Assembly (NCBI RefSeq): GCF_017348835.2
Contig: NZ_CP071375.1
DNA length: 64,000 nt
Origin: Escherichia coli
GTDB lineage: Bacteria > Pseudomonadota > Gammaproteobacteria > Enterobacterales > Enterobacteriaceae
Strand: one strand, 5' to 3'
Shown: positions 1 to 64,000 of the stretch, piece after piece
How the letters are laid out: each line of letters begins with the position of its first letter
Position numbering within the stretch: position 1 is the first letter of the stretch
The notes under the pieces: model-generated
Told to the model about the DNA's origin: nothing
The model's input: only the letters and a program-made list of their open reading frames with translations
The model's database searches: none
Position numbers and translations under genes: made by a program

Positions 1-1187
1 ATAAATGCAGCAATAAAACTATTGGTATATTGGACAATGAAGCCAGTTAAAATAGGGGCGATAATTCCCGAGGTGTTTGCCAGTAAATGTACAAAACCAC
101 CAACGCCACCGACTTTATCAGGGGAAATATTATCGGAGACAATTGCCCACGGCGCGGCAGCGGCGAGATACATAAAGAAGATACCCATTGCCATTAACAT
201 CACTGCATTTGTTACGGAGGCAACCTGACCCGCAAAACTGATACAAATAGCCGAGAGAATTAACCCTCCAACGATAATTAACTTTCTGGCCAGCAGCAGA
301 TTTTTGGTTTTGCGATATAACCAGTCTGAAAACATACCGCCAATAGCAATACCAACGCTACCAATAATCCACGGAATGGCCGAGGCAATACTCATCTCCT
401 GAATATTTAGTCCCTTTTCCATTGAGAGATAACTTGGAAACCAGGTTAAAAAGAAATACAGAATATAGTTAATAGAGAAGAATGCCAGGCCAGTGAACAG
501 AACTATAGGCTGGGTCAGGTAGAAGATAAAAGGCACTTTGGCTGAGTCAGTGCCGTAGCCTGGCGCGCCTTTTTGCGCCTCATCATACTCGGCAATTTCT
601 TCTTTCGATGTATGAGGGTTATTATGTGGACGATCGGTAAATGCTTTAATCCAGAAAAATGTCCAGATAAAACCCAGAGACATTAAAATGATAAAAGCGA
701 TGCGCCAGTTCCACATCACCACGATTGCGCCAACAATCGGACCCGCAATCGCACCACCCAAAGGGTTGCCCGCGTTTGCGATGCCCACAGCTCTGGCGCG
801 CTGATCAAGCGGAACCCAGTTACTAATGCATTTGTTGATCGTCGTACTAATCGGGCCTTCGCTCATCCCGAATAATACGCGCACGATAAACAAAGATATA
901 TAACCGAAAGCGAGGCCAGTCAGCCCACAGAACAATGACCAGGAAAGCATTGCAATGGCAAAAACTTTGCGGGGACCATAGAGATCGGATAAATAGCCAC
1001 CAACAAAGTTAAATAATGCATAACCAAAGAAAAAACTACTCAGCATAATCCCAACTTCGGCTGGGTTTAGGCCAAAATGATCTTTGATATAGGGCATTGC
1101 CACAGAAAATGCCGCACGATCGAGATAATTAATTATTCCAGCGATAAACAGCAGGAATAATATTTTGGAATGCTGTCGTTTGAACAT
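1..1187 (-). CDS. MFS transporter (anion:cation symporter-like), partial: N-terminus in window, C-terminus beyond left edge
   Basis: Minus-strand reading frame from ATG at 1187 to the window edge (~395 codons); translation is dominated by hydrophobic transmembrane-like segments with MFS-type motifs; not in the supplied ORF track because it lacks a stop in the window. Confidence 0.6.
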   Translation of the reverse strand, partial: MFKRQHSKILFLLFIAGIINYLDRAAFSVAMPYIKDHFGLNPAEVGIMLSSFFFGYALFNFVGGYLSDLYGPRKVFAIAMLSWSLFCGLTGLAFGYISLFIVRVLFGMSEGPISTTINKCISNWVPLDQRARAVGIANAGNPLGGAIAGPIVGAIVVMWNWRIAFIILMSLGFIWTFFWIKAFTDRPHNNPHTSKEEIAEYDEAQKGAPGYGTDSAKVPFIFYLTQPIVLFTGLAFFSINYILYFFLTWFPSYLSMEKGLNIQEMSIASAIPWIIGSVGIAIGGMFSDWLYRKTKNLLLARKLIIVGGLILSAICISFAGQVASVTNAVMLMAMGIFFMYLAAAAPWAIVSDNISPDKVGGVGGFVHLLANTSGIIAPILTGFIVQYTNSFIAAF

Positions 1188-1254
1188 AGCAAGTCCTGCA
1201 TAAATAATTTATGTGAATAGTGGTAGGGTAGAATTAATAATTTAAATATATGAT

Positions 1255-1941
1255 CTACATCACACCGAACTTTTCAAATACTTCCACGGTGCTCATGCCA
1301 TTTTTTATCGCCAGACGAACATCACTTTCGGTTGCGACTTTATTCAGTGCTTCAGCTATTACCTCCTTTTCAACTTCTTTTGGAATAACTAAAAGACCAT
1401 CGCAGTCGCCATAAATAATATCGCCGGGATTTATCACCACACCGCAAACTTCAACCGGGACGTTATAATCAATGACTTTTCCTCGCGGCCCCTGATCCTG
1501 AGCATAAGTACCATAACTAAATGTGGGGAAATTAATATCAAGAATTTCTTTAGAGTCCCGGACATAACCATCAAGAACAGCACCGGCGGCCTTAAGATGC
1601 ATAGCGCGAGTGGACATTAAACCGCCCCATAATGCGTAACGTAGCGAACTTCCTGTCGCAATATAAACATCGTTTTCTTTCAGCGAATCCAGCGCCTCAA
1701 ACATAATACCGAACGGTTTTTTACCAATTGCTGTATTCCCCGACGATGAGTGCAACTCATAAACATCGGCTTCAAGAACAGGCATAGCCCGCCCTGCGAG
1801 AACCATACTGGAGTGTAAAGGTTTCATTGAAGGAGAAACAAACTGATGCAAATATCCTTTGGTATCAAGAATATCGCCAACAACGGCAGTAAATAACTGC
1901 GTACGCATCAACTGAAAAAGTTCCTTGTCATTGTTCCACAT
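1255..1941 (-). CDS. RraA-family protein (HMG/CHA-aldolase / oxaloacetate decarboxylase-like)
   Basis: 228-aa ORF; C-terminal GDIIYGDCDGLLVIP motif typical of the RraA / dimethylmenaquinone methyltransferase-like fold; AGGA Shine-Dalgarno about 9 nt upstream of the ATG. Confidence 0.6.
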   Translation of the reverse strand: MWNNDKELFQLMRTQLFTAVVGDILDTKGYLHQFVSPSMKPLHSSMVLAGRAMPVLEADVYELHSSSGNTAIGKKPFGIMFEALDSLKENDVYIATGSSLRYALWGGLMSTRAMHLKAAGAVLDGYVRDSKEILDINFPTFSYGTYAQDQGPRGKVIDYNVPVEVCGVVINPGDIIYGDCDGLLVIPKEVEKEVIAEALNKVATESDVRLAIKNGMSTVEVFEKFGVM

Positions 1942-1992
1942 AATTAACGATCCTGAATTGTAGTGAGGAGGTGTGAACAGAGACTAGAGTAG

Positions 1993-2025
1993 AACCTATA
2001 AACCTGTCAAACAGGTTTATAGGTT
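1993..2025. promoter_or_regulatory. Perfect 15-bp inverted repeat (AACCTATAAACCTGT-caa-ACAGGTTTATAGGTT) in the divergent promoter region; candidate operator
   Basis: Read directly from sequence; contains a TGT-N3-ACA core of the kind bound by GntR/FadR-family regulators; lies between the divergent RraA-like/MFS genes and the GntR gene. Confidence 0.4.
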
Positions 2026-2239
2026 GAAGAGTGTAAACGATCGCACTCTGCGAGCCTCTTCACAATTTCAGCTATGGTTTACTGCGATCGCTTTTCAACC
2101 GGATGCGTCCTATCGCTGCTACGCCTTTTTCGGTAACATACGAACCAAAGGTAGGAGGGATTATCTGTAACGCTATGATTTTTAAGTTTTAGATAAGATA
2201 TGTTGCGGCTGAAACAGGTAATATCTGCTCGGTAAATTG

Positions 2240-2965
2240 ATGGCAAGAATGATGACAACGAAAATTCAGCTAGAAAGTAACACGCTCTCAGCCCAGGTAC
2301 GAGACTACATACTGTCGTTAATTGCGCGGCAAAAGTTAACCGTCGGGATGCCGGTGCCCAGTGAAATGCAACTTACCCAGGAACTTGGCGTCAGTAAGGG
2401 CGTTGTCCGTGAGGCCTATCGTTCACTTGCCGCCCTTGGAATACTCGAAACCAAAAGTGGTAAAGTGCCACGCATTAAAGCCTTTGATTCTAGCGTGTTG
2501 CAGGTCATTTTTTCCTTTGCGACGCTGACCGAGCAGGTCAGTTCTTCACAGATACTTGCCGCCAGACGTTGGCTGGAAGCCGGATGCGTACAAATGGCGG
2601 CGCTCAATGGAGATGAAGAGGATTTTGCTGCGCTGAAGCAAGAAATGTCGTTGATACGCGAAGAGTTTTCTGACACCGAGCGTTTCCTGGAACATGATTT
2701 AAATTTCCATTTGCTGTTATCGCAGGCATCTAAAAATCCTTTATTCAGCATTCTGTTGCAGGCTTTACACACCCAGTTAACCCACTCAATGCGAGCGGGT
2801 CTGGAAGCACAACGCAATAATCATGAATATGAGCGTGGGATAATTGCATTGCACCAACGTGTTTGTGACTGTGTTTGTAATCGCGATGCTGAAGGTGCGA
2901 TGAAAGCCATGGATGAGCATTTCAACCTCTCTTCTGATGCTTTAAACAATCAGTCTCCTCTTTAA
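2240..2965 (+). CDS. GntR-family transcriptional regulator (FadR/FCD subfamily)
   Basis: ORF 2237..2965; N-terminal winged-HTH-like segment (QLTQELGVSKGVVREAYRSLAALGILE) and helical C-terminal domain; start ambiguous among TTG 2237 and ATG 2240/2249/2252. Confidence 0.7.
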   Translation: MARMMTTKIQLESNTLSAQVRDYILSLIARQKLTVGMPVPSEMQLTQELGVSKGVVREAYRSLAALGILETKSGKVPRIKAFDSSVLQVIFSFATLTEQVSSSQILAARRWLEAGCVQMAALNGDEEDFAALKQEMSLIREEFSDTERFLEHDLNFHLLLSQASKNPLFSILLQALHTQLTHSMRAGLEAQRNNHEYERGIIALHQRVCDCVCNRDAEGAMKAMDEHFNLSSDALNNQSPL

Positions 2966-2989
2966 TTAAGCGATTCAGCACCTTATCTC

Positions 2990-3013
2990 AGGCACCTTCG
3001 GGTGCCTTTTTTG
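2990..3013 (+). terminator. Rho-independent terminator after the GntR gene
   Basis: Hairpin AGGCACC-ttcg-GGTGCCT followed by TTTTTT. Confidence 0.5.
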
Positions 3014-3213
3014 TACCCGAAACGCCCTTCATAAAGTGAATGTTTTTTATTTATATTGTTATCAATAAGTTATCAAGTATTTTTAATTAAAATGGAAATT
3101 GTTTTTGATTTTGCATTTTAAATGAGTAGTCTTAGTTGTGCTGAACGAAAAGCGCACAACGATCCTTCGTTCACAGTGGGGAAGTTTTCGGATCCATGAC
3201 GAGGAGCTGCACG

Positions 3214-4815
3214 ATGACTGAACAGGCAACAACAACCGATGAACTGGCTTTCACAAGGCCTTATGGCGAGCAGGAGAAGCAAATTCTTACTGCCGAAGCG
3301 GTAGAATTTCTGACTGAGCTGGTGACGCATTTTACGCCACAACGCAATAAACTTCTGGCGGCGCGTATTCAGCAGCAGCAAGATATTGATAACGGAACGT
3401 TGCCTGATTTTATTTCGGAAACAGCTTCCATTCGTGATACAGACTGGAAAATTCGTGGTATTCCCGCGGACTTACAAGATCGTCGAGTCGAGATAACTGG
3501 CCCGGTTGAGCGCAAGATGGTGATCAACGCACTCAACGCCAATGTGAAAGTCTTTATGGCCGATTTCGAAGATTCACTGGCACCAGACTGGAACAAAGTG
3601 ATCGACGGGCAAATAAACCTGCGTGATGCAGTTAACGGCACCATCAGCTATACCAATGAAGCAGGCAAAATTTATCAGCTCAAGCCCAATCCAGCGGTTT
3701 TGATTTGTCGGGTACGCGGTCTGCACTTGCCGGAAAAACATGTCACCTGGCGTGGTGAGGCAATCCCCGGTAGCCTGTTTGATTTTGTGCTCTATTTCTT
3801 CCACAACTATCAGGCACTGTTGGCAAAGGGCAGCGGTCCCTATTTCTATCTGCCGAAAACCCAGTCCTGGCAGGAAGCGGCCTGGTGGAGCGAAGTCTTC
3901 AGCTATGCAGAAGATCGCTTTAATCTGCCGCGCGGCACCATCAAGGCGACGTTGCTGATTGAAACGCTGCCCGCCGTGTTCCAGATGGACGAAATCCTTC
4001 ACGCACTGCGTGACCATATTGTTGGTCTGAACTGCGGTCGTTGGGATTACATCTTCAGTTATATCAAAACGTTGAAAAACTATCCCGATCGCGTCCTGCC
4101 AGACAGACAGGCAGTGACGATGGATAAACCATTCCTGAATGCTTACTCACGCCTGTTAATCAAAACCTGCCATAAACGCGGTGCTTTTGCGATGGGCGGC
4201 ATGGCGGCGTTTATTCCGAGCAAAGATGAAGAGCGCAATAACCAGGTGCTCAACAAAGTAAAAGCGGATAAATCGCTGGAAGCCAACAACGGTCACGATG
4301 GCACATGGATCGCTCACCCAGGCCTTGCGGATACGGCAATGGCGGTATTCAACGACATTCTCGGCTCCCGTAAAAATCAGCTTGAAGTGATGCGCGAACA
4401 AGACGCGCCGATTACTGCCAATCAGCTACTGGCACCTTGTGATGGTGAACGCACCGAAGAAGGTATGCGCGCCAACATTCGCGTGGCTGTGCAGTACATC
4501 GAAGCGTGGATCTCCGGCAACGGCTGCGTGCCGATTTATGGCCTGATGGAAGATGCGGCGACGGCTGAAATTTCCCGTACCTCGATCTGGCAGTGGATCC
4601 ATCATCAAAAAACGTTGAGCAATGGCAAACCGGTGACCAAAGCCTTGTTCCGCCAGATGCTGGGCGAAGAGATGAAAGTCATTGCCAGCGAACTGGGCGA
4701 AGAACGTTTCTCCCAGGGGCGTTTTGACGATGCCGCACGCTTGATGGAACAGATCACCACTTCCGATGAGTTAATTGATTTCCTGACCCTGCCAGGCTAC
4801 CGCCTGTTAGCGTAA
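3214..4815 (+). CDS. aceB: Malate synthase A
   Basis: ORF 3196..4815; protein [20 protein letters not shown]... recognised as AceB; start trimmed to the ATG giving 533 aa. Confidence 0.95.
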
Positions 4816-4844
4816 ACCACCACATAACTATGGAGCATCTGCAC

Positions 4845-6149
4845 ATGAAAACCCGTACACAACAAATTGAAGAATTACAGAAAGAGTGGACTCAACCGCG
4901 TTGGGAAGGCATTACTCGCCCATACAGCGCGGAAGATGTGGTGAAATTACGCGGTTCAGTCAATCCTGAATGCACGCTGGCGCAACTGGGCGCGGCGAAA
5001 ATGTGGCGTCTGCTGCATGGCGAGTCGAAAAAAGGCTACATCAACAGCCTCGGCGCACTGACTGGCGGTCAGGCGCTGCAACAGGCGAAAGCGGGTATTG
5101 AAGCAGTCTATCTGTCGGGATGGCAGGTAGCGGCGGACGCTAACCTGGCGGCCAGCATGTATCCGGATCAGTCGCTCTATCCGGCAAACTCGGTGCCAGC
5201 TGTGGTGGAGCGGATCAACAACACCTTCCGTCGTGCCGATCAGATCCAATGGTCCGCGGGCATTGAGCCGGGCGATCCGCGCTATGTCGATTACTTCCTG
5301 CCGATCGTTGCCGATGCGGAAGCCGGTTTTGGCGGTGTCCTGAATGCCTTTGAACTGATGAAAGCGATGATTGAAGCCGGTGCAGCGGCAGTTCACTTCG
5401 AAGATCAGCTGGCGTCAGTGAAGAAATGCGGTCACATGGGCGGCAAAGTTTTAGTGCCAACTCAGGAAGCTATTCAGAAACTGGTCGCGGCGCGTCTGGC
5501 AGCTGACGTGACGGGCGTTCCAACCCTGCTGGTTGCCCGTACCGATGCTGATGCGGCGGATCTGATCACCTCCGATTGCGACCCGTATGACAGCGAATTT
5601 ATTACCGGCGAGCGTACCAGTGAAGGCTTCTTCCGTACTCATGCGGGCATTGAGCAAGCGATCAGCCGTGGCCTGGCGTATGCGCCGTATGCTGACCTTG
5701 TATGGTGTGAAACTTCTACACCGGATCTGGAACTGGCGCGTCGCTTTGCACAAGCTATCCACGCGAAATATCCGGGCAAACTGCTGGCTTATAACTGCTC
5801 GCCGTCGTTCAACTGGCAGAAAAACCTCGACGACAAAACTATTGCCAGCTTCCAGCAGCAGCTGTCGGATATGGGCTACAAGTTCCAGTTCATCACCCTG
5901 GCAGGTATCCACAGCATGTGGTTCAACATGTTTGACCTGGCAAACGCCTATGCCCAGGGCGAGGGTATGAAGCACTACGTTGAGAAAGTGCAGCAGCCGG
6001 AATTTGCCGCCGCGAAAGATGGCTATACCTTCGTATCTCACCAGCAGGAAGTGGGTACAAGTTACTTCGATAAAGTGACGACTATTATTCAGGGCGGCAC
6101 GTCTTCAGTCACCGCGCTGACCGGCTCCACTGAAGAATCGCAGTTCTAA
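4845..6149 (+). CDS. aceA: Isocitrate lyase
   Basis: ORF 4830..6149; protein [15 protein letters not shown]... with the KKCGH active-site motif; trimmed to 434 aa. Confidence 0.95.
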
Positions 6150-6159
6150 GCAACCTACA

Positions 6160-6310
6160 AACGTTGCTGACTGTAGGCCGGATAAGGCATTTACGCCGCA
6201 TCCGGCAATCAGTGCACGATGCCTGATGCGACGCTTGCGCGTCTTATCATGCCTACAACCGTTGCCGAACGTAGGCTGGATAAGGCGTTTACGCCGCATC
6301 CGGCAATTCT
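6160..6310. repeat. REP (repetitive extragenic palindromic) cluster in the aceA-aceK intercistronic region
   Basis: Multiple copies of GCCGGATAAGGCGTTTACGCCGCATCCGGCA-type and GCCTGATGCGACGC-type palindromic units. Confidence 0.75.
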
Positions 6311-6332
6311 CTGCTCCTGATGAGGGCGCTAA

Positions 6333-10224
<3,892 letters not shown>

Positions 10225-10540
10225 TTAAATATCTCATTGTTTATTGATGTCTTGAATTTTAACTATCAGAACAGTGAAAAAATTTAATATGATTACAACT
10301 AAAGAAATATCATAAATCGCTCAATCTCATAATGCAGCCGTAAAAGTTTCGGTGGAATGAGATCTTGCGATTTTGTTAATAATTAAGTGGTTTGATGTTT
10401 AAAAATAATGCTGAGTTAATAAAAGTGTGTGAAGTGTATGACATTAAGTTATTTTGGCGTCAATGCGATTAACAGACACCCTTATTCTATTGCCACTCAG
10501 GTATGATGGGCAGAATATTGCCTCTGCCCGCCAGAAAAAG

Positions 10541-11365
10541 TCAGCGCATTCCACCGTACGCCAGCGTCACTTCCTTCGCCGCTTTAATCACCATCGCGCC
10601 AAACTCGGTCACGCGGTCATCGGTAATACGTGAAATCGGTCCGGAAATAGAAATTGCGGCAAACGGTTCACGGTGCTCATCGAAAATACACGCTGCAAGG
10701 CAACGTAGCCCCAGTGCATGTTCCTCATCGTCAAATGAATAACCCCGTTTGCGCGTTTGGGCGAGATCTTCTTTTAAATGCACAGGAGACACCAGCGTTG
10801 CGTGGGTATAGGCATGTAACCCTTTGCGGTGCAGCAGCTTCGTCACCTGTTCTTCGCTCAGTTGGGCTAAAAAGGCTTTACCCGCACCGGAAGCGTGCAT
10901 CGGCAATTTACCGCCGATAGGCGCGGACATTCGCATCAGATGCGTACACTGTACCTGGTCGATAATAATCGCTTCGTGATCGCTTTGATCAAGCACCGCC
11001 ATATTGACCGTTTCACCAGATTCTTCCATTAGATTGCGCAGGATAGGGTGAACAATCGCTAACAAATTACGGCTCTGGAGAAAGCTGCTGCCGACCATAA
11101 AGGCATGTGCGCCGATTGCCCAATGTCCTAGTTCGCCGACCTGACGCACGAAACCCTGCTGTTGCATCGTGGTTAGCAGGCGGTGGGTCGTGGAGTTGGG
11201 TAACCCGGCTTGTTGCGCCAGCTCTGTGAGTGCCACACTGCCATTGGATTCGGCAATCCACTCCAGTAATTTCAGGCCACGCGTTAAAGACTGAACCTGT
11301 CCAGTCGCTGGTGCGGTGGCAACGGCGGGTTTTCTGCCGCGTTTCGCGGGAATGGGTGCGACCAT
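10541..11365 (-). CDS. iclR: Glyoxylate-bypass operon repressor IclR
   Basis: ORF 10541..11404 trimmed to MVAPIPAKRGRKPAVATAPATGQVQSL... (274 aa). Confidence 0.93.
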   Translation of the reverse strand: MVAPIPAKRGRKPAVATAPATGQVQSLTRGLKLLEWIAESNGSVALTELAQQAGLPNSTTHRLLTTMQQQGFVRQVGELGHWAIGAHAFMVGSSFLQSRNLLAIVHPILRNLMEESGETVNMAVLDQSDHEAIIIDQVQCTHLMRMSAPIGGKLPMHASGAGKAFLAQLSEEQVTKLLHRKGLHAYTHATLVSPVHLKEDLAQTRKRGYSFDDEEHALGLRCLAACIFDEHREPFAAISISGPISRITDDRVTEFGAMVIKAAKEVTLAYGGMR

Positions 11366-11564
11366 GACAGTCTCCTTTTTCTGTATCGTGGAAATCATTT
11401 TCATTTTTATTGTTAGCTAATGCAATAGTTGCTGAACTGATCCGATGAGTTAATGTTGAACAAATCTCATGTTGCGTGGTGGTCGCTTTTACCACAGATG
11501 CGTTTATGCCAGTATGGTTTGTTGAATTTTTATTAAATCTGGGTTGAGCGTGTCGGGAGCAAGT

Positions 11565-15248
<3,684 letters not shown>

Positions 15249-15278
15249 TTCACAAATCTGTCACTTTTCCTTACAACA

Positions 15279-15313
15279 AACAGGGCGCTCAATGAGTGCC
15301 CTGTCTCTTTATT
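15279..15313 (+). terminator. Putative metH intrinsic terminator
   Basis: Imperfect hairpin ACAGGGCGCTCA-a-TGAGTGCCCTGT followed by a T-rich run. Confidence 0.45.
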
Positions 15314-15467
15314 AATATGAAACACTTATACTGGAATCAGGCTGGAATAATCTTAGCTGGAAAAACGAATGTTAAAAGGCACAGTAAAGATGCCAGTCAG
15401 CGTGTTTCCGGTCCTTTGGTCATTCAATTGCTTCAGGAACATATAACGATAAGGAGAACCTGAACTC

Positions 15468-17099
15468 GTGTTAACGCTGCTTCACCTGCTTTCTGCCGTC
15501 GCCCTGCTGGTCTGGGGGACTCATATTGTTCGAACCGGCGTAATGCGCGTCTTCGGCGCGCGTCTGCGTACTGTCCTTAGCCGGAGCGTCGAAAAAAAGC
15601 CGCTCGCCTTTTGCGCGGGGATCGGCGTTACCGCACTGGTACAGAGCAGTAATGCCACCACCATGCTGGTGACCTCGTTCGTCGCTCAGGATCTGGTAGC
15701 CCTCGCACCGGCTCTGGTGATTGTGCTGGGGGCAGATGTCGGGACGGCGCTAATGGCGCGTATTCTCACCTTCGACTTATCCTGGCTGTCACCGTTACTT
15801 ATTTTTATCGGCGTGATTTTTTTCCTCGGACGCAAACAGTCACGCGCCGGGCAACTGGGCCGCGTCGGTATTGGTCTTGGGCTGATTTTACTGGCGCTGG
15901 AGTTGATTGTGCAGGCCGTAACGCCGATCACCCAGGCAAACGGCGTTCAGGTGATCTTTGCCTCGCTGACCGGCGATATTCTGCTGGATGCGCTGATTGG
16001 CGCGATGTTCGCCATTATCAGCTACTCCAGCCTTGCTGCTGTACTGCTGACCGCGACTCTGACCGCCGCAGGCATTATCTCCTTCCCCGTGGCACTCTGT
16101 CTGGTGATTGGTGCTAACCTCGGTTCCGGCCTGCTGGCGATGCTCAACAACAGTGCCGCCAATGCCGCAGCCCGCCGTGTCGCGCTGGGTAGTCTGCTGT
16201 TTAAGCTGGTGGGTAGCCTGATTATCCTGCCGTTTGTCCATTTGCTGGCAGAGACAATGGGGAAGCTGTCATTGCCAAAAGCGGAACTGGTTATCTATTT
16301 CCACGTCTTCTACAACCTTGTACGTTGCCTGGTCATGCTGCCATTTGTTGACCCGATGGCACGGTTTTGCAAAACGATTATTCGCGATGAACCGGAACTG
16401 GATACCCAGCTACGGCCTAAACATCTGGATGTCAGCGCGCTGGATACACCCACGCTTGCTCTGGCGAACGCCGCGCGCGAAACCCTGCGCATTGGCGACG
16501 CCATGGAACAGATGATGGAAGGGCTGAATAAAGTGATGCACGGCGAGCCAAGGCAGGAGAAAGAGCTGCGTAAGCTGGCAGATGATATCAACGTTCTCTA
16601 TACCGCCATTAAGCTGTATCTGGCGCGGATGCCAAAAGAGGAACTGGCAGAAGAAGAGTCGCGCCGCTGGGCGGAGATCATCGAAATGTCGCTCAACCTT
16701 GAACAGGCCTCCGATATCGTCGAGCGCATGGGGAGCGAAATTGCCGACAAATCGCTGGCTGCAAGGCGAGCATTTTCGCTTGATGGCTTGAAGGAACTGG
16801 ATGCGCTCTATGAGCAATTGCTCAGTAATTTAAAGCTGGCAATGTCGGTGTTCTTCTCTGGTGATGTTACCAGCGCCCGTCGTTTGCGCCGCAGCAAGCA
16901 TCGCTTTCGCATTCTTAATCGCCGCTATTCCCACGCCCACGTCGATCGCCTGCATCAGCAAAACGTGCAGAGCATTGAAACCAGTTCGCTACATTTAGGC
17001 TTACTGGGAGATATGCAGCGTCTGAACTCGCTGTTTTGTTCGGTGGCTTACAGTGTGCTGGAACAGCCGGATGAAGATGAAGGACGGGACGAGTATTAA
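15468..17099 (+). CDS. yjbB: Na+/phosphate cotransporter family (PhoU-domain) inner membrane protein
   Basis: 543-aa ORF; multi-pass hydrophobic N-terminal half, soluble helical C-terminal half; position after metH. Confidence 0.85.
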   Translation: MLTLLHLLSAVALLVWGTHIVRTGVMRVFGARLRTVLSRSVEKKPLAFCAGIGVTALVQSSNATTMLVTSFVAQDLVALAPALVIVLGADVGTALMARILTFDLSWLSPLLIFIGVIFFLGRKQSRAGQLGRVGIGLGLILLALELIVQAVTPITQANGVQVIFASLTGDILLDALIGAMFAIISYSSLAAVLLTATLTAAGIISFPVALCLVIGANLGSGLLAMLNNSAANAAARRVALGSLLFKLVGSLIILPFVHLLAETMGKLSLPKAELVIYFHVFYNLVRCLVMLPFVDPMARFCKTIIRDEPELDTQLRPKHLDVSALDTPTLALANAARETLRIGDAMEQMMEGLNKVMHGEPRQEKELRKLADDINVLYTAIKLYLARMPKEELAEEESRRWAEIIEMSLNLEQASDIVERMGSEIADKSLAARRAFSLDGLKELDALYEQLLSNLKLAMSVFFSGDVTSARRLRRSKHRFRILNRRYSHAHVDRLHQQNVQSIETSSLHLGLLGDMQRLNSLFCSVAYSVLEQPDEDEGRDEY

Positions 17100-17100
17100 T

Positions 17101-17190
17101 ACCGTGACCCTGTAGGCCTGATAAGACGCGTAAAGCGTCGCATCAGGCACTATGAACAAGATGCCGGATCATGCATCCGGCAATTCACTT
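17101..17190. repeat. REP element(s) between yjbB and pepE
   Basis: GCCTGATAAGACGCG...CGCATCAGGC and GCCGGATCATGCATCCGGCA palindromic units. Confidence 0.7.
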
Positions 17191-17878
17191 AAAAACGGTG
17201 ACCCGCTTCCAGCGGAACCGCTTCTTCACCGGCCTTAAACACATAGGTGGTGTTCGGGCCACCCAGCGTTGCGTGACCTTTACTCACTGTGATCCAGTTA
17301 CCTTCCGGTAGACCAATAATTGTGAGTTCTGGCGCGACGACCAGCAGTTCGCGAATACGCTGTTCACGGGTTTCACCTTTATGGCCTTCCGGCAGCGCGT
17401 TGGTGAAGTGCGGGTTGATTTGCAACGGGAACAGATTCAGCGCATCGAAACCTTGTGGATCGACAATCGGCATATCGTTGGTGGTACGAATGGTTGGGCA
17501 AGCAAGGTTAGCGCCAGCGCTCCAGCCAATATACAGCGCGCCACGTTTAACCACGTCAGTAATTGGTGCCAGCAGCCCGCGCTCGCGGCACTGTTTCAGC
17601 AACTGGAAAGTATTACCGCCGCCGACAATCACGATCTCAGCATTTTCAATCGCGGCAACGGGATCGACAACGCTATGAATACCGGTGACAGAAACACCCA
17701 GCGGAGCAAGAACCGCAGCCGTTTTCGCTGTGTAATCATCCCAGGTCTGCGTTACGCCAGCGAAAGGGATAAACACCGCTGAGCGGCGACCCTGCAACTG
17801 TTCAGCAATTAGCGGCAGTGCATGTTCCAGCCAGGCTTTACCCGGCAGCGTCGAGTTACTCAATAAAAGCAGTTCCAT
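17189..17878 (-). CDS. pepE: Peptidase E (alpha-aspartyl dipeptidase)
   Basis: 229-aa [31 protein letters not shown]... recognised as PepE. Confidence 0.93.
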
Positions 17879-17989
17879 TACTTCTCCGGTTAGTAAGAAA
17901 TCACGGAAGGAATGCTACCACTGCGAATTTAACCACTTACTGACATGGCTCACGATGTCACGTATTGCACAGGCGCTGAGACTGATGAC

Positions 17990-18120
17990 AAACACAGCAT
18001 TGCCTGATGCGCTACGCTTACCTGACCTACCAGATAACTGCAATATATTGAATTTTCAAAATTATGTAGACCGAATAAGGCTTCATTCCGCATCCGGCAT
18101 AAACAATGTGCACTTTGCCA
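17990..18120. repeat. Degenerate REP-like units between pepE and sorE
   Basis: GCCTGATGCGCTACGCTTA and GCTTCATTCCGCATCCGGCAT motifs resembling REP consensus. Confidence 0.5.
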
Positions 18121-18258
18121 CCAATTTGAGCGCCCCTTAAGGCGCTGATATTTTTTATGCTTCTCGTGCAAATTGTGCTGCTTCAGCAATCAGCAGCTCA
18201 TCCGGTCGCGAAGTTGCTGGTGCGACCAGCCAGCGACATGCAGAGTTGAGTAACGCGA

Positions 18259-19488
18259 TTAATCATGGGAAATTGCCTCTGCATGAGTGAGCAGATATTG
18301 CTCCGCCTCACCGGACCAGATCCCCTGATGACGCGCCAGAATCGCCGCCAGTGCTTGATCCTGAATCTGCGTGAGTGACGTCAGCGGCAGGTATTTCTCG
18401 GTATACACCAGCTTTTTGCCGCCGCCGACGGCAGGCAATTCAAGCGTGGTTTCGCCCGCGGCATTCAGCCCAAGAATATGTGTTACCACTTTTGCGGCCT
18501 GCACTTTTTTCTCTTCGATCAGTTTGACCGCCGCGCGCATGTCGTCGGTATTGCCGCCTGACGTGCCCACGTAGTGGGTAAATGCATAATGCACATCGTA
18601 GAAATTAATTGGCGCGCTGAAATGTTTATCCTGCGGTCCGGCGAAGAAATTCAGGCAACCATCTGTCGCCAGCAAGGAAGAGGCGAGAGTCACCAGTCCT
18701 TCATTAGGCACAAAGACGAAAATATCATCGAAGCCGTGACCGCCACTCAGCGCCATTAGCGTATCAAATGCTGCATCGGTGGCATTGAGATAATGAATCA
18801 GTGTTTGCGGTTCTGATGGATAGTGCTTGCGCGCATAACTCAATTTATCGTTGTCGGTATCGGTAATGACGAGCAGCGACGGGTTAACGGGTCCATGTAG
18901 CGCATAATCAATCGCCAACAGTCCCATTGGTCCGGTGCCGCCGAGGATCAGCGTGCGCCCTTGCGGGCGAATCCCCATCGTGTGGTTATAACTACCTTCC
19001 TGAAGATGATAGTTGGCGTTGAACGCGCCAATCACGCAGGAAAGTGGTTCAACCAGCGAGCCTTCAAAATAGGTTTCGCCGTCGTATGCCAGCAGGCAAT
19101 CTTGTTCCATGACCTCGTTGGGAATAACCACATGCGTGGCTTCGCCGCCCACCCACGGGAAGGAGTAGCCGGGGCAGTCCGGGCGATCCGGCAATTGCAG
19201 GTTGGCCTGAATCACATAACGCTGACCCGGCTGGAATTTGTGCTGCCACTTTTTACCCACGGCCAGAATATCGCCGCAAAACTCGTGGCCGATGATGATT
19301 GGGTTGGTCGCCACATCGTCGGGTACTTTTTTATGGTTTTCACCCAGGTTGGCCTCTTTCCAGGAAGAGAGGCACAGGCTGTCAGTGACCACCGTCGCGA
19401 GGATTTCATCCTCCTGCATTTCAGGAAGGTCAAAGGTTTCCAGGCGTAAATCACGTTTACCATAAAGACGCAGAGCTGTTGTTTTCAT
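18259..19488 (-). CDS. sorE: L-sorbose-1-phosphate reductase (Zn-dependent MDR-family dehydrogenase)
   Basis: ORF 18259..19500 trimmed to MKTTALRLYGKRDLRLE...; medium-chain dehydrogenase fold; last gene of a sor-type operon. Confidence 0.8.
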   Translation of the reverse strand: MKTTALRLYGKRDLRLETFDLPEMQEDEILATVVTDSLCLSSWKEANLGENHKKVPDDVATNPIIIGHEFCGDILAVGKKWQHKFQPGQRYVIQANLQLPDRPDCPGYSFPWVGGEATHVVIPNEVMEQDCLLAYDGETYFEGSLVEPLSCVIGAFNANYHLQEGSYNHTMGIRPQGRTLILGGTGPMGLLAIDYALHGPVNPSLLVITDTDNDKLSYARKHYPSEPQTLIHYLNATDAAFDTLMALSGGHGFDDIFVFVPNEGLVTLASSLLATDGCLNFFAGPQDKHFSAPINFYDVHYAFTHYVGTSGGNTDDMRAAVKLIEEKKVQAAKVVTHILGLNAAGETTLELPAVGGGKKLVYTEKYLPLTSLTQIQDQALAAILARHQGIWSGEAEQYLLTHAEAISHD

Positions 19489-19539
19489 AAACCACCTCAT
19501 GTTGAGCGATGGCCCCGGCAGTCGTGCCGGGGCGAAGAA

Positions 19540-20364
19540 TCAGGACAGGAAGCCCAGCGCATTGCCGATAATCCCTAAGCCAAACAGGGCGAAAATCAGC
19601 CATACCGGGTTAATTTTTTTGTTGAGCAGACGAACCATTAGTAGCGTCAGACCGAGCGCCAGCAAACCAGGGCAAAGTTGGTCGAGAATGTTCTGCACGG
19701 TCATGATGACGGTGGAGCCATCGGCGGCATGCGTTTGTGAAACCACCAACGGTACGTTGATTGACGTCCATTTGGTGACCAGCACGCCCATCACAAACAG
19801 TCCGAGAATCGACGCGCCTTCGGTGAGTTTTTGCAGCAAATTACCGCCCATATCGCTGACGATATTCACCCCTTTGCGAAAGCCGAGCTGGAGGCCATAC
19901 CACTTCATCGCCAGACGCACCGCGTTGAAAATAAAGAAGAACAGCAGCGGGCCGAGAATGTTGCCCGAAAGTGCCAGAGATGCGCCGAGCGCGGCGGTAA
20001 TCGGGCGCAGCGTTCCCCAGACCAGTGGATCGCCAACCCCTGCCAATGGTCCCATCAGACCGACTTTGATGCCGTTAATGGTGCCGTCATCAATTTCCGC
20101 GCCGTTGGCCCGCGCCTCTTCCATGGCGGCAGTGACGCCGATGACCGGGCCACATACGGCTGGCGTGGTATTGAAGAACACCAGGTGTCGCCTGAGCGCC
20201 GCAACCTGATCCTCTTTTAATGGGTAAAGTCGCTTGATGGCGGGGATCATGTCGTAGCAAAAGCCCAGCCCGTGAATACGTTCAAAGTTAAAGGACGCCT
20301 GTTGCAGGTTGGAGCGCAGAAACATGCTCACCAGATCGCTGCGTGTAATTTTTCTCTGTTCCAT
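19540..20364 (-). CDS. sorM: PTS sorbose/mannose-family EIID component
   Basis: ORF 19540..20394; EIID-like membrane protein; likely start MEQRKITRSDL... giving about 274 aa. Confidence 0.8.
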   Translation of the reverse strand: MEQRKITRSDLVSMFLRSNLQQASFNFERIHGLGFCYDMIPAIKRLYPLKEDQVAALRRHLVFFNTTPAVCGPVIGVTAAMEEARANGAEIDDGTINGIKVGLMGPLAGVGDPLVWGTLRPITAALGASLALSGNILGPLLFFFIFNAVRLAMKWYGLQLGFRKGVNIVSDMGGNLLQKLTEGASILGLFVMGVLVTKWTSINVPLVVSQTHAADGSTVIMTVQNILDQLCPGLLALGLTLLMVRLLNKKINPVWLIFALFGLGIIGNALGFLS

Positions 20365-20374
20365 GATGGCTCCG

Positions 20375-21172
20375 TTAATCGTCAAGTTGGTCAAGGGCGG
20401 TGGAAGCGGGGGCCTGGAGCTGAGGTTCAGCTTTACGCCACTGTGGATTTAACTGGATGTAGACCAGGGCCATGATCACGCCGACGCCACCGAACGCCAG
20501 CAGACTGAGATCGAGGTAGCCACCTGCGAGGAAACCGAGGAAAAAGAAAGGCATCAAATATTTCACGCCCATCATACGTAGCACCATGGCGTAACCGACC
20601 ACCACGATAAAACCGCCAGCAATCTGTAGTCCTCGGGTCACAAATTCGGGAATGGCGTTTAACATATTGCTCACCATATCGGCGCTGACGAACAGCGAGA
20701 CAATCAGTGCCGGAACAGCAACGCGCAGCGCCTGCACGCCAAGCGCGGAGACATGCAGAATATCGAGAGTGCGAAACCGTGCTTCTTCCGCTGCTTTATC
20801 CGCCGCGTGCTGGAACACTACGGTGATGGTACGTGCAAACACCGTCAGCACCTGGCCTGCCGCAGCCACAGGCAACGCGATGGCGATTCCGGTGGCGATG
20901 CTTTGCTGACCAACGATAACCAGAATGGCGGAGATTATGCTGGCGAGTGCAGAATCCGGAGATTGCGCCGCGCCGACGTTCATCCAGCCGAGAGCTATCA
21001 ATTCCAGCGTACCACCGAGTATTATTCCGGTTTTTAAATCACCGAGAATTAAACCAATCACCGTACAGGCAATTAACGGGCGATGAGTCTGGAATTCATC
21101 CAGCACGCTGCCCATTCCGGCAATACAGGAAAAAAGAAATATAGCAATAATTTGTAGGGTACTTATTTCCAT
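20375..21172 (-). CDS. sorA: PTS sorbose/mannose-family EIIC component
   Basis: 265-aa hydrophobic ORF with EIIC-like sequence (MEISTLQIIAIFLFSCIAGMGSVLDEFQ...). Confidence 0.8.
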   Translation of the reverse strand: MEISTLQIIAIFLFSCIAGMGSVLDEFQTHRPLIACTVIGLILGDLKTGIILGGTLELIALGWMNVGAAQSPDSALASIISAILVIVGQQSIATGIAIALPVAAAGQVLTVFARTITVVFQHAADKAAEEARFRTLDILHVSALGVQALRVAVPALIVSLFVSADMVSNMLNAIPEFVTRGLQIAGGFIVVVGYAMVLRMMGVKYLMPFFFLGFLAGGYLDLSLLAFGGVGVIMALVYIQLNPQWRKAEPQLQAPASTALDQLDD

Positions 21173-21237
21173 GATTTGTCACCTTTTAAGTGTCGTCATC
21201 CCTGCCTGTTAAAGCATATGTACACAGGCGCTATTAT

Positions 21238-21732
21238 TTAATTTGCGATTAACTGTTCGTTTATTTTGTCGATAATATTGATTGAGGGATCTGACGCTAC
21301 GACGCGTAAATCCAGTATGACGCCAAGATTATTTAACTCATGAAATGCGTTAATATCATCATCATCTAATGAAACCGCTTTGGTTAACTGTTTTTTACCG
21401 GGCCGCCAGGCCATGCCGCCAATATTCAGGGTGCCTATTTTTACCCCCTGGCGAACCATCGCTAAGGCATCCTGTGGGCGAGTGAAAAGATAAAAAACGG
21501 TTTCGTCCTGATATTGCGGGTTGTGATAAACCGCGACGGCTTTTTCAATATTGACCACGTTAACCTTCATTCCCGGTGGCGCAGCCTGACGCAATAATGT
21601 CCGGCGAACTTCATCGTTATAAACTTCGTCATTGCAGATAATAATGCGCTGGGCGTTAGCCACTTTCGACCAGACGGTAGTGACCTGACCGTGGATCAGG
21701 CGGTCATCAATGCGGGCGAGCGTAATGTTCAT
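21238..21732 (-). CDS. sorB: PTS sorbose/mannose-family EIIB component
   Basis: 164-aa ORF MNITLARIDDRLIHGQVTTVW... (conserved IIB His motif). Confidence 0.85.
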   Translation of the reverse strand: MNITLARIDDRLIHGQVTTVWSKVANAQRIIICNDEVYNDEVRRTLLRQAAPPGMKVNVVNIEKAVAVYHNPQYQDETVFYLFTRPQDALAMVRQGVKIGTLNIGGMAWRPGKKQLTKAVSLDDDDINAFHELNNLGVILDLRVVASDPSINIIDKINEQLIAN

Positions 21733-22139
21733 CAGAAATCCTCCTCTGCCGTTGCCACCTGTCTCCAGACGACGCAGGATTGCTTTGCGATTTGCGTCAG
21801 GTGTTCACACAGTTCATCAACATTCATGCTGTCCTGGTTATCAACCAGTTCGAGCGCCAGCGGCAGAGAAAGGCCGCTGATTACCCGCAAACGAGGATTG
21901 CGCATCGCAAGCATCGCTGCCGCATTCCACGGGCTGCCGCACTGTAAATCCACGGCAATCAGCCACTCATCTTGATTGTGAATGCTTACTAACTTTTCCA
22001 GCTTTACCACAATGTCTCCGGCGTTTTCACCGGGCACAAATTCAACGGCTTCAACATTGGCGTTGCCGTAAACCATCTGAACCGATTCCAGCATGGCGCA
22101 AGCTAATTTGCCGTGGGCACAAAAAATGGCGTTGACCAT
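21732..22139 (-). CDS. sorF: PTS sorbose/mannose-family EIIA component
   Basis: 135-aa ORF MVNAIFCAHGKLA...; start of sorB overlaps its stop (ATGA), indicating translational coupling. Confidence 0.85.
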   Translation of the reverse strand: MVNAIFCAHGKLACAMLESVQMVYGNANVEAVEFVPGENAGDIVVKLEKLVSIHNQDEWLIAVDLQCGSPWNAAAMLAMRNPRLRVISGLSLPLALELVDNQDSMNVDELCEHLTQIAKQSCVVWRQVATAEEDF

Positions 22140-22148
22140 AAAGCCTCC

Positions 22149-22955
22149 TTATCCGCGCGTTTTGCCGCCCGCAATGTTAGTGGTTACTCCGGTGATGTAG
22201 CTGGCGCGTTCAGACAACAGATAACAAACAAAATCAGCGACTTCTGCTAATCTACCGGCGCGCCCAATAGGAATGGCGTTTTTGGTATAGCCTTCACGCA
22301 GCTGCTCGACGGTGATATTGCGCGTCCACGCCAGCGCTTCTTCATATTCCGGCGTGCGCAGTCCTGTTTTTTCCAGAATCCCCGGCGCGATACCGACCAC
22401 ACGGATACCGTGTTTACCCAATTCTTTCGACCAGGAGCGCGTGAAGCTATTGAGCGCGGCTTTGGTAGCGGCGTAACAGCTTTGTCCTTCTGAGCCTTCC
22501 AGCCCACTTTCTGAGGAAACATTCACAATCACGCCATCATGTTGTTTGACCATCTGTCGCGCCACCGCCTGCGACATCAGAAAAACACCTTTCTGGTTGA
22601 TATTGACCATTTTTTCGAATGCAGCTTCGTTGAGTTCATACTGCCCGGCAGGCGCTTTCTCATCGACCAGCAGACGCGGGAAATTGACCCCGGCGTTATT
22701 GACCAGACCGTCGATGCGACCAAAACGCTGGATAATTTCCGCTACCGTATGATTTACCTCTTTGGCGCTGGAAATATCGGTCGGCCAAAACTGATAGCCT
22801 TTATGACCTTCATATTGTCCATCGCCACCGTGAATATCGACCATCTGTACATTCGCGCCTTGTGCTAATAATTCCTCTACAATCGCCAGACCAATACCGG
22901 ATGCGCCGCCGGTGACGATAATGATTTTATCCTGCAAATTTAACCACGTTTGCAT
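22149..22955 (-). CDS. sorD: Sorbitol-6-phosphate 2-dehydrogenase (short-chain dehydrogenase/reductase)
   Basis: 268-aa ORF with TGGASGIG Rossmann motif and SDR catalytic YxxxK (YAATKAAL). Confidence 0.8.
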   Translation of the reverse strand: MQTWLNLQDKIIIVTGGASGIGLAIVEELLAQGANVQMVDIHGGDGQYEGHKGYQFWPTDISSAKEVNHTVAEIIQRFGRIDGLVNNAGVNFPRLLVDEKAPAGQYELNEAAFEKMVNINQKGVFLMSQAVARQMVKQHDGVIVNVSSESGLEGSEGQSCYAATKAALNSFTRSWSKELGKHGIRVVGIAPGILEKTGLRTPEYEEALAWTRNITVEQLREGYTKNAIPIGRAGRLAEVADFVCYLLSERASYITGVTTNIAGGKTRG

Positions 22956-23024
22956 AACAGACTCCTGATTTTAGATAATAGGGACCCGCCGTAATTTTTA
23001 TTACGATAAACATCGGGAAGATTT

Positions 23025-23972
23025 TTATTTCAGTAATAGTTCAGCTGTGCTGCTATTCGTTACCAGACAATTAATATATTTTCCACGCAGTGCACCAATA
23101 ATTCCGCTGTATTTTTCTTCACTCATGGCAATGCCAATGGAATATCGTGCCTGCTTTAATTTATTCATTTCGATAGAGAGTGTTTTTTCGCTCATATTCG
23201 TTTCAACCATTGCGCCGTGAATATCAAAAAAGCGCGAGCAAATATCGCCAGCAACCTGGCGGGCATTCAGGTCGTCACTCTCTTCACCACCATAAAACGC
23301 ATGCCAGTTAGCGCCGTCGCGAATGGCCGGTGAGCCAATTCCCACCAGGGCGACATCCAGATTATCCCAGTAGGCAGAGATGGTTTTAAAGTGCTGAGAC
23401 TGCATGATCCCATTACGAATTAAGGGGTTATCCAGCAGAGCCGGAAAATCCGCGAGATGCGATTCCCCTTTCAGCTTCGCTGCCGCGCTGTAGGTTAATG
23501 TGTTTACGTGATAGCGGCTTTCGAGTTTACCGGACGGTCCGCCAATAATTGGCACGCAGATTAACTGCCGCGATTGCCCCGCTTGCGGCAAGTTTTCAAC
23601 CAGTGCGCTCACCGCGCGACCCCAGGAAAAACCGACAATATCGCCAGGCTCCAGCAAGCGATCCAGCAGTTGCGCGCCGTGTAACCCCATCATCGCCAGT
23701 TGAGTCTCTTCATCCTCATCATTTCCCGACACCACCACAACGTCTTTCAGGCCAAACTTTTGCTTCAGTTGCTGCTCGAGCCAGAGATTTTCGTTGTAGT
23801 CATAGTTGATGGCGATGGTGACAATTCCCTGATCGCGGCCTCGTTTAAGCAAGCGGCTGATGGTGGTGCGGTAAATACCCAGTTCGCGCGCGATTTGCGC
23901 CTGCGTCATATCCTGTTCGTAATAGAGTTGGGCAATCTTCACAATCAAACGGATATCGTCACTGTTTTCCAT
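23025..23972 (-). CDS. sorC: SorC-family transcriptional regulator of the sorbose operon
   Basis: ORF 23025..24056 trimmed to MENSDDIRLIVKIAQLYYEQDMTQAQIARELG... (HTH plus sugar-binding domain, about 315 aa). Confidence 0.8.
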   Translation of the reverse strand: MENSDDIRLIVKIAQLYYEQDMTQAQIARELGIYRTTISRLLKRGRDQGIVTIAINYDYNENLWLEQQLKQKFGLKDVVVVSGNDEDEETQLAMMGLHGAQLLDRLLEPGDIVGFSWGRAVSALVENLPQAGQSRQLICVPIIGGPSGKLESRYHVNTLTYSAAAKLKGESHLADFPALLDNPLIRNGIMQSQHFKTISAYWDNLDVALVGIGSPAIRDGANWHAFYGGEESDDLNARQVAGDICSRFFDIHGAMVETNMSEKTLSIEMNKLKQARYSIGIAMSEEKYSGIIGALRGKYINCLVTNSSTAELLLK

Positions 23973-23988
23973 TGCCGCCTCCTGGTTC

Positions 23989-24111
23989 TGCACATTTGTG
24001 CAAATACGCTTTCTCACCGCTTGATCTGATATAACCCCATCATGATGGCCTTTCAAAGCGATTTTTCACTCTTTGCATGGGGAGAAATAGCGCTTTCTCT
24101 TGCACATTTGT
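23989..24111. promoter_or_regulatory. sor promoter region with repeated TGCACATTTGT motif (one copy forms palindrome TGCACATTTGTGCA)
   Basis: Motif occurs at 23989-24002 and 24101-24111, just upstream of the sorC start; candidate SorC operator sites. Confidence 0.35.
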
Positions 24112-24319
24112 TTCTCTGCGCAGTAGTCATCAGCACAGGTGTGCAGCGATTCGTAATATGTTGATTATCCTTATTTTGCCAGGCAAATTTGCATTGTACT
24201 TCCGGAGACACTTTTGTGATAAAAGGCGTGGCAGATCACATTTAATTTCGACGTTGCCGCATAACTCTGTTTTTCCCTGCTAAGAGGTACGGTATATTCC
24301 GCGTTTTACAGGAGAATTT

Positions 24320-25192
24320 ATGCTGCCCGACTCATCAGTCCGTTTAAATAAATACATCAGCGAAAGCGGAATTTGCTCACGCCGCGAAGCGGATCGCTAT
24401 ATCGAGCAAGGCAATGTGTTCCTTAATGGCAAGCGAGCCACCATTGGCGATCAGGTGAAACCCGGCGACGTTGTGAAAGTAAACGGTCAGTTGATTGAGC
24501 CTCGGGAAGCCGAAGATTTGGTACTTATCGCCTTGAACAAGCCCGTCGGTATTGTCAGCACCACCGAAGATGGCGAGCGCGATAACATTGTCGATTTCGT
24601 TAACCACAGCAAACGCGTGTTCCCGATTGGTCGTCTGGATAAAGATTCCCAGGGGCTGATTTTCCTCACCAACCACGGTGATCTGGTGAATAAGATCCTG
24701 CGTGCTGGCAATGATCATGAAAAAGAGTATTTGGTAACGGTCGATAAACCGATTACCGATGAATTTATTCGTGGTATGGGGGCGGGAGTGCCGATCCTCG
24801 GGACGGTGACGAAAAAGTGCAAAGTCAAAAAAGAAGCACCGTTTGTCTTCCGCATTACCCTGGTGCAGGGGTTGAACCGTCAGATCCGTCGCATGTGCGA
24901 GCACTTTGGTTACGAAGTGAAAAAGCTGGAACGTACGCGCATTATGAACGTCAGCTTAAGCGGCATTCCGCTGGGTGAGTGGCGCGATTTAACTGACGAT
25001 GAGTTAATCGACCTCTTTAAGCTCATCGAAAATTCCTCTTCCGAGGCAAAACCTAAAGCGAAGGCCAAACCGAAAACAGCGGGCATCAAACGTCCAGTCG
25101 TTAAGATGGAAAAAACGGCGGAAAAAGGCGGTCGCCCGGCGTCCAACGGTAAGCGTTTTACCTCGCCGGGGCGAAAAAAGAAGGGGCGCTAA
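24320..25192 (+). CDS. rluF: 23S rRNA pseudouridine synthase F
   Basis: 290-aa ORF with S4 domain and RsuA-family catalytic region ([22 protein letters not shown]). Confidence 0.9.
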
Positions 25193-25465
25193 TCAGCGCC
25201 TGCCGCGCGTCGACGTATTTGCTGACCAGCTAAATGACGCTTCAGGATCCGGTTTATAAGCCTGCTTTTTCTTTAACTGGCGGGCTTTTTTCGCTTCAGC
25301 CTCACGCTCGACCATTAATTTATCGATGTACTCTTTCTTAATGCTGTTGGTTTCGGAGTTGGTCAGTACGCGACCATGCGCAATCCGCGCCCGATCCAGC
25401 AGTGTTTTAAGTTCACGTTGCTCGCGTTCAGTCATCTCTTTTTGAGTAATACGGGGGAGTGCCAT
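25193..25465 (-). CDS. yjbD: Small conserved protein YjbD (DUF3811-like)
   Basis: 90-aa ORF MALPRITQKEMTEREQRELKTLLDRARIAHGRVL... at the expected position. Confidence 0.8.
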   Translation of the reverse strand: MALPRITQKEMTEREQRELKTLLDRARIAHGRVLTNSETNSIKKEYIDKLMVEREAEAKKARQLKKKQAYKPDPEASFSWSANTSTRGRR

Positions 25466-25993
25466 GATGGTGCCCTCAGTGAGCCAGAGAGTTCAGTGTA
25501 CGGGAATTCGTTTGCGAGCAGAACTGATAATATTCCTTTGTTCTCTTCTTAAATATTTATCTTTCTTGATAATTGACGATAAATACAGATACAAATTTAG
25601 CGAAAAAATCTCCCCCTACAAACAACAATGATTTATTAAATCTTTATTTTTCATGTAATTAAAATTTTTTATCACTTCTGGCACGCTTCTCGCAATAACA
25701 CTTTTGCGTTGATACTGAATTACAAAGGGGGTTAAACCCCGTCGGCACACCAGGAACGGCCAGGCTGTTTTCCGGGCGTGTTCCGTCAGCCTTTGACGCC
25801 AATTACGGGTTCGATTCCCACATTCATTCCTGAAATGAATACTGGTTGTAACTTATTAAATAAAAAATGAGGGATTGCGCAGTCTGCGGTCCCCGATAAC
25901 GTCACCGATAAAGATGCCGGGTAACAGGCAAAAGGGAATTCCCCTGTCGCTTCGTGTCTGCTTCCGCGACGGCTATTAAGCAAGGAATAGATA

Positions 25994-27121
25994 ATGATTA
26001 AAAAAATAAGCGTAAGAAAAGATCAGCTGGCATTACTCTCCAGAAACGGCGATTACTACAAAGTGCTGCATGCAGGCGAGCATATTTTACCCTGGTTAAA
26101 TACCCCGGAAGTGTTGCTGATTACGCTGGATGGTAGCGAAGTTCCCGACGTGCTTGCGGATTATTTGCGCCGCTTTCAGCCTGATTGGGTGGAGAAATAT
26201 TGCCTGGTGGCAGACTTGTCGGAGACTGAAGCCGGGGTGTTGTATATGGACGGTATTTTGTTGGAGATCCTGCCGCCATCAACGCGTCGTTTGTACTGGC
26301 GTGTAGAGGATGATTTGACGCTGGTGCGGATGAATACGCAGCAAGTCCCGGTACAAACGGAGGTGATGAATGCGGTATTACAGCCACGGCGCAAAGGAGT
26401 TGTTAAAGGCCGCGATGCGATACTGACGGTGCAGGTTCCGGCCTGGCATGTAGGCGTGCTGAAAATCGATGGTGAAACGCAGGCGCTGTTACCGCCGGGG
26501 CTGACTGCGTACTGGAAAATAAATCATCTGGTTGAAGCTGAAGTTGTCGACACCCGCTTGCAGGTACTGGAAGTCAGCGGGCAAGAAATCTTAACGAAAG
26601 ATAAGGTCAATCTGCGGATTAATCTCGCCGCTAACTGGCGCTATAGCGATGTGTTGCTGGCATTTAGTCAGCTAACGAAGCCGATTGATCATTTGTATCG
26701 GGAATTACAATTTGCCCTGCGTGAAGCGGTAGGTACGCGCACACTGGATGAACTGCTGGAAGATAAACAGGTCATTGATGACGTTGTTAGCGAGCAGGTG
26801 AAACTACGCATGAAGCCGTTCGGTATGGAGATCGCTTCGTTAGGAGTAAAAGATATCGTCCTGCCTGGCGATATGAAAAATATTCTTGCGCAACTGGTAG
26901 AGGCGGAGAAATCCGCGCAGGCCAATGTGATTCGCCGACGTGAAGAAACGGCAGCGACGCGCTCGTTACTGAACACCGCCAAAGTCATGGAGAACAATCC
27001 GGTAGCGTTGCGTTTAAAAGAGCTGGAAACGCTGGAGAGAGTGGCTGAGCGGATTGATAACATCTCTGTATTTGGCGGTCTGGATCAGGTTCTGCATGGG
27101 TTGGTTAATATCAAAGGGTGA
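25994..27121 (+). CDS. Soluble SPFH/band-7 (stomatin/prohibitin-like) domain protein with a novel ~170-aa N-terminal domain
   Basis: 375-aa ORF; C-terminal half has SPFH-like features (VSGQEILTKDKVNLRINLAANWRY...AEKSAQANVIRRREETAATRSL); no evident N-terminal transmembrane segment; AAGGA Shine-Dalgarno before the ATG. Confidence 0.7.
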   Translation: MIKKISVRKDQLALLSRNGDYYKVLHAGEHILPWLNTPEVLLITLDGSEVPDVLADYLRRFQPDWVEKYCLVADLSETEAGVLYMDGILLEILPPSTRRLYWRVEDDLTLVRMNTQQVPVQTEVMNAVLQPRRKGVVKGRDAILTVQVPAWHVGVLKIDGETQALLPPGLTAYWKINHLVEAEVVDTRLQVLEVSGQEILTKDKVNLRINLAANWRYSDVLLAFSQLTKPIDHLYRELQFALREAVGTRTLDELLEDKQVIDDVVSEQVKLRMKPFGMEIASLGVKDIVLPGDMKNILAQLVEAEKSAQANVIRRREETAATRSLLNTAKVMENNPVALRLKELETLERVAERIDNISVFGGLDQVLHGLVNIKG

Positions 27122-27918
27122 GTAACATGCCATTAAATGGAGTCAGTGCTGCGATGCGCGAAAGGGTATCGCAGCAGTTAAAAGAAATTGAACGTCGCTA
27201 TGGCGTGAAAGTGCTGTACGCCTGCGAATCGGGGAGTCGCGGCTGGGGATTTGCTTCGCCCGACAGCGATTACGATGTGCGGTTTTTGTATGTCCATCCG
27301 CTGGAATGGTATCTGCGGGTAGAGGCACCACGCGATGTTATCGAACTGCCCATCGACGACGAGTTAGATGTTTCCGGTTGGGAATGGCGCAAAGCGCTGG
27401 GATTGCTGAAAGGTGCGAATCCCACGCTAATTGAATGGCTGGATTCACCGGTGGTCTATCAGCAAGATGAAGAGACGATAACGGCGCTTAAGGCAATGGT
27501 CCCAACGTGGTTTTCTCCGTTGCGTGCGCGCTGGCATTACTATTCGATGGCGCAGAAAAACTTCCGCGGATATTTGCAGGGCGATGAAGTTCGACTGAAA
27601 AAATACTTTTACGTGCTGCGTCCGTTGCTGGCCGTGCGTTGGGTTGAAGCGGGAAAAGGCGTACCGCCAATGCGTTTTTCCGAATTGCTGGCGGGAAGTG
27701 AGTTGGATGCGGCCTTACGCGCAGAAATAGATGAATTACTGGAACGTAAACAGCGTGCGGGTGAAGCGGAATATGGCCCACGCCGTCCATTGCTACATGC
27801 GTTTATCCATGCGGAACTGGCGCGTGGGGAAATTCCGCCTGTGTTACCGGATAGTAGAGAAGGGGACGTTAAGAAACTGGATAGCTTACTGTACCAGACG
27901 GTAATGCGCCGGGCGTGA
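27118..27918 (+). CDS. Pol-beta-superfamily nucleotidyltransferase
   Basis: 266-aa ORF; ESGSRGWGFASPDSDYDVRF fits the hG[GS]x9-13DxD nucleotidyltransferase signature; GTG start at 27118 overlaps the upstream stop (GTGA), alternative ATG at 27127 with AGGGTG Shine-Dalgarno. Confidence 0.7.
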   Translation: MSNMPLNGVSAAMRERVSQQLKEIERRYGVKVLYACESGSRGWGFASPDSDYDVRFLYVHPLEWYLRVEAPRDVIELPIDDELDVSGWEWRKALGLLKGANPTLIEWLDSPVVYQQDEETITALKAMVPTWFSPLRARWHYYSMAQKNFRGYLQGDEVRLKKYFYVLRPLLAVRWVEAGKGVPPMRFSELLAGSELDAALRAEIDELLERKQRAGEAEYGPRRPLLHAFIHAELARGEIPPVLPDSREGDVKKLDSLLYQTVMRRA

Positions 27919-27933
27919 TGCCCGGCGTTATTT
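27906..27933 (+). terminator. Intrinsic terminator after the nucleotidyltransferase gene
   Basis: Hairpin CGCCGGGC-gtgat-GCCCGGCG overlapping the stop codon, followed by TTATTT. Confidence 0.5.
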
Positions 27934-27950
27934 CAGGTCATCAGCTTTTA

Positions 27951-28880
27951 TTATTCTTGTGCACTTCCGCTGATTTCATTTTGTATATGCGTTGCAATAT
28001 CGCAATTGGTTGCCGCTTGTGAACTAAATATCATCTTCTCACGCGAATACACCGCAAACTTATCTGCCAGGTTTGAAGCAAACACCTTGCTGGCATTTTC
28101 TGCTAGCAAATCGGTAACGATATCATGGTGATTTTTATCCACTTTGCGGGCGATATTTCCCGCCTCTTTGTCCTTATTATACCCTTCGTTGGTGCTTTCC
28201 CAGCTTAATGCCGCTGAGGTGGTTTTTATCATGACTTCTGTTCGGTAGCCTGCATCTTTGAGTTTTTTTAATGTTTGTAGCGGCGTAGCGGCATTACGAA
28301 ATGTTCCTTCGACAACAATATTGAGTTTATTGGCTATGGCCCTCTCTATTGCACGTTCGACCGTTTCGCCGGAAAATTTTGCCGTATGGGTAACAAAATC
28401 GTCGCCATAAGTTTGATATATATAATTAAAATCAGGGTGTAGAAATCTGAAATCATCACCATTAATAATCATTATATTATTCTTTGTTTCCCTTTTTGCT
28501 AATTCGATTAGGGCGGATTTTCCGGCTCCTGGTTGTCCACCTAAAACAAAACCAATGGGACTCTGCTGGGATGTGACGTCATGGTTTGTCAGACGCTGCC
28601 AAATAGAATCAAAAGACGCTTTATTTTCTGAATGCGCAGTATTATTAAATTCACGCTGATACTTTTTTCTGACCTGCTGGAGGCGTAACTTTCCCTGTGT
28701 AAAATCAACAAGTTCTGCTGGAGTGGAATAAAGATTGTCGCGATAGCTGACTAATTGTGATAGCTCATCGTCTGAGTCCTGAACTTGTGAGGAAAAACAA
28801 CTGTCGACGATATTTGATAAAAACGCGATGCACTGACTGGTGCCGTTTAAAAGTGCATCTTTTTCCATTAAAGTAGCCAT
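27951..28880 (-). CDS. ezeT: Single-chain zeta-toxin family protein (EzeT-like UDP-GlcNAc kinase toxin with N-terminal cis-antitoxin domain)
   Basis: ORF 27951..28886; Walker A GGQPGAGKS placed ~110 residues from the N-terminus (long N-terminal extension); zeta-toxin-like C-terminal region; likely ATG at 28880 preceded by AGGAG; AT-rich. Confidence 0.7.
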   Translation of the reverse strand: MATLMEKDALLNGTSQCIAFLSNIVDSCFSSQVQDSDDELSQLVSYRDNLYSTPAELVDFTQGKLRLQQVRKKYQREFNNTAHSENKASFDSIWQRLTNHDVTSQQSPIGFVLGGQPGAGKSALIELAKRETKNNIMIINGDDFRFLHPDFNYIYQTYGDDFVTHTAKFSGETVERAIERAIANKLNIVVEGTFRNAATPLQTLKKLKDAGYRTEVMIKTTSAALSWESTNEGYNKDKEAGNIARKVDKNHHDIVTDLLAENASKVFASNLADKFAVYSREKMIFSSQAATNCDIATHIQNEISGSAQE

Positions 28881-29024
28881 TAACACTCCTGTTAAATAAT
28901 ATTTTTCGGTGATTATAATACTGTTCTACAGGAGTGATTTTGCATTTCAGATATTATTTAATCTATGTTTGCAGTGAGGATGGCGTATAACAATTGGTGA
29001 GCGTTATACGCCAGTAGGAAAATA

Positions 29025-30374
29025 TTACTCAAACAAATTACTATGCAGTTTTTGCACCACCTGCTCGGCATCTTCGCCGGGCACCAGGAAGCACAGGTTA
29101 TGGCTGGATGCGCCGTAACAAATCATGCGAATGTTGAACGGTTCCAGTACGCCGAATACCTCTTTGCCAACGCCGCAGGCTTTTGACAGGTCATTGCCAA
29201 TCAACGCGACCAGCGCCAGACCTTCTTCTACTTCCACCCGGCACAGTGCGGAAAGCTCCATCAGCAGAGATTGCGTCAGCAACGTATCGCCAGTGGAGGT
29301 TGAACCGGTGGTATCAAGGGTTAATGCCACGCTCACTTCTGACGTGGTGATTAAGTCTACCGAAATATTATGCCGCGCGAGGATGCCGAAAACTTCCGCG
29401 AGGAAGCCGCGAGAATGCAGCATATTCAGGCTGTGCAAAGTGAGCAGAGTCTGATTGCGACGAAGCGCCAGCGCGCGGAACAGCGGCGGATTTTCAGTTT
29501 TATTGCATACCAGCGTACCACCTGCGCGTGGGTCTTTGCTGGAGCCGACAAAGACCGGGATATCGCTGCGTACTGCGGGTAGCAATGTTGCCGGATGCAG
29601 TACTTTTGCACCAAAAGTTGCCATCTCTGCTGCTTCGGCAAACGCGATTTCATCAATGCGTTTTGCTGCGGAAACCACGCGTGGATCGGTGGTGTAGATG
29701 CCCGGGACGTCGGTCCAGATATCAACACGAGATGCGTGTAAAGCCTCCGCCAGCAAGGCTGCCGTATAATCGCTGCCTCCACGGCCAAGCGTCGTTGTAC
29801 GACCTTTATTTTCGCTACCGATAAATCCCTGGGTGATCACTAAACCTTCATTGAGACGTGGGAGCAGCTGCAGCGCGGCCAGTTCCGCCAGCGCGGCTAT
29901 ATCTGGCTCTGCACGACCAAATCGGTCGTTGGTACGCATCACTTTACGTACATCAAACCACTGTGCCTGAACATCGCGTTCGCGCAGGATCTCAACAAAC
30001 AGCAGGGTCGACATCAGCTCGCCGTGGCTGACCAGCTCATCTGTCAGCGCCGGAGACGTTGCCAGCGCCGCCGCTTCTGCCAGAACAGTAATGTTCTCCA
30101 GCAGACGTTCAATCTCTTCACGGATAACGTTCGGGTAACGCAGACGTTCCAGAATGGCAAACTGGATGTTGCGAATAGCGTCGAGTTTTTCGAATCGCTC
30201 GCCAGGTTCCAGCCCTTCCGCTAAAGCGACCAGCAGATTAGTGATACCAGCAGAAGCCGAGAGGACAACTAAACGCACGTTGGCATCAGAAAGCACAATA
30301 TCAGCGCTGCGGTTCATGGCGTCAAAATCAGCTACGCTGGTACCGCCAAATTTGGAGACAACAATTTCAGACAT
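29025..30374 (-). CDS. lysC: Lysine-sensitive aspartokinase III
   Basis: 449-aa ORF MSEIVVSKFGGTSVADFDAMNRSADIVLSDANVRLVVLSASAGITN... recognised as LysC. Confidence 0.95.
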   Translation of the reverse strand: MSEIVVSKFGGTSVADFDAMNRSADIVLSDANVRLVVLSASAGITNLLVALAEGLEPGERFEKLDAIRNIQFAILERLRYPNVIREEIERLLENITVLAEAAALATSPALTDELVSHGELMSTLLFVEILRERDVQAQWFDVRKVMRTNDRFGRAEPDIAALAELAALQLLPRLNEGLVITQGFIGSENKGRTTTLGRGGSDYTAALLAEALHASRVDIWTDVPGIYTTDPRVVSAAKRIDEIAFAEAAEMATFGAKVLHPATLLPAVRSDIPVFVGSSKDPRAGGTLVCNKTENPPLFRALALRRNQTLLTLHSLNMLHSRGFLAEVFGILARHNISVDLITTSEVSVALTLDTTGSTSTGDTLLTQSLLMELSALCRVEVEEGLALVALIGNDLSKACGVGKEVFGVLEPFNIRMICYGASSHNLCFLVPGEDAEQVVQKLHSNLFE

Positions 30375-30439
30375 AACTACCTCGTGTCAGGGGATCCATT
30401 TTCAGCCTTGGCACAAGGGAAGAGCGGAAGACGGGTGGG

Positions 30440-30660
30440 CGCAGAGCGATACTTCGCTACTATTTTCACCCAGAAGTGCTCCACCACTTGCGAAACGCCC
30501 GACTGCGAACGCTTCTGGTGACAACCCAGGGGATTCAGCCCCTGTAGCCGATGATGAACGTGGCCAGCCGTTCAATCACCTCGGCGATGCACCCCCTCAG
30601 GTGTTATCACAGGACTGGCTCCTCCAACACCGTTACTTGGGCAACGCGCCTCTTCTGGCC
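30440..30660 (-). ncRNA. Lysine riboswitch (LYS element) in the lysC 5' leader
   Basis: Long 5' leader on the minus strand upstream of lysC; reverse complement contains AGAGGCGCGUUGCCCAAGUAACGGUGUUGGAGGAGCCAG ... GGUGCAUCGCCGAGGUGAUUGAACGG, consistent with the known lysC lysine aptamer; boundaries approximate. Confidence 0.65.
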
Positions 30661-30898
30661 TGCGCTAGCGCAGGTAGTACATTTATAAATAAAGGGTGAG
30701 CGGGGCGGTTGTCAACGACGGGGTCATGCGGATTTTTCATCCACTCCTGGCGGTCAGTAGTTCAGCTAATAAATGCTTCACTGCGCTAAGGGTTTACACT
30801 CAACATTACGCTAACGGCACTAAAACCATCACATTTTTCTGTGACTGGCGCTACAATCTTCCAAAGTCACAATTCTCAAAATCAGAAGAGTATTGCTA

Positions 30899-32548
30899 AT
30901 GAAAAACATCAATCCAACGCAGACCGCTGCCTGGCAGGCACTACAGAAACACTTCGATGAAATGAAAGACGTTACGATCGCCGATCTTTTTGCTAAAGAC
31001 GGCGATCGTTTTTCTAAGTTCTCCGCAACCTTCGACGATCAGATGCTGGTGGATTACTCCAAAAACCGCATCACTGAAGAGACGCTGGCGAAATTACAAG
31101 ATCTGGCGAAAGAGTGCGATCTGGCGGGCGCGATTAAGTCGATGTTCTCTGGCGAGAAGATCAACCGCACTGAAAACCGCGCTGTGCTGCACGTAGCGCT
31201 GCGTAACCGTAGCAATACCCCGATTTTGGTTGATGGCAAAGACGTAATGCCGGAAGTCAACACGGTGCTGGAGAAGATGAAAACCTTCTCGGAAGCGATT
31301 ATCTCCGGTGAGTGGAAGGGTTATACCGGCAAAGCAATCACTGACGTAGTGAACATCGGGATCGGCGGTTCTGACCTCGGCCCGTACATGGTGACCGAAG
31401 CACTGCGTCCGTACAAAAATCACCTGAACATGCACTTTGTTTCTAACGTCGATGGGACTCACATCGCGGAAGTGCTGAAAAAAATAAACCCGGAAACCAC
31501 GCTGTTCCTGGTAGCATCTAAAACCTTCACCACTCAGGAAACCATGACCAACGCCCATAGCGCGCGTGACTGGTTCCTGAAAGCGGCAGGTGATGAAAAA
31601 CACGTTGCGAAACACTTTGCGGCGCTATCAACCAATGCCAAAGCCGTTGGCGAGTTTGGTATTGATACTGCCAACATGTTCGAGTTCTGGGACTGGGTCG
31701 GCGGTCGTTACTCTTTGTGGTCAGCGATTGGCCTGTCGATTGTTCTCTCCATCGGCTTTGATAACTTCGTTGAACTGCTTTCTGGCGCACACGCGATGGA
31801 CAAGCATTTCTCCACCACGCCTGCCGAGAAAAACCTGCCTGTCCTGCTGGCGCTGATTGGCATCTGGTACAACAATTTCTTTGGTGCGGAAACTGAAGCG
31901 ATTCTGCCGTATGACCAGTATATGCACCGTTTCGCGGCGTACTTCCAGCAGGGCAATATGGAGTCCAACGGTAAGTATGTTGACCGTAACGGTAACGTTG
32001 TGGATTACCAGACTGGCCCGATTATCTGGGGTGAACCAGGCACTAACGGTCAGCACGCGTTCTACCAGCTGATCCATCAGGGAACCAAAATGGTACCGTG
32101 CGATTTCATCGCCCCGGCTATCACCCATAACCCGCTCTCTGATCATCACCAGAAACTGCTGTCTAACTTCTTTGCTCAGACCGAAGCGCTGGCGTTTGGT
32201 AAATCCCGCGAAGTGGTTGAGCAGGAATATCGCGATCAGGGTAAAGATCCGGCAACGCTTGACTACGTGGTTCCGTTCAAAGTGTTCGAAGGTAACCGCC
32301 CGACCAACTCTATCCTGTTGCGCGAAATCACTCCGTTCAGCCTGGGTGCGTTGATTGCGCTGTATGAGCACAAAATCTTTACTCAGGGCGTGATCCTGAA
32401 CATCTTCACCTTCGACCAGTGGGGCGTGGAACTGGGTAAACAGCTGGCGAACCGTATTCTGCCAGAGCTGAAAGATGATAAAGAAATCAGCAGCCACGAT
32501 AGCTCGACCAATGGTCTGATTAACCGCTATAAAGCGTGGCGCGGTTAA
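30899..32548 (+). CDS. pgi: Glucose-6-phosphate isomerase
   Basis: ORF 30893..32548 trimmed to [19 protein letters not shown]... (549 aa). Confidence 0.95.
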
Positions 32549-32550
32549 TC

Positions 32551-32660
32551 ATCGTTCATGCCTGATGCCGCTATGTAGGCCGGATAAGGCGTTCACGCCG
32601 CATCCGGCAACCGATGCCTGATGCGACGCGGTCGCGTCTTATCAGGCCTACAGGTCGATG
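32551..32660. repeat. REP cluster downstream of pgi
   Basis: GCCTGATGCCGCTATGTAGGCCGGATAAGGCGTTCACGCCGCATCCGGCA and GCCTGATGCGACGCGGTCGCGTCTTATCAGGCCTACA units. Confidence 0.75.
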
Positions 32661-32720
32661 CCGATATGTACATCGTATTCGGCAATTAATACATAGCACG
32701 ATTGATTAAATAACCTTAAT

Positions 32721-32755
32721 AACAATGCCGACGTTATGTCGGCATTGTTTTATCA
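32721..32755 (+). terminator. Strong intrinsic terminator (12-bp perfect stem) downstream of pgi
   Basis: AACAATGCCGAC-gttat-GTCGGCATTGTT followed by TTATC. Confidence 0.55.
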
Positions 32756-33059
32756 GATAAATCCCCTTGTCTGTTATTTAACGGAAATCATACCGTGAGG
32801 TTAATCCTAAAATAGATTTTTAATCGTGATTGATTTCGGAAAATACTCAGATTAATTACTTTTACTTTTATTTTAACATTATGATTTTTAATATTATTTA
32901 TATATAAGTTGTAGCTTATATTTGATATTCATTCCAATTATCCTAAAACCCCATCTCTAATTCCCCGCGCCGTAATTCGCATGCTTTAGTTGTGTATACT
33001 CGATCCCGCCCGAAATGTTTTTGGGTAAATCTCCATTCATTCAATGAAGGGAAATTGTT

Positions 33060-33302
33060 ATGAAAAAAGTTCTGTATGGCATTTTTGCCATATCTGCGCT
33101 TGCGGCGACTTCTGCGTGGGCTGCACCTGTACAGGTGGGCGAAGCGGCAGGGTCGGCAGCAACGTCGGTTTCGGCGGGGAGTTCCTCCGCGACCAGCGTC
33201 AGCACCGTAAGCTCGGCGGTGGGGGGCGCGCTCGCGGCAACCGGTGGCGGTGATGGTTCTAATACCGGGACCACAACAACCACGACCACCAGTACCCAGT
33301 AA
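33060..33302 (+). CDS. yjbE: Small secreted low-complexity protein of the yjbEFGH exopolysaccharide locus
   Basis: 80-aa ORF with signal peptide ([21 protein letters not shown]) and Ser/Gly/Thr/Ala-rich tail ending in poly-Thr. Confidence 0.85.
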
Positions 33303-33415
33303 TAAAGTATGTATCCCCAAAATAATTCGAGTCATCACATCTGTGGCTTGAAGTATGAAGGGATTTACCATAACCACACTCCGGTGTGGTTATTCTGCCC
33401 CTCTGGAGAAGAGTC

Positions 33416-34054
33416 GTGAAGCGACCTGCATTCATTCTTATCTGCCTGCTATTACAGGCCTGTTCAGCCACGACTAAAGAGCTGGGCAATTCACTGTGGG
33501 ACAGTCTGTTCGGTACGCCAGGTGTACAGCTGACGGACGATGATATTCAAAATATGCCCTACGCCAGCCAGTACATGCAGCTTAATGGCGGGCCGCAGTT
33601 ATTTGTGGTGCTGGCCTTCGCTGAAGACGGACAACAAAAATGGGTCACTCAGGATCAGGCCACTCTCGTCACACAACATGGTCGTCTGGTGAAGACTCTG
33701 CTTGGCGGCGACAACTTGATTGAGGTGAATAACCTTGCCGCCGACCCGCTGATTAAACCCGCACAAATCATTGATGGTGCAACTTGGACGCGCACGATGG
33801 GCTGGACCGAATACCAGCAGGTACGCTACGCCACCGCACGCTCAGTCTTCAAATGGGATGGCACCGATACCGTCAAAGTCGGCAGCGATGAAACCCCGGT
33901 TCGCGTGCTGGACGAAGAAGTCTCCACCAACCAGGCGCGCTGGCATAACCGCTATTGGATCGACAGCGAAGGGCAAATTCGCCAGTCGGAACAGTATCTC
34001 GGCGCGGATTATTTCCCGGTGAAAACCACCCTCATCAAGGCGGCAAAACAATGA
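33416..34054 (+). CDS. yjbF: Lipoprotein YjbF
   Basis: ORF 33386..34054; lipobox LLQAC after a hydrophobic signal; start probably GTG at 33416 (VKRPAFILICLLLQAC). Confidence 0.75.
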   Translation: MKRPAFILICLLLQACSATTKELGNSLWDSLFGTPGVQLTDDDIQNMPYASQYMQLNGGPQLFVVLAFAEDGQQKWVTQDQATLVTQHGRLVKTLLGGDNLIEVNNLAADPLIKPAQIIDGATWTRTMGWTEYQQVRYATARSVFKWDGTDTVKVGSDETPVRVLDEEVSTNQARWHNRYWIDSEGQIRQSEQYLGADYFPVKTTLIKAAKQ

Positions 34055-34788
34055 TCAAACAAACTTTTGTCGCGTTGCTTTTGAGTGTGGGAGCGTCATC
34101 GGTCTTCGCGGCAGGAACCGTCAAGGTGTTCAGCAATGGCAGCAGTGAGGCCAAAACACTAACAGGCGCAGAGCATTTAATCGATCTGGTAGGCCAACCG
34201 CGGCTGGCAAACAGCTGGTGGCCCGGTGCGGTGATCAGCGAAGAGCTGGCAACGGCGGCAGCATTGCGTCAGCAGCAGGCGTTGCTGACACGGCTGGCAG
34301 AACTGGCCGCAGACTCCAGCGCTGATGATGCCGCTGCGATTAACGCCTTACGCCAGCAAATTCAGGCGTTGAAAGTGACGGGTAGGCAAAAAATCAATCT
34401 TGATCCCGATATCGTCCGCGTTGCCGAACGCGGTAACCCGCCGTTGCAGGGGAACTACACGCTGTGGGTCGGACCACCGCCGTCCACGGTCACGTTGTTC
34501 GGGCTTATCAGCCGTCCTGGCAAGCAGCCATTCACTCCAGGTCGCGACGTGGCGAGCTATCTCTCTGACCAGAGCCTGCTCAGCGGTGCGGATCGCAGCT
34601 ACGCGTGGGTGGTTTACCCGGACGGACGCACGCAAAAAGCGCCGGTGGCTTACTGGAACAAGCGTCACGTAGAGCCGATGCCCGGCAGCATTATTTATGT
34701 TGGCCTCGCGGACTCCGTCTGGAGTGAGACGCCTGATGCCCTTAACGCCGACATTCTTCAGACTCTGACGCAGCGGATACCTCAATAA
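34051..34788 (+). CDS. yjbG: Periplasmic protein YjbG
   Basis: ORF 33955..34788 trimmed to [20 protein letters not shown]... (signal peptide); ATG overlaps the yjbF stop (ATGA). Confidence 0.8.
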
Positions 34789-36884
34789 TGAAAAAAAGAC
34801 ATCTGCTTAGCTTACTGGCGCTGGGCATTAGCACAGCTTGCTACGGCGAAACATATCCTGCGCCCATTGGTCCGTCGCAGTCGGATTTCGGTGGCGTAGG
34901 ATTATTACAAACGCCCACGGCTCGCATGGCGCGGGAAGGGGAGTTGAGTCTGAACTATCGCGATAACGATCAGTACCGTTATTACTCAGCTTCAGTGCAA
35001 CTCTTCCCGTGGCTGGAAACAACGCTGCGCTACACCGACGTGCGCACCCGGCAGTACAGCAGCGTCGAAGCGTTCTCTGGCGATCAAACGTATAAAGATA
35101 AAGCCTTCGATCTCAAACTGCGTTTGTGGGAAGAGAGTTACTGGCTGCCGCAAGTGGCGGTTGGTGCGCGGGATATCGGCGGTACGGGGCTGTTTGATGC
35201 GGAATATCTTGTTGCCAGCAAAGCCTGGGGGCCGTTCGATTTTACGCTCGGCCTGGGCTGGGGGTATTTGGGCACCAGCGGTAATGTGAAAAATCCGCTC
35301 TGTTCAGCCAGTGATAAATATTGCTATCGCGATAACAGCTACAAACAGGCGGGATCTATCTACGGTAGCCAGATGTTCCACGGTCCTGCCTCACTGTTTG
35401 GCGGCGTGGAATACCAGACGCCCTGGCAACCGCTGCGCCTGAAACTGGAGTATGAAGGCAATAATTATCAGCAGGATTTTGCCGGTAAGCTGGAGCAAAA
35501 AAGTAAGTTTAACGTCGGGGCGATTTATCGCGTTACCGATTGGGCCGACGTTAACCTTAGCTATGAACGTGGCAACACCTTTATGTTTGGCGTCACGCTG
35601 CGCACCAACTTTAACGATCTGCGCCCGTCTTACAACGATAACGCCCGCCCGCAATATCAACCGCAGCCGCAGGATGCCATTTTGCAGCATTCGGTGGTGG
35701 CGAATCAGTTAACGCTGTTGAAATACAATGCCGGACTTGCCGATCCGCAGATCCAGGCGAAAGGCGATACGCTGTATGTTACCGGCGAGCAGGTGAAATA
35801 TCGTGATTCGCGCGAAGGGATCATCCGTGCTAATCGGATCGTGATGAATGATCTGCCGGATGGGATCAAGACGATCCGCGTTACGGAAAATCGCCTTAAC
35901 ATGCCGCAGGTGACGACGGAAACGGATGTCGCCAGCCTGAAAAATCATCTCGCCGGAGAGCCGTTGGGCCACGAAACGAAGCTGGCGCAAAAACGCGTCG
36001 AGCCAGTGGTTCCGAAGTCCACCGAGCAGGGCTGGTATATCGACAAATCGCGCTTTGATTTCCATATCGATCCGGTGCTGAACCAGTCGGTCGGTGGCCC
36101 GGAAAACTTTTACATGTATCAGCTGGGCGTGATGGGAACGGCAGATTTGTGGCTGACGGACCATCTGCTCACCACCGGCAGCCTGTTTGCAAATCTTGCC
36201 AACAACTACGACAAGTTTAACTACACCAATCCGCCGCAGGACTCGCACTTACCGCGCGTGCGTACCCATGTGCGCGAGTATGTGCAGAACGATGTCTATG
36301 TGAATAACCTGCAAGCCAACTACTTCCAGCATCTGGGCAACGGCTTCTACGGTCAGGTCTACGGCGGCTATCTCGAAACCATGTTTGGCGGTGCGGGGGC
36401 TGAGGTGTTGTATCGCCCGCTGGACAGCAACTGGGCGTTTGGTCTGGATGCCAACTACGTTAAACAGCGCGACTGGCGTAGCGCGAAAGATATGATGAAA
36501 TTCACCGACTACAGCGCGAAAACCGGACATCTGACCGCGTACTGGACGCCATCTTTCGCCCAGGACGTGTTGGTGAAAGCGAGCGTTGGGCAGTATCTGG
36601 CAGGGGATAAAGGCGGCACGCTGGAGATCGCCAAACGCTTTGATAGCGGTGTGGTGGTGGGTGGCTATGCCACGATCACGAATGTTTCGAAAGAGGAGTA
36701 CGGCGAAGGGGACTTCACCAAAGGCGTGTATGTCTCTGTACCGTTGGATCTCTTCTCGTCTGGCCCGACACGCAGCCGTGCGGCGATTGGCTGGACGCCG
36801 CTGACGCGTGACGGTGGTCAGCAACTTGGGCGTAAGTTCCAGTTGTATGACATGACCAGCGACCGTAGCGTCAATTTCCGCTAA
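34788..36884 (+). CDS. yjbH: Outer-membrane-type lipoprotein YjbH
   Basis: 698-aa ORF with N-terminal signal/lipobox (LALGISTAC); start overlaps the yjbG stop. Confidence 0.85.
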
Positions 36885-36930
36885 GTCATGGGAAAGGTGC
36901 CAGTTTTCGCACTCACTGGCACCTTCATTC

Positions 36931-37209
36931 TTAATGGCCTGTCGAGCCATCAGGAACGCAGTTCACCCCCGGTTTGCGATCTGGTGTGTAAAGGCGAAAA
37001 CATTCTGTCTTCCTGTCCGTCGATATCGGTTGCAGGTCTGGTTGCCTGAGCGACTGGGCCATCATTGGGCTGGAGACATTGCTTTGCGGTAGGTCGGCTT
37101 TATCAGCAGTACCGAGCGGACCAGCATAAGCAGGAAGAACAGAGACTGATAACATCAAAGCAGCAAAATAAGGCTTCATTTTTACCACCTTTATCAGGTT
37201 ACGTTTCAT
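36931..37209 (-). CDS. Small putative secreted protein (possibly the yjbT-type gene)
   Basis: 92-aa minus-strand ORF in the yjbH-psiE intergenic region with a plausible signal peptide (MKPYFAALMLSVSVLPAYA); start may be the internal Met at 37179. Confidence 0.4.
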   Translation of the reverse strand: MKRNLIKVVKMKPYFAALMLSVSVLPAYAGPLGTADKADLPQSNVSSPMMAQSLRQPDLQPISTDRKTECFRLYTPDRKPGVNCVPDGSTGH

Positions 37210-37478
37210 TTGTTCCAGAGGAACATTGTCGATTTTTCGCGCATTGCTGGTGGCTGGGAATCACCTGAATGGGTGATTTTTGAATTACCGGCTTTGGTGC
37301 GGTTTGTCTTGCCGGATGCGCCGCCAGGCGCGGCTTATCCGGCCTACGGGTAGGTATATCCGGCTTTGGTGGAGGCGCGCTCCAAATCCAGGTTGAACAA
37401 AACATACACAAAAAATATAGATCTCCGTCACATTTTTGCGTTATACAGGAAGCTCGCCACTGTGAAGGAGGTACTGCT

Positions 37479-37889
37479 ATGACGTCACTCTCTCGTCCGC
37501 GCGTGGAGTTTATCTCCACCATTTTGCAGACCGTACTCAATCTTGGCCTGCTGTGCCTCGGCCTGATTTTGGTTGTCTTCCTCGGCAAAGAAACGGTGCA
37601 TCTGGCTGATGTGCTGTTCGCGCCAGAACAAACCAGCAAATATGAGCTGGTAGAAGGACTGGTGGTTTACTTTCTCTATTTCGAATTTATCGCGCTGATT
37701 GTGAAGTACTTTCAGTCCGGTTTTCACTTCCCGCTACGTTACTTTGTCTATATTGGGATCACCGCCATTGTGCGCTTGATCATCGTCGATCATAAATCGC
37801 CACTGGATGTGTTGATCTACTCGGCTGCGATCCTGTTACTGGTGATCACCCTGTGGCTGTGTAATTCGAAACGGCTGAAGCGGGAGTAA
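37479..37889 (+). CDS. psiE: Phosphate-starvation-inducible protein E
   Basis: 136-aa membrane protein [29 protein letters not shown]... recognised as PsiE. Confidence 0.93.
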
Positions 37890-37892
37890 AAA

Positions 37893-37930
37893 GACAGCAC
37901 GCCGAACTGGCGCGGCGTGCTGGACAGGAA
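37893..37930. terminator. Bidirectional hairpin between convergent psiE and xylE
   Basis: Stem CAGCACGCCG / CGGCGTGCTG (10 bp) with an 8-nt loop. Confidence 0.5.
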
Positions 37931-37932
37931 GA

Positions 37933-64000: not shown

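What the first reader, a model, noticed from the sequence alone, without database searches (positions are those of the whole stretch)
30375..30720. Long lysC leader carrying a lysine riboswitch
About 300 nt separate the lysC start from the divergent pgi region, and the minus-strand leader contains sequence blocks matching the known lysC LYS-element aptamer. It is a cis-regulatory RNA not captured by the ORF track.
Basis: partly seen in the sequence, partly recalled or inferred. Interest (0 to 1): 0.3.

Follow-up and report, generated by a model that had tools for sequence, protein, structure and literature searches.

The report
Known E. coli lysC lysine riboswitch
The long untranslated leader in front of the aspartokinase gene lysC is the well-studied E. 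coli lysine riboswitch, an RNA that binds lysine and shuts the gene off; it is real but already annotated and already characterised.

Summary
Its own test is strongly positive: Rfam RF00168 (Lysine riboswitch) matches window 30662..30466 on the minus strand, full length, at 99.5 bits (cut-off 30, E 3e-25). The element sits in the roughly 306-nt leader of lysC (CDS 30374..29025, minus strand).

The window is E. coli chromosome. The same stretch occurs in 5425 of 5426 complete E. coli genomes, and RefSeq annotates a 'riboswitch' at exactly these coordinates. The transcribed leader is base-for-base identical to that of a K-12-lineage strain.

All 36 gammaproteobacterial lysC loci I tested carry the aptamer. 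Helices P2, P2a, P3, P4 and a P5 extension show compensatory base changes.

Downstream of the aptamer I find three mutually exclusive pairings:
- P1
- an anti-P1 helix (+190-214 with +244-268)
- a hairpin that sequesters the Shine-Dalgarno sequence (+263-301)

I also find a C-rich, G-poor tract at about +241-268. These features match the published mechanism. In that mechanism, bound lysine stabilises P1, the ribosome-binding site is hidden, and RNase E sites and a Rho loading site are exposed. There is no intrinsic terminator.

Two details were imprecise. The lysC-pgi spacer is 524 nt, not about 300. Positions 30681-30720 are promoter, not leader.

Novelty: already known. Interest is low.

The parts
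30466..30662 (-). Lysine riboswitch aptamer (leader +19..+215): five helices P1-P5 around the lysine-binding junction.
   Evidence: Rfam RF00168 at 99.5 bits, E 3e-25, full model. Same coordinates as the RefSeq 'riboswitch' feature. Covariation in P2, P2a, P3 and P4.
30652..30657 (-). P1 5' strand (CAGAAG, +24..+29).
   Evidence: Consensus structure of the Rfam alignment. Invariant in 16 distinct Enterobacteriaceae sequences (helix 2).
30471..30476 (-). P1 3' strand (CUUCUG, +205..+210), the switching strand.
   Evidence: Its 3' end (+209, +210) joins the alternative anti-P1 helix in the unconstrained fold; +204..+208 is an internal loop of that helix.
30492..30515 (-). P5 extension hairpin (+166..+189). 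It is an insertion relative to the Rfam consensus P5 loop.
   Evidence: Insert shown in the alignment. 96% of cells paired and 6 of 10 pairs with compensatory changes, reached by 0 of 500 shuffles.
30467..30491 (-). 5' strand of the predicted anti-P1 (antisequestering) helix (+190..+214). It overlaps the 3' strands of P5 and P1.
   Evidence: Unconstrained minimum-free-energy fold. The helix alone is -22.3 kcal/mol. 95.9% of cells paired across relatives, with one-sided changes only.
30413..30437 (-). 3' strand of the anti-P1 helix (+244..+268). [quoted passage not shown]
   Evidence: C reaches 52-56% and G falls to 12-16% around +243..+253. Ghosh 2024 places a rut site at about position 240, overlapping the RNase E sites.
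30428..30431 (-). RNase E 'Site1' (UCUU, +250..+253).
   Evidence: Positions 250-253 are named Site1 in PMC10946432. I mapped them with +1 = 30680.
30380..30418 (-). Hairpin that sequesters the Shine-Dalgarno sequence (+263..+301): CCUUGUG(+263-269) pairs with CACGAGG(+295-301), and +271-275 pairs with +289-293.
   Evidence: It is the minimum-free-energy structure of the local sequence (-11.0 kcal/mol) and lies within 0.7 kcal/mol of the optimum in longer contexts. All 7 core pairs are invariant in 16 sequences. My prediction; I could not view the published figure.
30380..30383 (-). Shine-Dalgarno GAGG (+298..+301), 5 nt before the AUG.
   Evidence: Read directly from the sequence. Invariant in the alignment.
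30372..30374 (-). lysC start codon AUG (+307..+309). G309 is the published pause and Rho-dependent termination position.
29025..30374 (-). lysC coding sequence (lysine-sensitive aspartokinase III, 449 aa), the regulated gene.
   Evidence: ORF. RefSeq annotation of the identical stretch.
30659..30674 (-). 5'-terminal hairpin of the leader (+7..+22, CCUGCG-CUAG-CGCAGG), upstream of P1.
   Evidence: -9.9 kcal/mol. Compensatory changes in part of the Enterobacteriaceae, but a different sequence in Kosakonia and Enterobacter (helix 1).
30680..30680 (-). Inferred transcription start (+1, G).
   Evidence: Inferred from the published numbering, in which G309 coincides with the AUG. Not measured here.
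30710..30715 (-). Candidate -35 hexamer TTGACA of the lysC promoter.
   Evidence: Read directly from the sequence. The consensus scan called no full promoter here because no good -10 hexamer lies at 16-18 nt. Assignment uncertain.

Best explanation
This is the E. coli lysC lysine riboswitch. It is a cis-acting RNA in the 306-nt leader of the gene for lysine-sensitive aspartokinase III.

The aptamer (+19..+215) binds L-lysine. Without lysine, the 3' side of the aptamer (+190..+214) pairs with a C-rich segment (+244..+268). This anti-P1 helix hides the C-rich segment and leaves the Shine-Dalgarno sequence free, so lysC is transcribed, stable and translated.

With lysine bound, P1 and P5 are held closed and the C-rich segment is released. 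Its 3' end (+263..+269) pairs with the Shine-Dalgarno region (+295..+301) and blocks translation initiation. The rest of the segment becomes single-stranded, where RNase E cleaves it and Rho loads, terminating transcription at the start of the ORF.

Shown here: the aptamer, its covariation, the three mutually exclusive pairings, the C-rich tract, the absence of an intrinsic terminator, and sequence identity to a K-12-lineage leader. Taken from the literature: lysine binding, RNase E cleavage and Rho termination.
For: - Aptamer: RF00168 at 99.5 bits against a cut-off of 30, full length. RefSeq has a riboswitch feature at the same coordinates.
- Distribution: the stretch is present in 5425 of 5426 complete E. 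coli genomes, 5417 of them at 99% identity or more.
- Identity: the only difference from an O16:H48 (K-12-lineage) strain over window 30300-30950 is at 30719, upstream of the transcript.
- Relatives: 16 of 16 Enterobacteriaceae and 20 of 20 Pseudoalteromonas, Shewanella and Aliidiomarina lysC loci carry the aptamer above the gathering score.
- Covariation: 19 aptamer pairs have changes on both sides, reached by 0 of 500 shuffles; 90.8% of cells are paired against 37-46% when partners are slid. The P5 extension has 6 of 10 compensatory pairs.
- Alternative pairings: the anti-P1 helix appears in the unconstrained minimum-free-energy fold and is 95.9% paired in relatives. The sequester hairpin is the local minimum-free-energy structure and is invariant.
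- Distant lineages: the same three-part logic is rebuilt with different sequence in Pseudoalteromonas. There GUUCUCCUU is complementary both to the P1 3' strand and to AAGGAGA, and the inner stem co-varies. The Shine-Dalgarno sequence pairs with CCUC or CUUC in 12 of 12 distinct leaders. Shewanella has the same arrangement by reading of the sequences; the duplex test shows overlapping segments there.
- C-rich tract at +241..+268, matching the published rut and RNase E region, Site1 at 250-253 and G309 at the AUG (PMC10946432). PMC5584792 reports the lysC riboswitch across Gammaproteobacteria.
Against: - Nothing contradicts the assignment.
- Simple thermodynamic ensembles do not show a clear change in Shine-Dalgarno accessibility between the aptamer-enforced and free states (unpaired probability 0.41 against 0.54).
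- Duplex energies of the anti-P1 and sequester pairings are not significantly better than mononucleotide shuffles of the C/U-rich middle segment in Enterobacteriaceae (z about -0.3 to -1).
- The anti-P1 and sequester helices show no compensatory changes in the 16 close relatives, because both strands are invariant.
- The transcription start and the promoter hexamers are inferred, not measured.
- I could not read Caron et al. 2012, so my helix boundaries may differ from the published drawing.
Confidence: 0.97

Rival explanations
1. It is a Bacillus-type (L-box) transcriptional lysine riboswitch. Lysine binding would form an intrinsic terminator hairpin followed by a U-tract in the leader.
For: Most lysine riboswitches in Firmicutes work this way (PMC10946432 introduction; PMC5584792). 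The aptamer family is the same.
Against: The scan finds no terminator-like stem plus T-run on the minus strand anywhere in the leader. The only minus-strand site (30929-30915) is upstream of the promoter, within the pgi coding region. The expression platform instead contains a hairpin that sequesters the Shine-Dalgarno sequence and a C-rich tract. The literature assigns termination here to Rho.
Confidence: 0.01
2. The aptamer is present but regulation of lysC in this strain is mainly by other means, such as promoter-level protein control. The leader would then be a relic or a minor contributor.
For: PMC10946432 notes additional regulation through DNA elements at the promoter. This window differs from the K-12-lineage sequence by one base at 30719, just upstream of the -35 hexamer.
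Against: The transcribed leader is identical to that of a K-12-lineage strain. It is at least 99% conserved in 5417 genomes. The expression-platform blocks are invariant across 16 Enterobacteriaceae species while neighbouring loop sequences vary, which indicates purifying selection on the switch. Published fusions show riboswitch-dependent repression of up to about 8.5-fold.
Confidence: 0.02
3. The leader works by leader-peptide (ribosome-mediated) attenuation, through a small ORF in the 5' UTR, rather than by direct ligand sensing.
For: Mechanical ORFs exist on the minus strand in the leader, for example 30575..30402 (57 aa, TTG start).
Against: That ORF runs through aptamer helices. Relatives have insertions and deletions there that are not multiples of three, such as P5 loop insertions of variable length. 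The conservation pattern is that of base-paired RNA, and there is no terminator to attenuate at.
Confidence: 0.003

Closest known systems
E. coli K-12 lysC lysine riboswitch (Rfam RF00168; Caron et al. 2012 PNAS; Ghosh et al. 2024 RNA, PMC10946432)
   Same: Same gene, same position and same strand. The transcribed leader and the first 75 nt of lysC are identical to a K-12-lineage (O16:H48) strain. The aptamer, anti-P1 helix, Shine-Dalgarno sequestration, C-rich rut and RNase E tract, UCUU at +250..253 and AUG at +307..309 all map as published.
   Different: Nothing within the RNA. There is one base difference at window 30719, at -39 relative to the inferred start and just upstream of the -35 hexamer.
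Bacillus subtilis lysC L-box / lysine riboswitch (transcription-terminating type)
   Same: Same aptamer family (RF00168), same ligand and same regulated enzyme class.
   Different: The expression platform differs. B. subtilis uses an intrinsic terminator and anti-terminator. This leader has no terminator and uses Shine-Dalgarno sequestration together with RNase E and Rho (literature).
lysC leaders of Pseudoalteromonas and Shewanella (found)
   Same: The aptamer scores above the Rfam cut-off. The logic is the same: one segment is complementary both to the P1 3' strand and to the Shine-Dalgarno sequence.
   Different: The primary sequence of the expression platform is unrelated. There is no P5 extension (aptamers of 171-176 nt against 197 nt). 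No equivalent C-rich tract is evident by eye; this was not quantified.

Membership tests
Lysine riboswitch (Rfam RF00168) | Sequence-plus-structure match to the family covariance model at or above the curated gathering score | tested here: met
   99.5 bits against 30, E 3.1e-25, model positions 1-182 of 182, not truncated.
Lysine riboswitch (Rfam RF00168) | Five helices P1-P5 around a junction, supported by base pairing and covariation | tested here: met
   47 of 51 consensus pairs are canonical in this sequence. In 16 distinct Enterobacteriaceae sequences, 90.8% of cells pair and 19 pairs have compensatory changes, reached by 0 of 500 shuffles. Slid controls give 37-46% paired. P1 and P5 are invariant, so they carry no information either way.
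Lysine riboswitch (Rfam RF00168) | Conserved junction nucleotides (AGAGGNGC, GCCGA, CUGUCA, UGGAGNNCU) | tested here: met
   All four blocks are present and invariant in the 17-sequence alignment: G26-G32, G96-G101, T158-C164 and T198-C203.
Lysine riboswitch (Rfam RF00168) | Located in the 5' UTR, on the sense strand, of a lysine biosynthesis or transport gene | tested here: met
   On the minus strand, 92 nt upstream of the lysC ATG. Same arrangement in 36 of 36 related lysC loci tested.
Lysine riboswitch (Rfam RF00168) | Direct, selective binding of L-lysine by the RNA | not testable with these tools
   Rests on the literature for the E. coli lysC leader (PMC10946432 and the references it cites). 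The sequence here is identical to a K-12-lineage leader.
Translational, dual-acting E. coli-type lysC riboswitch (Shine-Dalgarno sequestration plus RNase E plus Rho) | Mutually exclusive P1, anti-P1 and Shine-Dalgarno-sequester pairings | tested here: met
   All three were found in silico: anti-P1 in the minimum-free-energy fold and the sequester hairpin as the local minimum-free-energy structure. They overlap at +263..268 and at +190..214 against P5 and P1. The strands are invariant in relatives. Energies of the explicit models are OFF -69.2 and ON -72.1 kcal/mol. Ensemble accessibility of the Shine-Dalgarno sequence changes only weakly.
Translational, dual-acting E. coli-type lysC riboswitch (Shine-Dalgarno sequestration plus RNase E plus Rho) | C-rich, G-poor rut tract and RNase E sites inside the anti-P1 3' strand | tested here: met
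   52-56% C and 12-16% G at about +243..253. UCUU at +250..253 is the published Site1. Cleavage and Rho loading themselves were not tested.
Transcription-terminating (L-box, Firmicutes-type) lysine riboswitch | Intrinsic terminator (GC-rich stem followed by a U-run) in the expression platform | tested here: not met
   No terminator-like site on the minus strand between 30375 and 30680.

The most novel reading that the evidence does not exclude
The most novel reading my evidence leaves open concerns two parts of the leader that vary between lineages. One is the 5'-terminal hairpin (+7..+22). The other is the P5 loop, which carries an 18-nt hairpin in E. coli and 30-65 further nt in some Klebsiella, Cedecea, Citrobacter and Kosakonia species. 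These could carry an extra regulatory input, such as a protein or sRNA docking site. Alternatively, the fragments of about 250-309 nt left by Rho termination or RNase E cleavage could act in trans as a small RNA. Neither idea is supported by anything beyond the existence and covariation of these elements.
Probability: 0.04. Interest if true: 0.4.

Novelty: already known. Interest (0 to 1): 0.05.

Why it matters
It matters only as a correct annotation. The lysC leader is one of the best-studied riboswitches, a model for riboswitches that control translation, mRNA decay and Rho termination together. Confirming it shows that the first-stage reader can recognise a structured cis-regulatory RNA from raw sequence. 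It adds no new biology. The comparative data gathered here agree with the published view that the lysC riboswitch is ancestral in Gammaproteobacteria.

Tried and rejected
- Reading Caron et al. 2012 by DOI and by PMC id: the paper is not held. My helix boundaries for the anti-P1 and sequester stems therefore come from my own folding, not from the published figure.
- Consensus promoter scan: no sigma-70 call for lysC on the minus strand. TTGACA at 30715-30710 has no good -10 hexamer at 16-18 nt, so the promoter hexamers stay unassigned. I took +1 from the published numbering.
- Ensemble test of Shine-Dalgarno accessibility, with the aptamer enforced or free: only a weak difference (0.41 against 0.54 unpaired). 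Plain thermodynamic folding of the whole leader does not reproduce the switch cleanly.
- Duplex-energy test of the anti-P1 and anti-SD pairings against shuffles of the middle segment. It is not significant for Enterobacteriaceae (z about -0.3 to -1) because the segment is C/U-rich. It is clearer for Pseudoalteromonas and Shewanella (z -2 to -4 for anti-P1).
- Covariation for the anti-P1 and sequester helices: uninformative in close relatives, because both strands are invariant.
- Intrinsic-terminator and leader-peptide mechanisms: considered and rejected.

Full report
**1. Observation**

Window 30100-31100, read on the minus strand, shows the lysC start (ATG at 30374, MSEIVVSKFGGTS...) preceded by a long non-coding stretch. 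I scanned the whole window against Rfam 15 at gathering thresholds. That gave one Lysine riboswitch hit (RF00168) at 30662..30466 on the minus strand. It scored 99.5 bits against a cut-off of 30, with E 3.1e-25, covered model positions 1-182 of 182, and was not truncated.

I projected the Rfam consensus structure onto the sequence. Of the 51 consensus pairs present, 47 are canonical.

The spacer from the lysC ATG (30374) to the divergent pgi ATG (30899) is 524 nt, not about 300. The top of the interval (30681-30720) lies upstream of the transcript.

**2. Identity of the locus**

Window 30300-30950 matches 5425 of 5426 complete E. coli genomes, 5417 of them at 99% identity or more. Under the match RefSeq lists 'riboswitch | lysC | pgi'. 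In O157:H7 strain PV15-279 the match is 100% identical. Converted to window coordinates, its riboswitch feature spans 30662..30466, lysC starts at 30374 and pgi at 30899.

Against an O16:H48 (K-12-lineage) strain, the only difference in 651 nt is at window 30719. That is -39 relative to the inferred start, upstream of the transcript. So the RNA here is identical to that of a K-12-lineage strain, the background in which the experiments were done.

**3. Coordinates in the published numbering**

Ghosh et al. 2024 (PMC10946432) number from the transcription start and state that G309 coincides with the AUG. This places +1 at G30680 and the AUG at +307..+309. The mapping then gives:

| Feature | Leader position | Window |
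|---|---|---|
| Aptamer | +19..+215 | 30662-30466 |
| RNase E Site1 (UCUU; published positions 250-253) | +250..+253 | 30431-30428 |
| C-rich, G-poor tract (52-56% C, 12-16% G) | about +241..+268 | 30440-30413 |
| Shine-Dalgarno GAGG | +298..+301 | 30383-30380 |

The C-rich tract corresponds to the published rut site 'around position 240', which overlaps the RNase E sites.

**4. Anatomy of the switch (my folding)**

- **Anti-P1 helix.** The unconstrained minimum-free-energy fold of the leader does not form P1 or P5. Instead it pairs +190..+214 with +244..+268. This helix is worth -22.3 kcal/mol on its own. It corresponds to the 'anti-P1 / antisequestering stem' of the literature.
- **Sequester hairpin.** The local minimum-free-energy structure of +255..+312 is a hairpin. 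CCUUGUG (+263-269) pairs with CACGAGG (+295-301), and +271-275 pairs with +289-293. It is worth -11.0 kcal/mol and buries the Shine-Dalgarno sequence. In longer contexts it lies within 0.7 kcal/mol of the optimum.
- **Mutual exclusion.** P1/P5, anti-P1 and the sequester hairpin share strands and cannot coexist. The explicit ON model (-72.1 kcal/mol) and OFF model (-69.2 kcal/mol) are close in energy before any contribution from the ligand.
- **No intrinsic terminator.** There is no terminator-like site on the minus strand in the leader.

**5. Related sequences**

I scanned one genome per species with a pattern linking the P5-P1 junction (TGGAGNNCT) to the conserved V-[VA]-x-KFGGT start of LysC. 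This returned 60 loci. All 16 Enterobacteriaceae loci tested, and all 20 Pseudoalteromonas, Shewanella and Aliidiomarina loci tested, carry RF00168 above the gathering score, at 79-110 bits.

I aligned the E. coli leader with the 16 Enterobacteriaceae leaders (17 rows, 16 distinct sequences; A1).

- **Aptamer.** 90.8% of cells are paired, against 37-46% in slid controls. Nineteen pairs have compensatory changes, reached by 0 of 500 shuffles. These changes are concentrated in P2, P2a, P3 and P4.
- **P5 extension.** This hairpin is absent from the Rfam consensus. It is 96% paired, with 6 of 10 pairs compensatory.
- **Invariant strands.** P1, P5, the anti-P1 strands and the sequester hairpin are invariant or change on one side only. 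This fits strands that must satisfy two alternative pairings, but it gives no covariation evidence.
- **One variable base.** The only variable base in the CCUUGUGCCA(A/U)GG block is +273, which is a mismatch in the predicted hairpin.

In Pseudoalteromonas and Shewanella the expression platform has an unrelated sequence but the same logic. In Pseudoalteromonas, UGCCAAG..GUUCUCCUU is complementary to the P1 3' strand GGAGAGCUUCUGGCA, and its 3' end is also complementary to the Shine-Dalgarno sequence AAGGAGA. In 12 of 12 distinct leaders the local fold pairs GGAG with CCUC or CUUC. The inner stem differs in sequence between species while staying paired. Across 50 distinct leaders, the best anti-P1 segment and the best anti-SD segment overlap in 44.

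**6. Mechanism**

The evidence combines two kinds of support. Shown here are the anatomy, conservation and sequence identity. Published for the E. coli lysC leader (PMC10946432) are the functional results.

- **Without lysine:** the anti-P1 helix forms, the Shine-Dalgarno sequence is free and lysC is expressed.
- **With lysine:** P1 is stabilised, the Shine-Dalgarno sequence is sequestered, RNase E cleaves the exposed Site1 and Site2, and Rho loads on the overlapping C-rich rut and terminates at G309 and within the ORF.

PMC5584792 reports that this lysC riboswitch is conserved in Enterobacterales and widespread in Gammaproteobacteria.

**7. Weak points**

- Plain ensemble folding shows only a small shift in Shine-Dalgarno accessibility between states.
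- Duplex energies in Enterobacteriaceae are not better than shuffles of the C/U-rich segment.
- The promoter hexamers are not confidently assigned.
- I could not read Caron et al. 2012.

None of these bears on the identification.

**8. Verdict**

The element is the already annotated, experimentally characterised E. coli lysC lysine riboswitch. Novelty: already known. Interest is low.

Noticed in passing
window 27118-27918 (+) and 27951-28886 (-): Immediately downstream of lysC lies a convergent gene pair: an RlaP / DNA polymerase beta-superfamily nucleotidyltransferase (PF10127, E 1e-96) and a zeta-toxin family P-loop protein (PF06414, E 6e-39). The segment is accessory. Only 1633 of 5426 complete E. 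coli genomes match it, only 41 of them at 99% or more, and most at 90-95%, so this window carries a rare allele.
   Followed up: partly
locus L063 (E. coli WB61, NZ_CP020025.1), 3569-5529: In one E. coli genome the match to the leader stops at window 30382, inside the Shine-Dalgarno GAGG. About 2 kb follows, carrying an ISEcp1 transposase and a DUF4942 pseudogene fragment, inserted between the riboswitch and lysC. This natural insertion should uncouple lysC from its riboswitch.
   Followed up: partly
window 30492-30515 (-), and alignment A1 columns 176-276: The P5 loop of the aptamer is a hotspot for lineage-specific insertions. E. coli has an 18-nt hairpin absent from the Rfam consensus. Klebsiella sp. 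BIGb0407, Cedecea, Citrobacter sp. JGM124 and two Kosakonia species carry a further 30-65 nt there, some with their own inverted repeats.
   Followed up: partly
window 30659-30674 (-): A 6-bp hairpin lies at the very 5' end of the leader (+7..+22), before P1. It shows compensatory changes in Citrobacter, Cedecea and Klebsiella relatives but is replaced by unrelated sequence in Kosakonia and Enterobacter. A possible 5'-end stabiliser; not tested.
   Followed up: no
window 30426-30432 (-) versus 30419-30425 (-): The published RNase E Site1 (+250..253, UCUU) lies in a stretch that varies among Enterobacteriaceae (UCUUCC, UUCC, UUUAUC, UAUACC, UUUUUC). The next block, CGCUCUUCCCUUGUGCC, is nearly invariant.
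   Followed up: no
window 30719: This is the single base that differs from a K-12-lineage strain over 30300-30950 (G here, A there, on the lysC strand). It lies at -39 relative to the inferred start, just upstream of the TTGACA -35 candidate of the lysC promoter.
   Followed up: no
window 6176-6253, 32578-32648, 42249-42319 (+): Three Rfam naRNA4 hits (64-80 bits). These are REP/BIME-type palindromic repeat units. One lies just after the pgi stop codon.
   Followed up: no
window 32714-32863 (-): An Rfam STnc430 enterobacterial sRNA hit (68.6 bits, cut-off 47) between pgi and yjbE. The same family also appears in the Pseudocitrobacter and UBA3516 lysC loci, 1.9-2.1 kb from the riboswitch.
   Followed up: no
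window 30828-30857 (+): The only sigma-70-like promoter match in the intergenic region (ATCACA-18-TACAAT, 9 of 12) is on the plus strand, 42 nt before the pgi ATG. It is plausibly the pgi promoter.
   Followed up: no

What the first reader, a model, noticed from the sequence alone, without database searches (positions are those of the whole stretch)
33060..33302. yjbE: tiny secreted protein that is almost entirely Ser/Gly/Ala/Thr low-complexity with a poly-Thr tail, preceded by a ~300-bp very AT-rich promoter region
The 80-aa product after signal-peptide removal is essentially a low-complexity S/G/A/T polymer ending [10 protein letters not shown]. The upstream 32760-33059 region is extremely AT-rich, typical of nucleoid-silenced, envelope-stress (Rcs)-activated promoters. 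The nature of the product (glycosylation substrate, matrix component) is unresolved.
Basis: partly seen in the sequence, partly recalled or inferred. Interest (0 to 1): 0.3.

Follow-up and report, generated by a model that had tools for sequence, protein, structure and literature searches.

The report
Known yjbE: tightly conserved tiny exoprotein
This is the already annotated E. coli gene yjbE, the first gene of the stress-induced yjbEFGH exopolysaccharide operon. Its tiny Ser/Thr/Gly/Ala-rich exported product looks like throw-away low-complexity sequence but is strictly conserved, and its function is still unknown.

Summary
Window 33060..33302 (+) is yjbE: 80 codons, Pfam YjbE at 108 bits, present in 5418 of 5426 complete E. 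coli genomes. The precursor has an AWA|AP signal peptide. The 59-aa mature part is 78% S/G/A/T and ends [10 protein letters not shown]. The 150 bp upstream of it are the most AT-rich stretch of the whole window (19% GC).

The gene, the operon and its Rcs (RcsA-RcsB) induction are already published, and the literature calls YjbE/GfcA "entirely uncharacterized".

The analysis adds several points. The sequence is not a drifting polymer. Across 68 orthologues dN/dS is 0.09, and 0.014 in the Thr tail. The T7 run and the 80-codon length are almost invariant, and YjbE is as conserved as YjbH. Eight of eight distant yjbF/gfcB loci carry an analogous small ORF: signal peptide, A/G/T/S-rich body, N/D motif, Thr tail. 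An invariant stem-loop separates yjbE from yjbFGH.

The "promoter region" is composite. It holds three conserved RcsB-box-like sites that overlap an Rfam STnc430 match on the opposite strand. H-NS silencing is not supported by anything I found.

AlphaFold finds no structure for YjbE, alone or fused to YjbF and YjbG. Verdict: an ordinary known gene, with an open and modestly interesting functional question.

The parts
32578..32648 (+). REP/BIME element after pgi. This is context and not part of yjbE.
   Evidence: Rfam naRNA4 RF02564, 79.5 bits (gathering 59.5).
32724..32752 (+). pgi terminator hairpin (AATGCCGAC-GTTAT-GTCGGCATT followed by a T run). It would also serve as the 3' end of the minus-strand STnc430 match.
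   Evidence: Read directly from the sequence. The hairpin is conserved, with changes on both arms, across 21 genera. The equivalent hairpin is flagged as terminator-like in L042. The consensus scan did not flag it in the window itself.
32714..32863 (-). Match to the Rfam family STnc430, a candidate enterobacterial sRNA, transcribed divergently from yjbE.
   Evidence: RF02053, 68.6 bits against a gathering score of 47. The same place and strand match in K-12 and in 13 of 18 other genera tested. RNAalifold finds no conserved structure, -1 kcal/mol.
32753..32766 (.). RcsB/RcsAB-box-like site 1 (TCAGATAAATCCCC).
   Evidence: One mismatch to TN(G/A)GAN4TC(T/C)NA (consensus from PMC7913699). The block TATCAGATAATTCC is conserved across genera.
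32796..32809 (.). RcsB/RcsAB-box-like site 2 (TGAGGTTAATCCTA), the best conserved of the three.
   Evidence: One mismatch to the RcsB consensus. Positions T1, A3, G4, T10, C11 and A14 are invariant in 21 genera. These are the core positions of the published RcsAB box as I remember it.
32836..32849 (.). RcsB-box-like site 3 (TCGGAAAATACTCA).
   Evidence: One mismatch to the RcsB consensus. The TTTnGGA..A.AC block is conserved. Centre-to-centre spacing of the three sites is 43 and 40 bp.
32798..32947 (.). Extreme AT-rich core (19% GC). Part of it varies freely between genera.
   Evidence: It is the lowest 150-bp GC window of the 64 kb. The stretch 32886-32925 is unalignable between genera, and most K-12/window differences cluster here.
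32931..32947 (.). Conserved box TCCAATTATCCTAAAAC. It repeats the ATCCTAAAA of site 2 and lies about 50 bp upstream of the -10-like hexamer.
   Evidence: Conserved in 21 genera. Its function is not known.
32990..33002 (+). Invariant 13-mer TTGTGTATACTCG containing a -10-like TATACT at 32995-33000. This is the inferred core promoter.
   Evidence: Identical in all 21 genera aligned in A3 and all 33 sequences of A4, but absent in exact form from 5 of 77 loci scanned. The consensus scan found no full sigma-70 match, as expected for an activator-dependent promoter. The transcription start site was not mapped here.
33008..33026 (+). 5' UTR stem-loop (GCCCGAAA-UGU-UUUUGGGU).
   Evidence: Predicted by folding. 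In 33 sequences, 5 pairs are kept and one pair covaries U-A to C-G in 7 sequences. The fold energy is not exceptional (z = -0.2).
33047..33052 (+). Shine-Dalgarno AAGGGA, 7 nt before the ATG. It sits inside the block TCCATTCATT..AATGAAGGGA, which is almost invariant.
   Evidence: The block can pair internally, but the lack of variation means covariation cannot be tested.
33060..33302 (+). yjbE coding sequence. Signal peptide codons 1-21 (33060-33122); mature 59 aa (33123-33299); Thr tail codons 70-80 (33267-33299); stop TAA.
33225..33227 (+). Codon 56 is GGC (Gly), where K-12 and 66 of 68 orthologues have Val. This is a private V56G variant of the window's lineage.
   Evidence: The exact 61-mer is found in only 2 of 5418 complete E. 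coli genomes, both pig isolates.
33313..33364 (+). Palindromic insert of about 50 nt, seen only in the Escherichia loci, lying between the yjbE stop and the conserved hairpin.
   Evidence: Folds as a hairpin; the whole spacer has z = -4.3. It is absent from most genera, and a longer form is present in L027. It gives a weak partial isrH hit, E = 5.5e-4. Its resemblance to ERIC elements is from memory only.
33370..33393 (+). Conserved intercistronic stem-loop AUAACCACAC-UCCG-GUGUGGUUAU.
   Evidence: The core TAACCACAC-loop-GTGTGGTTA is invariant in all 79 spacers read, and the loop is UUCG in most. The 10-bp stem is predicted by folding. It is not a canonical terminator by the scan criteria because the U tract is short.
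33416..34054 (+). yjbF, starting with GTG. It encodes a lipoprotein of the GfcB family.
   Evidence: Pfam PF11102, E = 1.6e-63. K-12 annotation.
34051..34788 (+). yjbG (GfcC family). It overlaps the end of yjbF by 4 nt.
   Evidence: Pfam PF20616 and PF06251.
34788..36884 (+). yjbH (GfcD family outer-membrane protein). It overlaps the end of yjbG by 1 nt.
   Evidence: Pfam PF06082, E = 5.8e-269. The two-barrel architecture is taken from PMC8346858 and PMC9603273.

Best explanation
yjbE is a real, translated gene. It encodes a Sec-exported, cleaved 59-aa polypeptide with no basic residue that is disordered on its own. This polypeptide is a dedicated and sequence-specific component of the YjbFGH (GfcBCD-type) outer-membrane exopolysaccharide module.

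Transcription starts from an activator-dependent promoter that RcsA-RcsB switches on under envelope or osmotic stress. A strictly conserved stem-loop separates yjbE from the overlapping yjbF-G-H genes. I infer that this loop lets YjbE be made in a different, probably larger, amount than the machine proteins.

The specific role I think most likely is that YjbE acts in the periplasm or at the outer membrane as cargo or adaptor of YjbH. It would be handed to, or threaded through, the FapF-like N-terminal barrel of YjbH, with its hydroxyl-rich conserved C-terminal motif (GDGSNTG-T7-STQ) contacting the polysaccharide or the pore.

Shown here or in the literature: export signal, translation, selection, operon context, Rcs control, and a genetic link to the Yjb phenotype. 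Inferred: stoichiometric excess, interaction with YjbH, and the role of the tail.
For: Identity and ubiquity.

Translation and constraint. In 67 pairwise comparisons with orthologues, dS is about 0.64 and dN 0.059 (dN/dS 0.093). For codons 51-80 dN/dS is 0.039, and for the Thr tail 0.014. Every Thr codon of the T7 run uses 2-4 synonymous codons but never changes its amino acid. Mean identity to the window protein is 88.6% for YjbE, against 80.8% for YjbF, 68.7% for YjbG and 88.2% for YjbH. The Shine-Dalgarno sequence is invariant.

The architecture is general. Eight of eight distant yjbF/gfcB loci carry a 64-111 aa ORF immediately upstream with a signal peptide, an A/G/T/S-rich body, an N/D-rich motif and a Thr-rich tail usually ending in R.

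Genetics from the literature. An in-frame +9-bp insertion in yjbE occurs in mucoid clones alongside yjbG and yjbH mutations, and never in non-mucoid clones (PMC8540638). [quoted passage not shown]

Rcs control. Three conserved RcsB-box-like sites lie upstream.

Intercistronic hairpin: invariant in 79 spacers. yjbF/G/H overlap one another by 4 and 1 nt, whereas yjbE is 113 nt away from yjbF.

Disorder: AlphaFold mean pLDDT is 45.6. GfcA is 'predicted natively unstructured' (PMC8346858).

YjbH: an N-terminal FapF-like barrel and a C-terminal PgaA-like barrel (PMC8346858 and PMC9603273).
Against: - No experiment shows where YjbE ends up or what it binds.
- AlphaFold on a YjbE-linker-YjbF-linker-YjbG fusion folded F and G (pLDDT about 90) but left YjbE at pLDDT 21-26 with no secondary structure. 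No docking is predicted, though this test is weak.
- YjbH was not modelled here, and sequence search finds no solved relative. The FapF likeness therefore rests on two papers, not on my own test.
- The hairpin shows no covariation because it never varies, so an RNA-level role is unproven. It fails the terminator scan.
- Deleting the whole operon also causes mucoidy in an rpoS mutant (cited in PMC8540638). The phenotypes therefore do not single out YjbE as cargo rather than as a machine subunit.
- The dN/dS comparisons all share the window sequence and are not phylogenetically independent.
Confidence: 0.6

Rival explanations
1. Glycan carrier. YjbE (and GfcA) is O-glycosylated on its Ser/Thr residues with the exopolysaccharide or O-antigen, and is exported as a glycoconjugate through YjbH/GfcD. 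This is a protein-anchored polysaccharide. It matches the first reader's 'glycosylation substrate' and the speculation in Larson et al. 2021.
For: Ser and Thr together make up 42% of the mature protein. The Thr-rich tail is conserved in all distant analogues. Distant loci sit next to glycosyltransferase, UDP-glucose dehydrogenase and Bac_transf genes. Larson et al. propose it for GfcA (PMC8592465). The yjb operon has no glycosyltransferase of its own, so the sugar must come from another pathway.
Against: As far as I know, E. coli K-12 has no protein O-oligosaccharyltransferase; this was not tested here. Purifying selection is just as strict on Gly, Ala, Val, Asp and Asn positions, which is more than a bare acceptor stretch would need. 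No glycosylated YjbE or GfcA has been reported in the papers read.
Confidence: 0.15
2. Fibre or matrix subunit. YjbE is secreted unfolded through the FapF-like barrel of YjbH and polymerises outside the cell into an amyloid-like or matrix fibre, in the way FapC uses FapF or CsgA uses CsgG.
For: The N-terminal barrel of YjbH is related to the amyloid exporter FapF. YjbE occupies the first-gene position, separated from the machine genes by a hairpin, as is typical of major subunits. Its composition is small, beta-prone and rich in G/A/V/T.
Against: AlphaFold predicts no beta structure. The protein has no imperfect repeats and no Q/N-rich repeat core. No nucleator or chaperone genes are present. 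The papers read report no fibres. At 59 aa with a net charge of about -2, it is short for a fibre subunit.
Confidence: 0.07
3. Membrane-anchored regulator. The protein is a bitopic inner-membrane protein, as GfcA is annotated. It is held by its central hydrophobic stretch and modulates synthesis or export from the inner membrane.
For: RefSeq calls GfcA a 'threonine-rich inner membrane protein'. GfcA-type analogues have a hydrophobic core with a Kyte-Doolittle 19-residue mean of 1.9-2.3.
Against: The best 19-residue window of YjbE reaches only 1.0 (1.24 with Val56), below the usual ~1.6 threshold for a membrane span. Its hydrophobic run is about 8-11 residues. In the window strain V56G lowers it further.
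Confidence: 0.05
4. No function of its own. The ORF is only a leader or spacer whose translation or GC-rich RNA tunes expression of yjbFGH.
For: The ORF is tiny and low in complexity, has no detectable fold and has no assigned function in the literature.
Against: dN/dS is 0.09 with dS about 0.64, so the amino-acid sequence is conserved rather than the RNA. The signal peptide is conserved. An analogous ORF is present in 8 of 8 distant loci whose DNA is unrelated. An in-frame 9-bp insertion is associated with a phenotype.
Confidence: 0.02
5. About the upstream region only. The conserved blocks at 32714-32863 are conserved because they encode the sRNA STnc430 on the minus strand, not because they are Rcs operators. 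The AT-rich stretch would then be a shared divergent promoter zone and perhaps an H-NS target.
For: The Rfam match is above the gathering score here and in most genera tested. A TAAAAT hexamer lies about 6 nt upstream of the model's 5' end on the minus strand, inside a conserved block (my reading). The match ends at a hairpin followed by a T run.
Against: RNAalifold finds no conserved structure or covariation. Several pairs of the Rfam structure are non-canonical in the window. The pattern is short invariant blocks separated by freely varying, indel-rich spacers. The invariant positions coincide with the core of the RcsB/RcsAB box. The literature search for STnc430 returned only two unrelated papers. 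The two readings do not exclude each other.
Confidence: 0.3

Closest known systems
YjbE of E. coli K-12 (b4026; Pfam PF11106), first gene of the Rcs-regulated yjbEFGH exopolysaccharide operon (Ferrieres et al. 2007, as cited)
   Same: It is the same gene. The locus is pgi-yjbE-yjbF-yjbG-yjbH-yjbT-psiE-xylE, the region is 97% identical to K-12, and the Pfam match is full length.
   Different: There is one amino-acid difference, V56G, at a position that is Val in 66 of 68 orthologues. The exact sequence is shared by only 2 of 5418 complete E. coli genomes. There are also a few substitutions in the AT-rich upstream core.
GfcA (YmcD), first gene of the group 4 capsule operon gfcABCDE-etp-etk
   Same: It occupies the same position, ahead of paralogous B/C/D genes (GfcB is 40% identical to YjbF). 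The architecture is the same: signal peptide ending A-x-A|AP, a T/G/A-rich body, a G/A/V stretch, a D/N-G-S motif and a Thr-rich C-terminus. Its function is equally unknown.
   Different: No statistically supported sequence homology exists in the mature part. BLASTP gives E = 1.4, GfcA does not match PF11106, and hhalign aligns only the signal peptides. GfcA is longer (101 aa), 30% Thr, and has a hydrophobic core long enough for a membrane span (KD 2.16 against 1.0-1.2).
Substrates of outer-membrane amyloid exporters (FapC with FapF; CsgA with CsgG)
   Same: This comparison concerns how YjbE might work, not membership. In both cases a small, Sec-exported, unfolded protein of small residues is encoded with a dedicated outer-membrane channel. 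The N-terminal barrel of YjbH is reported as FapF-like.
   Different: YjbE has no repeat units, no Q/N-rich core and no predicted beta structure. No nucleator, chaperone or protease genes are present. Export through YjbH has not been tested.
Ser/Thr/Ala-rich low-complexity acceptor regions of bacterial O-glycoproteins, and the Ser/Thr-rich PEP-CTERM proteins of EPS loci (both recalled from general knowledge)
   Same: They share secreted, hydroxyl-rich low-complexity sequence encoded next to polysaccharide genes.
   Different: To my knowledge K-12 has no O-oligosaccharyltransferase or exosortase. There is no PEP motif, and the tail after the hydrophobic stretch is long and acidic or polar rather than a short basic cluster. 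Neither family was tested as a membership here beyond reading the sequences.

Membership tests
YjbE family (Pfam PF11106) | Full-length match to the family profile above the curated cut-off | tested here: met
   108.3 bits against a cut-off of 27.9, covering residues 1-79 of a 79-position profile.
YjbE family (Pfam PF11106) | First gene of a yjbE-yjbF-yjbG-yjbH cluster | tested here: met
   PF11102, PF20616 with PF06251, and PF06082 follow directly downstream. The order is the same in K-12, and tblastn finds YjbE ahead of yjbF in all 78 loci that retain the upstream sequence.
GfcA (group 4 capsule) homologue | Significant sequence similarity of the mature protein to GfcA | tested here: not met
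   BLASTP E = 1.4. GfcA does not match PF11106. The profile-profile alignment covers only the signal peptide.
GfcA (group 4 capsule) homologue | Same position and domain-less architecture (signal peptide, T/S/G/A-rich body, Thr-rich C-terminus) ahead of gfcB/C/D-type genes | tested here: met
   and 8 of 8 distant loci.
Rcs (RcsA-RcsB) regulon | RcsB/RcsAB box upstream of the promoter | tested here: inconclusive
   Three sites with one mismatch each lie within 100 bp, and their core positions are conserved in 21 genera. However, the motif is not enriched in the window overall (44 found, 58 expected). The sites lie about 150-250 bp upstream of the inferred -10 and overlap an Rfam sRNA match.
Rcs (RcsA-RcsB) regulon | Expression dependent on RcsB/RcsA and induced by envelope stress | not testable with these tools
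   Reported in the literature: PMC5461412, PMC5651002, PMC3599342, PMC8117528.
H-NS-silenced locus | H-NS occupancy in ChIP and derepression in hns mutants | not testable with these tools
   Only AT-richness was seen. No paper in the library links H-NS to yjbE.
Sec/SPase I secreted protein | n-h-c signal peptide with small residues at -3 and -1, and no lipobox | tested here: met
   The sequence MKK / [15 protein letters not shown] / AWA|AP has no Cys. The pattern is conserved in orthologues, with position -1 Ala in 67 of 68. This was judged by rule; no dedicated predictor was run.
Intrinsic (Rho-independent) terminator, for the yjbE-yjbF hairpin | G+C-rich stem followed directly by a U tract | tested here: not met
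   A 10-bp stem is present, but the tail is UCUG in E. coli and UUUG in most genera. It is not reported by the terminator scan in the window or in L042.
STnc430 sRNA (Rfam RF02053), for 32714-32863 minus strand | Covariance-model score above the gathering threshold | tested here: met
   68.6 bits against 47. Structural support is weak.
Transmembrane protein | A hydrophobic segment of about 19 residues with a mean Kyte-Doolittle value above ~1.6 in the mature part | tested here: not met
   The maximum is 0.99 in the window protein and 1.24 in K-12. GfcA-type analogues reach 1.9-2.3.

The most novel reading that the evidence does not exclude
YjbE/GfcA-type peptides are a widespread, previously undefined class of exported disordered 'tail' proteins: a signal peptide, a G/A/V/T-rich core, an N/D-G-S motif and an oligo-Thr C-terminus. 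They would be the proteinaceous cargo or primer of the two-barrel YjbH/GfcD exporters. The peptide would use the FapF-like barrel while the polysaccharide uses the PgaA-like barrel, possibly covalently joined. That would supply the missing anchor of group 4 capsules and of the Yjb exopolysaccharide. It would also explain why losing any Yjb component triggers the Rcs stress response.
Probability: 0.15. Interest if true: 0.65.

Novelty: already known. Interest (0 to 1): 0.27.

Why it matters
yjbEFGH is among the most strongly Rcs-induced loci. Mutations in it repeatedly arise in evolution experiments, giving mucoidy under predation, sedimentation resistance and phage pressure. Yet nobody knows what the operon's first and smallest product does, nor what GfcA does in the group 4 capsule of pathogenic E. 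coli.

Two results make the question experimentally sharp. First, the apparently featureless peptide is under selection as strict as that on the outer-membrane channel. Second, an equivalent peptide accompanies the yjbF/gfcB genes in all eight distant loci examined. The function therefore lies in a specific short sequence, above all the GDGSNTG-T7-STQ end, that can be mutated, tagged and tracked. For the genome scan itself, the finding is a correct reading of a known gene, not a discovery.

Tried and rejected
- Sequence search for YjbE relatives returned mostly frameshifted or truncated variants of the same gene and no distant family members. I replaced it with a synteny approach.
- The genome-contig scan kept only the 80 closest loci, all Enterobacteriaceae. 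More distant loci had to be fetched one at a time.
- Homology between YjbE and GfcA was not demonstrable by BLASTP, Pfam or hhalign.
- NCBIfam gave only insignificant hits: WGxxGxxG and the TDE1717 barrel.
- PDB sequence searches for YjbE and YjbH gave nothing usable.
- AlphaFold on YjbE alone gave pLDDT 45.6. On a YjbE-linker-YjbF-linker-YjbG fusion with a paired alignment, the YjbE part stayed at pLDDT 21-26. There was no induced fit, so I found no support for binding to YjbF or YjbG. The fusion trick and the shallow alignment make this a weak negative.
- The sigma-70 and terminator consensus scan found nothing in 32500-33500.
- The RcsB-box pattern is not enriched window-wide. Only its clustering and conservation are informative.
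- The original papers (Ferrieres 2007; Ionescu & Belkin 2009) and a dRNA-seq TSS table were not held. The mapped TSS, the published RcsAB box position and H-NS occupancy therefore could not be checked.
- A YjbH multi-species alignment for a PDB profile search failed because I guessed the coordinates wrongly, and I dropped it.
- I considered and rejected PEP-CTERM/exosortase and GlyGly-CTERM sorting signals (no PEP or GG motif followed by a short basic tail), a lipoprotein (no Cys), and the antisense ORFs 33041..33289 and 32943..33377. The codon-level selection is in the + frame.
Full report
WHAT IS THERE

The window is an E. coli chromosome segment with the gene order lysC-pgi-yjbE-yjbF-yjbG-yjbH-yjbT-psiE-xylE. 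The reported ORF, 33060..33302 on the + strand, has 80 codons and runs from ATG to TAA. It matches Pfam PF11106 'YjbE' over its full length (108 bits, cut-off 27.9). The three genes downstream match the YjbF/GfcB, GfcC and YjbH families. RefSeq annotates the ORF as 'exopolysaccharide production protein YjbE'. It is present in 5418 of 5426 complete E. coli genomes, always at 95% identity or more. The window is 100% identical to pig isolate PE164 across this region.

CHECK OF THE OBSERVATION

The precursor begins [23 protein letters not shown], a classical type I signal peptide with no lipobox. I judged this by rule and ran no predictor. The 59-residue mature part contains T13, S12, A11, G10 and V6, which makes it 78% S/G/A/T. 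It has no Lys, Arg, His, Cys or aromatic residue and ends [10 protein letters not shown].

This is far outside chance for the window. Among 240 six-frame ORFs of at least 60 aa it ranks first for S+G+A+T (70%, next 51%). Its Thr run of seven has no rival; the next longest is three.

The upstream 300 bp is 31% GC against 50% for the window. The truly extreme stretch is about 32798-32947 at 19% GC, the lowest 150-bp window of the whole 64 kb. The last ~110 bp before the ATG are of ordinary composition.

WHAT IS ALREADY KNOWN

- yjbEFGH is a published operon implicated in an exopolysaccharide distinct from colanic acid, and the RcsA-RcsB heterodimer activates it (PMC5461412; PMC5651002).
- Envelope damage induces it strongly: log2 5.74 for yjbE after colicin M (PMC3599342). 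Osmotic stress also induces it.
- It is described as a paralogue of gfcABCD in the group 4 capsule operon.
- GfcA and YjbE are called 'entirely uncharacterized' (PMC11494523) and 'predicted natively unstructured' (PMC8346858). Larson et al. speculate that the Ser/Thr-rich GfcA might be modified by O-antigen and exported through GfcD (PMC8592465).

NOT A DRIFTING POLYMER

I fetched 80 yjbF loci from species-level genomes of about 20 named Enterobacteriaceae genera and read the gene upstream of yjbF in each.

- By tblastn, YjbE is present in all 78 loci that retain the upstream sequence.
- In 68 gap-free orthologues, including the window's own copy, the length is exactly 80 codons and the T7 run never varies. 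Only the Kluyvera group deviates, with T5-S-T3 or T5-S-T5.
- The C-terminal 29 residues, [29 protein letters not shown], are nearly invariant.
- Nei-Gojobori counts against the window sequence give dN/dS = 0.093 overall with dS about 0.64. The value is 0.039 for codons 51-80 and 0.014 for the Thr tail, where dS is about 0.77.
- Each of the seven Thr codons uses two to four synonymous codons across species but never changes its amino acid.
- Mean identity to the window protein is 88.6% for YjbE. That equals YjbH (88.2%) and exceeds YjbF (80.8%) and YjbG (68.7%).

These comparisons all share one reference, so they are not independent, but the signal is very large. It is evolutionary proof that the ORF is translated in this frame and that the exact sequence matters, not just the composition.

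Within E. coli, 58 of 60 genomes sampled evenly down the ranking have exactly 243 nt. One (GPEC1176) has a T5 tail and one (EC25) carries IS1 inside yjbE.

The window's own allele is unusual. It has V56G (GTC to GGC at 33225-33227) at a position that is Val in 66 of 68 orthologues. The exact 61-mer occurs in only 2 of 5418 complete genomes.

THE ARCHITECTURE IS GENERAL, BUT SEQUENCE HOMOLOGY TO GfcA IS NOT DEMONSTRABLE

A profile of YjbF plus GfcB finds 1009 representatives across the 50%-identity library. I looked up eight diverse ones. Every one is preceded by a 64-111 aa ORF with no Pfam match. Each of these ORFs has:

- a signal peptide;
- an A/G/T/S-rich body;
- a G/A/V/I-rich hydrophobic stretch;
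- an N/D-rich motif (for example NDDSDGNSN or SNNRDGSNGG);
- a Thr-rich C-terminus, usually ending in Arg.

GfcA of K-12 has the same layout.

The mature parts nevertheless cannot be shown to be homologous. BLASTP of YjbE against GfcA gives E = 1.4. GfcA does not match PF11106. hhalign between the two sets aligns only the signal peptides.

One real difference stands out. GfcA-type proteins have a hydrophobic core long enough for a membrane span (Kyte-Doolittle 19-mer mean 1.9-2.3). YjbE reaches only 1.0-1.2 and should be soluble after export.

OPERON ANATOMY

yjbF, yjbG and yjbH overlap by 4 and 1 nt. yjbE stands apart, 113 nt upstream of the GTG start of yjbF.

The spacer contains a stem-loop with an invariant core, TAACCACAC-(UUCG or UCCG)-GTGTGGTTA, found in all 79 spacers read. 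The surrounding sequence and the spacer length vary from 60 to 190 nt, with repeat-element insertions on either side. In the window it lies at 33370-33393. The spacer as a whole folds with z = -4.3.

This stem-loop does not meet the terminator scan's U-tract criterion. Because it never varies, covariation cannot be assessed. I infer an attenuator or mRNA-stability role that uncouples YjbE levels from those of YjbFGH. This is a hypothesis.

THE UPSTREAM REGION IS COMPOSITE

Phylogenetic footprinting in 21 genera shows, in order:

1. The pgi terminator hairpin (32724-32752).
2. Three conserved blocks, each with one mismatch to the RcsB consensus TN(G/A)GAN4TC(T/C)NA (consensus from PMC7913699; sites at 32753, 32796 and 32836, spaced 43 and 40 bp). 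The invariant positions of the middle site (T1, A3, G4, T10, C11, A14) are the core of the RcsAB box as I recall it from Wehland and Bernhard 2000.
3. A freely varying AT-rich stretch.
4. A conserved TCCAATTATCCTAAAAC box (32931-32947).
5. An absolutely invariant TTGTGTATACTCG (32990-33002) containing a -10-like TATACT.
6. A 5' UTR hairpin with one covarying pair.
7. An invariant Shine-Dalgarno block.

The same 32714-32863 interval scores above threshold for the Rfam family STnc430 on the minus strand (68.6 bits against 47). So does the equivalent interval in K-12 and in 13 of 18 other genera tested. RNAalifold finds no conserved structure there, and the literature search for STnc430 returned only two unrelated papers. 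I therefore favour operators but cannot exclude an sRNA, and the two readings are compatible.

One paper notes that two promoters are annotated at the yjbE locus (PMC6238139). I could not obtain the mapped start sites.

Nothing I could reach bears on H-NS. AT-richness alone makes binding plausible, nothing more.

HOW IT MOST LIKELY WORKS

Shown here or in the literature:

- YjbE is translated, carries an export signal and is tightly constrained.
- It is co-inherited with the YjbFGH-type module, in 78 Enterobacteriaceae loci and, as an analogous ORF, in all eight distant loci examined.
- The operon is switched on by Rcs.
- Lesions in yjbE behave like lesions in yjbG or yjbH. An in-frame +9-bp insertion in yjbE, two yjbH mutations and one yjbG mutation were the operon mutations found in mucoid clones and in no non-mucoid clone (PMC8540638).
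- YjbH/GfcD is predicted to be a single chain with two barrels. The N-terminal barrel is related to FapF, the exporter of unfolded amyloid subunits. The C-terminal barrel is related to the PNAG porin PgaA (PMC8346858; PMC9603273).

Inferred: YjbE is the polypeptide partner of this machine. Most plausibly it is a cargo or adaptor that engages the FapF-like barrel and presents its hydroxyl-rich tail to the polysaccharide or the pore, and it is made in non-stoichiometric amounts because of the spacer hairpin.

I put about 0.6 on the general statement (an exported, sequence-specific Yjb component). I put much less on any particular sub-mechanism: glycan carrier about 0.15, fibre subunit about 0.07, membrane anchor about 0.05, no function about 0.02.

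My structural tests did not help. AlphaFold gives YjbE a pLDDT of 45.6 on its own. In a linker fusion with YjbF and YjbG, which themselves fold at about 90, the YjbE part stays at 21-26. No solved relative of YjbE or YjbH is detectable by sequence.

VERDICT

Its picture of a loose polymer behind a nucleoid-silenced promoter is only partly right. The feature is already known, so novelty is low.

Three points are worth passing on:

- The constraint on a sequence that looks like filler is extreme.
- The architecture recurs in all eight distant yjbF/gfcB-type loci examined.
- Conserved RNA and DNA elements frame the gene.

Together these turn 'what is YjbE/GfcA for?' into a question that a handful of experiments could answer.

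Noticed in passing
window 32714-32863 (- strand): An Rfam STnc430 (RF02053) match above gathering score lies in the pgi-yjbE spacer, divergent from yjbE. It overlaps the three conserved RcsB-box-like motifs and ends at the pgi terminator. K-12 RefSeq annotates nothing there. No conserved secondary structure was found.
   Followed up: partly
window 32578-32648: A REP/BIME element directly after pgi scores as Rfam naRNA4 on both strands (79.5 and 54.8 bits). Relative to K-12 the window has 13 extra bases just after the pgi stop (alignment A2, columns 5-17).
   Followed up: no
window 33225-33227: V56G in YjbE, at a position that is Val in 66 of 68 orthologues. The exact surrounding 61-mer occurs in only 2 of 5418 complete E. 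coli genomes, both pig isolates (PE164, F2_81). It also creates a G6 run. Its functional consequence is unknown, though it lowers the already weak hydrophobicity of the central stretch.
   Followed up: partly
window 33313-33364: A ~50-nt palindromic insert, seen only in the Escherichia loci, lies between the yjbE stop and the conserved hairpin. A ~125-nt version sits at the same spot in Citrobacter sp. L027. REP-like inserts lie on the other side of the hairpin in several Citrobacter and Enterobacter loci. It looks like a short ERIC-type element (from memory) and gives a weak partial isrH hit.
   Followed up: partly
window 33370-33393: A stem-loop (10-bp stem in the window) has an invariant core in all 79 yjbE-yjbF spacers read. 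Most genera have a cUUCGg tetraloop; E. coli has UCCG. Such invariance of both arms is unusual for a simple RNA hairpin and might indicate a sequence-specific partner.
   Followed up: partly
window 32990-33059: The 13-mer TTGTGTATACTCG is invariant and the SD block TCCATTCATT..AATGAAGGGA almost so, and the block can pair with itself and partly occlude the Shine-Dalgarno. Between them is a hairpin with one covarying pair. This may be translational or stability control of yjbE.
   Followed up: partly
L092 (E. coli EC25) 1665-2684; L091 (E. coli GPEC1176) 31-267: Natural yjbE variants exist. One has an IS1A insertion splitting the gene. Another is a 78-aa allele with T5 instead of T7.
   Followed up: yes
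proteins P0017, P0019, P0031, P0035, P0043: Several public YjbE entries are frameshifted within the GC-rich Ser/Ala region into the same alternative frame (...[25 protein letters not shown]). I did not establish whether these are sequencing errors at G/C runs or real pseudogenes.
   Followed up: no
L083-L090 (distant yjbF/gfcB loci): All eight carry an unannotated-family small ORF with a signal peptide, an A/G/T-rich body and a Thr tail, directly upstream of the yjbF homologue. In some, glycosyltransferase, UDP-glucose dehydrogenase or Bac_transf genes lie just upstream, and in one a GerE regulator plus an EAL-domain gene (L084).
   Followed up: partly
bioRxiv 10.1101/2025.05.13.653802: A Reg-Seq preprint lists yjbE among candidate targets of an unidentified osmotic-stress activator motif shared by yjbJ and ybaY. 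I did not locate that motif in the window.
   Followed up: no

Follow-up and report, generated by a model that had tools for sequence, protein, structure and literature searches.

The 594-nt gap between yjbH (34788..36884, plus strand) and psiE (37479..37889, plus strand) in Escherichia coli raises the question of whether the DNA between them is a mere spacer or holds a gene of its own. The window that we analysed, a stretch of 64,000 nucleotides, covers the yjbEFGH - psiE - xylE - malG region, and a list of its open reading frames contains a minus-strand frame at 36931..37209 that begins with ATG and runs for 92 codons followed by TAA (MKRNLIKVVKMKPYFAALMLSVSVLPAYAGPLG...DGSTGH). A preliminary description of this DNA had placed a 92-residue ORF in just this position and orientation, had regarded it as an unlisted gene for a small secreted protein in an otherwise long intergenic region, and had tentatively suggested the name yjbT.

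The name proved correct. An exact-sequence lookup of the 92-residue product returned an identical entry, the 'Uncharacterized protein YjbT' (UniProt YJBT_ECOLI), and residues 1-92 align to positions 1-92 of the Pfam model PF17089 (YjbT, uncharacterised protein family) with 217.7 bits and an E value of 1.4e-65, the gathering threshold being 27 bits; the mature part of the protein alone scores 147.1 bits. In the RefSeq record of K-12 MG1655 the same 279 nt are annotated between yjbH and psiE as the CDS WP_001295279.1, 'periplasmic protein', and the gene order yjbG > yjbH < yjbT has been given in the literature (PMC9962212). The intergenic interval between b4620 (minus) and b4030 (plus) listed in the supplement of PMC3734233 (4238079..4238347) is 269 nt long and identical to window positions 37210..37478, with a coordinate offset of 4,200,869, and hence b4620 is the ORF at 36931-37209. 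Compared with K-12 YjbT (b4620) we find the same amino acids, position, orientation and full-length PF17089 match and no difference, that is, the same gene. The ORF is the annotated, monocistronic E. coli gene yjbT and is not new. Every E. coli record that we sampled lists it as a CDS, so 'unlisted' does not apply, and the gap is a long intergenic region only as long as yjbT is ignored.

yjbT is thus already known, having a place in the E. coli annotation and a Pfam family of its own, and is one of the K-12 genes without known function. The full-text papers containing the string 'yjbT' include no study of the function of the gene, NCBIfam holds no model for YjbT, a Pfam scan at E<=10 returned YjbT as the sole family, and a sequence and profile search of the PDB at E<=10 returned no related chain. 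The machine-learned association 'YjbT - inhibits E. coli' (PMC12746109) was set aside as functional evidence, as this feature probably just marks the Escherichia lineage. What we add to the known gene is a probable correction of its start codon, the concentration of selection on its tail and a set of conserved regulatory elements, which together make the gene more tractable.

The gene is transcribed. RNA-seq data show b4620 transcripts in seven of seven samples or conditions, and their 5' ends map to 37216-37231 of the window (PMC3734233). The same study lists a 61-nt plus-strand 'predicted ncRNA' at 37226-37286, to which we give little weight, the table being noisy and consisting mostly of read-length fragments. 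At the protein level, yjbT/b4620 is absent from the supplements of E. coli absolute-proteome, acid-stress Ribo-seq and N-terminomics studies, the tables of which are possibly incomplete.

The start of translation

The preliminary description had named the absence of a translation signal as grounds for refuting the ORF. A strong Shine-Dalgarno sequence, AAGGTGG, is present on the minus strand at 37191-37185, yet it lies 5 nt ahead of the ATG of Met11 (37179) and not ahead of the annotated ATG at 37209, upstream of which our reading of the sequence detected no Shine-Dalgarno-like motif. The block (A/G)AGG(T/G)(G/T)GT...AATG that comprises this signal and the Met11 codon is kept in eight loci of five genera, and Kluyvera, Pseudocitrobacter, Buttiauxella and the metagenomic loci all share the block CTGAT-AAGGTGGTAAAAATG. 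At the loci outside Escherichia, ATA or GCC stands where E. coli has its upstream ATG, an indel of 1 nt puts that position out of frame, and every intact homolog from Kluyvera, Pseudocitrobacter, Buttiauxella and Shimwellia is 75-85 residues long and starts at the equivalent of Met11. As the Shine-Dalgarno sequence and its ATG are conserved outside Escherichia, where the upstream ATG is absent or out of frame, translation most likely begins at Met11 and yields 82 residues. The probable true CDS would then be 36931..37179 on the minus strand, 82 codons and a stop, and the 92-residue database model is probably too long by ten residues at the N-terminus.

We consider it unlikely that the annotated 92-residue product, starting at 37209 with the long basic n-region MKRNLIKVVKMKPYF (+5), is the real one. 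E. albertii, E. whittamii and two more species of Escherichia keep the upstream ATG and the ten extra codons in frame, four of the six main RNA-seq 5' ends fall 7-22 nt upstream of this ATG, and a longer basic n-region fits Sec export; nevertheless, initiation there would proceed without a Shine-Dalgarno sequence from a leader of just ~8-22 nt, at a codon that is replaced, and cut off by the frame break, in every locus outside Escherichia, while the distant homologs all begin at the Met11 equivalent. Moreover, the Shine-Dalgarno sequence of Met11 (37185-37191) constrains part of the extra stretch whether it is coding or not. As the upstream ATG is kept in the Escherichia species and lies inside most of the RNA-seq transcripts, some minor initiation at Met1 may accompany the main start at Met11.

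Selection on the frame and layout of the product

The preliminary description had set conservation of the frame, with a dN/dS analysis, as a check on the ORF, and it is in the C-terminal codons that strong purifying selection was found. We compared E. coli yjbT codon by codon with ~50%-identical homologs from Kluyvera georgiana (L012) and from metagenomic relatives (L004 and L007). Between E. coli and L004 the last 25 codons carry 18 synonymous differences over 18.7 sites and no nonsynonymous difference over 56.3 sites (Fisher p = 2e-16), the ~50%-identical comparisons of these 25 codons together give Nd of 0-1 versus Sd of 14-18, and whole-gene dN/dS between genera is 0.09-0.21. Chance alone could open a frame as long as this one in 594 nt, but eighteen synonymous against zero nonsynonymous differences mean that the ORF is not a chance opening of the gap. 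Nucleotide-level conservation, an RNA element and recent transfer were considered as sources of this codon pattern and none of them can yield it. The yjbT reading frame is under purifying selection and is truly protein-coding.

A chance or decaying frame that was annotated by mistake can thus be dismissed with near certainty. Such a reading could draw on the lack of a functional study among the papers with 'yjbT' and of a protein-level record in the supplements checked, as well as on the frameshifted alleles of some E. coli and Shigella and on one strain without the gene; against it stand 25 codons in which synonymous divergence is saturated while no amino acid has changed, a pattern that also excludes the recent transfer of a non-coding element, the retention of the gene in 99.8% of complete E. 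coli genomes and in five genera, and the conservation of its Shine-Dalgarno sequence and terminator.

An alignment of all intact family members divides the protein into three parts. The first is a predicted signal peptide of 19 codons at 37123..37179 (minus strand), MKPYFAALMLSVSVLPAYA, with predicted cleavage at AYA|GPLG. By hand computation over eight members, the n-region has a charge of +1 or +2, the hydrophobic core measures 10-14 residues, and the best 10-residue Kyte-Doolittle (KD) value is 1.5-2.7; small residues occupy -3 and -1 in all eight (AYA|G, VFA|I, VYA|I, AHA|Q, SYA|S, AFS|Q, CYS|Q and CYA|Q) and the mature N-terminus is polar. These values agree with the features of a Sec signal cut by signal peptidase I, namely the charge of the n-region, an h-region of ~10-15 residues and the -3/-1 rule. 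The signal-peptide-like segment pointed out in the preliminary description is therefore real, its features being kept across the family while its sequence diverges, although its setting in a 92-residue ORF is to be revised, as the first Met of the segment is Met11, the likely true start. Cleavage by signal peptidase II as a lipoprotein was rejected, for there is no lipobox ([LVI]-[ASTVI]-[GAS]-C) and the E. coli signal peptide has no Cys; the Cys found in the signal peptides of Buttiauxella and Shimwellia has Pro before it (APC) and Y-[SA]|Q after it.

The second part is a variable, proline-rich linker of 38 codons (37009..37122, minus strand). Between Escherichia and the Kluyvera-type homolog L004 its dN/dS is about 0.7 (Nd 43.7/87.8, Sd 15.3/26.2), whereas to E. 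albertii it shows no nonsynonymous and four synonymous differences, so that its conservation is confined to Escherichia. The third part is a C-terminal module of 25 codons (36934..37008, minus strand), TECFRLYTPDRKPGVNCVPDGSTGH, the one in which every difference to L004 is synonymous. It carries two Cys 13 residues apart, and its motif, T-x-C-[FY]-x9-PG[VIL]NC[VI]PD, is nearly invariant at 30-54% overall identity and persists in the members with as little as 30-38%, with the C-x13-C spacing constant, which suggests that the YjbT family is defined by its last 25 residues alone. The predicted mature protein of E. coli is hydrophilic, with 63 residues, 6.8 kDa, a GRAVY of -0.79, eight Pro and two Cys. 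AlphaFold, run on an alignment of six sequences, returned no secondary structure and no usable model (pLDDT 50, pTM 0.10). The preliminary description's small secreted or periplasmic protein agrees with the RefSeq term, which is a name rather than a test of location, and with the conserved signal-peptide features. From these features we infer Sec export and cleavage by signal peptidase I and, from the Cys pattern, a Cys-Cys ring made by DsbA.

Based on these comparisons we propose a model that we regard, taken as a whole, as likely to be correct. Translation would start mainly from Met11 behind AAGGTGG and give an 82-residue precursor, from which signal peptidase I would remove the 19-residue Sec-type signal after Ala-Tyr-Ala, leaving a hydrophilic, proline-rich periplasmic protein of ~63 residues. 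The first ~38 residues of the mature protein would be a poorly constrained spacer and the last 25 its functional unit, in which the two Cys, judging from their pattern only, most likely form a periplasmic disulfide made by DsbA that closes a 15-residue ring. The ring would present [DE]-[RH]-x-P-G-[VIL]-N, followed by the tail C-[VI]-P-D, as a binding surface for a partner in the envelope, and the gene would have control elements of its own, namely a palindrome upstream, a hairpin at the 5' end and another one as terminator. Tags and fusions can be placed with the help of the probable start codon and the predicted boundaries of the mature protein, and the 25-residue, Cys-bracketed tail, on which selection acts almost exclusively, is a target for mutagenesis or for a synthetic peptide.

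The same layout could be that of a pre-pro-peptide, in which the linker is removed and a disulfide-closed C-terminal peptide of ~25 residues is the active species, be it a signal, an inhibitor or a toxin. A signal peptide followed by a linker with dN/dS of ~0.7 and a Cys-containing C-terminus with Nd of 0 is what such a precursor would look like, and the size of 82 residues and the order of the parts resemble the precursor of the heat-stable enterotoxin STa, which has 72 residues, a Sec signal of ~19 residues, a weakly conserved middle and a conserved, Cys-containing C-terminal peptide. The likeness to STa precursors is one of analogy and not of membership: STa has six Cys in three disulfides and YjbT two Cys, and STa is borne by plasmids or transposons in pathogens only, whereas yjbT is a chromosomal core gene found in commensals and pathogens alike. 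Membership in the heat-stable enterotoxin family was rejected, as the Pfam scan at E<=10 gave YjbT only and no toxin or peptide family (nor did the PDB search give anything), and the Cys are two rather than six. We see neither a processing site nor a gene for a protease or an exporter in the vicinity, and the linker is conserved within Escherichia (the comparison with E. albertii given above), both of which speak against its removal. On balance we think a pre-pro-peptide improbable, though worth keeping in mind.

An uncleaved signal anchor, which would hold YjbT in the inner membrane as a small protein with its tail in the periplasm, appears to us less probable still. Small proteins of E. coli are frequently of the single-pass membrane type, and cleavage of the YjbT signal is a prediction only; yet its hydrophobic core of ~12-14 residues contains Pro and is too short for a stable transmembrane helix, and every member has a small-x-small motif followed by a polar residue, as is typical of cleaved signals. 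We therefore favour a cleaved, exported precursor. In this respect YjbT resembles other small Sec-exported periplasmic proteins of Enterobacteriaceae whose roles are unknown or related to stress, such as the YhcN/DUF1471 group, which are likewise precursors of ~80-90 residues with a cleavable signal, encoded by stand-alone genes and limited to enterobacteria. The proteins of the DUF1471 group consist of a folded domain, and one genome encodes many paralogs of them, whereas YjbT lacks such a domain, is single-copy in E. coli, and is predicted to be hydrophilic and rich in Pro, with a conserved tail of 25 residues.

Non-coding elements around yjbT

Downstream, a GC-rich hairpin with an 11-bp stem (36894..36925) lies between the convergent yjbT and yjbH genes and folds with -21.3 kcal/mol (z = -3.4). 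A hairpin of -17 to -23 kcal/mol directly follows the yjbT stop codon in eight of eight loci, the sequences being unrelated between lineages. Given this folding energy and the recurrence of hairpins at the other loci, the element at 36894..36925 is a probable terminator shared by yjbT and yjbH. Consensus scans of 36800-37520 flagged neither a promoter nor a terminator; the terminator escaped the scan due to its weak T tail.

Upstream, the 5' hairpin TGTTCC-TCT-GGAACA (37211..37225, minus strand), with the shared core GTTC(C)/(G)GAAC, is found in ten loci 44-50 nt before the ATG, with a stem of 5-8 bp and a loop of 3 to 5 nt, and it folds in E. coli. As its loop varies between 3 and 5 nt, we favour an RNA or DNA hairpin over a protein-binding site, and as the RNA-seq 5' ends lie at 37216-37231 it would sit right at the 5' terminus of the yjbT mRNA or close to it. 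It was assessed sequence by sequence and not from a consensus fold; an SD-sequestering stem of -2.6 kcal/mol, which an automatic consensus fold of the 5' leader had produced, was discarded, for there the variable-loop hairpin is misaligned.

Farther upstream is an 18-bp palindrome, ATCAC-N8-GTGAT (37260..37277), with a fixed 8-nt spacing, 96-100 nt from the ATG. It occurs in ten loci (among them L004, L009-L014, L016 and L019) that represent five genera and four contexts. Its fixed spacing favours the site of a dimeric regulator; on the plus strand of E. coli it also folds as a hairpin followed by U5, which makes it a candidate for either an operator or a plus-strand terminator. To our knowledge it fits none of the sites of CRP, FNR, IHF, Fur, HipB or MqsA. 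We also read by eye a candidate sigma-70 promoter (37232..37260, minus strand; -35 TTCCCA, 17 nt, -10 AAAAAT) with 8 of 12 consensus matches, the -10 of which aligns with GATAAT, AATACT or AACAAT at other loci and is compatible with the RNA-seq 5' ends; this promoter is a weak and speculative candidate. A sigma-E type promoter, GGAAC...CTGAT, was considered by hand and rejected, as its spacing is too short by ~5 nt and its start site would fall inside the Shine-Dalgarno sequence.

Judged by these comparisons, yjbT carries the same non-coding elements across four neighbourhoods and is a self-contained unit; the operator-like palindrome and the 5' hairpin offer a way to its regulator and to the inducing condition. 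It is a tentative and rather doubtful thought that YjbT is a lineage-restricted exported peptide whose one functional part is the 25-residue module with its ring, that this module binds some component of the envelope as a ligand or inhibits it (in Escherichia perhaps the neighbouring YjbEFGH machinery of polysaccharide export), and that a regulator controls yjbT at the ATCAC-N8-GTGAT operator. If true, the module would stand for a new class of small periplasmic effector and the 92-residue model would be wrong at its 5' end.

Two further features occupy the spacer on the psiE side. RefSeq/PGAP annotates a 47-residue 'hypothetical protein' with a TTG start, WP_000487766.1 (37210-37353, plus strand), which abuts the annotated yjbT start codon and extends over both the promoter region of yjbT and a REP-like element. 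Pfam gives no match to it, and in other Escherichia its frame meets a stop after 24 codons (L008) or has a different C-terminus (L010); WP_000487766.1 is probably a spurious CDS. The REP-like palindromic element, GCCGGATAAG...GCATCCGGC (window ~37252-37345), scores 29 and 24 bits on the two strands against Rfam naRNA4, below the threshold of 59.5. In many E. coli strains (H16-H24) the yjbT-psiE spacer is ~55 bp shorter and the REP-like part is missing.

Distribution and neighbourhood

Within E. coli, yjbT is present as a single copy with at least 95% identity in 5414 of 5426 complete genomes (99.8%). The family as a whole is small: 5.8 billion proteins contain 14 clusters of it, exhaustive searching with a profile turned up 12 YjbT hits in 1.84 billion representatives, and among ~100,000 species representatives the C-terminal patterns were matched in four Escherichia loci and in K. 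georgiana only. The named sources are Escherichia, Kluyvera georgiana, Pseudocitrobacter, Buttiauxella (two diverged members) and Shimwellia. The layout psiE <- -> yjbT -> <- yjbH is seen in Escherichia, K. georgiana, Pseudocitrobacter and one metagenomic lineage, whereas in Buttiauxella and two other lineages yjbT is unlinked to yjbH and has as neighbours csbD/NmrA/AraC genes, a DUF2767 gene or GH1/PTS genes. Relative to yjbEFGH, yjbT is on the opposite strand and has its own terminator hairpin. From this distribution, its linkage to the yjbEFGH exopolysaccharide locus looks ancestral but not obligatory.

In K. georgiana (L012, 4389-4844) and in a metagenomic relative (L007, 528-983) a gene for a 151-residue hexapeptide-repeat (acetyltransferase-like) protein comes right after yjbT; in L012 it sits between yjbT and a yjbH-sized ORF of 698 residues.

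Losses and lesions of yjbT also occur. In E. coli EC42405 (L003) a deletion has removed yjbT together with most of the yjbH-psiE spacer, leaving a gap of 120 nt compared with 594 nt, so that one natural isolate at least can do without yjbT. Frameshifts occur in some alleles from E. coli, Shigella flexneri and metagenomes (P0006, P0012, P0013, P0014 and P0034), with the frame switching in the linker and sometimes being restored before the C-terminal motif; these alleles point to pseudogenisation from time to time, or else to errors of sequencing, in the linker. Of the 5415-5418 places matching the yjbT region, one lies in a record labelled as a plasmid, perhaps because the replicon is mislabelled or because it has captured a segment of the chromosome.

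The far side of psiE varies as well (loci L002, L003, L012 and L013). xylE (37933-39408) is missing between psiE and malG in E. coli ECO21 and EC42405, in Pseudocitrobacter and L019, where psiE abuts malG, and apparently, from ORF sizes only, in K. georgiana; compared with the ancestral order of genes, xylE thus has the look of a polymorphic insertion.
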